Assembly: GCA_963842525.1 (NCBI GenBank)
Contig: CAWJGT010000001.1
Coordinates: forward strand, 608,001-672,000
Direction of reading: 5' to 3'
Length of the DNA stretch: 64,000 nt
DNA from: an uncultured Holophagales bacterium
GTDB taxonomy: Bacteria > Acidobacteriota > Thermoanaerobaculia > Multivoradales > UBA5704
Positions within the stretch are counted from its first letter, which is position 1; every line of letters starts with the position of its first letter. The translations under genes and the position numbers were made by a program. A model generated the notes under the pieces. That model did not search any database. It was not told where the DNA came from and saw nothing but the letters and a program-made list of their open reading frames with translations. This document shows positions 1 to 64,000 of the stretch, in pieces.

Positions 1-10
1 CGGCCGAGGC

Positions 11-156
11 CCCTCACCCCCGGCCCCTCTCCCAACCGCACTCCCGCCCCCCGGGAGAGGGGAGAAGGACCAGAATCCCTGTCGCCGGAGCGAAAGCTCC
101 CCTCTCCCGGGCGGTGGGGGTGGGCGGTTGGGAGAGGGGCCGGGGGTGAGGGGCCT
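11..156. repeat. Palindromic repeat family A (REP/MITE-like), inverted pair
   Basis: CCCTCACCCCCGGCCCCTCTCCCA...CCGGGAGAGGGG followed by its reverse complement. Same unit recurs at about 1401, 4339, 12285, 14694, 33159, 40830 and 42700. Confidence 0.9.
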
Positions 157-157
157 C

Positions 158-3100
158 TCATCGCGCCTCGGCCTTCTCTCGAGGGATCCGGTGGAGGACC
201 GGCACCAACAGCAGCGACGCAAACGTCGAGGTCACCATCCCACCCATCACCGCGATGGCGAGAGACCGGCGCAGCTCCACCCCTTCGCCGCCGAGCAGGG
301 CCAGTGGCAGCATGCCGGCCAGCGTGGTCAGGGTGGTCATCAGGATCGGCCGGTAGCGCTCGGCCGCGGCGAGGCGGATGGCCCCGTCCATGGGCTCGCC
401 TGCGCGCCGGTGCTCTTCGATCCGGTGGACCAGGACGATGGCGTTGTTGACGACGATCCCGGCGAGGAGGATCAGCCCGAGGAAGGACAGCACGTCGAGG
501 CTCTGGCCGGTGACCAGGAGGAGCCCGAGGGCGCCCCCCAGCGCCACCGGCACGGTGGTCATCACCACCAGGGGGATCTTGAACGACTCGTAGAGCGCTG
601 CCACGGTGAGGAAGACCAGGACGACCGAGAGGGCGAGCGCCAGGCGGAGCTGGCCGAAGGCCTGCCGCAGCTCCAGCGCCTCGCCGCCCGGCGTCAGCTC
701 CTCGTCCGCCCCTTGCGTCAGGCCGGCGAGGAGAGCACCTGCATCTGCCGAGCCATCAAACGCCAGACGCACCGCGGGCCGGCCGTCCTGCCGCTCCAGC
801 ACGGCCGGCCGTGCGCCGGGCGCGATCCGGGCGACCGCCGCGAGTGGTATGGCTGCGCCTTGCGGTCCCGGCCCGGCCGCGTGGACGGCTACGGGAAGCA
901 GAGCCGGGTTCGCGGGCATGGCCGCCTCGATCCGGATCTCGGGCTCGACCGCATCCATGCGGACCCGGCCGGCGGTCTGCTCGCCGAGCCCCTGCCGGAC
1001 CTGCGCCTCCAGCAGGCCGCGGTCCGCCCCCAGCTCCGCCAGCCGGGCCAGGTCCCAGGAGAGGAGCAGGGCTTCCTGCGGCCGGGAGCGTTGGCCCGGC
1101 CTCTCGCGCAGCCCGGCCTCGCGCAGGCGGTGGGCGGCCCGTTCGGCCAGCTCCCCGGCCCGCTCCGGCGTCGCCGCCAGGGCCATCACCTCCAACCGGC
1201 GCCCTGCCCGTTCGATGGGCTCCACGAAGGCGCTTGTCCGGGGCTCGACCCAGGCCTCGACGCCGGGCAGCCGGGAGAGCGCGGCCTTGAGGACCGGCCG
1301 GGCGCGTTCGGCGCTCGCGGAGTCCGGAAAGGCGAGGACGATCCGACCGGTCTCCTCCTGGTCCTCGGAGGGGAGGAGCTGGGTGGCGGTGCGGTGCGGA
1401 CCCTCACCCCCGACCCCTCTCCCATCCTCACTCCCGACCCCCGGGAGAGGGGCGCCACCACCCAGAGACTTCCCTAACGGTGTCTTTCCCCCCCTCTCCC
1501 GGGCGGCTGGGAGTGAGGATGGGAGAGGGGGGCCAGGGGGGTGAGGGTCCAGCGCCGCCACCGCCCAATCCTCCACTTCGCGCCCCATCCGCCGGGCCGC
1601 CTCCGGCGCCAGGTCGGGTACCAACCGGTAGCGCACCAGGAGCTCGCGGCTCTCGGCGTCCGGCACCAGCTCGCGCGGAAGAAGAACGAGGGCAACCGCG
1701 GCCAGCGCAGCGACCAGGACCCCGGCGAGCACGGCCATGGCCGGCCGGGCGAGCGCCGCGTCGAGCAGCCGCAGATAGGCACGTCGTCCCGGGTTCCGTC
1801 CCTCATCCGCCTGGGAGCTGTTGCCGGAGAGCACCGGCGTCACGGTCAGCGAAAACAGGAGCGAGGCGGCGAGCGAGGTCACGATGGCAAAGGCCTGCAC
1901 GCCGAAAAAGGCGCGGGCCAGGCCCTTGAGATAGAGGAGAGGGAGGAAGACCACCGCCGTGGTGAGGAAGCTCGCCACGAGCGGCAAGGCAATCTGCCGG
2001 GTCCCGGTGATCGCCGGCTCGCGCTCGCCGCGGGCGCGGGCGGTCTCGATCGCCTCCAGCACCACGATCGAGCTGTCGACCAGCATGCCGGCGGCGAGGG
2101 CAAGGCCGGCGAGGGAGATCACGTCCAGCGAGGTGCCCGCCAGGTGGAACCCGGCGAAGGCGGTGAGCATCGACGCCGGCACCACCACCGCGAGGGCCAG
2201 CGTCGGCCGCCAGCGGCCGAGGAAGATCCGGATCGCCCCGGTGCCGATCAGCAGGCCGAGCAGCGCCGCCGAACCGAGGTCGGCCAGGGAGGCGGCGACC
2301 TCGCGGCTGCGGTCCTCCACGACCTCCAGCCGCAGGCCAGCGCGGGTGCGGGTGGCGATCTCGGCGGTCCGCTCGCGCACCCGGGCGGCCAGGGCAACAG
2401 CGTTCGCCTCCGGCGCCCGGAAGACCCGCACCAGCACGCCGTCCCGGCCGTCGAGCCGGAACGAGGCGCCGTCGACCACCTCCTCCAGGGAGATGCGGGC
2501 CACGTCGCCCAGCACGCTTTCGCCCCTCGGCCCGGGGATGCGGAGCGCGCGCAGCGCCTCCAGCGACACCGCCTCCTCGCGCACCAGGAGCGGCCGCACC
2601 GCGGCGCCGGAGCGCGCCCGTCCGGCCGGCGCCGCGAGGCCCACCGGGCGCAGCCGCTCGACGAGATCCACCGCGGTCAGCCCCCGGGCGGCCAGCGCCG
2701 CGGAGACCGGACGCACCACGACGTGCCGCGGCGTGAGCCCGACCGCCTCGACCCGGCCGGCGCCCTCCAGCCGCGCCAGCTCGGGCAGGAGGAGCTTGCG
2801 CGCGAAGGCCGTGCGGTCTGCCCCCGAGCCCCCGCCGAGCACGGCCACCCCGACGATCGGCTCCGGATCGCCCGCCGTCATCTCGATCGAGAGGCTGCCG
2901 GGATCGGTGCCCCCTCCGATCAACCGGCCAGCCGCCGTTCGGCCTCGATCCGCAGGCGGTCGGCGTCCGTCTGCCATTCGCTCTCGACCCGCGCCCGCAC
3001 GAAACCGTCGCCGGTCAGCGTCCGCACCGAGGTCACGCCGGCGAGCGAGGCCAGGCGGCGCTCCAGGGGGCGCGTGACCTGGTCGAGCACCTCCTCGCGC

Positions 3101-3258
3101 GATCGTCCTTCCGCGGCGACCGTGACCTCCAGGCTCGGCCGTTCGACCGAAGGGAGGAGAGATACCGGCAGCCGCAGCAGCGAGAAGGTGCCGAGGACGA
3201 CCAGCGTGAGGGCGCCGATCAGGGTCGAGATCGGCCGTTCGACGGCCAGACGGATCAT
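158..3258 (-). CDS. RND efflux permease (AcrB/CusA family), frameshifted near 2930
   Basis: N-terminus MIRLAVERPISTLIG... in ORF 2920-4566. Remainder in ORF 158-2977 with GMLVDSSIVVLE, GIVVNNAIVLV and RPILMTTLTT motifs. Confidence 0.9.
1401..1546. repeat. Family A inverted pair inserted in frame inside the RND permease gene
   Basis: Two inverted family A units; the reading frame stays open through them (PHPPGPPLPSS...GRGVGGEGP). Confidence 0.85.
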
Positions 3259-4566
3259 CGCACCGCTCCAGGCCTGTTCTCCTCGATGACGGGCTCCTGG
3301 ACCTCGGCGATGGGGTCGCCGTCCGCGAGCAGGCCGGCGCCGCCGATCACGATCCGGTCGCCCGGCGAGAGGCCGCGCAGGATTTCGACGCGTCCGTTGC
3401 CGCGGGCTCCGGTCTCGACCGCCCGCCGCCGCGCCACGAGGCCGATGCGGTCGTGGTCCACGAGGTAGACGGAGCTTCCCGGCCTCGGAGAGGACGAGCG
3501 ACTCCTCGGGCACCGTGAGGGCCTGTTCCCGCGCCTCCAGCTCGACATGGATCTCGACCCCTTCGCCCGGCGCCGGCAGGCCCGTGGGGTCGGTGACCTC
3601 GGCGACGAGCCGGATGGTCCCCCCGGCCTCGACGACCGGCGCGACCTCGCGGATCATCCCGGCGCCCGAGGGCTCCGGCGCGCCGGGCGCTGCGAAACGC
3701 ACCTTCAGGCCCGGCCGCAGGCGCTCGCGGTCCGCGGCGGCAGCGTGCCCCTCGATCTGCAGCGGCCCGCCCGAGGCGATGCGGGCGAGCACGGTGCCGG
3801 CCGCGATCTCCGACTCCGGCGGGATGCGCCGGTCGACGATCAGCAGGCCGCCGACCGGCGCGCGCAGAGCGAGCCGGGAGAGCCGGTCCTCGGCCGCGGA
3901 CAGGCGGCTGCGCGCCAGCTCGGCTCGGCCTTGTAGGCGGCGAGCGTGGCCGCCGCCTCGACCCCGGAGTCGAACGCCCGCTGATGCCGCGCCAGCTCCG
4001 AGTTGGCCACGTCGAGCCGCAGCCGCGCCTCGGCGAGGCTCGCCTCGGCATCCTGAAGCGAGACCCGGGCGAGCACCTCGCCTGCGCGGACCTGCGACCC
4101 CGGAGGACAGGCCGTCCGCGAACCGGCCGGGATAGCGCACCCGGCCGCTCACGGGCACCGCCACCTCCGCCATGCCGCCCGGGCGGACCACCCCAAGCAG
4201 GGGCAGCATGGGTTGGAACGGCCCCCGGGCGACCTTCTCCAGCCGCACCGGCGTGGCCGGAGGCGCCTCCCGCTCATCAGCCGGGGCCGGCCGGCAGGCG
4301 GCGAGGGGAAGAAGGAGAAGGAGCAGCAGGGCGAGGAACCTCACCCCCTGTCCCCCTCTCCCATCGCCCCCCCACCGACCGGGAGAGGGGGGACGCGTTC
4401 CCAAAGTTCTCCTCAAGCCGGGTCTGAAGAGGCGTAGCAAGCTTCTTCTCTCCTCCGGTCCTGGGACGAGGTATTTGCAGAATGCCACGGGTGCCACAAC
4501 GACGTCCCCCCTCTCCCGGTGGAAGGGGGGGCGATGGGAGAGGGGGACAGGGGGTGAGGTCTTCAT
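3255..4566 (-). CDS. RND membrane-fusion (periplasmic adaptor) lipoprotein, frameshifted
   Basis: LLLPLAAC lipobox, coiled hairpin AEASLAEARLRLDVA, LRAPVGG, C-terminal VETGARGNGRVEILRGLSPGDRIV; spread over 3 frames. Confidence 0.85.
4339..4559. repeat. Family A inverted pair at the 5' end of the adaptor gene
   Basis: Units at about 4339-4392 and 4506-4559 in inverted orientation. Confidence 0.85.
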
Positions 4567-4579
4567 ACGTCCTCCGTCG

Positions 4580-5258
4580 TCACGAGATCAGCGTCTCCGG
4601 CCGGCGCAGCCGCCGGCGGGCGTAGAGGTAGAGGATGGTGGCCGCGGCGGTGAGCACCGCCAGGCTGGCGAGCCAGGGAATCGACTCCTCGGCCCCGAGC
4701 AGCAGTGGTCCGAAGTCCGCCCAGTGGCGGCTCGGGATCGGGTTGAAGAAGAACCAGTCCTTGAGCAGGACGATCGTGCCCATCGAGGCGAGCCAGACCC
4801 CGCCGGCAGTCTTCAGGCGGACCGCCCAGAACAGGGCTACGGCGCCGAGGAACAGGCTGACCGCCGCGATCTGCGAGACGACGACGAGGAGCGGGAAGGG
4901 CCGGGTCGCAAAGAGCCAGCTCGCGAGCATCGACCGTCCAGCCCTGGACCACCATGACGAGGCAGACCGCGCCGACCCGCCGCAGGAAGTACCCCTCGGC
5001 GTCCGGCGCCGAGAGCGCGAGGTCGAGGCAGCCGGCGCGGCGCTCCAGCATCACCAGGCCCGACAGGGCGGGCAGCCCCAACACCAGATACGGGCCGAGG
5101 ACGACGAGTGCGTAGACGCTCTCCGCCTCACCGGTCGAGAGCAGCATCTCGAGAAAGGCCAGCCCGAGGATCAGCAGGTCGATGACGCCGAACAGCACCA
5201 GCCGGCGGCCGAGCAGCAGCTCCAGGGAGAGGCGGACCGCGCGCAGACCTCGCTTCAC
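4580..5258 (-). CDS. Multi-pass membrane protein (probable ABC-2 type permease), frameshifted
   Basis: Hydrophobic segments and LERRAGCLDLALSAP (EAA-like loop); GTG start overlaps the upstream stop. Confidence 0.55.
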
Positions 5259-8013
5259 CGTGCTTCCCCGTTGAAGTAGAACCGGTCGCGGTTCCCGGTC
5301 ATCAGCATCAGGCGGTGGCATTTGTTGTCCGGATCGAGGAGGACCCCCTGCGGCCGGTAGGGGCTCTCCAGCGCGAAGGGCGCGGACTCGCCGGTATCGA
5401 CGCGCAGGGTGGTCTCGGCCGGCGCCACGTCGGTCATGAGCACCACCCGGCAGGAGACCTCGCCCTCGCCTTCGTTGCGCATCCTGCCCGTGGCCCGCCA
5501 GAGATTGCCGGCGCGGCGGAACTTCACCTCTTCCAGGACCGGCCGCGGCATCTTCCCGGCGAGGAAGAAGTCGCGGATCATCCCGTCCACCGGCCGCTCG
5601 CTCCGGCGGCGCAGGATCGCGGCGAATTCGTCGAAAGTCGCCGGCTGGTCGCCCCCGGCGAGGAGCTCCTCGGCCGACGCGCGCAGCGGCTCCGCGCCGG
5701 TCTGCTCGGCCAGCGCGGCCACGAGAGAGGGGAAGCGGGCCCGCCAGTAGACCCCGTATTCCGGCTTGAGGGCCGGCGTCTGGATCCATCCGAGGTCGGA
5801 CAGCCGGCTGATCTGCACGGTCGCCCCGCTCCGGGAGCCGACCCCGAGCCGCTCGAGGACCAGATTGCGGAAGAGCTGCCGGAAGAAGTATTGCTGCTCG
5901 AAGGCGAAGGGGCGCCGGGCCAGGAGCCGCGAGGCCACGACCTCGGCCACCAGGCGCTCCGGCGGCACGGGCTGGTTCCAGAGGAGATCGATCTCCCGGA
6001 CGAAGGCCAGCCGGCCGCGCACCTGGACGTAGCTTCTCTCCGGGTCCCAATAGGCGTAGCTGCCCATGGGCCGGGGATTCCGCTGGCCGTGAGCATCCTC
6101 GCCCGGCCATTCGAGGACGACCAGACGGTCCAGGCCGCCGATGCCGGGCCAGGCGTCGCTCATCATCCGCGCGCCGCGCGCGAGGAAGCCGAGGTGGAGC
6201 TCCCCGATCTCGCGGTGAGCGGGAAAGACCGCCACCGTGGCGCCGGACCGGTTCCCCTCGTCCCCCAGGATCCGGTATCTCCCGCCTGCGACGCCCAGAT
6301 CGTGCAGCGGCTGCGCGCACCGGCTGGCCAGCCGCCCCAGGCGGGCCACGCCGCCGCAGGTGTCGGCCAGGAAGAGGCCCGGCGGCACCTCCAGCGACAG
6401 CTCGATCTGCGCCTTGGGGCGGTAGACCTCGTCCGCCACGGTCCTTTCCTCGGTCAGCGCCCAGGTGCCGTAACGCAGGATCGGCGACAGGTCGCTCGCC
6501 TGCCAGGTCCACCCGGTAGCCCGAAATCGACGGCACCTGGAAGCTGCGCGAGTAGTCCATCAGGTCGCGGCCGAACTCGGCCTGTTGATGAGCTGCGATG
6601 GGGCGGGTCGTTGCCACGAGCCGGGCCGTCGAGGACTCGGGCGGCGGCGGGAGGATCGCCGCGGCCGGGCGTCCCGTGAGGCGGAACCGCAGCTCGCGCC
6701 GCTCCCCCGGCCCGATCGGCGGCTCCAGATCGACCTCCAGGCGGTCCCAGGCGCGGTGCAGCCGTATTTTCCCCCGGTCCGCCGTCGCCTCCTCCAGGAC
6801 CAGCTCCGGGTTGAGCTGGAAGGCGACGTGGCGGTGGGGCTCCCTGCCCTCGTTGCGCAGCTCGGCCGCGACGCGCAACGTCACCTCGGAGCCCGGGGCC
6901 GAGGCGGCCCGCGACGCGCCAGCGGCCGGGCATGACATCGCGGGAGGTCGGAGCCGGCCGGCCGCTCACCTCCGCCTCCTGCCGTTGCCAGGCCAACCCG
7001 TCGTAGTGGTGGGCGCGGGCGAGGCCGACGCCGGCCGGCACGGCGGCCAGCAGCAGGGCCAGGGCGACCGTCAGCCGGTCGGCCGGGGCCGGCGCCGGAT
7101 CGGGCACGAAGCGCTCGCGCAGCCGGCCGAGCACGGCGAGGAAGCTGCGCAGCGGATGGTCGGGCCGGATCGTCCGCGGCCGGATGTCCGGCTGGGTGCG
7201 GCGCAGCCAAACGACCGACAGGCCGAGCGCTGCGGTCGCCAGAGCGGCCAGCAGTGTCCCATCGCCCAGGCTCTGCTCCGCCGCCGAGGCCAGGTCGAAC
7301 CCCGCCTCGCAAGCCGGGTGCGGGAAGAGCATGCGGCCCTCGTCGGAATCGAGGGCCATCAGCATACGCTGCACCATGTAATTCGCGCTGTCGAGGGAGA
7401 GCCCGGTGCGGGCCGTGAGGCGGTAGCCGAACAGGGCGAGACCCGCATTGGCGAGTTCCGGCACCAGGAAGATCGCCGCGCCCGCGACCACGAAGGTGCT
7501 CATCCCGCCGCCGCCGAGCGTGCCCAGAGCGAGCCCCAGAGTGGAGCCCAGGAAGGCCAGCGGCAGGATGCGGAGCAGCCACGGCCCCCAGAACACGGCC
7601 GGCGTAGGGATCTCGTACCCCGTGGCCAGCGCCAGGCCGGCCGCGGCGACGATCGGCAGGGCCGTCAACGGCAGGATCAGGATCTCCAGCGCCAGCCAGC
7701 GGCGGAGGACATAGCCGGTGTTGGTGAGCCCGGTGAGAGTCACGGTGGTCCAGGCGCCGCCCCCCTGCTCGCGGGTGATCCCGTCCAGCGCAAGAAGCGC
7801 CGCGAAGACCCCTGTCAACAGCGGCGCGACGGTCAGAGTCTCGTAGGCGAACGCCGCGGCGCCGATCGTCTGCTGGAACTGGCCGCGCTGGACGTAGATC
7901 AGGATCGCCGGCAGCGAGCAGAGCCCTACATAGGCGGCGGCAAAGGAGCGGAACCGCAACGACCGGAGCTGGGTGCGCAGCTCGTAGGCGATGAAGGCGG
8001 CGGTCATCCTCAT
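5255..8013 (-). CDS. ABC-2 permease fused to a degenerate M1 aminopeptidase-like domain, frameshifted
   Basis: N-terminal TM domain (ITREQGGGAWTTV). Later segments resemble M1 N-terminal and C-terminal regions (LDPDNK), with LVAEVVAS where HExxH is expected. Confidence 0.6.
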
Positions 8014-8919
8014 GCCGCCGCCTCCTCCGCGGGCCGTTCGGCCAGGCCGCGCACCGCCAGGAAGGCGCCGTAGGCCTCCTCCAGAGTGACCGTCCGCGGC
8101 CGGGCGCCGGGGATCGGCTCCGAGCACCAGACCACCCGCTCGACCGCCCCCTGCCGGTCCGCCCGCCAGGTCACCTCGACCGCGCCGTCCGGCAGGGGCT
8201 CACCCTTCTCTCGCGACGGGAACCTGCCAGAGCCGGCCCGCCGCAGCGCGCAGCAGCTCGGTGGGCGTGCTGTCGAAGAGCACCGTCCCCTGGGCGATCA
8301 CTGCCAGCCGCGGGCAGGTGGCTTCTACGTCTTCTACGATATGGGTGGAGAGCAGCACCGCCGTGCTCTCGGCGATCTCGGCAATCAGCGACCGGAAGCG
8401 GATCCGCTCCTCCGGGTCGAGCCCGGCGGTCGGCTCGTCGACCACCAGCAGGCGGGGAGAGTGGATGAGCGCCTGGGCGATCCCGAGCCGCCGCTGCATG
8501 CCGCCCGAGTACTCGCCCGAAGCCCGGTTCGCGGCACCGGCGAGCCCCACCGACTCGACCAGCTCGCGGACCCGCGCGTCGAGCGCCCTGCGGCCGAGCG
8601 GCACCCCGCGCAGCCGTGCGCAGTGCGTCAGGTACTCGCGGCCGGTCAGATGCCCGAGCGGCCGGAAGTCCTGGGGCAGATACCCGATGTTCCGCCGGAT
8701 GGCCGGCCGCAGCGCAGGCCGCGCCGCATCGAGCCCGTCATAGACCCGCCGGCCGGAGGTCGGCTCCAGAGCCAGCACCAGGATCGACAGGAATGTGGTC
8801 TTGCCCGCGCCGTTCGGCCCCAGCAGCCCGAGCATCCCCTTGTCGAACGACAGGCTCACCCCCCGGAGCGCCCGCGTGCCGTCCGAATAGGTCTTGGTGA
8901 GGTCCGCCAGCTCGATCAT
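8010..8919 (-). CDS. ABC transporter ATP-binding protein
   Basis: GPNGAGKTT, YSGGMQRR, VVDEPT, STH; tail frameshifted (TLEEAY). Confidence 0.92.
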
Positions 8920-9149
8920 CCGCGCCTCCGGGATAGACGATTCCCATTCGGGCTCGCACCCGCTTTTGGGGAAACACCGCAGCACTGGGACTGCTGCCCA
9001 AGTGTACTACAGAACCAACACACTGTACGAACGAATGTGGTGGAATGTTTACCTTACCCCCTGTCCGCCTCTCCCGGTCGGGGGTAGGGACGAGTGGGAG
9101 GTAGGGGTGGTGTTGAATCCCACGCAGTTTCGTGACCGCCGTCATAGAA

Positions 9150-9280
9150 TGCACCGCCGCGGTCTAATCCGGATAAGCGGGATTCACCGGGACACGATCA
9201 TGCGGCTCCTGCGGGTGGCGTGTGGCAAGTGCGAGGCGATCTTGGGCAAGCACCTCCGGGCGGTCCCGGTAAAGGACGGG
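9150..9280 (+). mobile_element. IS1-like transposase fragment
   Basis: RISGIHRDTIMRLLRVACGKCEAILGKHLRAVPVK resembles the HTH-linker of IS1-family transposases; no catalytic domain or IRs seen. Confidence 0.5.
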
Positions 9281-9372
9281 CTCCCTGCGGCGGCAGGAGA
9301 CGGGGGAATTACCAGGCTTTACCGCCGAAGGTACCGTGAAGCGATTCGCCCCCCCCTCGGGCTCATAGGTGC

Positions 9373-9401
9373 TTGACAGGCACCCATGAGGCGGCTAAGA
9401 T
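9373..9401 (+). promoter_or_regulatory. Sigma70-type promoter upstream of the NYN gene
   Basis: TTGACA-17 bp-TAAGAT. Confidence 0.7.
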
Positions 9402-9515
9402 TTAGACGGCGAAGGGGAAAGCTAACCGGGCGCCACAGGAAATCAAAGGAACGTTAGGGGACTTCGGTCCCTGGCGTATTTACTCCGGGTCTGCGAAGCA
9501 CACCGGTTATTTGGG

Positions 9516-10120
9516 ATGACAGAGCCAAGCGCCATTCTTGGGATGGGAACAACTGGTACCATGCGTGCAAAACTTGCGGCGCAAGGATCTGTTTGCCCTT
9601 GATTATGCAGCGATCTCGAAAAATTGGTCGGAGCACGGCAGTGGTGCGGGACTCATTACTACATCGGAGCCCTGAAGCAGCGCATATCGGTTATCGGGAA
9701 CAAAGGCAGTTCTTGTCTCGAATCCAGAACCAAGACGCGCGGATTGTAGTCCCTACGGTAGGATTGAAGAGCGACCGAAGGAGAACGAGCTTTCTACGCG
9801 CTGCTGGCGTACCTCGATACAACTACGCTCTTGATCCTGCATACATGCCGAACTGCGAACCTAGCAGGCAGCACAAGATGGCCGACCTCAAGAGAAAGCG
9901 GCAGACGTCTATCTAGCGGTAGACATGTATCGCCTAGCCGTCAACAACGAATATGATACGGCATATCTGTTGTCGTCCGATGGTGACTCACTCCCGCTGT
10001 ACTGCCGTGCGCGAGCTAGGCAAGAAGGTATTTTGTGCCTCTCGCCCAAGTTATGCCAAGAATCACGCCAACACTTATCACCCTCAAAAAGATTGGTTCA
10101 AGGACGCTACGCTACGCCCG
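9516..10120 (+). pseudogene. NYN (LabA/DUF88, PIN-like) domain protein, multiply frameshifted
   Basis: DGNNWYH, EKAADVYLAVDM and DTAYLLSSDGD acidic motifs, and RELGKKVF, in different frames. Confidence 0.75.
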
Positions 10121-10339
10121 CAGGGAATCTGGGCGCCCGGCGCGCGGCGCACCGCGGCGGCCGCCGCGGCGGCGCGGCGGAACGGACGCCGGAGACGGCA
10201 CGCGCGCGGGCGGGCGGCGCCCGGACCGCGGGGAGGCGCCCGCGGCGCCGCCGGCCGCCCGGGCCCCGACGCCCCCCCCCCCCCCAGGGGGACAGGGGGC
10301 GAGGCGCAGGTTTTTCCCCCGCCATGGGTTCCAGGAAAC

Positions 10340-12190
10340 ATGAAAGCAGCAGCCCTCACCCTCATCATCCTCTCTGCCGTCGTGCTCTGCCTCTCCTGGG
10401 GAGGGAGGCTCGGCGGCTGTCGAACATCAGCCGTCCCTGCGCCTACTCTGGAAAGAGGCCGGGCTCACCGAGCGCGAGGCGGCGGCCCATCTCCTCAACC
10501 GTTTCTCCTATGGCCCACGACCGGGCGAGATCGAGAAGGTGATCGAGCTGGGCCTCGACCGCTGGCTGGAGCGCCAGCTCGCGGCCGACCTCCGCGAGCC
10601 GCGGCTCGACCGCCTGCGCGAGCTGCCGGCCCTGGAGATGTCCACCGCCGAGATCGTGCGCACCTATCCCCATCCCGGCCTCGTGCTCGCCGAGGCGCGC
10701 CGGGCGGGCGTGGTCTCCGGCCGCCGTGGGAAGGACGATGCGGAGGAGGTCGCGGACGAAGAAGCCGGCCTGGAGAAGACCCGCGAGACCGTGCGCCGCT
10801 GGGCCCGCGAGCAGGGCTACCGCTCGCAGCGCGAGCTGCTCGGCCAGCTCATGACCCAGAAGCTCTATCGCGCCGTCGACGCCGAGAACCAGCTCGCCGA
10901 GGTGATGACCGACTTCTGGTTCAACCACTTCAATGTCTCGCTGACCGACAACCAGGCCCGCGGCTACCTGCTCTCCTACGAGCGGGACGCCGTCCGCCCG
11001 CACACCCTGGGGGATTTCCGCGACCTCCTGGGCGCCACGGCCCGCCACCCGGCCATGCTGCTCTACCTCGACAACGCCCAGTCCGCGGCTCCGGCCGGAG
11101 CCGTGACGACCCTGAGCCGGGAGATGGAGCGCCGGCCGCGACTCCGCGGCAGGTCGAGCTCCCCGGATGCCCGAAGGCCAGCGGCGCCGCAAGCCGAGCG
11201 GCCTCAACGAGAACTACGCCCGCGAGCTGATGGAGCTGCACACCCTCGGAGTCGACGGCGGCTATACCCAGGACGACGTGGTCCAGGTGGCCCGCGCCTT
11301 CACCGGCTGGAGCCTCCTGCCGCCGGGCCCGCTGCGGGGCGAAGCCGAGCGCCGGCTGCGCCTCGTGCGCCGCGCCGGAGGGCTGGGCTTCGAATCCGCA
11401 GGCGAGTTCCTCTTCCGGGCCGACCTGCACGACGCCGGCGAGAAGATGGTCCTCGGCAAGCGCCTGCCGGCCGGCCGCGGGATCGAGGACGGCAAGGACG
11501 TCCTCGACCTCCTGGCCGCCCATCCTGCGACGGCCCGGCACCTGGCGACCAAGCTGGCCGTGCGCTTCGTGTCGGACACCCCTCCGCAGGCGCTGGTCGA
11601 CCGTCTGGCCGCCGTCTAGCTGAAGACCGGCGGCGACGCGCGCGGCGCTGCTGCGCGGCGATCGCCGAGTCGCCGGAATTCTGGAGCCGCGAGGCCGTGG
11701 GGGCCAAGATCAAGTCGCCCTTCGAGCTGGCGGCCTCGGCCCTGCGCGCCACGGGCGCCGAGATCGAGGAGCCGCGCGTCGTCCTCCAGTGGATCGCCCG
11801 CATGGGCCAGCCGCTCTACGCCTACCAGGCGCCGACCGGCTATCCCGACCGCGCCGAGGCCTGGGTGAACACCGGCTCGCTCCTCGAACCGCATGAGCTT
11901 CGGCCTGCAGCTCGCCGCCGGCCGGGTGCACGGAGTGGAGATGGACCTGCCCGCCCTGAACGGCGGACGCGAGCCCGGGTCGCGCGCCGAGGCCCTGCGC
12001 CGTCTACGCCGGCCTCCTGCTGCCCGGCCGCGAGCTCGAGCCGGTCCTGAAGCAGCTCGGTCCCATGGTGGCGGACCCGAAGCTGGCAAGAAGGTCGACC
12101 AGGCCACCCGCCAAGGAGACCGCGGTCGAGCAGGTGGCTGGGCGGTGATCCTCGAGCTCGACCGCGAGATGGTCCAGCGGAGCATCGATC
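10340..12190 (+). CDS. DUF1800 domain protein, frameshifted (3' end approximate)
   Basis: HLLNRFSYG, FWFNHFNVS, HPAMLLYLDN, NENYARELMELHTLG, KIKSPFE, PTGYPD. Confidence 0.9.
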
Positions 12191-12380
12191 GCTGCGACCC
12201 CGCGTGGCCCTCGTCCCGATCTCCCTTACCGACCCCCGCCGGGAGAGCGGGAGAATGCCGGGATGATCCGTCGGGAGCGGTCTCCCCTCTCCCGGGGCTG
12301 CGAGGGTGGGAGATGGGAGAGGGGCCGGGGGTGAGGACCAACGAGCGTCGAGCGAAGAAGAGATGAAGGAGAAACCCACC

Positions 12381-13653
12381 ATGCTGACCCGCAGACTGTT
12401 CCTGAAGGCCGGCGGCATCGCCCTGTTCACCTTGGGCACGGGGCGGGCCCGGCTTCCTGACCCGCGCCGCCCTGGCCGCCGCGGGACCGGCTCCCCATCG
12501 CGCCGGCGCAAGGTCCTGGTCACCATCTTCCAGCGCGGCGCCATGGACGGCCTCGCGGCCGTGCCGCCTCTCGCGACGAGGCGGCCCTCCGCACCCTGCG
12601 GCCGCGCCTCGCCATGAGCGCGGCCCGCCGGCCGGCGACGAGGCGCTGCTCGACCTCGGAGCCGGCTTCGGCCTCCACCCCGCGTTCGCAGCCGCTGCTG
12701 CCGCTGTGGAAGGAGCAGCCGCCTGGCCATCGTCCACGCCGTGGGCTCGCCCGACCCGACCCGCTCGCACTTCGACGCCCAGGACTTCATGGAGACCGGC
12801 ACGCCGGGCCGCAAGGGCACGCCCTACGGCTGGCTCAACCGCGCCGTGGGCCTCCTGGGCCAGCGACGGCCGCCCTTTCCGGGCCGTGGCCCTGACCCCC
12901 GCCCTGCCGCGCTCCCTCTACGGCGACGCAGCCGGCGCTCGCGGTCACCAACCTCGCCGACTTCAGGGTCCGGCTGCCCGGCGCCGACAGCACGGCCGCC
13001 GCCGCCGGCCAGGGCTTCGAGGCCCTCTACGACCAGACCTCGGAGCGGTCCTGCGCGACACCGGGGGCGAGACCTTCCAGGCCGTCCACATGCTCACCCC
13101 CGAGGCATCGACCGCTACCGGCCGGCGGACGGCGCGCGAGTACCCGCAGACGCCCGCTGGGCAACGCCCTGCGGCAGATCGCCATCCTGGTCAAGTCCGA
13201 CGTCGGCCTCGAGGTCGCCTTCGCCGAGTCCGGCGGCTGGGACACCCACGTCCAGCAAGGCACCGTCTCGGCAGCTTCACCCGCCAGGCCCGCGACCTCG
13301 CCGGGTCGATCCACGCCTTCTGGACCGACCTCGGCCCCGCGTACCAGGACCAGGTCCTGCTCACCACCATGACCGAGTTCGGCCGCACCGTGCGCGAGAA
13401 CGGCTCGGGCGGCACCGACCACGGCCACGGCTCCTGCCTCTTCGTGCTCGGCAACAAGGTGGACGGCGGCAAGGTCCACGGCACCTTCCCCGGCCTGGAC
13501 CGCGGCGCCCTCTACGAGGGGCGCGACCTGCCGGTGACCACCGACTTCCGCGCCGTCTTCTGCGAGCTGGCCGGCAAGCACCTGGGCGTCAAGGACGACG
13601 CCAAGCTCTTCCCGGGATGGACGGGCGGGCGCCTGCCGTTGATCAAGACGTAG
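12381..13653 (+). CDS. DUF1501 domain protein (Tat signal), frameshifted
   Basis: TRRLFLK, IFQRGAMDGL, RSHFDAQ, GGWDTH, TEFGRTVRENGSGGTDHG. Confidence 0.9.
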
Positions 13654-13683
13654 GGCCGCCCGGACATGAATCGCCGGGCGACC
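13654..13683. repeat. Palindromic repeat family B, single unit
   Basis: CGCCCGGACATGAATCGCCGGGCG, matching units at about 33705 and 40106. Confidence 0.6.
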
Positions 13684-13695
13684 TACAATCACGGC

Positions 13696-14693
13696 ATGAA
13701 GCTCGCCCTCCTGGCCCTGCTCGCCGCCGTCTCCCTGGGCTGCTTTTCCGGAGAAGCCGCACCGGTGCCCGCTCCAGCCGCCGTGGCCGGCGACATCTGT
13801 AAGCCGCTGATGGCTTCGCCGCAGCCGGTCTCTCCTCCTGCCATCCCAGGGGTCCAGCGGGTGCGCATCCTCGCCTTCGGCGACTTCGGCACCGGTGGCC
13901 GTTCCCGAGAGACGTGGCCCGCGCCATGGCCGAGGTGGACCGCCGCTCGCCCTTCGACCTCGGGATCACCCTGGGGGACAACTTCTACGAAAGAGGGCTG
14001 AACAGCCCGATCCACCCGCGGTGGCGGACCAACTGGGAGGCCCTGTACAACGGGCTCGGCATCCGGATCTACGCCGTCCTGGGCAACCACGACTACTACG
14101 ATTCCGCGAGCCCGCCGGCCGAGATGGCCCGCTCGCGTCTGAGCCGGACCTGGTGCCTGCCGCGCCCCTACTACACCTTCCGGGCCGGCCCGGTGCAGCT
14201 CTTCGCCGTCGACACCGACCCGATCGCGCGAGGGGACGCCTCGGTCGAAGAGCAGCTCTCCTGGCTCGACGGTGCTCTCGCCGCGAGCCGCGCCCCCTGG
14301 AAGATGGTCTACGGCCATCACCCCATCTACACGAACGGAGAGCACGGCGGGGACCTGGGATACATCCCGCCGCTCCGCCAAGAGCTCCTCCCGCTTCTCG
14401 CGAAGCACAAGGTGGACGTCTACCTGGCCGGCCACGACCACGACCTGGAGATCCTGAAGCCGGACGAGGGAGTGCGTTTCCTGGTCTCCGGCGGAGGCGG
14501 CAAGGGCGTTCGTCCTCTGCGGACCAGGGCCTGCCGCGACTGGGCCGCGAGCCGCCTGGGTTTCACCGTGCTGGACGCCGGCAGGCAGGACCTGACCGCC
14601 ACCTTCTACGGAACCAACGGCGAGCAGCTCCACGAGGTCCGGCTGCGCAAAGGCCAGACGGTTCCGGACTGCCGGAGGCCCGGCCCCCCATAG
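13696..14693 (+). CDS. Secreted calcineurin-like metallophosphoesterase (purple acid phosphatase type), one frameshift
   Basis: Lipobox SLGC; motifs GDFG, GDNFY, GNHD, GHHP, GHDH. Confidence 0.9.
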
Positions 14694-14842
14694 CCCTCAC
14701 CCCCCTGGCCCCCCTCTCTCCCAGCCGCACTCCCCAACCCCCGGGAGAGGGGGGAAGAGGCACGACGAGGGAGTTTTTGGGTGGGGGCTCCCCTCTCCCG
14801 GTGGTCGGGAGGGCGGTTGGGAGAGGGGTCGGGGGTGAGGGG
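14694..14842. repeat. Family A inverted pair, intergenic
   Basis: Two inverted units directly after the phosphatase stop. Confidence 0.85.
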
Positions 14843-14950
14843 CCAGGCTCGCGTAGGACTTTCGAGACACCCTCAGAGGTGCCCATAGACTTTTGTATAC
14901 TCCACCAGTTTCACCCGCTGACCGCTCTTCCGTTATCCTTCGAAGGTCCC

Positions 14951-17840
14951 ATGCCGTCTTTCACGCACCTAGAGTTCCATCGAACGGGTATCGGCCTCGT
15001 GCCGGAGGGCGGCGAGCGACACCGCCATCTACGTCGCCCAGGTGCCCGGCAGCCGCAGGCCCTGCGGTCCTGCACCTGCAGGCGAGCAAGAAGAAGACGT
15101 GTGACCACCTGAAGGACCTCTCCCGGGCGGTCGCCGAGGTCGAGAAGGCCTTCGCTGCGCGGGGTGGGAGGCGCCTTCGAGGCGTCCGTCTGGTACCGGC
15201 TGGCGCGGCTGCTGTTCGAGGGCAATCCGCAGCCTCGGCCAAGGTGCGGGTGCTGCGCCTGGCGCGCGACGGCGGAGCCTCATCCGCGTCACCTCGCCGG
15301 CGGCGACGAGCTGGCGGAGATCTCGACACCTCGGCGCGCGGTCCGGTTCCTCGAGCGGACCGGCAAGGCCGCGCTCGGGGCAGGCGTCTTCGACCGCGCC
15401 GGCCTGCTCGAGCGGCTGGCCCTGTTCCAGGCCACCGAGCAGGAGCGCCTGCTCCACAAGGCCGGGATGAAGACGCAGCGCCAGAGCTGGGAGGAGAGCT
15501 TCTGGCACCGCCTCGCCTATCACTGCGTGCGCGAGATGGAGGAGGGAGACCGGGAGCTTCCACCCCGCCATCGACGAGGCGGGCGGCGGGTTCACCTTCA
15601 CCTATCCGGCGCGGCAGCGAGCCGGTCGTCGTTCGCCGTGCCGCGCGACCGCGTGCGGGCGGCGCTGCAGCTCCTCGCCGAGGAATATCCGGAGCAGGAG
15701 GACCTGGCCTCCGGCCCATCCCCCTGAAATCGATCTTCCGCGTCACCCAGGAGACCGAGCTGGACCTGGAGGTGCGGCCGGTCATCCGCGCCCTCCAGGC
15801 GAACGGCGAGGAGCGTTTCCTCGAGTGGCCGACGTCGAGAAGTTTCGCTACGGCAACCTGATCTACATCAAGGATCTCGGGTGCTGGCCGAGCTGGAGCG
15901 CGAGGGCAAGGAGCGCAAGTTCAAGGCGCCGGTCAGCATGAAGCTGCAGCGCAGCCAGGTGCCGAGCTTCCTGGCCGAGCACGCGGAGGCCCTGGGCGAG
16001 GGGCTGCTGGTGCTCGACGAGCCGCTGCGCGACCGGCGGGTCTTCGAGGGCTCGACCGGATCGAGATCTCCGCCGTCGATTTCGAGGAGGCGCTGGAGCG
16101 GAGCTGGTACTGGCTGGCTATCGAGTACGGTTTCGGCAGCCATGTGGTGTCGCTCGCCGAGATCCTCGCGGCGCGCAAGGCGGGCTCCCCTACCTGGAGG
16201 CGGCGGGCGGATGGATCGACCTGAACGCGCCGGCTTTCCGCGACCTGGACGGGCTCCTGGAGCGGCCGCGGGGAGCGCGTCCGGCTGTCGGCTAGCGAGC
16301 TGCTGCGTCTCCAGGCCAGGGCGAGGCGCCGGTGTCGCGGTCGGCGGCGAGGGCGCGGCGCTCCTCGGCCGCCTCCTCGAGCTGCGGCCGGCCGCGCCGT
16401 TCCGCCGACGCGGGATCGCCACGGCGCTGCGGACCTATCAGCGGATCGGCGTCGACTGGCTGCTCTTCCTCTGGGAGAACCGGCTCGGCGGCCTGCTCTG
16501 CGACGACATGGGCCTCGGCAAGACTCTGCAGGTGCTCGCCCTGATGGTCACCCTGCTCGAGGGGGGGAAGGGGCCGAGCCCTTCCTGGTGGCCTGCCCCA
16601 CGAGCGTCCTTCCCCATTGGCGGAACCAGATCCGCCGGCACGCTCCGGGGCTCCGGCCGATCGTCCACCATGGCCCGCAGCGGCGGCTGCCGGAAAGCTG
16701 CGGCGGGCGACGTGCTGCTAACCTCCTACGGCGTGCTGCGCCGCGACGCCGAGGCGCTCTCCGCGATCCCCTTCTCGCTGGCCGTTTTCGACGAGGCCCA
16801 GAACCTCAAGAACCGGGGAACGCAGGCCTGGCAGGCGGCCGACCACCTGGTGGCGGACGTAAAGCTGGGCCTGACCGGCACGCCGATCGAGAACTCGCTC
16901 GGCGAGCTCAAGGCGCTGTTCGATCTCGTCCTCCCCGGCTATCTGGGAACCGACGAGGGCTTCGAGGATCGCTATGTCCGGATCGAAGGAGCCCGCCGAA
17001 GCTGGGACCGCATCCGGATGGAGGACGCACCGCGCGAGCTGCGGCGGGTGATCTCCCCCTTCATGCTGCGGCGTCTGAAGTCGTCGGTGCTCGACGAGCT
17101 GCCGGAGAAGATCGAGGACGTCCGCACCTGCGCGCTGTCGGACGATCAGGTCCGGCTCTACCGCGACGCCGTCGGGGCCGGGGGCCGAGCTGGCCCGGCA
17201 GATCGAGGCGGCGACGGACGGGCCCCTCCCCTACATCCACGTCTTCGCCCTGCTCAGCCTGCTCAAGAAGATCTGCGACCATCCCGCTCTGGCCATGGGC
17301 GACCTCGACCGGGCCGCGAGCTCGCCTCGGGCAAGTGGGACCTCTACCAGGAGATCCTCCCCGAGTGCCTGGACAGCGGCCAGAAGGTGGTGGTCTTCAC
17401 CCAGTTCCTGGGCATGATCGAGCTGATGGACCGCCACCTCCAAGGGCTCGGCATTGGCTTCGTCAAGCTGACCGGAGACGACGAAGCGCGGCGAGATCGT
17501 CGACCGTTTCAATCACGATCCGGATTGCCGGGTCTTCCTCGGCAGCCTGAAGGCCGGTGGCACGGGCATCGACCTGGTGGGCGGCTCGGCCGTGATCCAC
17601 TACGACCGCTGGTGGAACGCGGCGCGGGAGGACCAGGCGACCGACCGCGTCTACCGATTCGGCCAGAAGCGGGCCGTGCAGGTCTTCAAGCTGGTCACCG
17701 AGGGGACCCTCGAAGAGAAGATCGCCGCCATCATCGAAAAGAAGCGCCAGGTGATGGCGAGCGTCGTCCAGGAGGACGCGCCCGAGCTGGCCAAGATCTT
17801 CACCCGCGAGGAGCTGCTCGACATGCTGCGAGGGCAGTGA
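14951..17840 (+). CDS. SNF2-family helicase with N-terminal SWIM-like Zn finger, frameshifted
   Basis: CTC...CDH; LCDDMGLGKT, FDEAQ, LTGTP, WNAAREDQATDRVYRFGQ. Confidence 0.9.
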
Positions 17841-17893
17841 GACCCTCCCCCTGGGACCGCGGGCGTCCCGCCCGCCTGGTAGAAATAGGTACC

Positions 17894-17951
17894 CAGATAG
17901 ATTATCTGCATCTCTAGGGGTGTTGACACGAACAATGCGGCGTGCCATGAT
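17894..17951 (+). promoter_or_regulatory. Sigma70-type promoter with upstream operator-like palindrome
   Basis: TTGACA (17923)-17 bp-CATGAT with TG extension; CAGATA-gat-TATCTG at 17894-17908. Confidence 0.65.
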
Positions 17952-18071
17952 CCAACCATCGCAATTCTGCTTCCAACATAGATGTAAAGGAAACAGAGGA
18001 GCGAGGTATGAGCCGGTATCCATTCCGATGCCGGTTTCCTCTCCGGAACGGAGAGAAAGGAGAAAGCAGTC

Positions 18072-18477
18072 ATGCCCAAGGCGAAGCGTTATCTGAATCG
18101 CGTCAACGGATGGGATCAGACCGCGGCCGCCGTCGAGGCCAACGCGGCCGACCTCCCGCACATGGAGGCGCACCGTGTCCAGCTCGTGGCCTTCAGCCAG
18201 GAAGCCAAGAGCCTGACCCTCCAGCAGGCGGACCTTCGCAGCCAGCAAGCAGGAGATCACCCGCAGGCTGCAGAAGGTGATGAAGGACGGGGACGCGCTG
18301 ATGGACTTCCTGCTGACCGGAGTCCGCCAGCACTACGGCAAGGAGAGTGAGAAGATGACCGAGTTCGGGCAGCAGCCGTTCCGCGGCCGGGCCACCAGCG
18401 GCAAGCGGAAAGCGAAGCCGGACCCGGAGCCGCAGACCTCTTCGAGCTCGACCCCTACCCCTGACGCCGTGAAGTAG
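18072..18477 (+). CDS. Small helical hypothetical protein (~134 aa), one frameshift near 18240
   Basis: AAGGAG RBS; ORFs 18072-18350 and 18277-18477 join into one protein ending in a basic/Pro-rich tail. Confidence 0.75.
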
Positions 18478-18488
18478 CCTGCCGTCTC

Positions 18489-18519
18489 GGGGGCGTGCTG
18501 CCAACACGCCCCCTCTTTT
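18489..18519 (+). terminator. Intrinsic terminator
   Basis: GGGGGCGTG / CACGCCCCC stem followed by TCTTTT. Confidence 0.75.
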
Positions 18520-18620
18520 CCCCTCTCTCGACAGCGCGGATCCCTGGCCCTCTCTCGTCCCGACCGCGCGGATCGTCCCGCTGCCACTCTTCGCCAGTGC
18601 CATGGTCCGCGCTCCGGCTC

Positions 18621-18999
18621 ACGTTGTCCGCGGTCAACATCCCATGGACTCGAGTCCATGCTCCAGGGACCGCGGTCCGCAAGCCGTGTCCTACAGTCCA
18701 TGCTTGAAGGACCCGAGTCAACGCCCCGTGTCCTTTAGTCCATGCTTGAAGGAGCGCGGTCCGCGTGCCATTTCCTTTAGTCCATGCTTGAGGGCACTCG
18801 AGTCAACGAGCCGCGTCCTTTAGTCCATGCTTGAAGGACCCGCGCTCCGCGCCTCATGGCCTTTAGAACCTGCTTGAGGGACCCGAGTCAATGAGCCGTT
18901 TCCTACAGGCCGTGCTTGAAGGACCGCGGTCCGCGAGCCGCGTCCTTTAGTCCATGCTTGAGGGACCGCGGTCCATGGGACGTGAACTGCGGACAACGT
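18621..18999. repeat. 42-bp tandem array (8 units) bounded by 30-bp imperfect inverted repeats
   Basis: AGTCCATGCTTGA-type units start at 18653, 18695, 18737, 18779, 18822, 18865, 18907 and 18949; IRs at 18621-18650 and 18970-18999. Confidence 0.9.
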
Positions 19000-19022
19000 C
19001 ACGGCTGAGGAGGGGCATCTGC

Positions 19023-19360
19023 CTACCGATGAAGAGCGATTCCGTCCGAGGGAAAGCGGCGGTCAAAGGAATAGACCCCCTCCGCATCGCGCTCCCGAGC
19101 TTGCGCCCAGATCAGGACATCCGCGAAGGAGTTGCGTTTCGAATTGCGGCAGAGAATGAAAGCCTGGGGAACACGGGGCTTGGAGACCGTGGCGAGCCGA
19201 AGGTTCTGCCGCTGGACCAGTTCCATCAAGATGTCCACGATGTCCGGACGCGACATCTTGTAGAACGAGCCGAGCACATAGGCAGTCTCCATCAGCACGA
19301 GCTCGCTCAGGAGCAGGGTTTCGTCGCTGTCGATGACCTGGGCCGCTCGTTCGGCCATGT
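19023..19360 (-). pseudogene. PIN-domain (VapC-like) toxin, 5'-truncated
   Basis: VLMETAYVL, SFADVLIWA, VYSFDRRF; the N-terminal DT/SN motif was not found. Confidence 0.7.
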
Positions 19361-19418
19361 TGCGACCCCGTACCTGTTGTGGTAGACAGTGACTGACAAT
19401 GACTCTCAGGAGATGTTC

Positions 19419-19646
19419 ATGCCTCAAGTCAGCGCCCGATTCCCTACAGAGCTCGTCGAAGAGATCGACCGGGCCGCGAGTCGATTCCACCGCACCCGTG
19501 CCGAGCTCATCCGGCAGGCCGTCGAGTACTACCTGGACGATGTTGAAGACCTCCAACTCGGTTTGGAGCGGCTCCAAGATCCGTCGGACCCGGTCTTGGA
19601 CTGGGAGGACGTGAAGCGTGAGCTACTCCATCAAGATCAAGGCTAG
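19419..19646 (+). CDS. CopG/RHH antitoxin (RelB-like)
   Basis: QVSARFP...RAELIRQAVEYYL ribbon-helix-helix; overlaps the downstream toxin. Confidence 0.85.
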   Translation: MPQVSARFPTELVEEIDRAASRFHRTRAELIRQAVEYYLDDVEDLQLGLERLQDPSDPVLDWEDVKRELLHQDQG

Positions 19647-19872
19647 CGCGGCCAAGTCGCTCAGCCGGATCCCCAAAGCCCACCAAACACGTTTGATCCA
19701 GGCCATCGACCGCCTGCGGAAGGAGCCACTCGCTGGAGGCACTCTCAAGGGAGAGTTTTCCGGGCTGCGGCGATTGCGCGTTGGCGACTACCGGATCGTG
19801 TACGAGGTGTTGCACGAGATGGTCACGGTTCTCGTCGTTCGGATTGGACATCGTCGTGACGTGTACCGCTGA
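19618..19872 (+). CDS. relE: RelE/ParE family toxin
   Basis: LRRLRVGDYRIVYEV...IGHRRDVYR. Confidence 0.92.
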   Translation: MSYSIKIKASAAKSLSRIPKAHQTRLIQAIDRLRKEPLAGGTLKGEFSGLRRLRVGDYRIVYEVLHEMVTVLVVRIGHRRDVYR

Positions 19873-19971
19873 TGCCAGCTCGAGCTATATCGGGCCTACA
19901 GCGAATTTCTGGGCGCCTTCGGGACGGCCCGCGGAGAAAACTCCGGCGGGGGGCCCCAGCCAGGCGCGAGA

Positions 19972-20220
19972 TCACTGCTCATACTGCTTGGTCAGGATCG
20001 CACCATCTCCAGGATCGATGACGTAGTGGGGTCCACCTCCCTGGAAATGGGGATCTTTGAGCTCGTAGTCCACGTGCCATCCGTCCCGCTCGAGAGAGAC
20101 GCTGGCACGATACGGAGAGAGGTCTCGATAGACTCGCTCGGCATCCAGGCGAGCGACCCTCAACGCCTGGTCGCTTGTGATGGACGGGACCGTAACTTCT
20201 GCGATCGTGCCGGGTGCCAT
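19972..20220 (-). CDS. Small hypothetical protein (PepSY / NTF2-immunity-like fold possible)
   Basis: DQALRVA helix, WHVDY, GGGPHYVIDPGDGAIL. Confidence 0.6.
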   Translation of the reverse strand: MAPGTIAEVTVPSITSDQALRVARLDAERVYRDLSPYRASVSLERDGWHVDYELKDPHFQGGGPHYVIDPGDGAILTKQYEQ

Positions 20221-20277
20221 AGGTGCGCTGATGAATGGGTGGCACCTATTCGGGCAACGTCACCCTGGGGCGGGGCT

Positions 20278-21259
20278 TCAATCTCCGAAGACGTCCCGGA
20301 GACGCTCGGCGGTCAAAACGCGGTCGCTCCATTCCAGCAGCCGATCCGCATCCGCGGAGCGCACCCGTTCATCGATCTCGGGGGCTAAAGGGCCGAATTT
20401 CAAGCGGAGCTGCCGGAGCAACATTCGGGCCTCTCCCTGCTGGAGCCCCTGCTGGAGTCCCTGCTGGAGTCCCTCTTCGAGACCCTCCTCGCGGATCTGA
20501 CGGTTCCACCGGTCGATGCTTTCTGCCAACATGGTTTCAAGCTCCTCTAAAGTCAGCGTGTCGGCGACCTCCGCCAGCGCAAGTCCGAATCGCGGCAGGA
20601 TGACCTTCTGCAGCCAGGTCTCGAACGCCCGCCGCAAGGAGGCCTCCTCCGGAGGGATGTTCCGCCGCAGCCGATGGACTCCGGTCAGAACATCCGCCCA
20701 ATCGCGGCTCTTCTCGATAAAGAACAGGTCGGCCGCCGGGCTCTTCAGCGATTCCAAAAACTGCCGGTCGTAGGCCGACTCATCCACCAGCCGGTAGCAC
20801 AACCGCGGCCGATAGATCTCCGCCGAGGGGTCCAGATCTCTGACCAGAGAGCCGAGGTCCGTGGCCACCCTCCACGGCTCGCCTCCATTGTAGACGAGGA
20901 CCGCAATGACCGGTGGCAGCTTCTTCCAGGCCACCGGTGGGAGATCGGCCAGCAGGGTCTGGTAGAGGAGGCCCTTATAGACTGTAAAGCGCACCGGCAT
21001 GGAGGGGTCCGGCCGCGACTGGAAGCTCGATGAGGACGTAGATCTCGGCCGGCTCCCCTCCGTCCTTGCGCCGAAACTTCCAGACGATGTCACTCTCGCG
21101 GTTCTCGTGCTCGTCGGAGACATAGGAAGAGCTGACCCGCTCGCCGGAGTCAAAGTCGATGAGCTCGACCCACGGCTCGTCCACGATCTTCTGGAGGAGA
21201 TCCTGGACCATGCGGCGGTGAGTGAAGAAGAGGCGATAGCTGAGGTCGTGTTGTCCCAT
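20278..21259 (-). CDS. Rpn/YhgA-like recombination-promoting nuclease with DUF4351-like tail, frameshift near 21025
   Basis: HDLSYRLFF, RESDIVW, LIE-FQS, PPVIAVLVYNG, GLQQG repeats, LLRQLRLKFG. Confidence 0.9.
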
Positions 21260-21326
21260 GATTTCTCGCGGGACTCTACCACCGATCACCCGAACGTAAG
21301 GCTTGTCCACCAAACGACCAATCCCT

Positions 21327-21440
21327 GCCTACCGATGAGGAGCCATTCGTCCGCAGGGAAGCCGGCGGTCAAAGGAATAGACCCCTCGGGCATCGCCCCA
21401 GCCTCCGAAGCCGGCGACCAGATCAGGACATCCGGGAGGA
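21327..21440 (-). pseudogene. Second, degraded copy of the PIN gene 3' end
   Basis: Aligns by eye to 19021-19130 (GCCTACCGATGA...GGCGGTCAAAGGAATAGACCCC...CAGATCAGGACATCCG). Confidence 0.75.
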
Positions 21441-22258
21441 TCCCCTGAGTCCCTCGGAAACAGCCTCCTCCCTAGGCCTTGCATGCTTCGTCTTCCGCCC
21501 CCTTGACCTCCGGGGTGAGAGGGCGCTCTGATGAGAACAGCCGAGGCTCCCCTTCAGAGAGCGGTTGTGCTCCGCAGTGGAAAGAATCTAATCTCCACGT
21601 GGTCACCTCGGCTCAACTGCGGACTTGCTAGTCGTATCCCGTTTTCAGCCCGAGAGCCTTAATTATTGAGCTTCTCTATGACAACCTGCCCTTTCTGTCC
21701 TCCACCAACGCCTCATGGCAGCACTCCTCAAGAAAGTATAACTCCGAGTGAGGCCAGGCGACCCCAAAGGTATGCGGTGAACAGGAGAGGCAACGGAGAG
21801 GGGCCTCTTCGCCGTCCCATCGCCTCGCCGGTCCTCGACGAGATCGCCCTGGCCTGGGGCTCGCCGGAGAGGTGGCGTAACCGCCGCCGGAGCGCACTCA
21901 CTCGGCTCCCATGACAAGGACGCGGCCATATTTCAATCTCTCGAAATACGTCCCGATCCGGTCTCGTGCGGTCAAGCCCAGTGGTTGGCTCGCCTGAAAT
22001 CTCCGCGCGTCGTTTTGCTGCAGGCTCGGCTCGCCTCTGCGGCCACATTTGTAAGAGCGGTCCACGAACAGGAAGGCGAGAATAGATTGTTAGCCTCCTG
22101 TGGATTAGCCTGCTGGGAGAGGTGCGAGAAATTGGGAGGACGTTTGTTGGTGCACCCTCCTAGGAAAGCCGGCAAGGTGGTTACGGCTTGTCTCGATTGA
22201 GTTGATCGTCCTGGGGGTCATCGGGCTGGCGGCTTCTCCTGACAGCAGGGGGATTCAC

Positions 22259-23370
22259 ATGCTCATTCCTTCGTCTTCATCAGTTACTCACATCTAGAGG
22301 ATGAATTTTTTGGCCTACTTCTGCATCTGATTTCGAAGGCATTGGCGTGTCGGTGTGGCGAGACCAAGAGGGAACCAAGCCAGGCACCCGCATCTTCTTC
22401 AAGCTCAGTCTGAGAACTGCATTACAGACAGCTCAATGATTTCCGCCATGTCTTTCTGGGAATTCACTTCTATCGAATTGGGGTGGTGCTGAGAATATCG
22501 AGCAGCTTACGTTCGCTTCCAGTCAAGAAGGAGCAAGCCTGGAACAACACCCGGACTGAGCAAGCCGGGGCCATAGTGCCGCCGCGGTTGTCGTCGGATA
22601 TCAAACAACACATCGATTTCACCGGCTCGCATCAGGTCGGTTTGAGGCAGCTTGCTGGCTCATTACTCCCGCAGAATACTAGTGATTGCGTGTTCGGAGG
22701 CAGCACGGGGATGGGATCTCGCGTTCAAAAGGCATTTCGGGCGGAAGAACTGAGACGAGGCTTTCCTTCTCTTGGTAATTCCAGGAAGTTATCGATATAT
22801 CGAGCGAAATATCCCGCCTGGGTCGCCCGACAGGATCGCCAGTTGGCCTCGATGCAGGCGTAGCCGGTGAGATGCCCTGAGAGGAGGTCAGGGGCAACGT
22901 ACATTTGGTCTATATATTAGAAGATAGTGATGGTCCTGATCGTGTCGTCGGCGAACCCGCTATGGGGCGTGGCACAGAATATCCGAAACCGGTTTGCGGT
23001 ACGTCCTACTGAGGCCTGAAGCGCTATTCGTTAGCAGACCGATGTCGTCTGGAAGTAAAGCAGACGCTTTGCAGGTATCTTTCTCCAGTTCATGAACGGT
23101 GTCCCGAGCTCAGGTGTCTGTTAGGCAGGCTCAGTCTTTACAGCATAGATCAGGTTGCTGATTTTGTCGCGCAGGGTACCGGCGTATCCATTCTTCCTGG
23201 TGCTATTGTAGAAGCTGATGCTGTAGCCCAAGGTAAGCTGTGGGCGGTGGAGTTACCGGGCGATTCAAGTCGCTCCTGGTACGGCCTATGGAATATAAAC
23301 CGCTGGTGAACGCTGGCAGCGGAGCACTTGGTAAGTCTGTTCAAAGACTTCGGCCTACGGCTTTCCTGCA
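22259..23370 (+). pseudogene. TIR domain followed by a LysR substrate-binding-like domain, heavily frameshifted
   Basis: FVFISYSH (22270), GIGVSVWRDQ and IVPPRLSSDIKQHIDF (TIR); MVLIVSSANPL and SIDQVADFVAQGTGVSILP...VAQGKLWAV (LysR PBP2). Confidence 0.6.
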
Positions 23371-23389
23371 CTGGGAGTTGGCGAGCCAG

Positions 23390-24250
23390 CTTTGAGGATT
23401 CGGGATCTCAACTCCTTCGTATTTGATGGACCTTCACCCGGATATTAGCTTTTAAAATTTCCTTCTTCCAGTCCAGGATTCTCTCCGTAAACCGAAGATC
23501 GTCGCTCCGCGGCCGAGCAAAAGGCACTGGAACCTCAGTAACAAAGCGGCCCTCGCTTTAGAACGACCACCCTGTCCGCGAAAGATATTGCCTCCTCAAT
23601 AAAAGCGTGTGAAAAAGATGATGGTCTTTGGCGAGTCCTTCGAGATCGAGATAAGCTGTTTCTGCATCCTCTCGCGGGTATGCGAATCCCAGTGCTGCGA
23701 AGGTTTTTTATTTGATCAGCACAGCATGCTCCGGGATTGGGGGCGAGAGCCCGGGCCAGGGCGACGCGCTAAATTTGTCCCGCTCACAACTTATGTGGGT
23801 ATTGGCGCGCGTAGGTCCTCTGATCCCCGATACGCTCCAGGAGGCCTCGCAGACCCGCTCCCTTTCGCGGACCTCATCGGCATGCCACGTATTTGCAACG
23901 CGATGTTGACCTCCGGTCTCGAACCAAGGGAACAAGTGGTTGCTCTGTGAGGCTTAGTGGATGAGCATTCCTATTACTTCTACCTCCCCCTGGAAGGAAA
24001 TGAACCGCGCGAGCGCGTGTTCAGGAGAAGTTCTCACCTCCCCTGCGCCCTGATCTGCCTACGACAATGAGTTGCCCGCTTAATTGCTTCCCTGGGAAAA
24101 CAAAAATGACATCCCGCAAGTAGGGCTGATTCTGGCCATAGGTCACGGAAAAGACCGGCAGGCGCGCAAACGACAACAGATTCTACTGTTCGCGGCCATC
24201 GCCCGTAGGCCTTCATCCAAGGAAACGTGAGCCGCACAAATGTTGCGAAG
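23390..24250 (-). pseudogene. Nitrate/sulfonate-type ABC ATPase remnant
   Basis: Fragments LFPW, QYPHK-LSG, IEEAI-FADRVVVL, VPVPFARPRSDDLRF; very degraded. Confidence 0.6.
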
Positions 24251-24299
24251 GCGGCATCGGGGAGTCAACCAGTGGCGCCGAGCACCGCCAAGGCCTCAA

Positions 24300-25004
24300 T
24301 CATCCGGTCGATCTGATAAGCCATATATGTGATTCGAACCGGAAACCGATTCCGGATGATGTGCGAGTGGATTCATTGAACGTACAGATGATGACGTATG
24401 CGACTGCGATCGAATTCCGCAGCCCTGCCACGATCGCTGGAAGCGCTGCCGGAAGGACGACATAGGCCAGAACCGCAGCGCGCGATCGGGTCAGCAAGCG
24501 GGCGCTCCATAAGTACTCGATCGGGATTCTCGCTGCGCCGAGGTGCGTGTTGATCCAGGTCGGGAAGAACACGGCGAAGCTGGTCGAAAAGATCTTCGCG
24601 CCGTCGCCGATCCCGAACCAGACGATCACCAGGGGGATGATCGCCACTGGCGGCAGCGGACGCAAAACCTGGATTACAGGCCCAAAGATGGCGTCGGCGG
24701 TCCGGCTTCGCCCCGTCGACAGCCCGGCGGCCATTCCCATCCCTCCCCCAACTAGGAAGCCGACCAGCAGACGCAGAGAACTGGCTTCGACGTCCCTCCA
24801 TAACTCCCCCGTGCGGCTCCAGGCCAGCAAGGCGGTCACCACCTTCGACGGCGGAGGAAAGAGCGCGGGGTTGCTCACGGCATACCGCGAAAGCAACTCC
24901 CAAAGCACAAGCAGGAAGGCGATCGGAACTCCCCAGAGAAGGAAGCGGCCCGCTCCACCGAAAAACGCGGGACGGGCCTCCGCCCGTTGGCTTGAAATCC
25001 CCAT
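24300..25004 (-). CDS. SsuC/TauC-type ABC permease (3' end degraded)
   Basis: LFPPPSKV, LRPLPPVAIIPLVIVWFGIG, VVLPAALP. Confidence 0.88.
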   Translation of the reverse strand: MGISSQRAEARPAFFGGAGRFLLWGVPIAFLLVLWELLSRYAVSNPALFPPPSKVVTALLAWSRTGELWRDVEASSLRLLVGFLVGGGMGMAAGLSTGRSRTADAIFGPVIQVLRPLPPVAIIPLVIVWFGIGDGAKIFSTSFAVFFPTWINTHLGAARIPIEYLWSARLLTRSRAAVLAYVVLPAALPAIVAGLRNSIAVAYVIICTFNESTRTSSGIGFRFESHIWLIRSTG

Positions 25005-25024
25005 CTCAAGACCGCTCCCGGGTT

Positions 25025-26053
25025 TTACTTTAGCTGGACCAGGTTCGGATCGACTTCGCGAAGCAGTTCTGCATCGACGATTGCCCGGAAATCAGGGACT
25101 GGCGTACCCTGGGGAACCGTACCCTTTTCGATCGCCCACTTCGCCTCGGCTGTGGTGAGCTCGATAAGAAGAGGAGTCAGCGCAGGGCGGAACACAAAGT
25201 TTGGCCAGATATCGTCCACCACCTGCCGATCCAGCTTGGTATACCGAGTCACGATCGCTTTCGCGTCGTCAGGCCGCTGCGCCACGAAGACCGCGGCGTC
25301 CTTCAGCCCTCGCAGGAACGCCACCACGTCCGCCCGCCGCGCGGTGATCGTCTTCGGCATGACACTGGCGACGTAAAGCTCCCGAGTAGATGCTCGGGTC
25401 GGCGAACGTAACGCCCTTGTCTCCCATGGAGCGCTCGGCGAAGCGGGCGAACGGATCGAAGATCGCGATGGCGTCGACGGAACCGCTGGCGAGGGAAGCC
25501 GGCATGTCTTCCGGCTTCTGGCTGATAAGCTCTACTTCCGTGGCCGCGATCCCGTACTCTTTAAGAAAATTATACGTGAAAAACTCGGGACCGCACCGAA
25601 TGATGTGGCGAGCTTACGCTTCTTGGCCTTGAAGTACTTCAAGGCGTCCTCGAGGCCCGGCTCTCGGCGAGCCACAACGCGGACCTCATTGATCGTGCGT
25701 TCAACGACCTGCCCCACGACGCGGAAATTGCTACCCTGGAGCGTCGAAAGCGCTACCGGCACCTCGCCCGAGACAGCCACGTCGAGAGAGCCTCCAGAAA
25801 AGCCTGCAGGGCGAACTTTCCGGCCGTGAACTCCTTGAGCTCCACGTCCACGCCATGCTTGTCGAAGAACCTTGGTCTTCCGATACCATCAGCAGCGCCA
25901 TAGCAGGTGAAACTTGGATACCCACGGAGAGCTTCGGAGTTTGCGAGCTCGATCGGGAATTTCTTTCTCGTCCTCCCTAGCCTTCTGGCATCCCAAAACT
26001 CCAAGCACGGCCGTCAGGAGCAAGCCGACGGTGATTCGTAAGCGAGGTTTCAT
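25025..26053 (-). CDS. SsuA/NMT1-type ABC substrate-binding lipoprotein, frameshifted
   Basis: GAGGAG RBS, VLGC lipobox, FFDKHGVDVELKEFTAG, MPASLASGSVDAIAIFDPF. Confidence 0.82.
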
Positions 26054-26080
26054 ATTATGCTCCTCAATGTAAGCATTTCG

Positions 26081-26473
26081 TTAAGGTATAGATTCAAGAT
26101 AAGACAGCATCTGCGATGCCGTCGGGAACGGCTTCTTTCCAAGAATACCCCTTACACCAGGAGCATCCACGTACCGGCTTTCCAGCCATCTCCTTGATGC
26201 CCTATCGTCGACAAGTTCGGAGCACACCACGACAGGAATCAACGAGACAATCCGAAAAAGTTTGGTGATTACAGCCAATCCCTCAAGTTCGCTGTTCCCG
26301 AATCTGCTATCAATTATTGCTAACTGAGGACCAAAAGCTCGGATTCTTTCCTGCTCTTCATCCAGGGTGGGCGAGGAAGGAGGGAGAACAGAGCAACCAT
26401 GATCTCGGAATGTCCGCGCGAACCGAATAATGTCCTCAGGTTCATCGTCAATCACTAGTATCTTGGCTTCCAT
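26081..26473 (-). CDS. Stand-alone response regulator receiver
   Basis: ILVIDDE, AIIDS, VVVCS, GKKPF. Confidence 0.8.
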   Translation of the reverse strand: MEAKILVIDDEPEDIIRFARTFRDHGCSVLPPSSPTLDEEQERIRAFGPQLAIIDSRFGNSELEGLAVITKLFRIVSLIPVVVCSELVDDRASRRWLESRYVDAPGVRGILGKKPFPTASQMLSYLESIP

Positions 26474-28076
26474 TTCTCGTTTCCCCTTGAGATAATTTTT
26501 GACTCTCGCGCACGAACACGACAAAATGCGCTCCTGGCCACTGCGTCTTATCAGCCGACTCACTTTGCTCATCGAGAAACATCTTTCCACCAAGGTTCTC
26601 TATGGCGCGTCGCGAAAGGTAAAGGCCGTAACCGTGCGCGGTACTTTGGCCATCCTGGACAGCCTTACCAGAACCGGGCTTAAAAAGATGGGGTCTAACC
26701 ATCGGGTCGATACCTGGACCATCATCTCGGACGCCAAAGCGGAATCCTGAAATTGGCTCGGCAACCTTTTCTACAAGAACCTCCACCTTATTGTCTGCAA
26801 AGTGCCACGCGTTGGCCAGAAGATTATCCATGACCTCCCAGAAGGTAGTTTTGTCCACCCACATTTCCCAGTCAGAGGGTATAACCTCCTCTTGGCCTGC
26901 TGGTGAGCTCAAGCCCCTTGGCTTCATATTTTTTACTATTGATGAACAATAAAGTGGCAACAAATTCTCGAACATTGACATCTGCTGCCCTCACCTTGGA
27001 GAAGGCATCAAGGTCGTCCCTAGCGAAGGTAAGCATTAGATCTTCTGCGCTTTGGCGAAGTGCCATAACTCTTTCTTCAATCTTTCTGAAAGACTCTATA
27101 GCGCTTCCGACGTGGGCGAGGAGCGACTCGAGAGGCGTCTGGAGCCCATGCGCCAACATCTGCACAAAAGCGCCCCTCGCCCGATTGAGTTCCTCAGCCA
27201 ATCTGGCGCGCTCGTCACACCTGCCTCCTCACGGAGGCGAACACCGCTCAGAAGAGAGTGCGCAACTAACTGTAGCAAGCGCGTCTTCGTCGGGTCAAAC
27301 TCATTCTCTGGTGGTGGTCCAATAAAAGCGATCCCGCCTATCAAATTCTCTCCAGCATGGACAGGCGCGAGAACAACTAAGCGCGGTAATTCGATTATAC
27401 CCTTGCGAAGCGCGATTAACGTGACGCGGCAAATGTTGCGAAGAAGATTAAGCGCTCCAGCGGCAGAAAACGCTTCCGCTTCTCCACTCCAGACCGCCAA
27501 CCGCATCGCAATCTCTTCGACTACTATTGGAGTCTGCCTCAGGCATGCCTGAACGCAGTCCTGCTCAATTGACTTCTCAGGCTCGGGCCCACGAGTAACT
27601 CGCTGAAGCTCAGAAATAATCGATGACGGTATGACAAGGTGATTAGGAGCCGGCCTTTGACTCACGGAATCGTTGGACGAGAGCAAAATCACGGCCGGAT
27701 TGCCGCGCATTTCTTGACCTTTGAACCGCAAATACGGAGGCACGCTCCTTTGGTTGACCTCAAGGGAATCGGAATGCTGCGCCAATAAGCTTTCAGGCTC
27801 TACAGGGTACGATATGCGAAACCACTCGGCACTCGGCTCGCTCTCACTGACAGGATGCCTCGTCGCGTAATGCAATGTAAGCCAATCAACTTTACGATTG
27901 CGCATCGCCCCAGCCATGGCCCGATCTGAGAGTATACTGCGTAGCTGATCGACAAGCCATGTTTTGTAGACCACGTGCGGCCGTTCAAATTCATTCCCAA
28001 AGCCAGCAAAGGCAGAAGAGATTAAAGCTAACGCATCGAGAACAAGGTCGGTAAAGCTTGCAGACTTCTCGCTCAC
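26448..28076 (-). CDS. Cytoplasmic sensor histidine kinase, frameshifted
   Basis: H-box LAHGLQTPL, N-box DNLLANA, G1 DDGPGI, G2 GYGLYLS; uncharacterised N-terminal region. Confidence 0.85.
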
Positions 28077-28930
28077 ACTACTCTCCTCAATAACTGAGCT
28101 TCATCATGAGCATCCTCTAGCTCATTTAGAAGCACATCCGCAAGCTCCGTCGGCGTTACGTCGCACGTCTGGAGAATTGCCAGGCCGAAATTTAAACAGT
28201 ATGCTGCAAAGAAGAACGCCATGGCGACTTCCAGCACCACAATCCAATTAGCCAACGGAGAATTCCCCGGATGAATATCACCGTACCCGACAGTGCCAGC
28301 TGTGACAACACTGAAATAGAGCGCTTCCGTCAAGGAAACAGAAGACGGACCGTTAGGGCACACAACAAAGGCATGACCATCCGTAAGGACATGTGCTGAG
28401 AGGTACAGCGACCCAAAGCAGAATATTAGAGAAGTTCCCGCAAGAAGAAGCGAAAGAAAGAACTGGCGACTTTTTGCTAGCCTATAGATCCGTATGTGAC
28501 TCTTGAAATCAGTTCTTGCCTCTGCTATAAAATCCGGAAAGTTTTCGGGGATGAGCCTCTGATGCCTTGCGTCATCACATGCATCACGAAGGTAATGTAC
28601 TTCCTCTGCCGGGAGTGTGAGGAGTATGTCTTCGTATGCAAAAAACGCTTTTCCTGGTACGTAAACTGGTGGCTCGCATAAGGCAGCGAGAGTGGAAAAG
28701 AACGACCGCCTCGTTTTAACGATTGTATGGGTACTCGGAATCGGACGAAAAAAGCGAAACGCACTGACGACTATGGTACCAATTACAATCAACCCCAGAG
28801 TAAGACAAATTACCGCAGTACTGCGCATGATTACTGCGTTCATGCTAGAAAAATAACCAATGACAGGAATTCCCAAAAGCGCCACGAGAGCCAATCCGAG
28901 ACGAACAATTTGATATAGATAGATCTTCAC
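28073..28930 (-). CDS. Potassium channel (Ion_trans_2) with extra N-terminal TM pair
   Basis: ALYFSVVTAGTVGYGDIHP selectivity filter between two TM helices. Confidence 0.88.
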   Translation of the reverse strand: MKIYLYQIVRLGLALVALLGIPVIGYFSSMNAVIMRSTAVICLTLGLIVIGTIVVSAFRFFRPIPSTHTIVKTRRSFFSTLAALCEPPVYVPGKAFFAYEDILLTLPAEEVHYLRDACDDARHQRLIPENFPDFIAEARTDFKSHIRIYRLAKSRQFFLSLLLAGTSLIFCFGSLYLSAHVLTDGHAFVVCPNGPSSVSLTEALYFSVVTAGTVGYGDIHPGNSPLANWIVVLEVAMAFFFAAYCLNFGLAILQTCDVTPTELADVLLNELEDAHDEAQLLRRVV

Positions 28931-29373
28931 TTTAACCCTCGAACAAACCCGAGAAGAGCTTCGGCGGACGGAAAATCAGGAAATTTGCCGAAGGCGGCAA
29001 CGACACCCTGCTCTCGAAGGGCCCGCCCTCTTTCTGCTTCCCCCATGGGCGAATGTGTAAAAAGCTTCGAGCAAACGACAATTGGAGGCACACCGCAGGC
29101 AAATTCTATCTCTCGTATTTGATCGATGAGCCGGTATCCATCCTCTCGCGATTCACCAATAACTAGGTCAGTTACAATCAAATCTGGACAGAACACAAGC
29201 AGAGCAGCTCGCGCACTCTCATCCAGAACAGGCCGCCTAAGCAAGAGCAAATCCACGGTCGAATTCTGGAATACGCTTTTGAATCTAACAAGAGAGTCTC
29301 TCGAATCGTCGAAAATCACGATTCGAATGGCAGACTTGGTTTCCATGGCTTGCATCGTTCCCGTACTTGCCAT
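28927..29373 (-). CDS. Stand-alone receiver domain protein (paralogue 1)
   Basis: IVIFDDS, IVTDLVIG, DGYRLI, IVVCSK, FGKFP. Confidence 0.82.
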   Translation of the reverse strand: MASTGTMQAMETKSAIRIVIFDDSRDSLVRFKSVFQNSTVDLLLLRRPVLDESARAALLVFCPDLIVTDLVIGESREDGYRLIDQIREIEFACGVPPIVVCSKLFTHSPMGEAERGRALREQGVVAAFGKFPDFPSAEALLGFVRGLK

Positions 29374-29801
29374 CAGAAGGCAGTTTTACGATCGAGAGAA
29401 AGAAATTCCTGTGCCGAGGGGAGGTCTGGATACTTTCCGAAAGCAGCCTTCACTCCTGGTTCTGCAAGGGCACGCGCCTTTTCCCCTTCGCCCATGGGAG
29501 TTTTGGTAATCAATTTTGAGCAAACTACAATAGGAGGAATTCCGCCACGAAACGGCACCTCCCGAAGCTGGGCTATAAGACGGTAGCCATCTTCTCGCGA
29601 CTCTCCCATCACGAGGTCTACAATGATGAGGCTGGGCTGAAATGCAACAAGTGCTGTGCTAATGTTAACATCCACCTCAGGTCGCCTGAAATAGAGAAGT
29701 TCACAACCGCTCTCGTTGAAAGCATTTGCGTAGCGCTTTAGCGCATCCCGAGAGTCATCGAAGATAACAACGCATTTCGGGATTTCAAGTGGCGTTGTCA
29801 T
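29373..29801 (-). CDS. Stand-alone receiver domain protein (paralogue 2)
   Basis: VVIFDDS, IIVDLVMG, DGYRLI, IVVCSK, FGKYP; clearly homologous to its neighbour. Confidence 0.82.
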   Translation of the reverse strand: MTTPLEIPKCVVIFDDSRDALKRYANAFNESGCELLYFRRPEVDVNISTALVAFQPSLIIVDLVMGESREDGYRLIAQLREVPFRGGIPPIVVCSKLITKTPMGEGEKARALAEPGVKAAFGKYPDLPSAQEFLSLDRKTAF

Positions 29802-30831
29802 CTTCTACCGCCCTTGTCGATGAAACCTGTTCCACGCCTTTCACCCAGGGCAACACCCGCCGGAGTGTCCGCTCCAAGCCCTCCTTCAGGGTCAGGCTCA
29901 CGCTGGGACACGCCAAGCAGGCTCCGCGTAGGCGGACGCGAACAACACCCTCTTCGGCAGAGACGAGCTCGACACCACCGCCATCCGCCTCCATGGCGGG
30001 ACGCAGGGTTTCCAGAACCCTCTCCACTTGGTCGGCGGCGGAACTATCCTCCAAGGTTGCAGTCTCGGCGATGGGGCGGACGCAGCGGAAGCCGACGTTC
30101 GGCGCCGTGGCGTGCGGATCTAGAGCACCTCGGTTCGCCGTGCGCAGCCGGAAGGGCTGGATGACATTCCAGGCTCCTCCGCGGCGGGCCCGATGAGTTC
30201 CAGCGCTTTCGACTGGACTCATCGAGGGATCGACGGAGTAGGCATCCGGCTGGTACCAGTTCTCGCACCACTGCCAGACGTTGCCAACCAGGTCATAGAG
30301 GCCGAAGTCGTTCGTAGGGAATGCGCGCACTGGCGTCGTGGGTGGAATTTCCGCCGGTTGGCGAGCGAAATTGCACTGCGTTCCATCCGGCTCCTCGGAA
30401 CCCCACGGGTAAGCCTGCTGCTCGCGACCCGCCCTTGCCCCCCGCTCCCATTGGGCTTCCGTCGGTAGGCACTTGCCGGCCCAGCGGGCATAGGCGGATG
30501 CATCCTCCCAACTGACGAGAAGGACTGGATGTTCCAACCTATCGGGCGTTGCATAGCTGCGCCATGACAGGCCAGCGATAGCCCGATAGCGGCCAGCGCG
30601 ATATCCCCACGCCGCCCCTGCACGCTCTGCCTCCGTGACATGATTGGTGGCCTTCACGAATTCGCCAAACTGACAGTTTGTAACGAGGGTCTCGTCCATC
30701 CAGTAGGCATCCAAGTAGACTTCGTGAACCGGCCGCTCGAACTCCCCCCCTGCCTCACTACCCATGAGGAAAGCTCCAGCAGGAACTAAGACCATCCCGG
30801 ACAAATCGGAAGCTGCTTCAATTTTTGCCAT
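29785..30831 (-). CDS. FGE-sulfatase (SUMF1-like) domain fused to a NifU C-terminal domain
   Basis: FLMGS, LPTEAQWE, GNVWQWC, GFRCV, then LRPAMEADGGGVELV...LRGACLACP; GAAGGAG RBS. Confidence 0.9.
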   Translation of the reverse strand: MAKIEAASDLSGMVLVPAGAFLMGSEAGGEFERPVHEVYLDAYWMDETLVTNCQFGEFVKATNHVTEAERAGAAWGYRAGRYRAIAGLSWRSYATPDRLEHPVLLVSWEDASAYARWAGKCLPTEAQWERGARAGREQQAYPWGSEEPDGTQCNFARQPAEIPPTTPVRAFPTNDFGLYDLVGNVWQWCENWYQPDAYSVDPSMSPVESAGTHRARRGGAWNVIQPFRLRTANRGALDPHATAPNVGFRCVRPIAETATLEDSSAADQVERVLETLRPAMEADGGGVELVSAEEGVVRVRLRGACLACPSVSLTLKEGLERTLRRVLPWVKGVEQVSSTRAVEDDNAT

Positions 30832-31422
30832 ATATTCTCCTTCAGCCCAAGAAATGCCCATGGAGTCCATGCGCACATCTCTATAGGTAGGAACGTAGAT
30901 GCTCTGTGCGTAGTACCGCCACACTATCTTAAAATTTCTTAGTATGCAAGGAGCGGCCGAGACGCCTGTAGATTAGGCGCCAGTCGTCCTTTCAAGCGTT
31001 TCCTTAACATAGATCCTTACAGCCTGAAAACTTCCAGATCCTTCCTCCTCGTCCCTGCTCGAAGCCCCTCCCGAGGCCATTCCGGCCCCGCGTACTCCTA
31101 AGACAGATCGCCACCTGTTATCTGTGGACACGCGTACGCGCAGTTTGTTTAGGCTCGGGCGGCCTCGGCCTCGGGAATAGGAGTCCTCGATCGCAGGCTC
31201 TTGAGGCGACCGCGTCGCTGGACCTCGCCCTGCTGGCGAGTTTTTGCGCGACGGAAAGGCTTGGGACTTTAGGGCAGGCTTCCCCCTGCCGGCAGGTCAA
31301 GGGGGAGGTCCAGGTCAGCGCACCGGCAAGCCTCCTCCCCCTTGTGGCACCTTTTCAGAAGAGGCGGCTCTCTCCCGGCCGCGGCGGCCGCCGAGGCGCA
31401 GCCGCCTGAAAAGGAGCCTCCT

Positions 31423-31717
31423 ATGACCCGTTTTCCGGCGCGCCGTCTTGCCTTCGTCGTCTTGGTCCTTGTCCTCCTGCTCGCCCCTGGGGTGGGCCGC
31501 GCCTGGCCTCTTGGCCCGGAGGGTCCGGCGGCGGCTGGACAGGCCGGAGAAGCTCGGTTTCTCCTCCTGGATCGGCAGCCTTGTCTCGTTCCTCTGGGAC
31601 AGCATCACCGACGATGACGGTGCCGGGGTGAACGCGACGGCGACCGATCTGGGGCCTGAGATGTATCCGGACGGGGTAACGGCCGATCTGGGACCCGACA
31701 TGGACCCCAACGGCTAG
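31423..31717 (+). CDS. Small secreted peptide with two C-terminal DLGPxMxPxG repeats, one frameshift
   Basis: AAGGAG RBS; signal peptide MTRFPARRLAFVVLVLVLLLAPGVGRA; ends TDLGPEMYPDG-VT-ADLGPDMDPNG*. Confidence 0.75.
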
Positions 31718-31835
31718 CCTTGCCTGAGCCGGTGGCGATCATGGAAGATTGTCGCCGGCGATTCTCCTTTCCAGTGTCACAGAATCCCGCCCTGCGGCAA
31801 CTTACTATGGAGAAGGACGTCTTCGGAGGAGAACC

Positions 31836-33157
31836 ATGGCCGACCTCCACATCACGCGGGATCTCCTACGCGTTGTCTCCCGAGGAGAGATTCCACCTCG
31901 GCTGCTGACCCAGCTTGGCGTGCAGCACCTGATGACCCTCTGCCCGCACTGCCGGGCGGAGATCCTGGCTTGGCAGCGAGAGCGCGAGGCCGGTCCTCCG
32001 GGCTACGACCGGGCGTTCCGCGTCCTGCCGGCTCTTCTCGGGCGGCATGCAGAACCGGCGGACCGCCAGCAGGTGGAGGCCGAGCGCGATGCGAGGGCGC
32101 TCCTCGATCTGCCTCGGGAGGAGCGGATCGAGAAGGTTCGCCGCGCGAGGGTCCGTTTCCGCGGCATGGCCCTGGTCCGGCCCTCCTTGACGAGAGCCGG
32201 CGGCAGATCCCCGCAGACCCGGCCGAGTCCTTTCATCTGGCGGAGCTCGCTCGCACCGTCGTCCACCATTCGCCCGCGGCGCCTGACTCTTTCGACCTGA
32301 CCGCGCTCGCCGCGGCGTGCATGGGCAATGCCCGCAGGGCGGCGGGTGCTCTCCGGGAGGCCGAACGTCTTTTCGGGCATGCCCGCTATGTCATCACCCA
32401 TCATGGAGTGACCGAGACCGGGGTCCTGGCCAGGATCGACGAGCTGGAAGGGTCCCTGCGGAAGGACCAGAGGATCTTTGACCGCGCCGAGGAGCTGCTG
32501 ACCCGATCCGCCATGCTGTATCGGGTGATCGGCGCCACGATCGAGACCGCTCGCGTTCTTCTCAATGTGGGCGATGTCTTCTTCTACCGAGGAATGCCGG
32601 ATCAAGCCATCGCGGTTCTCCGCACGGCCCTCGAGGAGATCCCAGCGGACACCCAACCGAGGCTGTTCCTGAACGGCCGGCACAATCTGGCCCTCTATTT
32701 GATCGAGTCCGGCCGGTACGACGAGGCGGCCGATGCTCTCGACACGGACGAGGACCTCTATCGCCGCTTTCCGGAGCCGTGGACGCAGCTCCGGCTCGTG
32801 TGGCTGCGCGGCAAGATCGCGGTGGGACGGGGAGAGGCCGAGGTGGCCGAGCGGAGCCTGCTCGAGGCCCGCGACGGCTTCCTCGGCCTGGGGATCGGCT
32901 ATGACGCCGCGATGGTGTCGCTGGACCTCGCCCTCGTCTATCTCCGCCAGGAGCGGAACGCCGAGATCCTCCGCCTCGCCGAGGAGATGTTCCCGATCTT
33001 CGAGGCCCAGGACGTCCACCGGGAAGCCATCGCCGCTCTCCAGCTCTTCCAGGAGGCCGCCCGCCGGCAGGAGGTCACGGCCGAGCTGGTGCGCGATCTG
33101 GCGGTGTACTTCCGGGAGGCTCGGATGGACCCATCGCTTCGGTTTCGGGAGCCCTGA
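31836..33157 (+). CDS. TPR protein with N-terminal H-x4-CxxC (zf-HC2-like) motif, frameshift near 32185
   Basis: GGAGGA RBS; HLMTLCPHC; helical repeats (MGNARRAAG, LLNVGDVFFYRG, HNLALYLIESGRYDEA). Confidence 0.85.
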
Positions 33158-33158
33158 G

Positions 33159-33214
33159 CCTCACCCCCCTGGCCCCCCTCTCCCATCGCTCTCCCCCCGA
33201 CCGGGAGAGGGGGG
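33159..33214. repeat. Family A single unit
   Basis: CCTCACCCCCCTGGCCCCCCTCTCCCA...CCGGGAGAGGGGG. Confidence 0.85.
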
Positions 33215-33365
33215 AACGTGGTTCCGCCGCGGCATGGATTGCGCACGTTCCCTACCGGCACTATCATGTGTTCGTCGGCCGTAACCGGAATCCGGAATTC
33301 GCTGTGCCACGACGAGCCGCTGGCCGGTTTTGCAGAGCGAATGGCGAAGAGCCCAAGGAGCGAAG

Positions 33366-33659
33366 GTGCTCACCGCAGTCGAGGGTATCTATAAGGACGG
33401 GGAAGTGGAGCTTTTGGAGCGGCCGGCGGGCCTGAGGGAGGCACGGGTCATCGTCACCTTCCTTCCTCCGACGCCCGCTCCGTCCTCCCAGGCAGAGGCT
33501 CGCGACCGGATGCTCAAGCGGATGCGGGAAGGAATCCCTCTGGGCGGACCGCCGTATCCCAGGCTTCTCGAGCTTGCTGGAAGTGGCCTTTGGGAAGGGG
33601 ATCTCTCGGAGATGAGGGGAGACACCCCTTCACGGCAGGAGGCTCCTCGAGATCGCTAA
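33366..33659 (+). CDS. AF2212/DUF104-like antitoxin, apparently chimeric
   Basis: VEGIYKDGEVELLE N-terminus; C-terminus LLELAGSGLWEGDLSEMR resembles a VapB tail. Confidence 0.6.
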   Translation: MLTAVEGIYKDGEVELLERPAGLREARVIVTFLPPTPAPSSQAEARDRMLKRMREGIPLGGPPYPRLLELAGSGLWEGDLSEMRGDTPSRQEAPRDR

Positions 33660-33704
33660 ACTCCGCTGCGCCACACAACACGCAGGCACAAATGGCGCGG
33701 GGGA

Positions 33705-33808
33705 AGCCCGGCGATGAATCGCCGGGCTAGCAACAGCGCCCCATGAATGGGGCTTGAAGCCGGGTTCACCCGGCGCTGTTTCTAGCCCGGGCATTCATGC
33801 CCGGGCGG
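33705..33808. repeat. Palindromic repeat family B cluster (BIME-like, four hairpins)
   Basis: GCCCGGCGATGAATCGCCGGGC, GCCCCATGAATGGGGC, GCCGGGTTCACCCGGC, GCCCGGGCATTCATGCCCGGGC. Confidence 0.85.
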
Positions 33809-33817
33809 AAGGGCGGC

Positions 33818-34030
33818 TCACTCATGCTCCTGCTCCAGCAGCAAAGCTGCTGAGGTCCCAAGGTCGGTGGCGGGCCGTCGGGAGAGGCGTTCGTGCCATT
33901 CGTAGCGAGCCATCTCGCGTTCGAGGGCCGCCAGGGCGATGTCGCTGATCGTGCGCTTGTGCTGCTGCGCATAATTCCGCAGGCGTTGATGCAGGGCGTC
34001 CGGTAGATTCTTGACTTGGAGGTTTGCCAT
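33818..34030 (-). CDS. FitA-like RHH antitoxin (orphan)
   Basis: MANLQVKNLPDALHQRLR...RTISDI. Confidence 0.8.
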   Translation of the reverse strand: MANLQVKNLPDALHQRLRNYAQQHKRTISDIALAALEREMARYEWHERLSRRPATDLGTSAALLLEQEHE

Positions 34031-34095
34031 AGCATGATGTTGGCATGCTCGCGGCATGCAGTCCAGGTACACCGACTCACGCGCGTCCCCCAGCT

Positions 34096-34855
34096 CTAGG
34101 ATTTTCCCCGAACAGATCGGCGAAGGCGTTCGATCTGCTCTCGCAGAGGCTTCCAGTACGCCGCGTCCAAGCGCCGCTCTTCGTCTTCCTCATTGCGCAT
34201 GGCTTGGCCGAGAGCGCCGCTCGCGAGATTCTCGGAGGTCGCCAGCGCGAGGAGGGGCCTTTCCCGAACGAGCCCCGCCACGGCATCGGCGTGAGCCTGA
34301 GCCGCCTCCACCAGAAGCTCTGGAGACCGGAGCTCCCGGAGCCAGAAGAGGATCCGTTCCGGTGTCGGCTCGGCCCGATGGCTCAGGTAATTGACGTCGA
34401 CCAGCCGGCGGATCATCGGCCAGTCTTTGTCTCGTTGGGTTTTCTTGGCGGCCACGAGGTCTGGCAGAGCCATGACTTCCAGCGTCTCGTCCTCGAAGGC
34501 GAAGGTGGTCCGCCGCGCCCAGAGCTCGGGGAACGGTGCGACGCCGCGCAGATGCGTCATGACATCTATTCGCAGTCCAGCGACCTCCGGCTGTTGACAG
34601 CGAAAATGGACGGCAAGGCCCTCCGTCAGGTGTTGCAGCGCAAAGGGTGGGACGGCGATGACCGCGGCGTCCAGCTCCGCGAGGGCGGTCTCGAGGCGGC
34701 CCAGATTGGTGGGGTCCGGCAGCAGGGCCAGGTCGAGATCGCGACTAAACTCCGCTGCGCCGTACAACACGCAGGCCTGGCCGCCCATCAACAGGTGGGC
34801 GACCTGATGTCTGCGGATCGTAGAAAGGGCTTTGCGGATCGGGCTCGGGATCAAG
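34096..34855 (-). CDS. Pol-beta-fold nucleotidyltransferase (AbiEii/DUF6036-like); start approximate
   Basis: LMGGQACVLYG...SRDLDL, RIDVM, LVAAKKTQRDKDW. Confidence 0.75.
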
Positions 34856-34975
34856 AGAGCCTCCCATCGCGACAAAATGGTGCCAGAGCCGGGCGCTCTC
34901 TTCCCAACGCTCCCAGGGTGTCATCCGGTACCAGGCAGCCCACTCCGGCTCGCAAATGTCGTCGATCTCGACCAT
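34745..34975 (-). CDS. Small partner protein upstream of the nucleotidyltransferase
   Basis: MVEIDDICEPEWAAWYRMTPWERWEES...; overlaps the NTase start. Confidence 0.6.
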   Translation of the reverse strand: MVEIDDICEPEWAAWYRMTPWERWEESARLWHHFVAMGGSLDPEPDPQSPFYDPQTSGRPPVDGRPGLRVVRRSGV

Positions 34976-35037
34976 CGGCGGGATGGTAGCACGGCCCCGC
35001 GGGATAGAAGTGCCACCCACCTCGTCACAAGACCTCC

Positions 35038-36549
35038 TCACTCCCGCACTGTGTACTCCATGTAGAGCTCGGTCTCGTGGAAGTCCTGCTGGAAGCGCTT
35101 CCAGGCGGCGGCGGTCATGCCGTCCGGACGCTCCTCGCGGGGGAAGGGGTCGTCGATGCGGAAGACACGGCCGGCGCACTTCTCCTTGAGGCGGTTGACG
35201 AGGGGGTCGAAGGGCATCTTGTTCCAGCGCTTCTTGACCGCCATGTCGTGGTCGACCGGAACAAGAGCGACAAGATCGGGATGGGTCATCAGCTCGAGGC
35301 CCCGCGGCTCGTCTCCCAGGCCGCGGACGGTGGCGTTGTGGCTGCCGTGGTGGCCGACCTTGTAGAGGACGGTCCGCTCCAGCAGGTCCGCGGTCTTGAC
35401 CTCCCGGGTCTGGCGGCCCTCCTTGACGGTCCAGGTGAGGTTGTCCCAGGAGAGCCAGTTGCCGACCTGGGCGTCGGCCACGAAGAGCAGCACCTTGCCC
35501 GTCCCGGTGATCTCGATGGCCATTGCCAGGCTGGTGTTGTTGGTGTAGCTGTCGAGCTGGAGCGCGATCTCTCCCGCGGTGCCCAGCCAGTCGTCGTCGA
35601 TGCGCCGCCACCTGGAAGGATGCTTCTCCTCGAAGCCGTAATGGTCCTGGAAGAACGGCATGTCCTTGGCGTCCTTGGCGGGGACCCGCAGCCGCTCGTC
35701 GAACGGGAAGCTCAGGTTCCACAGCTCCCGGTCGACGTTCGACATGGAGGTCTCGTCCTGCACAGCCATGAGGAAGGCGGTGCGGGCGGTCACCGCAACA
35801 CCTTCGGAGTAGACCTCCTTGCCCTTGACCGTCGGATTGATGCGCCGCAGGGTCCGTTCGTCGTGCGGTGGGCCGAGGATGTAGAGACGCACGCCAGGGA
35901 CCGAGCGGATCCCCTTGGCCTTGGGCAAGGGGAGCGGACCCTCTCCGGGCCGCCGGTACTCCGGCTCGGTGCCGGCAGCCTTGGCCATCTCCCGCAACGC
36001 CAGGAGCGCATCGCCGGTGCTCAGCCGGCCCGCGGCTCCAAGAGCACCGCCAAGGTCGCCTCCCCCGGCGGCGGCCAGCGCCGTCGGCGAGTCGCCGAAG
36101 AAGCCCAGGACGTTGTCGATGTGGGTCATGGCCTGGGTGTCGACCGCACGCGCGAGGGCGAGCCGCAGCCCGTCCACGTCCTTGCGGAACTGGTCGCGCA
36201 GCCGGTTGGCGAGCTCGTCCTTGGGGTCTTCGGTCCAGGCGAACCAGAGGTTGTGGATGCGGAGCTTTTCGAACACCGTCCGCGCCTGGAGGAAGCCGGA
36301 GACATGATCCCAATGCTCGTGGGTGACCGCCAGGAGGTGGACGTCGCCGCCGGTCGCCTCGCGGATATCCTCGGCGACCTCGGTCATGATCGTCCCCGGG
36401 TCCGGGGTGCCGAGGATCACGCCGCAGTCGATCAGCATATAGAAAGGTTTTCCGGTGGTCCCTGCGAAGGCCAGCAGGAAACAGTCCCCCAGGCCCTGCC
36501 GGTACATGCGGACGGTGACGCCGGATTCGGGAGCTTCCATGCGCGCCAT
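35038..36549 (-). CDS. MBL-fold metallo-hydrolase (ComEC/Rec2-like subgroup)
   Basis: GLGDCFLL, IDCG, THEHWDHVSG, NNTSL, ADAQ, KVGHHGSHNAT; intact frame. Confidence 0.9.
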   Translation of the reverse strand: MARMEAPESGVTVRMYRQGLGDCFLLAFAGTTGKPFYMLIDCGVILGTPDPGTIMTEVAEDIREATGGDVHLLAVTHEHWDHVSGFLQARTVFEKLRIHNLWFAWTEDPKDELANRLRDQFRKDVDGLRLALARAVDTQAMTHIDNVLGFFGDSPTALAAAGGGDLGGALGAAGRLSTGDALLALREMAKAAGTEPEYRRPGEGPLPLPKAKGIRSVPGVRLYILGPPHDERTLRRINPTVKGKEVYSEGVAVTARTAFLMAVQDETSMSNVDRELWNLSFPFDERLRVPAKDAKDMPFFQDHYGFEEKHPSRWRRIDDDWLGTAGEIALQLDSYTNNTSLAMAIEITGTGKVLLFVADAQVGNWLSWDNLTWTVKEGRQTREVKTADLLERTVLYKVGHHGSHNATVRGLGDEPRGLELMTHPDLVALVPVDHDMAVKKRWNKMPFDPLVNRLKEKCAGRVFRIDDPFPREERPDGMTAAAWKRFQQDFHETELYMEYTVRE

Positions 36550-36558
36550 GGCTTCCTC

Positions 36559-38545
36559 CTATTCCACCGAGCGGTGCAGGAACGCGAACGGTTCCTTGAG
36601 CCCGCTCTGGCTCAGGCTGCCGAAATAGAGGGCGCGCAGCGACGTGTCACCTTCTCCCGTGAGGAAGGCCCGCTGCCGCTCCATCCGGCGCTCGTTGTTG
36701 ATGTCCTTGTAGATGTAGTAGCGCACCTCGAAGGACTCGGCGTCGACGATCACGGTGGCGCCGCCGCGGAACTTGAAATCGGGCGGCGGCGGAGACGCCT
36801 CCTCGCCGCGGTCGACCCGCGCCTGGAGGTTGCGGTCGAAATAACCGGGCCGCCACTGCGTCACCTCGATCACCAGGTCCACCAGCAGGTCGCCGTCGGG
36901 GCCGACCCGGCGGCAGGGGCGCAGCGAATGGATCTCGAACGTGCTGCCGTCCCCGCCGCGCATCCCCTTGAGGACCTGCGGTTTTTTGATCAGCTCGCTG
37001 CCGGGTTTGTCGAGCTGCTCCATGACTTTCCCATGGAGCAGGGCCCGCAGCTCGCCCAGCCGGTTGTAGGTCTGCTCGCGGTGGCTGTGGAGGTCCCAGC
37101 GGCGGGCGTCCTCGGGCAGCTCCTTGAGGAAGTCCAGGAAGACCGGCGTGAAGTCCTCCGACGACGGCGCCGACCAGAGCAGGCTGTCCACCGACAGGCT
37201 GCGCACGTCCCGCGGGTAGATGCCGTGGCGGCGGAAGGCTTCGACGACCGCGATGCGGTAGCCCCGGTCGTCGTCGCGCACCAGGTCGTGGTCGGCAGTG
37301 ATCAGGCCGCGCAGGTAGTCGCCGAAGGTCAGGTCGACCGGCGGGCAGTAGTCGAGGGCGCGGAGGCACATCATGAGGATGTGCTGCGCGGACTTGGCCG
37401 CCTCGGCTGCGAGACGGTCGACCAGGTCCGGATGGAGGTGCCCCTCGGGGAGGACGCCGGTGCCGCCGGTCGCGATGCGCAGCAGGTCGGCCGTGCGCGT
37501 CCGGTAGATGGAGATGAAGGCGTCGAACACCGCCGAGACCAGGAGCGCGCCGCGGGCGTGCGGCTCGGCCTCGGCGAGCCGGGCCGGGTCGGGCTGCGCG
37601 CAGCTCCCAGCGGCCGGTTTTGTCGTTGAAGCCGCCCAGGGCGTCGCGCAGCGCGCCGCGGGCGCCCATGGCCTGGCCGAACTCCTGGGCGAGCTGGCCG
37701 AGGAGGTTCTCGGTCCCCAGGTCCCCACGCGTCTTGGCGATCTGGTTGCACAGCACCTCGGGGAAGGAGAAGTGCTGGAAGAGCGCCACGATGTCGGCGA
37801 ACGCCTCGTGGAAGGCGAGCACGTCCGAGTTGCTCGGCTCGTTGAACCGCCGGTGCAGGCCGTCGAGCAGGGCGTGGGTGGTCTCGTGGGCGATGATGTC
37901 GTGCGACAGGCAGGTGAAGACCATGCCGCCGGGGAGATGGTCGCGCACGTCGGAGGTGCCGGCCGGGAAGTAGCCGAAGAGCAGCGCCTTCTTCTGCGGG
38001 CTGTAGTAGGCGTTCGCCTCGCGCAGCGCGTGCGGGTAGATCCGCAGGCGCGGCACGTACTCCTCCTGGTATTGGTCGTTCTCCTCGTAGAGCCGTGGCG
38101 CCCAGAAGACGGTGCGGCCCAGGGCCTTCTCGAAGTTGCGGATGGTCATCATGGCCACGGCGTAGACCATCTGCTGGTGGAACTGCGGGTTGCCTTCCGA
38201 GCAGGCGAGGCCGTCCTGGGCCAGCAGGTACGGGTCGTTGAGATTGACGGGCTCGTAGAAGCAGCCGCTCGCCGGATCGATGTCGACGACCTCCACGTAT
38301 TCGCCGACCGGTCCGGGCCGCGGCAGATCCTTGCCCGTCGCGGGGTCGACCTCCCAGGGGACCTTCACGGTGATCTCGTTGATCCCGTAGTACTCCAGCT
38401 TCCCCGAAAGGCTGGGGTCGAAGGCGTAGACCCGCAGCCGGCGGAAGGGCGGGCGCCGGACCGGGATCGAACGGGAGCGGGGGGGCGCCGGCGCGGTCTC
38501 CGGAGCCGGGGATGGTGGCGTCGCTGTCTCGGACATATCGGGCAT
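36559..38545 (-). CDS. Cytoplasmic M4/gluzincin-like metallopeptidase, frameshift near 37600
   Basis: NAYYS, IIAHETTHA (HExxH), AFHEAFAD third ligand, EPHARG; no signal peptide. Confidence 0.85.
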
Positions 38546-38625
38546 GAGGTCGGCTCCTCCCACTGCGCCTCGCTTCTTCACATCTGTGTCCCGTGCCTTT
38601 CTATTATCCTATCTTCTGGTGCCAT

Positions 38626-39531
38626 ATGACATCAGATGAGTTGAAGCCCATCGAGCCCATCTTCGTCGCCGATCTCTTCCCCGGTCTGCACTGCGAGCTC
38701 CTGGAGCTGCTGCGGGGCCTGCAGGACGACGACTGGGCTCGCCCCACCGCGGCGCGCAGGTGGTGCGTCAAGGACGTGGCCGCCCATCTCCTGGACGTCC
38801 AGATCCGCAGGCTTTCCGGGCTCCGGGACCATCACGCACCGGCTCCGCCCGGCCCCATCGAGAGCTACGGGGACCTGGTCCGCTTCCTCGATAGCCTCAA
38901 TGGCCAATGGGTCGAGGCAGCGCGGCGCATCAGCCCGCGGCTCTTGATCGATCTCCTGGCGCTGGTCGGCCCGCAGCTCGCGGCCGTCCTGGCCTCGGTC
39001 GACCCATTCGCGCCGGCCCTCCCCGTGGCCTGGGCTGGCGAAGAGGCCTCGCCGGCCTGGTTCGACGTCGCGCGCGAATACACCGAGCACTGGCACCACC
39101 AGGCCCAGATCCGCGACGCCGTGGGCGCGCCGGGCCTCGTCTCCCGCGCGTGGCTCCACCCGATGCTCGACGTCTCCATGAGAGCCCTGCCGCACGCCTA
39201 CCGCGACACGGCCGCCGAGGAGGGAGCCGCCGTGGTCTTCGAAGTGACCGGCGAGGCGGGCGACACGTGGTCCCTGCTGCGCGAGCCGCAAGGATGGACG
39301 CTCTTCCGCGGGGAGGCTGAGGAAGCCCTCTGCCGCATCATCTTGAGCGACGACACCGCCTGGCGGCTGCTCTACAACAGCCTTGCGCCCGAGGAGGCGG
39401 AGGCGCGGGTCGAGGTGACCGGCGAGCGCGCGCTGGCGGAGCCGTTGCTGCGGACCCGCTCGGTGATGGTGGCGGTACCGGTTTGGGGGGCAGAGAGGCG
39501 ACCAGCGCTCCCTAAACGGGCCGAGCGCTGA
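38626..39531 (+). CDS. Maleylpyruvate isomerase / DinB-superfamily (MDMPI-like) protein
   Basis: WARPT...WCVKDVAAHL, EHWHHQAQIRDAVG, SCP2-like C-terminus. Confidence 0.85.
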   Translation: MTSDELKPIEPIFVADLFPGLHCELLELLRGLQDDDWARPTAARRWCVKDVAAHLLDVQIRRLSGLRDHHAPAPPGPIESYGDLVRFLDSLNGQWVEAARRISPRLLIDLLALVGPQLAAVLASVDPFAPALPVAWAGEEASPAWFDVAREYTEHWHHQAQIRDAVGAPGLVSRAWLHPMLDVSMRALPHAYRDTAAEEGAAVVFEVTGEAGDTWSLLREPQGWTLFRGEAEEALCRIILSDDTAWRLLYNSLAPEEAEARVEVTGERALAEPLLRTRSVMVAVPVWGAERRPALPKRAER

Positions 39532-39557
39532 CACGCCAATGTGACGCGACGGCGACG

Positions 39558-39881
39558 TCAGTGACTGACGGCGGCGGGCGCGGCCTGGAGGCTTCTGATG
39601 CGCCTCAGGTCGGCGGCCTCGGCGATGCCAGCGTGATACAGATCCCAGCGAAGCTGCAGGTTCAGCCAGAACGCCGCGGAGGTGCCGAAGAACTTGGCGA
39701 GGCGGAGCGCCGTGCTCGGGGTCACTCCCCGCTTCCGGTTCACCAACTCGTTGACACGCTGGTAGGGGACGTGGATGGCTTCGGCCAGATCCCTCTGGGA
39801 CAGGGACATCGGCTTGAGAAACTCCTCGAGGAGCATCTCTCCGGGATGGGTAGGCTCGCGGTGGGTGGGAACTCGTACCAT
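39558..39881 (-). CDS. higA: HigA family antitoxin
   Basis: PTHPGEMLLEEFL, HTH, FWLNLQ. Confidence 0.92.
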   Translation of the reverse strand: MVRVPTHREPTHPGEMLLEEFLKPMSLSQRDLAEAIHVPYQRVNELVNRKRGVTPSTALRLAKFFGTSAAFWLNLQLRWDLYHAGIAEAADLRRIRSLQAAPAAVSH

Positions 39882-39899
39882 AGATGCCTCTTTTGCTGC

Positions 39900-40010
39900 C
39901 TAGGTTAGCTCGTCAATGTAGAGGCTCTGCGGGCAACTGCGGCGGGCCTCCTTGGTGTTTCTGCCATAGAAAATGTCCTCTGCGCCCTGCTCCTTGAACG
40001 AGCGGATCAT
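39900..40010 (-). pseudogene. higB: HigB toxin, truncated to 36 codons
   Basis: MIRSFKEQGAEDIFYG...CPQSL followed by an early stop, directly upstream of higA. Confidence 0.75.
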
Positions 40011-40059
40011 GGTGACATGGTAGCACGGATGGCATGCTATAGGGAGAGCGGAGGGAACC

Positions 40060-40129
40060 AGCGCCGGGTGAACCCGGCAAGCCCCATTCATGGGGCGCTG
40101 TTCCTAGCCCGGGCATTCATGCCCGGGCG
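40060..40129. repeat. Family B cluster
   Basis: GCCGGGTGAACCCGGC, GCCCCATTCATGGGGC, GCCCGGGCATTCATGCCCGGGC. Confidence 0.85.
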
Positions 40130-40130
40130 A

Positions 40131-40824
40131 CTACGGCCCCCCGACCATCCGCCAGAGCTGATAGCCGATCCACATCAGCCCTGCGTCGGCGAGGCCGTGG
40201 CTGAGCCAGGGGCCGTAGAGCGAGCCGCTCCGGTGATAGGTCCAGGCCCAGATGAGGCCGGCACAGGTGACGGTCAGGGAGAGGAGCCAGGTCGCGAGGC
40301 CGTAGCCGCCGAGGAACTGGCCGACCAGGATGACGTGATGCGCGGTGAAGGCCAGGCTGGAAAGGATTGCCGCGCCGGCGACAGGGAGGTGGTGGCGGAG
40401 GCGGCCGAAGACGAACCAGCGCCAGTAGTACTCCTCCAGGAGTGAGTGGAGAAGCGCGTAGAAGATTGCGAGCAGGAAGTATTCGCCTGCCGTATCGATC
40501 CCGAAGGAGGCGATCTTCCGTGCCACCGCCGCCGGTGCCCGGTTCGAACGCCGGGCTGCTCGCGAGGAGCGGCCTCCAGGCGGCAAGCAGGAAGGCCAGC
40601 ACGGCCAATCCCGAGAGCAGGCCGATCCACAGCCCCGGCAGGGCCGGCTTTTTCAGAAACCGCAGCGGCCGGCGCTCGATCCCGAGGATCCAGAGGAGTG
40701 GAAAGGCGAACTGGACGAGCTTGCAGGCCGCGAAGAGCGGCGTCGTCCATGGCGTGCCGGACAACGCCACGAAATAGAGCCAGGTTGCCAGCGTGGGGAA
40801 CAGGCACGCGAAGGCGAGCGCCAT
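40131..40824 (-). CDS. CPBP (CAAX/Abi) intramembrane protease, frameshifted
   Basis: LEEYYWR, FTAHH, SHGLAD motifs. Confidence 0.85.
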
Positions 40825-40912
40825 GCCTTCTCCCCCTCTCCCGGGGGCAGGTGGGGCGATGGGAGAGGGGGCCGAAGGGTGAGGGTTCGCGAGCGGCTCC
40901 AGCGGATTTCCC

Positions 40913-42079
40913 TCAGGAGAGGAACATGGGCAAACCCATCACGCCCACGATCTTGGGACGGTATTCGTCCCGGTCGTAGAACTTCTCGACGTCGACCTGC
41001 TTCTTCCCTTCGCCGGTGACCTCGATGGGCTGTGTGCTGTAGCGGCCCGCATTGATGGACACCAGCCTTCCGGTCTTGCCCGCCAGGATCAGGTCGGCTG
41101 CGAGAGTGGCGAAGTTGTTGGCCACCAGCCGGTCGAGGGAGTCCGGCGGCCCCGAACGCATCAGGTATCCGAGGCGCTGGTAGATGACGCGGTCCCCGGT
41201 CGTCCCCTGCAGGGCCTCGCGCAGGTGGCGGCCGACGCCGCCGAGCTCGCGGTGGCCCACGGCGTCGGCCTCGCCCGCCTCGAACGGCTGCATGCCGATA
41301 GGGTGGGCCCCTTCCGAGATGGCGGCGACGGCGTAGTTGCTGGGGTTCGAACGCTTGTCCTCGGACAACATCCGGGCCACCGCCTCGGTGTCGAAGGGGA
41401 CCTCGGCGATCAGCGCCCGGTCGACGCCCGCCAGGTAGGAGGCGAGCAGGCAGGTCTCGCCCGAGTAGCGGCCGAAGAGCTCGACGACCAGGTAGCGCTC
41501 GTGCGAGCCGGCTGCGGTACGCAGGTCGTTGATGAAGTTCACGGCGCGGGTGACAGCGGTCGAGAAGCCGATGCAGTAGTCGGTGCCGAAGACGTCGTTG
41601 TCCATGGTCTTCGGCAGGCCGATGATCTTGACACCTTCTGTATGAAGACGCCGCGCGAAGGAGAGCGTGCCGTCGCCGCCGATGGCGACCAGGGCGTCCA
41701 GGCGCAGGTGCTCGAGGGTCTCCAGAGCGGCGGCGGTGAGGTCGATCAGGCCGTTCGGACCCGGCGGCGGGGCCTTGCTCCGCAGGTGCGCGGGGACCGC
41801 TTCCGGCCGAGTGAGGGCCGGATTGATCCGCGAGGTGTGGAGGATGGTCCCGCCGCTGCGGTCGATGGTGCGCGTGTTGCCCCGTGTCAACGGCAGGGTC
41901 CACTCGTCGTTGCCCGGAGCGTCGCGGAACGGGACCATGTGGAGCAGGGCCGCCCAGCCGCGGCGCAGCCCCACCACCTCGTAACCGGCATCGCGCATCC
42001 GCCAGACGAACGTCTTGATCGCCGCGTTGAGGCCGGGGACGTCGCCGCCTCCGGTCAGGATGCCGACGCGGCGGGTCAT
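40913..42079 (-). CDS. pfkA: 6-phosphofructokinase (group III; GGDG suggests ATP use)
   Basis: GGGDVPGLN, GGTILHTSR, GGDGT, PKTMDND, LGYLMRSG. Confidence 0.92.
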   Translation of the reverse strand: MTRRVGILTGGGDVPGLNAAIKTFVWRMRDAGYEVVGLRRGWAALLHMVPFRDAPGNDEWTLPLTRGNTRTIDRSGGTILHTSRINPALTRPEAVPAHLRSKAPPPGPNGLIDLTAAALETLEHLRLDALVAIGGDGTLSFARRLHTEGVKIIGLPKTMDNDVFGTDYCIGFSTAVTRAVNFINDLRTAAGSHERYLVVELFGRYSGETCLLASYLAGVDRALIAEVPFDTEAVARMLSEDKRSNPSNYAVAAISEGAHPIGMQPFEAGEADAVGHRELGGVGRHLREALQGTTGDRVIYQRLGYLMRSGPPDSLDRLVANNFATLAADLILAGKTGRLVSINAGRYSTQPIEVTGEGKKQVDVEKFYDRDEYRPKIVGVMGLPMFLS

Positions 42080-42157
42080 GGACGACCCTCCGGCAGTAAC
42101 GCTACCTTTGTAGCGATACAATGGCGCGGGGCCGGAGCATGCCCGGAGGTGAGCCCA

Positions 42158-42390
42158 ATGGAAGAACAACGGCTTTTGGAGCGAATCACAGTAAATCCCG
42201 CGATCTTCGGCGGCAAGCCCATCCTCCGTGGCCGGCGCCTCGCGGTCGAGCACGTCCTCGGGATGCTGGCCGCCGGGGACTCGCCAGAGATCATCCTGGA
42301 GGGATATTCCTGGCTTGAGCCGGAGGACATCCAGGCCTGCCTCGTATACGCTGACGAGCGCATCGAGCCTCTTGCCGCGGCGTGGGCGGG
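42158..42390 (+). CDS. DUF433 antitoxin (3' end disrupted)
   Basis: RITVNPAIFGGKPILRGRRLAV...EDIQACLVYA. Confidence 0.85.
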
Positions 42391-42399
42391 TGCGTTCGG

Positions 42400-42753
42400 C
42401 CTCGGCGGCGGCATAGTCCGCGCGGAGCGGATCCGGGAGATGAGGAGATCCTGGAGCGGGAGTACAGCGAAGCCAGGGTCCTCGTGACCCTGGACAAAGA
42501 CTTCGGAGAGCTGGCGATCGCTCAGGGAAAACCTCACTGCGGAATTCTCCGCCTCGTCAACCTCTCGGCTCTACGGCAGGCTCCAATCTGCATTCACGTG
42601 CTCACGATCCACGGCGAAAATCTGGCGGCTGGCGCCCTCATCACTGCGGAGCCCGGCCGCCTGCGAATCCGGCTTCCCCGGTGGAAGTGTTCTTCTTCCT
42701 CCCCCTCTCCCGGTGGGCCGGGAGTGCGGATGGGAGAGGGGGCCGGGGGGTGA
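42400..42753 (+). pseudogene. DUF5615 PIN-like toxin lacking its N-terminus; 3' end runs into a family A repeat
   Basis: DEEIL, RVLVTLDKDFGEL, GILRL. Confidence 0.75.
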
Positions 42754-42757
42754 GGGC

Positions 42758-43768
42758 TCACATCCCTCCCACCGCGGCCATGCGATCGATCAGATCGACC
42801 ACCCGGTTCGAATAGCCCCATTCGTTGTCGTACCAGGCGATGACCTTGGCATAGCCGTCGCCTGCGGCGCTGGTCGAGAGGGCGTCGAAGACTGACGAAT
42901 GCGGGTTGCCGATGATGTCGGTCGACACGTACGGGACCTCGCTGTACTCGATGATCCTGGCGAGCGGCCCCTCGGCGGCTTCACGGATGGCGGCATTGAT
43001 CGCCGCGGCGTCGGGTTTCTCGCGCAGCCGGCAGACCAGGTCGACGATCGAGCCGTCGGGCACGGGCACGCGCATCGCCATGCCGTCGAGCTTTCCTTTC
43101 AGCTCCGGCAGGACCTTGCCCACGGCGCGGGCCGCGCCCGTGGTCGTCGGGATGATGTTTTCGGCCGCCGCCCGGCTGCGCCGCAGGTCCTTGTGCGGCA
43201 CGTCGGCCAGCCGCTGGTCGTTGGTGTAGGCGTGGACGGTGGTGACGAAGCCCTCCTCGATGCCGAACTTCTCGTGCAGGACCTTGGCGATCGGCGCCAG
43301 GCAGTTGGTCGTGCAGGAGGCGTTCGAGACCAGCTTGTGCTCGGGCTTGAGCTCGTCGTCGTTGACCCCCATCACGATCATGGCGTCGATCTCGTCCTTG
43401 GGCGGCACGGTCAGGATCACTTTCTTGGCGCCGCCCTCCAGGTGCTTGGCGATCGCCTCGCGCTTGGTATGGACGCCGGTCGATTCGATCACGATGTCGG
43501 CCCCGAGCTGGCCCCAGGGGATCTTCGCCGGGTCCTTCTCGGCCGTCATGGCGATCTTCTTGCCGCCGACGTACATGAAGTCGTCGTCGCTCGTCACTTC
43601 CTTTTCGAAGACCCCCATCACGGTGTCGTACTTGAGGAGATAGACGAGCTGCTCGTTCTCGTAGAGGTCGTTGATGCACACGACCTCGATGTCGTCGCGC
43701 TCGGACAGGATGCGGTAGACGCTCCGCCCGATCCGTCCGAACCCGTTGATGCCGACCCGGATCGCCAT
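42758..43768 (-). CDS. gap: Glyceraldehyde-3-phosphate dehydrogenase
   Basis: INGFGRIGR, SNASCTTNC, WYDNEWGYS. Confidence 0.97.
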   Translation of the reverse strand: MAIRVGINGFGRIGRSVYRILSERDDIEVVCINDLYENEQLVYLLKYDTVMGVFEKEVTSDDDFMYVGGKKIAMTAEKDPAKIPWGQLGADIVIESTGVHTKREAIAKHLEGGAKKVILTVPPKDEIDAMIVMGVNDDELKPEHKLVSNASCTTNCLAPIAKVLHEKFGIEEGFVTTVHAYTNDQRLADVPHKDLRRSRAAAENIIPTTTGAARAVGKVLPELKGKLDGMAMRVPVPDGSIVDLVCRLREKPDAAAINAAIREAAEGPLARIIEYSEVPYVSTDIIGNPHSSVFDALSTSAAGDGYAKVIAWYDNEWGYSNRVVDLIDRMAAVGGM

Positions 43769-44802
43769 TACGCCACCTCCTTTTTCTGCGCGGCGTGGTC
43801 GATCCCCTCGAGCTTCCGAATGAGGTCCACCAGCCGGTGGGCGTAGCCCCAGCCGTTGTCGAACCAGGACAGGGTCTTCGAGACCTTCTCGCCCAGCACC
43901 ATGGTGGCCAGGCTGTCGAAGGTGCTCGACGCCACGCTGCGGATGATGTCCGACGAGACGATCGGGTCGTCCTCGTACTCGACGATCCCTTTCCAGCGGC
44001 TGCTGGCCGCGGCGGTCCGCACCACCTCGTTGATCGACTCGACGGTCACCGGCCGGTCGTGCCAGCAGACCAGGTCGACCACCGAGCCGTTGGCCACCGG
44101 CACGTTCATGGCGAGGCCGGTGAGCTTGCCGCGGAGCTGCGGCAGCAGGCCCATGACGACCTCGGCCGAGTTGGTCTCCTGCGGGATGATGTTCTCCGCC
44201 GCCGCCCGGCCGCGCCGCGGGTCCTCGGCGGGCACGTCGGCCAGCCGCTGCTGGTTGGTGTAGGCGTGGACGGTCGTCAGGTAGCCGCGGTGGATGCCGA
44301 AGGCGTCGTCGAGGATCTTGAGCACCGGCGCCGCGCAGTGGGCCGTGTTCGAGGCGTTCGAGATGATCCGGTGCTCGGGCCGGAGCTGGTCGTCGTTGAC
44401 CCCCATGACCACGGTGATGTCCGGCGGATCCACGGGCTGCGAGCAGAGGATGACCCGCTTGGCCCCGGCCGCCAGGTGCTTTTCGAGCTCGGCGCGGGTG
44501 CGGAACCGCGAGGTCGCCTCGATCACCGTGTCCACCCCCAGCTCGCCCCAGGGCACGTCGCCCGGCTTTTCGCCCGACAGCATCTTGATCTGGCGCCCTG
44601 CCACGTAGAGGTGGCCGTCGCGCAGGCTCAGCTCGTCCGGGAACCGGCCGAGGATCGTGTCGAAGCGGAGCAGGTAGGCCAGCGCGGCATGGTCTGCGAT
44701 GTCGCTGATCGCCTCGATCCGCGGGTCGCTGCTGTTGTAGAGGATGCGGAAGATGTTCCTCCCCACCCGTCCCAGGCCCATCAGTCCGATATGTGTGGGC
44801 AT
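43768..44802 (-). CDS. GAPDH paralogue lacking the catalytic cysteine
   Basis: GLGRVGR, SNASNTAHC, TVHAYT, WFDNGWGY; its TAA overlaps the gap ATG. Confidence 0.9.
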   Translation of the reverse strand: MPTHIGLMGLGRVGRNIFRILYNSSDPRIEAISDIADHAALAYLLRFDTILGRFPDELSLRDGHLYVAGRQIKMLSGEKPGDVPWGELGVDTVIEATSRFRTRAELEKHLAAGAKRVILCSQPVDPPDITVVMGVNDDQLRPEHRIISNASNTAHCAAPVLKILDDAFGIHRGYLTTVHAYTNQQRLADVPAEDPRRGRAAAENIIPQETNSAEVVMGLLPQLRGKLTGLAMNVPVANGSVVDLVCWHDRPVTVESINEVVRTAAASSRWKGIVEYEDDPIVSSDIIRSVASSTFDSLATMVLGEKVSKTLSWFDNGWGYAHRLVDLIRKLEGIDHAAQKKEVA

Positions 44803-44930
44803 ATACGGCACCTCCTTCCGACTCGGCGCGGGCTGCCCGTTGCCCCGCAGGAGTCCCAGGCTCAAAGTAACACGATCCGTGCCATGGGGCTCAACCCTGG
44901 TCCGGGCGGGCGCCCCCTGGTGACGCGGGA

Positions 44931-44961
44931 TGACATGGCAGTGCTGCTGGGTGTAGACTCC
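44931..44961 (+). promoter_or_regulatory. Promoter-like 31-bp element, repeated at 46041-46071
   Basis: TGACATGGCAG..TG..GGGTGTAGACTCC; 28/31 identical between the copies; TGACA and TAGACT boxes. Confidence 0.55.
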
Positions 44962-44972
44962 AATAGAGACCA

Positions 44973-45392
44973 ATGAATCAAGCGATAGGGCTGGTCACGG
45001 TGGTCGTCCGCGAGTACGACGAGGCTCTTGACTTCTACGTCAAGACGCTTGGGTTCACTCTCGTGGAAGACTCTTTCGTCCCAGAGCAGAACAAGAGGTG
45101 GGTCGTCGTTGCGCCTCCTGGCTCAACGGGAGCCGGGCTGGTTCTCGGGCGCGCCGTTGGGGAGGACCAGGCGTCGCGGATTGGCAGACAGACCGGTGGT
45201 CGAGTCTTCCTGTTCCTCTACACCGACGACTTCTGGCGCGATTTCAATACCTATCGATCCCGGGGCGTCCGCTTCGTCAGGGACCCGGCAGAGCAACCGT
45301 ACGGAACAGTGGCTGTGTTCGAGGATCTATATGGCAATCTCTGGGATCTCGTTCAGTTGCGGAATGGTCAGCCGAGCCGTGGTGGCGCCTAA
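44973..45392 (+). CDS. VOC / glyoxalase family protein
   Basis: YDEALDFYVKTLGF, PYGTVAVFEDLYGNLWDL. Confidence 0.92.
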   Translation: MNQAIGLVTVVVREYDEALDFYVKTLGFTLVEDSFVPEQNKRWVVVAPPGSTGAGLVLGRAVGEDQASRIGRQTGGRVFLFLYTDDFWRDFNTYRSRGVRFVRDPAEQPYGTVAVFEDLYGNLWDLVQLRNGQPSRGGA

Positions 45393-45410
45393 CCATTCGT
45401 TCGAGCGGAC
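45387..45410 (+). mobile_element. Integron attC left-arm remnant
   Basis: GCCTAAC-CATTC-GTTCGAGC (RYYYAAC plus L-box) overlapping the VOC stop codon; no matching right arm. Confidence 0.5.
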
Positions 45411-45443
45411 GCTCCCAATTCGCGGCGGCGGCGCCCGGTACAC

Positions 45444-46043
45444 ATGAAGTCTCCACTAGGCTTGGCGGCGGCTATCGTCTTCCTCTCGGCACTCCCGATC
45501 GCGGCGCTTTGCGAAGGGATGGTGGAGGGCCGAGGCGGCGAGATCGCAATTCATCTGATGCTCGCATTGGGAGCGGCACTCATGGTACCCGCAGCGTTCG
45601 ATTTTCGGACGCCCCGATGGATCGCCTGGACAGGATCCACGTCCGCGGTGTTCCTGGCCGTCACCTTCCTGCTGCAGGGTGTGAGTCTATGGACGCAAAA
45701 TGATGCGCTGATTCATCTGGCGTATCAAGTCCTGGGCCAACGGATGGAGTCGTTGGCGGGCGATCTGTTTCTCGTATGGTGTATCGCGGTGCTGCTCATG
45801 GTGAGCCGTGGACCGATAAGGGTTGTGGGCGCCGTCGCGCTCGCTCTGGCCGTCGGCATGAGAGTCTACGCGTACTACCTGTCCTCGCTGGGCAGCTCGC
45901 TCAGCGCGAAGGCGCCGGCGCTGCAAGTGCTGGCGCTGTTGCCATTCGTTTGGCTAATGCTGGAAGCGAAGAAGGCAGCCCCTGCTTCCTCCTCGTCTCC
46001 CCCCGGGCCGGCCCGGGATGCCGCCGCCGCGCCCTCGGGGTGA
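45444..46043 (+). CDS. Hypothetical integral membrane protein
   Basis: About six hydrophobic segments; open frame. Confidence 0.7.
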   Translation: MKSPLGLAAAIVFLSALPIAALCEGMVEGRGGEIAIHLMLALGAALMVPAAFDFRTPRWIAWTGSTSAVFLAVTFLLQGVSLWTQNDALIHLAYQVLGQRMESLAGDLFLVWCIAVLLMVSRGPIRVVGAVALALAVGMRVYAYYLSSLGSSLSAKAPALQVLALLPFVWLMLEAKKAAPASSSSPPGPARDAAAAPSG

Positions 46044-46144
46044 CATGGCAGGGTTGCCGGGTGTAGACTCCCACCGAGGCTGGCGCTGCCGTTCAACTCC
46101 AAGAGCCGTAGGGGTCTCCCGGACGCGACGTGTAGAATGCGCCA

Positions 46145-46435
46145 ATGAGATTCGAATGGGACCCAGAGAAGGCGAGAGAGAACGATCGCAAGCACGGCGT
46201 GTCGTTCGAAGAGGCGGTCTCGGTCTTTTACGACTCTTTAGCCACCACTTTCCCGGATCCGGATCATTCTGTCGGAGAGCTTCGTCTCATCACTTTTGGT
46301 TACTCCGCGCACGACAGACTCCTCGTTGTAGCTCATGCCGAGTGTAAAGGGACAGCTCGAATCATCAGTGCACGACACGCAACCGCACATGAGAGAAAGC
46401 GCTATGAAACCCACAACCCCCGCAGAAGACGATGA
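46145..46435 (+). CDS. brnT: BrnT family toxin
   Basis: MRFEWDPEKA...KHGVSFEEA...RIISARHAT. Confidence 0.92.
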   Translation: MRFEWDPEKARENDRKHGVSFEEAVSVFYDSLATTFPDPDHSVGELRLITFGYSAHDRLLVVAHAECKGTARIISARHATAHERKRYETHNPRRRR

Positions 46436-46667
46436 CCTGCGTCCCGAGTATGACTTCGACTTTTCAAAGGGTGAAAGAGGTCGCTATTTCAAACGCCTCC
46501 TGAAGGAGGGTAGCAACATCGCTGTCCTCGAGCCAGACATCGCCAAGGCCTTTCCGGACTCGGCTTCGGTGAACAAGGCTCTGCGCTCTCTTCTTGAAGT
46601 GGCACGCGCGGCCGCAGGCCCTTCCCGGCGCTCAACGAAAGCGGCTCGCGAGCGGGCCGCCGGTTAG
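46404..46667 (+). CDS. BrnA-like antitoxin
   Basis: DDLRPEYDFDFSKGERGRY...LEPDIAKAFPDSASVNKALR; overlaps brnT. Confidence 0.85.
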   Translation: MKPTTPAEDDDLRPEYDFDFSKGERGRYFKRLLKEGSNIAVLEPDIAKAFPDSASVNKALRSLLEVARAAAGPSRRSTKAARERAAG

Positions 46668-46712
46668 CCTGGCCCAACCGTGGTTTGCGGCGCGCTGAGA
46701 GGGGGACACGTC

Positions 46713-47825
<1,113 letters not shown>

Positions 47826-47868
47826 GCCGCTCCTCTCAATCGGACACCGGAGTGTTAGGCTTGGCGGC

Positions 47869-49978
<2,110 letters not shown>

Positions 49979-50086
49979 TTCAGCGTCCCGGACACCGGCC
50001 CAGCATGGCTGCGGTGTAACATTCGGAATCTTCGCCGCGCCTTAAATGAAGCTGAGGGGTAATCCAGGCGAGGCGCCGCGCAGCCC

Positions 50087-51580
50087 TCAGTTCACCAGAT
50101 CGTCGGCGCGGAGCGCGAAGGACAGATCCTTTGTTTTCGCGAGACAGCTCGCATCCAGACCTTCCAGGCCGCCGGCGGTGACGAAGGCCTGGATGATCTC
50201 CGAGACGCACGGGTCCGTATCGTTGTGTCCCCGGTTGGGCAGGACGAGATGGCGCGCGTTGGTCAGGGACTGCGCCACTCTCTCACCATAGCGCGGCGGG
50301 GTCACATGATCCAGGGCTCCAGACAGGATCAAGGCAGGAGCTTTGGACTGGACCGGCGCTCGGAAGTCTTTCGGCAGCCAGCCGCGCGTCCACTCCCCGC
50401 AAGCGAGGACCTCCCGGCCGAGACGGAATTCGCCCATGAAAGTACCAGCCGTTGCCGCCGGCAGATCGGCCGCGTCAAATTGCGGGATCTCCTCGCTGCA
50501 AACGATCGAGAGATAGATGCCTTTCGGAATCCCGCTCTCTCCACTGGGCGTCAACCTGCGGGCGAGCGATGGATACTCGCCTGCATGGGCGAGGTGGATC
50601 AGCAGGGGCAGGTCGCGGATTCTCTCCGCTGAATACAACGTACTGAAAGCAAAGCCGCGCAGAATCTCGGCATCGATCGGAACCTCCACCTCCAGGCTGG
50701 TCTCCGGCTTGCTCACTTTGACCTTGACCGGCTTCTCGGCGAGGCGTTTCAGAAGCGTGCCGAATTCCTGGGCGAGGTTCGGAAAGGCGTCGTGGCAACG
50801 CGGCTGCCGGGCGCAAGCGGCGAAGGCCTGGTCCAGCGCCTGCTGCGAGGACCGGGGAATCTCGAGCCACGTCGGCACGTCGAAGGGGAGCACGCCCTGC
50901 AGGACGACGGACCGGACGCGTTCCGGATCCTGGCGCAGGTAGACCATCGCCGCCTGGGTCCCATACGACGCGCCGTAGAGATTGAGCCGCGGATAGCCGA
51001 GCCAGTCGCGGACCTCGTCCAGGTCGTCCATCGCCACAGGAGTCGTGTAGTAGCGCAGGTCGGCCTTGCGCTCCAGCTCCTTGCGGCAACGGCGGACCGC
51101 CTCCAGGAAGCGGGCCTCGTCCCGATACTCCGCATTCGCGGGATCCGTAGGCAGCTCGCAGTCCAACGGATTGGAATCCCCGCTCCCCCGCTGATCGATC
51201 AGCAGGATGTCACGGCGCAGCCGCAGATCGGGAAACGCTTGGCTGAAGTAACGGGCGTACCGGGTGGCCGGCGCGACGCCGCCGCCGGCGAGAAAGACCA
51301 GCGGATCGGGCGCCGCATCCGGTGTCTTCGCCGGCAGAACCACAATCTTGAGACCGATCTTCCTTCCCGTTCCGGCGGCGCGATTCTCATAGGCCTCATA
51401 CCGGCCGCACAGGACCTCCTCGTCCACGTCCGGCACGCGGCAGGGCGTCAGCTTGTCGGTCAGGCCGCGCCGCACCTTGGGGTCCGAAGTTGCCGTGGAG
51501 CATCCGACGATGAGCAGTCCGAAGACTGCAAGCGCTCTTCTCACGCGAGCCTCCTCATGCCAGGCAACCCATGCGTTCAC
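50087..51580 (-). CDS. Secreted alpha/beta hydrolase (S33 / TAP-like peptidase)
   Basis: IVGC lipobox, DQRGSG, GASYG, DHVTP, GHN. Confidence 0.9.
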   Translation of the reverse strand: MNAWVAWHEEARVRRALAVFGLLIVGCSTATSDPKVRRGLTDKLTPCRVPDVDEEVLCGRYEAYENRAAGTGRKIGLKIVVLPAKTPDAAPDPLVFLAGGGVAPATRYARYFSQAFPDLRLRRDILLIDQRGSGDSNPLDCELPTDPANAEYRDEARFLEAVRRCRKELERKADLRYYTTPVAMDDLDEVRDWLGYPRLNLYGASYGTQAAMVYLRQDPERVRSVVLQGVLPFDVPTWLEIPRSSQQALDQAFAACARQPRCHDAFPNLAQEFGTLLKRLAEKPVKVKVSKPETSLEVEVPIDAEILRGFAFSTLYSAERIRDLPLLIHLAHAGEYPSLARRLTPSGESGIPKGIYLSIVCSEEIPQFDAADLPAATAGTFMGEFRLGREVLACGEWTRGWLPKDFRAPVQSKAPALILSGALDHVTPPRYGERVAQSLTNARHLVLPNRGHNDTDPCVSEIIQAFVTAGGLEGLDASCLAKTKDLSFALRADDLVN

Positions 51581-51679
51581 TACGGCCTGATCCCGTTCCG
51601 GGTTACAGGCTTCGGCAAGTGGCCTCGATGAGGACCGGTGAGCCTACCGGTCGGCGGTTAAGTGTGCCTGGCGGCGCCC

Positions 51680-51823
51680 CTTCCCGACCAGCACACGGAG
51701 CTCGCGCGGCTCCTGGCGATCGAGGGCAAGGCCTGGAACCATCCTGTGCTGGTCGGCGACCTCCTGATGGTTCGCAACGGCGAGGAGATGGCCGCATTCC
51801 GGCTGTCCCTTGCGGGCGACTGA
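51680..51823 (+). pseudogene. C-terminal remnant of a PQQ-like beta-propeller protein
   Basis: TELARLLAIEGKAWNHPVLVGDLLMVRNGEEMAAFRL*; no upstream gene body. Confidence 0.55.
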
Positions 51824-51882
51824 GGCGCCTTGGACCGAAGAAATGAGGCGAGAGGTCAACCCGGGTATTATGCTCTTGCTGC

Positions 51883-54800
51883 ATGGTCCACTTCATCCGG
51901 TGTCTGATAGCGCTCCTGGCAGGCCTCATACCGCTCGCCGGCTGTGGCCGCAATGAGGCCGACGAGCTTCAGTGGGTACGCGAGGAGATCCGGCGATTAG
52001 GTTATATTCGTCCGATTGAGCCGCGGCTTATCCTCGAAACCGGATGGGCACCCTGTGCTACCGAGCCTCGGAAAGCGGCCGCTGGCGCTGGATGCTCATA
52101 CGAAGCGCTCATCCGTACCGAGCTTCCAACTCGGCGCTGCTCGCCGCTTCCGTCTCAAGCGTCCTCCGGATACCGCCAGCTCGTTAATCTCGCCCGCCGC
52201 CTCGATAGAAGGCCATTGCAGGAACGTAGCGCCGCCTTGGCTGCGCTTCCTCTGTTCATCGAAGCAGATGAGAGCAACACGACGGCTACGATCCTAGCGC
52301 TCAAGGCCTTTGGAAGGCAGCAGGACGCGCTTACCGATCTCTCCGCCGTCTACCTGCACCTCGCCGGCGTTTCCAATCGACCGCATCTTCTCCTAGAGAG
52401 CCTTGAAGCTTCTTCGGAAGTTCTCGTGGGTCGTCCCGATGATCCCCGCGCGCTTTTCAATTGGGCGCTGGGCCTGTCGCAGCTTAACCTCGTCACCACC
52501 GCCCACCACGCCTGGACCACCTATCTAAAGACAAGCTCCTGCGGATGGCTGGGCAATGGACGCGCGGGATCATCTTTCGCGAGTCACGAGCGGCACCTAC
52601 CAGCAAAGGTGGGTCTCGGAGGCAGAGGAGATTCGTAAAGCCGCCCGCGCCGGGGAGAGCTCGAAACTGAAGGCAATCGTCGCGCGTCACCGTCAACGCA
52701 GCCGCGAATGGGCGGAGTACGATCTGCTCACAGAATGGGCCACCAAGGACGGAGAGGCTGCCGGCATGGCGCTGAGGATTGCGGGCTTGGTCGGGACCAC
52801 CCTGACTGAGATCAACGGCGACCGGATGCTCACCGAGGGGATTGCAGCCATCACTGACGCTAAAGATACTCCGAGGCGGCTTGCACTCCTACGAGCCGGT
52901 CACAGCGCTCTGGCGACCGGGTTTGAGGATCTGTACCGTCATTGGCAACTCGAGCGAGCCCGCTATCACTTTCGGCAAGCGCGCGGGACTCTTTCCGACA
53001 GTCCTTACTCGCTGTGGGCGGACTTCTATCTAGCCCTGATCGCTTATTACCAGGGTGACTATAGCCGCGCATCGGCTTCACTTAAAACTTTGGGGGAGCG
53101 TATCGATCGAGAGCATTATCCGGTGCTGGCCGGAAGGGTGCTCTGGGTTAAGGGACTGATAGCCGCCGTTTCCACACATAGCCTGGAAGATTCGGACAAG
53201 CTCTACCGGCAGGCACTGGAAATTTTTTGTGCCAGCGGCGAGGATGAAAACCTTGCGGCCACGCACGCTCTACTTAGCGAGGTCTTGAACAAGCTGGGAC
53301 GTTATGAGGAGAGCTGGCAACATCTTTACAACGCCCTCGCGAAAGTCAATCGGATTTTCGATCCGGTCAAGCACCATATAGTACTCGAAGTAGCAATTCT
53401 CAACGCGCGCCGTCAGGGTCTGAACCGCGTAGGGCTTGCCTTCGCCGAGGAACACCTCCACGTCGCCCACCGCACTGAGAGCGCCCAGATTCTTCATTAC
53501 GCATTCATGCACCGCGCTAGCCTGCGGTATGCCCTGGGCGATCTGCAAGGAGCCCAGGCCGACCTCGAACAGGCGCGTCGCGCGGCAAAAGATCTTGATG
53601 ATCCGAACCTGCGAAAGCGTTCCGCCGCGGACCTCAACCTCGTCAAGGCCGAGATCCACGTCGAATCCGATCCTCGCCGTGCGATCTCCCTGCTGGATCA
53701 AACGATCGGCCAGTACAAGCTGACTAAGTACTCCTACCTCCTTCCTCAGGCATATGGATCCCGCGCCCGGGCCTTTCTCCGTCTCGGCGAGCTGAAGCTT
53801 GCAGAACGGGACCTCAGTCGTCAGATCCACATCTACGAGGAGTCCGCCGATGAGATCCTCCAGGACGTCTTCCGCCTTTCCCTCCTCGACCAGGCAGCGT
53901 CGGCCTTTGACAAGATGATTGAGCTCCAGGCCGCCCAGCCCGGCCGGCAGATTCTTGCCCTGGAGTACTGCGAGAGGGGGCGCTATCGCGCGCTCCTGGA
54001 CGCCTGGACGAGAACCTCGCTGGAGTTGTCCTTCAAGCTTGGAATTGCGCCGGGGACTGGCTTCGATCCCCGCACTCTTCAGGGAAGACTGCCGCAGGAC
54101 GTCGCGATTCTGGAGTTTGCTCTTCTCGACGACCATTTACTGTCGTGGGTTATCACTCGAGCCGACATCACGATGGTGGCGCAGAGGGTGAAGCGTCGAG
54201 ACATGGCCGATCTGATTCTCGAGCTCGACCGCGGCCTCAACAGAGAGCGTAACTCCTCTGTCAGCCGCGAACTGTACGACCTTCTGGTGCGACCCGTTAC
54301 GAAGGAGCTCCGCGGCATTTCACATCTAGTCGTGGTCCCTGACAAAGAACTCTTTCGAGTTCCCTTCGAGGCACTCGTCGATCGGCAGACGGGACGCTTT
54401 CTCATTCAGGGCCGGATGGTCTCCTACGCGCCAAGTGCCTCACTCCACGTTCGCCTGCGGGAGAAGCTGAGCCGCGACCGGAAGGCTCCCCTCGCGCTCA
54501 CCCTCGCCGCGACAGGTGCCGAGAACGGCGGCAACCGGTACGTGTCTCTGCCTGGGGCGGTTGCGGAGGCCCACTCGATCGCGGCTGCCTATCCTCGCGG
54601 GAGTTTGCTTGCGAACCCGAGTAAGGAGGAGTTCCTTGCGGCGTTGAGCCGTAACCAGGTCCTTCACTTCTCGGGGCACGCCGTGCCAGATGTAGAGCGA
54701 CCCTTCGCGTCCAAGCTGGTACTGGCTGACACGCCAGCTGAACACACCGAGGTCTACGCCTACGAGCTCTATGATCGGACGTTTCCCGATCTGAAGCTGG

Positions 54801-55090
54801 TAGTGCTCTCGGCCTGCGGCACGGCAGAGCCCACCAATCCGGCGCTCGGAACGGCGGCGACCCTCGCAGGTCCCTTCCTGGCGGCCGGCGTACTTCAGGT
54901 CATCGGGAGCCAATGGCGGGTCGATGACGCCGCAACCCGCCTCTTCTTTGCCGCCTTCCATCGCCGCGTTGCCAAAGGGGCGGACGCCACAACCGCTCTC
55001 CACGCTACTAAGCTCGAGTTCTTGCACAACGGCAATGCCGACCTCGCGTCTCCGCGTGTGTGGGGCGCCTTCGTGCTCGTGGGCGGATAG
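51883..55090 (+). CDS. Lipoprotein with TPR region and C-terminal CHAT (caspase-like) domain, frameshift near 52540
   Basis: LAGC lipobox, TPRs, VVVPD...PFEAL, LHFSGHA (His), LSACGT (Cys), WRVDD, WGAFVLVG. Confidence 0.9.
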
Positions 55091-55229
55091 GAATCCGGCT
55101 GCGAATTCTCGCCTCAGGTCCGTCCAAGTCTAGCGAAGGACGAGATGTCAGCGTTAAGAGCTGAGGCCGGCCTTTGGCTCCGGCCTGACTTGAACGAACC
55201 GTTCACGACCGTTTGAAAGGAGGCTCGCC

Positions 55230-56215
55230 TTGAGCGAAATCCCGCCTTACAAATTCCACCTGATCTTCAAAGGTCTATTCCGTTGCGTGCCGGACAGACA
55301 GAACAAGCGCTTGAGTGTTCTGCTGGTGGACGCACGCTCCCCGCGAAGGAGCAGCACTGGAGAGCCCCTCCGCGATCATCGCGCGGCGATCGAGTTCCGA
55401 CTCAAAGACTGGCGCAACACTACCATTGAGCGTCTCCGGAATTTTGTCACGGTCAACAAGCGCAACAAAGACGAAGTCGGCATCTTTCTGCTGGAGCGGC
55501 ACGATATCAAGATCGGGCTCAACGACGGTATCTTTTCTCCTGGATTGACTTTCAACGAAAGGGCCGATTCTCCGAAAAGCTTCCTTAAACTCCCAAGAAT
55601 GGAAGATATCTCGCCGGGCTCAGCCCGGATTCACCCCGATGCAATAGCATTCGGTACCAACTGCATCGCCCGCGTGCTTGATCTCGCACATGGCGAGGTG
55701 GGGTCCGAGCGTCCGAGCAAGCGCGGAGAAACCACACTCTCCTGGGCGTTCTCACTCCCGCGGGAGCGCTCGATCCTGCAGGTGCTCAGGACTACGGAGA
55801 GTCCCGAGAAAGATCTTTTGAGCCAAAACTCGCCCGGAACGGGAAGCCGATCAATCTCGATCTCAGAGTCACCTTCGATGTGCCTGGCAGCGCGTCGGTG
55901 ATGATCGATCCAACTAACTTTCCCAACGACCTCCCAAGAGTCAACCCTCCTGCCTTCATATTACGTCCTTTGGACGGAAAGGACCTGGAAGTCTGGGTCA
56001 AGAACCGGGAACTCGATATGATCCTGACCGAATCGGACAAAGAGGGAGACGAGGAGGGCTGTCAGAGCGAGAACGTCGACTTCGACTGGGACCTCCAGTA
56101 CAATCTCAGTGCCGAGACACCAGACAGGCGGATCCCTTACCGAAGCGATGCGCTCAATGGCGATGTAACCGCTGGCGGCTGTGCCTGCGGTGGCTGTTCC
56201 GGTGGCGGACCCTAA
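55230..56215 (+). CDS. Hypothetical protein with Cys/Gly-rich C-terminus, frameshift near 55830
   Basis: AAAGGAGG RBS with TTG start; ORFs 55230-55901 and 55880-56215 join; ends AGGCACGGCSGGGP*. Confidence 0.7.
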
Positions 56216-56231
56216 TTCAAGCGAGGCTTCT

Positions 56232-56945
56232 ATGAAAAGAGAGAGATTCTGGGTGGTCGCTGTAGCGATGGCGTTGGCAGCGCGTAGCGAGCCGGCGTTC
56301 AGTATCGTTAATGGAGGATCGGCCGTGTTGGCGGACTTCCCGGCGATTGGCTCTTTCGGATCAGGGAACGGCGAGTCTTGCACTTCAGTGCTGGTAGGCC
56401 CTCAAGCTCTGCTTACGGCGGCTCACTGTGTGGACTCCTGCGGGAAGGGAATTGCGCGGTTTACCAGCACGGCGGGCCAAGCAGCGCGTGAGGCATTCTG
56501 TACCGTTGCGCTCGACCTCGACCTTGCCGTCTGCCTCTTGAATTCAAAAATCGAGAATATACTGGCTGAACGCCTCAACAGTAAGAACGCTCCAAGTGTT
56601 GGCGGCCAACTGCTCTTGGCAGGTTTCGGTTGTGATGGCTCTCCTGGGAGTAGTGGCCCCTTCCGCACGGGAGCCACTAAGATCATATCCTTTGCCGACG
56701 ACGACATCAGAATCGGCCAAGGAGCTTTCCTCTGCGGAGGAGATAGCGGTGGCCCGGCGTATCTCCTTCAGTCTGCGACAGACCCTACTGGTCCGCGTGT
56801 CGTGGCGGGTATCAATGACAACGACTTGGATGTAACGAATGTCACCATGACCGCGGCCAGGGACTTCTTGCGCGGTTGGACAGAGAAGCATCCGGAAGCC
56901 ACAATCTGCGGGTTCACTCCAGGCGCCCAAGGCTGCCGGGACTGA
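56232..56945 (+). CDS. Secreted trypsin-like (S1) serine protease
   Basis: Signal peptide, IVNG mature N-terminus, LTAAHC, DLAV, GDSGGP. Confidence 0.92.
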
Positions 56946-57059
56946 GCGCGTGCCATGAGCTTGCATGAAGTATAGGAGGCCGGCCGCTCGTTCTTCCAAG
57001 CCACTTGGCGAAGGCCCGCGTGGTTCTCGCCCACTCCCGGCGCAGAGGAAGATCTTGAA

Positions 57060-57511
57060 GGGGAGGCCAGCGGCACCTCGTGCCGGTGCCCCGGACGCGG
57101 AGGCCCTGTTCCTCGGCTTCGGCGGGCGGCTCGGCTTTCGGTTGGCGGGCCAGGGCCGGGCCGGGGCCTGCTGCGAGCAGGGAATACGGGTTGAGAGTGC
57201 CGCCCGACGGCGGGTAGATGCCGTAGTGGAAGTGAGGCAACGTGGTTGCGCATTGCCGGAGTTTCCGACGTAGCCGATCACCGTGCCGGCCTCGACCCAC
57301 TGCCCTTGGCGCACATCACCCCAGCGTTCCAGGTGCGCGTAGTAGTGCCGCCATCCGGCCGGCCCGGACGCCCATACCGTGATGCCCCCCAGCCCATTCG
57401 TCCCCAGGCCGGAGACATACCCTTCCGTCGCCGACAGGACCGGCGTGTTCTACTTCGCGAAGATGTCGATCCCCTCATGCTGCCGCCCGCCGCTGCGCGG
57501 ATCTCCGTAGC
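57060..57511 (-). pseudogene. M23 peptidase, 3' copy lacking its N-terminus
   Basis: [34 protein letters not shown]. Confidence 0.75.
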
Positions 57512-57590
57512 CCAACGGTGGCGTGCTCAGGGACCAGGGCTTGATGCAGACTCCTGTAATTTTCCAAGAATGTAGGCATTTGGGAGACAC

Positions 57591-58460
57591 GTGACGCTGA
57601 TCATCCCTGAGCAGCTTGCCGCCACGTGCCGCCGAACGCCTGAGCGCCGCACCTGGCTCGAACTGCTGCCTAACACCATCCGCGAGCTGCAAGACAGGTG
57701 GTCGTTGTCGCTGGGCGCCCCTTTCGACGGTAACGAGGTGAGCTGCGCTTGGGTCGCGCCCGCCGTGCGCAGAGACGGGACCCGCGCCGTTCTCAAGCTT
57801 GGAATGCCGCACATGGAAGGAGAGCACGAGATCCAGGCCCTGCGTTTCTGGGAAGCTGGTCCAACGGTGCGCCTGCTCGAAGCCGATGACGATCTCAACG
57901 CGATGCTGCTCGAGCGTTGCGAGCCTGGAACGGCGCTCCGCCATCTGCCGGAGCCTGAACAGGATGTGATCCTTGCGGGTCTCCTCCGCCGTCTCTGGCG
58001 CATGCCGGCAGCGCCATACCCCTTCCGTCCTCTCTCTGCCATGATCGCTCACTGGGCGAACGAGACGATCGCGGACTTTGCCAGATGGCCAGATGCGGGG
58101 CTGGTCCAGGAAGGCCTCCGCCTCTTCGAGGAGCTGCCGCGTACGTCACCCGACGACGTGTTGCTTGCCACCGATCTGCACGCGGGCAACGTCCTGCAAG
58201 CGCAGCGAGAGCCATGGCTCGTCATCGACCCCAAACCTTTCGTTGGGGTATCTGCGTATGACGCAACCCAACATCTCCTCAACTGCGAAGCGCGGATGCG
58301 CGCAGATCCGGCTGCAACGATACGCCGCTTCGCCGACCTCCTCGAAGTCGACGACGAGCGCATCCGGCTGTGGCTGTTCGCACGCTCAGCCGCGGAGCCC
58401 CGTGACACCTGGGACGACGACTCACTCGCCCTGGCGAGGAGGCTCGAAACCGTGAGCACC
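57591..58460 (+). CDS. APH(6)/StrB-like aminoglycoside/hydroxyurea kinase family protein (frame reads on to 58871)
   Basis: WLELLP...RWSL, AVLKL, LLLER-like MLLER, DLHAGNVL, WLVIDPKP. Confidence 0.85.
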
Positions 58461-58499
58461 GGGCATGTACGTTCGTGGGGTGTTACATCTAGGACCCTG

Positions 58500-59048
58500 C
58501 AGCCGAAGAGGGCCGGGCCGGACCTGCTGCGAGCAAGGGATACGGGTTCAGAGTGCCGCCCGACGGCGGGTAGATGCCGTAGTGGAGGTGCGGCGACGGC
58601 GGGCTGCGGCATTGCCGGAGTTTCCGACGTAGCCGATCACCGTGCCGGCCTCGACCCACTGCCCTTGGCGCACATCACCCCAACTTTCCAGGTGTGCGAA
58701 GCAGTGCTGCCATCCGGCTGGCCCGTTGACCGTATCCGCCACGTTCTCCGGAACCCGTTCGTTCCCAGGCCGGAGATATACCCTTCCGTCGCCGACAGGA
58801 CCGGCGCGTTCCGCTTCGCTAACATGTTGATTCCCTCATGCTGCCGCCCGCCGTTGCGCGGATCGCCGTAGCTGTCCCACAACCGTCCCTTGGCCACACC
58901 CACCACCGGGATTGGTAGCGACTCTGGCGGCGGCTGCGAGAGCAGCTCGTAATAGCGCGGGTCGAGGAGGGGGCATCGTCACGCAGGCTCCGGCGAGGAC
59001 GAGCAGAGGGAGGAAAGCGAGGGCGGCGGAGTGCTTCAGACGTCTCAT
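58500..59048 (-). pseudogene. M23 peptidase lipoprotein, 5' copy, frameshifted and decayed
   Basis: LAGAC lipobox, QHEGIN (D to N), [18 protein letters not shown]. Confidence 0.75.
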
Positions 59049-59151
59049 GGCAGCCTGAATAACAGTCCTTCCGCCGAAGCTCTTCCCAACGGCTGGGCTC
59101 AACCCTCTCTCTTTTCTGGGCGGGCGCAGAGATTGCCCTGACAGGCCTCGA

Positions 59152-60996
59152 TCAAGCCGGCGATCTCGCGCGGCGCGAGCTGCGCGAAGTCATAACTGGC
59201 CTCCCCTGCCGCTGCCACGTCGATGTCCTGCGCCAGGTACGAGGCGAGGGCGCTGCACCTCGTCGCGTACCGCCACGGCCACCCTTTGCTGGCCGGGGGA
59301 AAAGGCGCAAGGTCAGGTCGTAGAGGAAGTACTGCCCGTAGGCGATGAGCATCTTCTGGCGTGGCACCGTCACCGGCACTTCGACCTGCCGCACCGGCGA
59401 CGGCTCACCCCCTGCGGGGCTGGTCACCACCAGCAGCCGCAGCTTGCCGGCGAAAGCCTCGCCGCTGGGCACCAGGGAGAGGCGGAAGAGCGGGATGTGC
59501 AGGTGCAGACTGCATGGCGACCATGCCGTCGCCAGCGTCGGTGCCATCGCCGGACTCGAGGCCGACGTCCAACGGGTTGTCGGCGAAGCCGTGCATCAGC
59601 GCCGCCAGCGTGCGGTCGATCGTCTGCTCGATCGGCGGCTTGTCGCGGTAGTTGCGACGGTAGTCGAGCCGCGCGCCGGGGCGCGACAGCCGCACCTCGA
59701 TGCGGTGCTCCTTGCCGTCGCCCTGGTGCGTGGGGGCAAAGCCGAGGCTGTAGTAGGTCGCGAGCTCCTCCCTGGCGCATGCGGACGAGGTCGGCGCTGT
59801 AGTCGTTGCCGTCGAGCAGCGCGCGGCCGCCTGTTTCGCTGGCGAGGAAGACCAGCGGTTGCTTCAGGTTGCTGGCGAGCGTCGAGCTCACCGCCTGCAG
59901 CTCCAGCAGCCGCTCGTCAGGCCCCAGGCTGGCGCCGCCGCCCGCCTGCAGGCCGCTCGCCTGCAGGGTATAGAGGCTGACCCCCTGAGCGTTGGCGTGG
60001 GCCGCCAAGCGCCGCAGTTCCTCCGTCGATCGAATAGGACTGCACGTCGAGGGCAACGTCGTTGACGTTGCCGGGCTTGGAGTAGCCCAGCGAGTCGACA
60101 GGAGAGAGCTGGTCGCGGATGTACACGCCTTCCCGCGCCGCGCCGCCGCCGCACAGCCCAAAAAAGGCCTGGGCCAGCTCTTCGCCCGGGTTGAGGGGAA
60201 TCCCATCGGTGACGAGGAGCAGGGCCTTGCGTCCGGTCACGCCGGCGAGCGAGTTGACGACGAAGCGGAGCCGGCCGAGGGTCCGCAGCGCGTCGGCGCG
60301 CATCGCCTTGGCGTAGTCGCGCACGTGCGCCGCCACGCTGGAACCGCAGTAGCCGCCCTGCTTTGCGTGGACCTCCTGCTCGTTCATCATGGACTCGAAC
60401 GCGCTGCGGCGGGCGGTCTCGGCGTCCAGCGCCTGCCGCCGGCGTCGCTTCGATCTCCGCCAGCACCCGCCCGAGGGCCGCACGGTCGGTGGAGAACGGC
60501 AGCCGCAGCTTCAACCCGAGATCGTCGGACACCACCGAAACGCGGTCGGCGGGCAGCGCAGCAGATGGGCGTTGGCGAAATCGCCCACCTGGCGCAGCAC
60601 GCGGGCGCGGTGCGCCGGCCGGGAGGTGCTGGTCGTCGACGTAGACGAGGAGATGGGTGCCCCCTTCGGCCGGCGTGGAGAAGGCGGCGCGACCGCCTCG
60701 CGGGGAGCGGCCGGGGCAGCGGGAGCCGGCGAGTTGGCCGCCGCCGGCTCGATCGACGCAAAGTGGGTGATCTCGACGGGCTTGCCGTCCTCGAAGAACT
60801 GGAAATCGCGGCGGTCGAGGCCGGCGATCGGCTGGCCGGTGCGGTCGGTCGCCCTCACCTCGATGGTGATCAGGTTGACCTCGACCACTTCGCCAAAGGG
60901 AGGCGGAGCAGGGTCCGCGGGCGGCTTGGCGGCGACGGCCGGCGTCGACGAGGCCAGCAGCAACGGCAGCAGGGTGCAGGAGAGCAGGGTTTTCAC
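59152..60996 (-). CDS. VWFA-related acidobacterial domain protein, frameshifted
   Basis: FGEVVEVNLITIEVRATDRTGQP...FEDGKP, GRKALLLVTDG, LASETGG, YYSLGF. Confidence 0.85.
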
Positions 60997-61163
60997 GATC
61001 AGATCCCTCCCAAAGTAAAAGATTCGACTTGTTCCAGACCCTCCATGCAAGGAGGAAACCATACGCTCTCCAGAAGGGATATGCTCCACGGACCGTCCTC
61101 CAGAGCTGACGGCGCGGTCTCTCAGCGGGGACGGCGAGAGACCGCTGCTGCCAGGCGTTTTCG

Positions 61164-61560
61164 CTAGAGCTGTCGCGCCGCGAGATGCGCGGACATGGCG
61201 CGGCGTCCGGCTTCGATCAACGCTTCGAGCCTCTGGCCCTGCATGTCGAACTCGGTCGTGCCATAACCTTTTGCCGGGACCCGGCAGATCTCCTTCTCGT
61301 GGTCCTGGATCAGCATGTTGTCCTGGGACTTGGTCATCGTGTCGACCAGGCGGGAGACGCGCTGGATGGTGGGAGATTCCCTACCGACACCGGCGGCTGA
61401 GGCTGGTTCGGGGCTCCGGGAACCGGCAGGTTCTCGTCGATCAGGAGCCCGAGGTTGCCGGCTCCGGCCGGGTCCGTGCTGCTGCCCATGATTTCCTTCG
61501 TAAAAGCGTCGCTCGTCGCGATCAGCCGGATAGGAAAATTCGAGAGCACGCCGCCGCCGT
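61164..61560 (-). pseudogene. Patatin-like phospholipase, C-terminal fragment
   Basis: DGGVLSNFP motif at the junction; no upstream GxSxG. Confidence 0.7.
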
Positions 61561-62555
61561 CCTCGACCGCCTCCTCCGCACGCAGGCGATCCGGTGCGCG
61601 ACATGGCTCGCACCATCCAAAGCCGGGGTGTCCACTGGGTCCTGATCGCCGCCCGCGGCAGCTCCGACAACGCGGCCCTGTACGCCAAATACCTGTGGGG
61701 CTCGCGCAACGGTCTCCCGGTCGCACTGGCTGCCCCCTCGCTGTTCACCCTTTATGGCACGCCGCCAAAGCTCCAGGGAGCGCTGGTGGTCGGCATCTCG
61801 CAATCGGGCCAGTCCCCGGACATCGTCAGCGTCCTGGCCGAAGGGTACCGCCAGGGCGTTCCGACCCTGGCGATCACCAACGATCCGTCCTCGCCCCTGG
61901 CCCAGGAAGCGGACCTGGTCCTCGACGCCTGCTCCGGTCCCGAGCAAGCGATCGCCGCCACCAAGACCTACACCACCCAACTCCTCTCGATTGCCCTCCT
62001 GTCCGTGGCGCTGAGAGGTGAGAAGACCGAAGCCATCGAGCGAGTGCCGGAGCTGGTCCAGCAGGCGTTGGCCCTCAACAGCTTCATCGAGCAGGCGACG
62101 CAACAATACCGGCACATGACGCAGTGCTTGGTCCTTGGCCGCGGCTTCAACTATGCGACGGCCTCCGAGTGGTCGCTGAAGCTCAAAAGAGACTCGCCGG
62201 CGTCCTCGCCGAGCCGTACTCCTCCGCCGACCTGCAACATGGTCCGGTAGTCCTCATCACCCAAGGTTTTCCCATCCTCGCCGTCGTGCCCGGCGGGGCG
62301 GTGTTCGAGAACCTCCTGGCGCTGCTCGCATCCCTGGTCGAAAACCGCGGCGCCGAGCTGATCGCCATCTCCGACCAGGACAAGGCGCTGGCCCTGGCAC
62401 GTACCCCGCTGCGCCTGCCCCCCGACCTGCCCGAGTGGCTCAGCCCTGTGGCTGGCATCGTCCCCGCCCAGCTCTTCTGCTACCACCTCACCCGAGCCAT
62501 GGGCCGGGATCCGGAGGCGCCGCGAGGTTTGAGCAAGGTCACACGGACGTGGTGA
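61550..62555 (+). CDS. Double SIS-domain sugar-phosphate isomerase/deaminase (GlmS C-terminal-like), 5' end missing, frameshifted
   Basis: AARGSSDNA, ISQSGQSPD, ATKTYT, GRGFNY, HGP, PRGLSKVTRTW. Confidence 0.85.
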
Positions 62556-62659
62556 GAGGCCGGGGTCCACGACGGCGCCCGCTCTTCCTGGCGTCCTCTA
62601 TAATGCCGACGGACCTCCGGTAGACCCCAAAGTGAGGCCTCCCGGCGACAGGGGACGGA

Positions 62660-64000
62660 ATGGAACAGGCTCAGCTCAACTGGATCGCCAACTTCATCTG
62701 GGGCATCGCCGACGACGTCCTGCGCGACCTCTACGTGCGCGGCAAGTACCGCGACGTCATCCTGCCGATGACCGTCCTGCGCCGGCTCGACGCCGTGCTC
62801 GAGCCGACCAAGCAGGCCGTGCTCGACATGAAGGCGTCGCTCGACAAGGCCGGGATCGTCAACCAGGACCAGGCCCTGCGACAGGCGGCCGGCCAGGCGT
62901 TCTACAACACCTCGAAGTTCACGCTGCGCGATCTCAAGGCCCGCGCCAGCCAGCAGCAGCTCCAGGCCGACTTCGAGGCCTACCTCGACGGCTTCTCGCC
63001 CAACGTCCAGGACATCCTCGAGAACTTCGAGTTCCGCAACCAGATCCCGCGCCTGTCGAAGGCCGACGCGCTCGGCACGCTGATCGAGAAGTTCCTCTCG
63101 CCGGACATCAACCTCAGCCCGAACCCTGTCCTGCAACGGCGACGGCTCGGTGAAGCACCCCGGCCTCGACAACCACGCCATGGGCACGATCTTCGAGGAG
63201 CTGGTCCGCCGCTTCAACGAGGAGAACAACGAGGAGGCCGGCGAGCACTGGACGCCGCGCGACGCCGTCAAGCTGATGGCGAACCTGATCTTCCTGCCGA
63301 TCGCCGACGAGATCGAGTCCGGCACCTACCTGCTCTACGACGGCGCCTGCGGCACCGGCGGCATGCTGACCGTCGCCGAGGAGACGCTCAAGGAGCTCGC
63401 GCCAGCAGCACGGCAAGCAGGTCGCCACCCACCTCTACGGCCAGGAGATCAACGCCGAGACCTACGCCATCTGCAAGGCCGACCTGCTGCTCAAGGGCGA
63501 AGGCGAGCAGCCGACAACATCGTCGGCGGCCCGGAGCATTCGACGCTCTCGAACGACGCCTTCCCGTCGCGCGAGTTCGACTTCATGCTCTCCAACCCGC
63601 CCTACGGCAAGAGCTGGAAGAGCGACCTCGAGCGCATGGGCGGCAAGGACGGCATCAAGGACCCGCGCTTCGTCATCGAGCACGCCGGCGACGCCGAGTA
63701 CTCGCTCGTCACCCGCTCCAGCGACGGCCAGATGCTGTTCCTGGCCAACATGCTCTCCAAGATGAAGCACGGCACGACGCTCGGCAGCCGCATCGCCGAG
63801 GTGCACAACGGCTCGTCGCTCTTCACCGGCGACGCCGGCCAGGGCGAGAGCAACATCCGCCGCTGGATCATCGAGAACGACTGGCTCGAGGCCATCGTCG
63901 CCCTGCCGCTCAACATGTTCTACAACACCGGCATCGCCACCTACATCTGGGTGCTCACCAACCGCAAGCCCGCGCACCGCCAGGGCAAGGTGCAGCTCAT
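62660..64000 (+). CDS. hsdM: Type I restriction-modification methyltransferase subunit M (partial, frameshifted)
   Basis: FIWGIADDVLRD, GEHWTPRD, DGACGTGGML, GQEIN, SNPPYG, FYNTGI. Confidence 0.95.
   Translation, partial: MEQAQLNWIANFIWGIADDVLRDLYVRGKYRDVILPMTVLRRLDAVLEPTKQAVLDMKASLDKAGIVNQDQALRQAAGQAFYNTSKFTLRDLKARASQQQLQADFEAYLDGFSPNVQDILENFEFRNQIPRLSKADALGTLIEKFLSPDINLSPNPVLQRRRLGEAPRPRQPRHGHDLRGAGPPLQRGEQRGGRRALDAARRRQADGEPDLPADRRRDRVRHLPALRRRLRHRRHADRRRGDAQGARASSTASRSPPTSTARRSTPRPTPSARPTCCSRAKASSRQHRRRPGAFDALERRLPVARVRLHALQPALRQELEERPRAHGRQGRHQGPALRHRARRRRRVLARHPLQRRPDAVPGQHALQDEARHDARQPHRRGAQRLVALHRRRRPGREQHPPLDHRERLARGHRRPAAQHVLQHRHRHLHLGAHQPQARAPPGQGAAH

Follow-up and report, generated by a model that had tools for sequence, protein, structure and literature searches.

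Several described systems come close to parts of the locus reported here. CheY acting on FliM is an example of a CheY-type receiver that works by protein-protein contact. In KdpD/KdpE a two-component pair controls K+ uptake, where KdpE is a DNA-binding protein and Kdp itself is a P-type ATPase. To our knowledge, the outputs of two-component systems are almost always transcription, motility switches or second-messenger enzymes. In formylglycine-generating enzymes (FGE) a cysteine pair of the C-terminal segment has a role in catalysis, and K+ uptake paired with the import of a solute is an osmotic response.

We compared these systems to a block of nine co-directional genes on the minus strand of the window, i.e. 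the whole stretch of 64 kb of DNA that was analysed (Table 1). Our favored reading, of moderate confidence, is that the block represents a single copy of a nine-gene cassette that is very rare and moves by horizontal transfer; in its intact form the cassette would signal to a K+ channel, and in this genome its importer has decayed.

Table 1. Genes of the cassette and toxin-antitoxin-type genes in the window, with their state in the assembly.
Feature	Position	Strand	State and evidence
FGE-like domain with C-terminal NifU/Nfu domain (CxxC)	29785..30831	-	intact; Pfam
Receiver 1, single-domain, CheY-like, 142 aa	29373..29801	-	intact; Response_reg 24.0 bits
Receiver 2, 148 aa, paralogous to receiver 1	28927..29373	-	intact; Response_reg 16.9 bits
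K+ channel, four TM helices, 285 aa	28073..28930	-	intact; Ion_trans_2 39.3 bits (cut-off 22.5)
Soluble histidine kinase (GAF-like sensor, DHp with H-box, HATPase_c)	26448..28076	-	frame broken
Receiver 3, divergent, single-domain, 130 aa	26081..26473	-	intact; Response_reg 21.4 bits
NMT1/SsuA-like binding protein	25025..26053	-	5 frame changes; probable pseudogene
ABC permease (BPD_transp_1)	24199..25004	-	1 frameshift, 1 in-frame stop
ABC ATPase pseudogene	23408..24206	-	9 frameshifts, 4 in-frame stops
PIN	19023..19577		
FitA-like antitoxin	33818..34072		

A first-pass annotation had described these genes as a horizontally acquired operon, more AT-rich than its flanks and with overlapping stops and starts in the first six genes. 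Gene order, strand and domain content (FGE-NifU, receivers, channel, kinase and ABC importer) stand, as judged by Pfam and by orthologues in a second locus, and all five junctions between genes one to six overlap, namely by 17, 1, 4, 4 and 26 nt. The operon is not intact in the assembly: a frameshift-aware alignment revealed breaks in the kinase, the binding protein, the permease and the ATPase.

The GC content of positions 26000 to 29800 is 50.3%, whereas the genome averages 67.8% (sd 4.3%, 1-kb windows), and only 0.18% of the 1-kb genome windows lie below 50%. At third codon positions (GC3) the island genes reach 0.455-0.73; 60 alignments of host orthologues give 0.905 +/- 0.029, and none is lower than 0.845. 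By composition the cassette is thus a foreign block. No match to the island was found among the matches listed for 30 relatives (five from the same genus), a list that left out 77 weaker matches, and the same block occurs in another context in the metagenome contig L003. Foreign composition, the lack of a listed match in close relatives and a different context elsewhere, the three marks of a horizontal island, all point to the acquisition that had been supposed. Integrase, tRNA target and att site of a genomic island were not found: there is no tRNA within the window, no repeats were found to flank the cassette, and the only mobile-type gene close to it is a broken Rpn/YhgA-like transposase. 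In the host genome the block is a foreign, partly decayed passenger within a variable region.

L003, the one comparator locus for which DNA is available, carries the complete gene set, every gene intact and the order unchanged, with 48-70% corrected identity to the window proteins in the frameshift-aware alignment. Its DNA matches the host genome inside the island only and its flanks match elsewhere; its cassette is likewise lower in GC than its flank, and HicA lies directly downstream. The first-pass annotation had named a lack of co-occurrence elsewhere as its own refutation, and the nine genes do recur together. Relatives are scarce. Among 5.8 billion proteins two close relatives of the channel and four of the kinase sensor region were found, the latter all intact and 524-542 aa long; one kinase homologue and one channel homologue each come with a longest contig of 6,895 bp. 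An exhaustive profile search of 1.84 billion proteins yielded four at E<1e-30, and a full-length match to the channel was present in one out of 401 genomes of the same phylum, which is the window's own. The nine-gene set is a conserved and very rare cassette. PADLOC matched none of its eight non-ATPase proteins to a defence model, and the matches of the ATPase reflect generic ABC/P-loop similarity; the first-pass annotation had not recognized the combination as a described system, and no such system was found by us in the literature or by PADLOC.

The first gene is open upstream of the start given in Table 1 to a GTG at 30924. Its product is 60.6% identical to the L003 orthologue and matches FGE-sulfatase with 203 bits and NifU with 77.9 bits (cut-off 27); the CxxC of the NifU domain is seen in both orthologues. 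The best solved relatives of the FGE-like domain are bacterial and human FGEs (E ~1e-41 to 1e-43). In alignments to 6muj, 2q17 and 8aru the position of the first catalytic cysteine is occupied by V and that of the second by a gap. As both catalytic cysteines are absent, we rejected the assignment as a working formylglycine-generating enzyme. None of the Atlas clusters (at least 50 members) near the FGE-like domain combines FGE and NifU domains.

The three receivers (130-148 aa) have no output domain by Pfam, as had been claimed, and they retain the phospho-acceptor residues: numbered as in receiver 2, D22, D23, D69, S102 and K130 do not vary among the six receivers of both loci. In the window all three score below the Response_reg gathering cut-off of 30.2 bits, i.e. 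they are divergent receivers, and only receiver 3 of L003 exceeds it (32.9 bits). Receivers 1 and 2 share 57% and 58.8% identity with their L003 orthologues. The stop of receiver 2 overlaps the start of the channel by 4 nt, a junction at which L003 also has a start/stop overlap, and another 4-nt overlap joins channel and kinase.

The kinase has to be read in three frames (27096-28076, 26872-27201 and 26448-26981). Its two shifts are located near 27215 and 26892 and leave the DHp segment out of frame; in the start frame three stops occur between them. Aligned to L003 in a frameshift-aware manner it has two shifts, no stops and 62% corrected identity, and its H-box aligns residue for residue with the intact relatives. 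HATPase_c is matched with 53.8 bits (cut-off 26.4) and HisKA with 17.3 bits, below its cut-off of 26.9. Judged by its sequence after frame correction, the protein is a HisKA-type kinase with a DHp H-box and a HATPase_c domain. In agreement with the earlier remark that no transmembrane segment is obvious, the kinase has none by hydropathy: the maximum over 19 residues is 1.57-1.62 compared to 2.2-2.65 for the channel. GAF domains recur among its structural matches (Z 5.8-6.6 over 143-177 residues, all below Z 8), and GAF-family sets account for 16 and 7 of the 30 Atlas matches; the model of the sensor region is of low confidence (pLDDT 60.4).

The channel (model pLDDT 81.6) is composed of two N-terminal transmembrane helices, a helical cytoplasmic linker and a two-helix pore with a TVGYGD filter, and it ends about 30 residues past M2. 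The filter is found in all three sequences of the channel alignment, and the homologue P0009 reads TVGFGD. About 20 distant channels (~25% identical, ~270 aa) have the same layout. For the helical linker no structural match was found, and the structural match to KirBac3.1 is limited to the pore (~80-100 alignment columns, 28-32% identity). There was no IRK_C match to a Kir cytoplasmic domain, and the IRK transmembrane match of the L003 channel stays at 17.5 bits, below the cut-off of 22.7; lacking the C-terminal Kir cytoplasmic domain, the channel was rejected as a member of the KirBac/inward rectifier family.

A potential mechanism for the intact cassette can be proposed as follows. The soluble kinase would sense a cytoplasmic ligand by its GAF-like region, possibly with a contribution from the FGE-like/Nfu protein, and would phosphorylate all three receivers. 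These receivers presumably act by protein-protein contact, because they possess no DNA-binding output. The most likely target of receivers 1 and 2 would be the helical cytoplasmic part of the channel, the gene of which is coupled to theirs in translation, and receiver 3 could serve as a sink or act on the importer. That phosphate is passed along these routes, and that the channel is the target, is what we infer. In its most specific form, a K+ channel that is opened or closed by docking of the phosphorylated receivers on the helical part, with the FGE-like/Nfu protein and the importer supplying the signal, the proposal is tentative and rather unlikely.

Co-folding of receiver 2 with a tetramer of the channel (residues 85-285) gave a score of 0.37, where the best of three controls reached 0.08 and each was at least 0.29 lower; as the alignments were shallow, with 15 and 6 rows, and the channel was modelled as a tetramer, this value lies outside the calibration of the tool. 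Contacts agreed by at least 70% between runs, and the partner pLDDT was at least 74. The mark that was passed is reached by 116 out of 157 solved complexes and by 2 out of 215 mismatches, and at scores of up to 0.60 these are 18 of the 157 solved complexes and both passing mismatches. According to the tool itself, models in this range are more often wrong than right unless there is a strong prior. Channel gating, which had been suggested as a possible output, is weakly indicated by the co-fold and has gene linkage behind it; the receivers may control the channel directly.

Alternatively, the nine genes could be co-transcribed without the receivers ever touching the channel. The receivers would then store or relay phosphate, as sinks or shuttles, or have the importer or host proteins as their targets, and channel and importer would simply be co-expressed, for example as an ionic, osmotic or sulfur-nutrient response module. 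Permease and ATPase have additional, lower-scoring similarity to betaine/choline importers, the co-fold pass is a weak one, and single-domain receivers are known with diverse partners, e.g. a phosphoglycosyl transferase that is reported to be activated by a single-domain response regulator (PMC12802240). On the other hand, the 4-nt overlaps tie receiver 2, channel and kinase together, the co-fold score exceeds that of every control, and the cassette contains neither a transcription factor nor any other obvious target. We regard such an arrangement as somewhat unlikely.

Frame breaks demand more care, as assembly indel errors of the host genome must be weighed before pseudogenes are called. Across 88,959 nt of orthologous coding sequence the background amounts to 16 breaks (~0.18 per kb), and rpoB is frameshifted in the same assembly. 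At least two breaks occur in four of 58 control genes; as many as three cluster in a single gene, and the highest density is 1.93 breaks per kb. The downstream 3.85 kb of the island contain 17 breaks (~4.4 per kb) and the upstream 3.65 kb none.

For the ATPase the case is clear on its sequence: with a corrected identity to L003 of only 50%, with changes at the Walker A lysine, in the signature motif, in Walker B and in the H-loop and with two of its stops inside the signature motif, it is a true pseudogene. The binding protein is probably a true pseudogene as well, with frame changes at 25945, 25877, 25797, 25594 and 25382; however, it contains no in-frame stops and has the highest corrected identity to L003 (69.9%), so that its five shifts could also stem from a locally poor consensus. 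From these two genes it follows that the importer of the window copy is no longer functional. In the permease the frameshift (24341) and the in-frame stop (24267) both lie within the last ~50 codons. Because multiple breaks also occur in four of the control genes, the lesions in kinase and permease are not separable from error and may be assembly errors; the double break of the kinase reflects either a recent inactivation or a sequencing error.

It is improbable that all island breaks are such errors and that the living organism has a complete, working cassette. The frameshifted rpoB and the clustered background breaks would permit it, as would the stop-free kinase and binding protein with their 62% and 70% corrected identity, and breaks do not lie at homopolymers in the island or in the background set. 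Yet the downstream density by far exceeds the background and even the control maximum, and indel errors cannot yield the in-frame stops and the Walker A, Walker B and H-loop substitutions of the ATPase. A role in anti-phage defence or abortive infection, with the channel as a membrane-depolarising effector under kinase/receiver control, is very improbable: toxin-antitoxin-type genes lie near both loci and the cassette is mobile and patchily distributed, but the PADLOC result argues against it and a binding-protein-dependent importer would be unexpected in a defence system.

If a kinase/receiver set wired to a K+ channel proved true, it would represent a new output class, in which a two-component system controls an ion channel directly and transcription is bypassed. 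It would also be a simple model, open to testing, of how bacteria could signal fast by electrical or ionic means. Being small, self-contained and intact in L003, the cassette is directly testable.

The importer of the cassette is of the NitT/TauT type (SsuA/TauC-like). Compared to SsuABC/TauABC of this family, the L003 orthologues comprise an NMT1/SsuA-like binding protein, an SsuC/TauC/SaoP-like permease and a TauB/SaoA-like ATPase. The binding protein matches NMT1 with 83.7 bits (cut-off 20.5); against the curated models all matches of these orthologues stay below the cut-off (TIGR01728 119.2 vs 163.5, permease SsuC 123.6 vs 347, ATPase TauB 184.5 vs 357), so no L003 component reaches an equivalog-level match, and the genes of the window copy are broken. 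With FGE and its cysteine-less paralogues (pFGE/SUMF2, PvdO, PorK/GldK) the first protein shares a full-length domain of the FGE-sulfatase fold, and it differs from the FGE family in lacking both catalytic cysteines and in being fused to a NifU/Nfu domain. The pore module with its TVGYGD filter is common to the two-TM K+ channels KirBac and KcsA, whereas the cassette channel is without a Kir, RCK or cyclic-nucleotide domain and has two additional N-terminal transmembrane helices and the helical linker.

Like CheY-type single-domain regulators the receivers stand alone, with a full phospho-acceptor pocket and no output, beside a presumed kinase. They differ in that three of them accompany one non-hybrid soluble kinase, in the Pfam scores of two of the three in the window, which fall well short of the receiver cut-off, and in their proposed target, a K+ channel, for which no precedent was found in the literature. 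The kinase resembles KdpD in the generic kinase core only (33 bits vs a cut-off of 1123). In the cassette as in KdpD/KdpE a histidine kinase system is linked to K+ transport; the cassette has no DNA-binding domain, and its transporter is a channel.

The nine co-directional genes of the island (window 23,408-30,831, minus strand) represent a conserved cassette. All nine are found together, in the same order and orientation, on a metagenome contig of 13.5 kb (L003), where every one of them is a single open frame and the kinase is an uninterrupted protein of 538 aa. The co-occurrence elsewhere on which the first-pass annotation, a model's reading of the sequence, had made its proposal depend is thus seen, for the complete gene set, at a second locus. 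The operon layout described there holds with respect to gene order and junctions: all five junctions between the first six genes are overlaps, of 17, 1, 4, 4 and 26 nt, those of 4 nt being start/stop overlaps that join the channel to receiver 2 on one side and to the kinase on the other, and the binding-protein gene is preceded by a gap of 27 nt. It had missed, however, that four of the nine genes are broken in the window copy. Promoter-like sites (6 vs 4.0 ± 2.2) and terminator-like sites (15 vs 9.1 ± 3.0) occur near chance level.

Genes of the cassette and of its surroundings. Coordinates are window positions unless marked L003; identities (L003 versus window) are frameshift-corrected, and these and the lesions were obtained by aligning the L003 proteins with the window DNA in a frameshift-aware manner.
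Feature	Position	Strand	Identity (%)	Internal lesions	Remark
FGE-sulfatase/NifU fusion	29785-30831	-	60.6	none	first gene; frame open to 30924
Receiver 1	29373-29801	-	57.0	none	142 aa
Receiver 2	28927-29373	-	58.8	none	148 aa
K+ channel	28073-28930	-	48.3	none
Histidine kinase	26448-28076	-	62.0	2 shifts (27215, 26892), 0 stops
Receiver 3	26081-26473	-	54.8	none	130 aa
NMT1/SsuA-like binding protein	25025-26053	-	69.9	5 shifts, 0 stops
ABC permease	24199-25004	-	55.8	1 shift (24341), 1 stop (24267)
ABC ATPase	23408-24206	-	50.0	9 shifts, 4 stops
PIN protein (toxin-antitoxin type)	19023-19577	-
Rpn/YhgA-like putative transposase (Transposase_31 + DUF4351)	20278-21313	-			split over two frames
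LysR substrate-binding domain, isolated C-terminal fragment	23013-23309	+			just downstream of ATPase remnant
TPR-repeat protein	31970-33157	+			multi-copy family
FitA-like RHH antitoxin	33818-34072	-
HicA (toxin-antitoxin type)	L003 12391-12672	+

The cassette is rare. Among 5.8 billion proteins the channel has just two relatives (48% and 53% identity), and the N-terminal 310 residues of the kinase have four besides the fragment in the window, all of 524-542 aa. In an exhaustive profile search, 4 of 1.84 billion representatives passed E<1e-30 and 34 passed E<1e-10. When metagenomes were scanned with the channel, 80 loci were kept, of which 79 are generic pore matches and L003 is the sole full-length relative; the scan of genome contigs gave nothing beyond a 28-residue pore match (L001), and among 401 genomes of the same phylum a full-length match occurs only in the window's own genome. 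A protein search with receiver 2 returned no matches other than the window's own two receivers. One kinase relative and one channel homologue report the same longest contig of 6,895 bp, which hints at a third syntenic locus without proving it. The next tier after the close channel relatives is a loose set of about 270-aa channels with the same layout and about 25% identity; P0010-P0022 are K+ channels of this kind, with two N-terminal TM helices, a helical linker and the pore.

The island was also described as more AT-rich than its flanks, and the calculation of GC content and GC3 agrees with this. The genome (9.95 Mb, 34 contigs) has 67.8% GC with a standard deviation of 4.3% over 1-kb windows, while the region 26000-29800 has 50.3%, and just 0.18% of the 1-kb windows of the genome lie below 50%. 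The island genes have a GC3 of 0.455-0.73, compared to 0.905 ± 0.029 (minimum 0.845) in 60 alignments of host orthologues, so that the shift is both real and extreme. Within the block a core of approximately 50% GC is surrounded by the GC-richer FGE-NifU and ABC genes. As this pattern is also seen in L003, it belongs to the cassette itself and is not a sign of amelioration in the present host. A second low-GC patch (56.8%) is located at 9001-10000, within a stretch of otherwise 71-74% GC.

The DNA of L003 matches the window's genome inside the island only, and its flanks match other contigs weakly; the two copies therefore occupy different contexts. Among the matches listed for 30 relatives, including five genomes of the same genus, none falls in the island (77 weaker matches exist besides), while the flanks and the repeated elements did match in the same relatives. 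Together with the base composition and the different context of L003, this supports the earlier proposal that the island was horizontally transferred. No tRNA, integrase or att-like flanking repeats were found around the cassette, which sits in a variable, junk-rich stretch. Copies of the Rpn/YhgA-like transposase occur elsewhere in the genome (contigs C19 and C8, 72-86% DNA identity) and in many relatives, and the TPR gene family has many DNA matches of 65-75% in the genome and its relatives. The transposase-like gene lies between the copies of a direct repeat of approximately 110 nt (19019-19126 and 21325-21437), which share 82-83% identity at a distance of about 2.3 kb. The 2-kb stretch 21300-23400 is almost without long ORFs and holds the LysR fragment, which looks like further gene debris. 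Both loci carry genes of the toxin-antitoxin type close to the cassette.

For the broken genes, programmed frameshifting in the kinase was set aside, because its two shifts are of different kind and have no slippery or homopolymer context, and all four kinase relatives are single-frame. The rpoB gene of the same genome is itself frameshifted (contig C9, about 670,515, outside the window), hence the assembly contains indel errors. To take this into account we determined an error background with 121 long ORFs as references, drawn from 400 kb of another, well-assembled genome in the same family; 63 ORFs were left out before counting, as they had no hit that reached 55% identity and covered 60% of the ORF. 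The remaining 58 orthologue-like genes (88,959 aligned nt) contain 16 frame breaks (0.18/kb) and 6 in-frame stops; 48 genes have no break, 6 have one, 2 have two and 2 have three, the maximum density being 1.93 breaks/kb. The kinase, with 1.25 breaks/kb, falls inside this range and so does the permease; the lesions of both may be errors or true damage, and a pseudogene label is therefore unwarranted for either. The two kinase shifts bracket the DHp/H-box segment, and translation from the gene start runs into three stops. The binding protein (4.8 breaks/kb) is well outside the background and is probably a pseudogene. The ATPase is a true pseudogene: its 12 breaks/kb, together with nonsense and motif substitutions, are far outside the background, two of its stops fall within the signature motif, and substitutions have removed the Walker A lysine and altered Walker B and the H-loop. 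Homopolymer context fails to separate breaks in the island from those in the background (mean 2.65 vs 2.53; random 2.58), the breaks of both groups lying away from homopolymers. One must keep in mind that 0.18 breaks/kb, at times two or three per gene, is a caveat for pseudogene calls throughout this genome. The intact L003-type cassette is the best form for study.

The further description of the signalling proteins was borne out in two respects. None of the three receivers has an output domain, and the kinase has no TM-like segment (maximum 19-residue hydropathy 1.57-1.62, compared to 2.2-2.65 for the channel). Each of the six receivers from both loci retains the acidic pair and the phospho-acceptor Asp along with the Ser and Lys, and most of them score under the Pfam cut-off. 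The sensor region of the kinase has no Pfam hit and was modelled with low confidence (pLDDT 60.4). Structural matches to GAF domains recur over 143-177 residues with Z 5.8-6.6, below the level counted as clear, and the commonest named Atlas neighbors are GAF-family clusters; with reserve, the region may be regarded as GAF-like.

The FGE-like domain can be aligned over its full length with solved FGEs but lacks both catalytic cysteines. The CxxC of the NifU domain is retained, and the two domains occur together in no nearby Atlas cluster. The ABC proteins of L003 are nearest to SsuA, SsuC/TauC/SaoP and TauB/SaoA, with every hit under the curated cut-off. The designation "sulfonate-type" importer is therefore valid at the family level only. 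Neither L003 nor the 20-kb island locus has an Rfam match at E<=0.1, and hence there is no riboswitch from which the substrate could be guessed. Apart from generic ATPase similarity the cassette matched no PADLOC model.

As the cassette contains no transcription factor, its receivers must work through contacts with other proteins or serve as phosphate sinks. Gating of the channel by a receiver, as proposed earlier, would be an attractive form of such contact. The channel gave a good model (pLDDT 81.6). Its pore is the sole part with a counterpart among solved structures, namely KirBac3.1 over about 80-100 alignment columns with 28-32% identity; for the helical linker and both N-terminal TM helices, Foldseek returned no match at E<=0.001. 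Three co-folding runs of receiver 2 with a tetramer of channel residues 85-285 scored 0.37, 0.40 and 0.37, compared to 0.00, 0.00 and 0.08 for the controls, which the tool rates as weak support, although shallow own alignments and a tetramer lie outside its calibration. Of 157 solved complexes 116 attain the mark of the tool, as do 2 of 215 mismatches; 18 of the 157 complexes and both mismatches did so with scores of at most 0.60. The runs share at least 70% of their contacts, with a partner pLDDT of at least 74. Direct action of a receiver on the channel is possible but less likely than not. Full-text searches, which for the channel covered their sources in part, found neither a receiver-controlled K+ channel nor an FGE/NifU fusion described. 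Compared to known systems, the cassette is a new form within two-component signalling.
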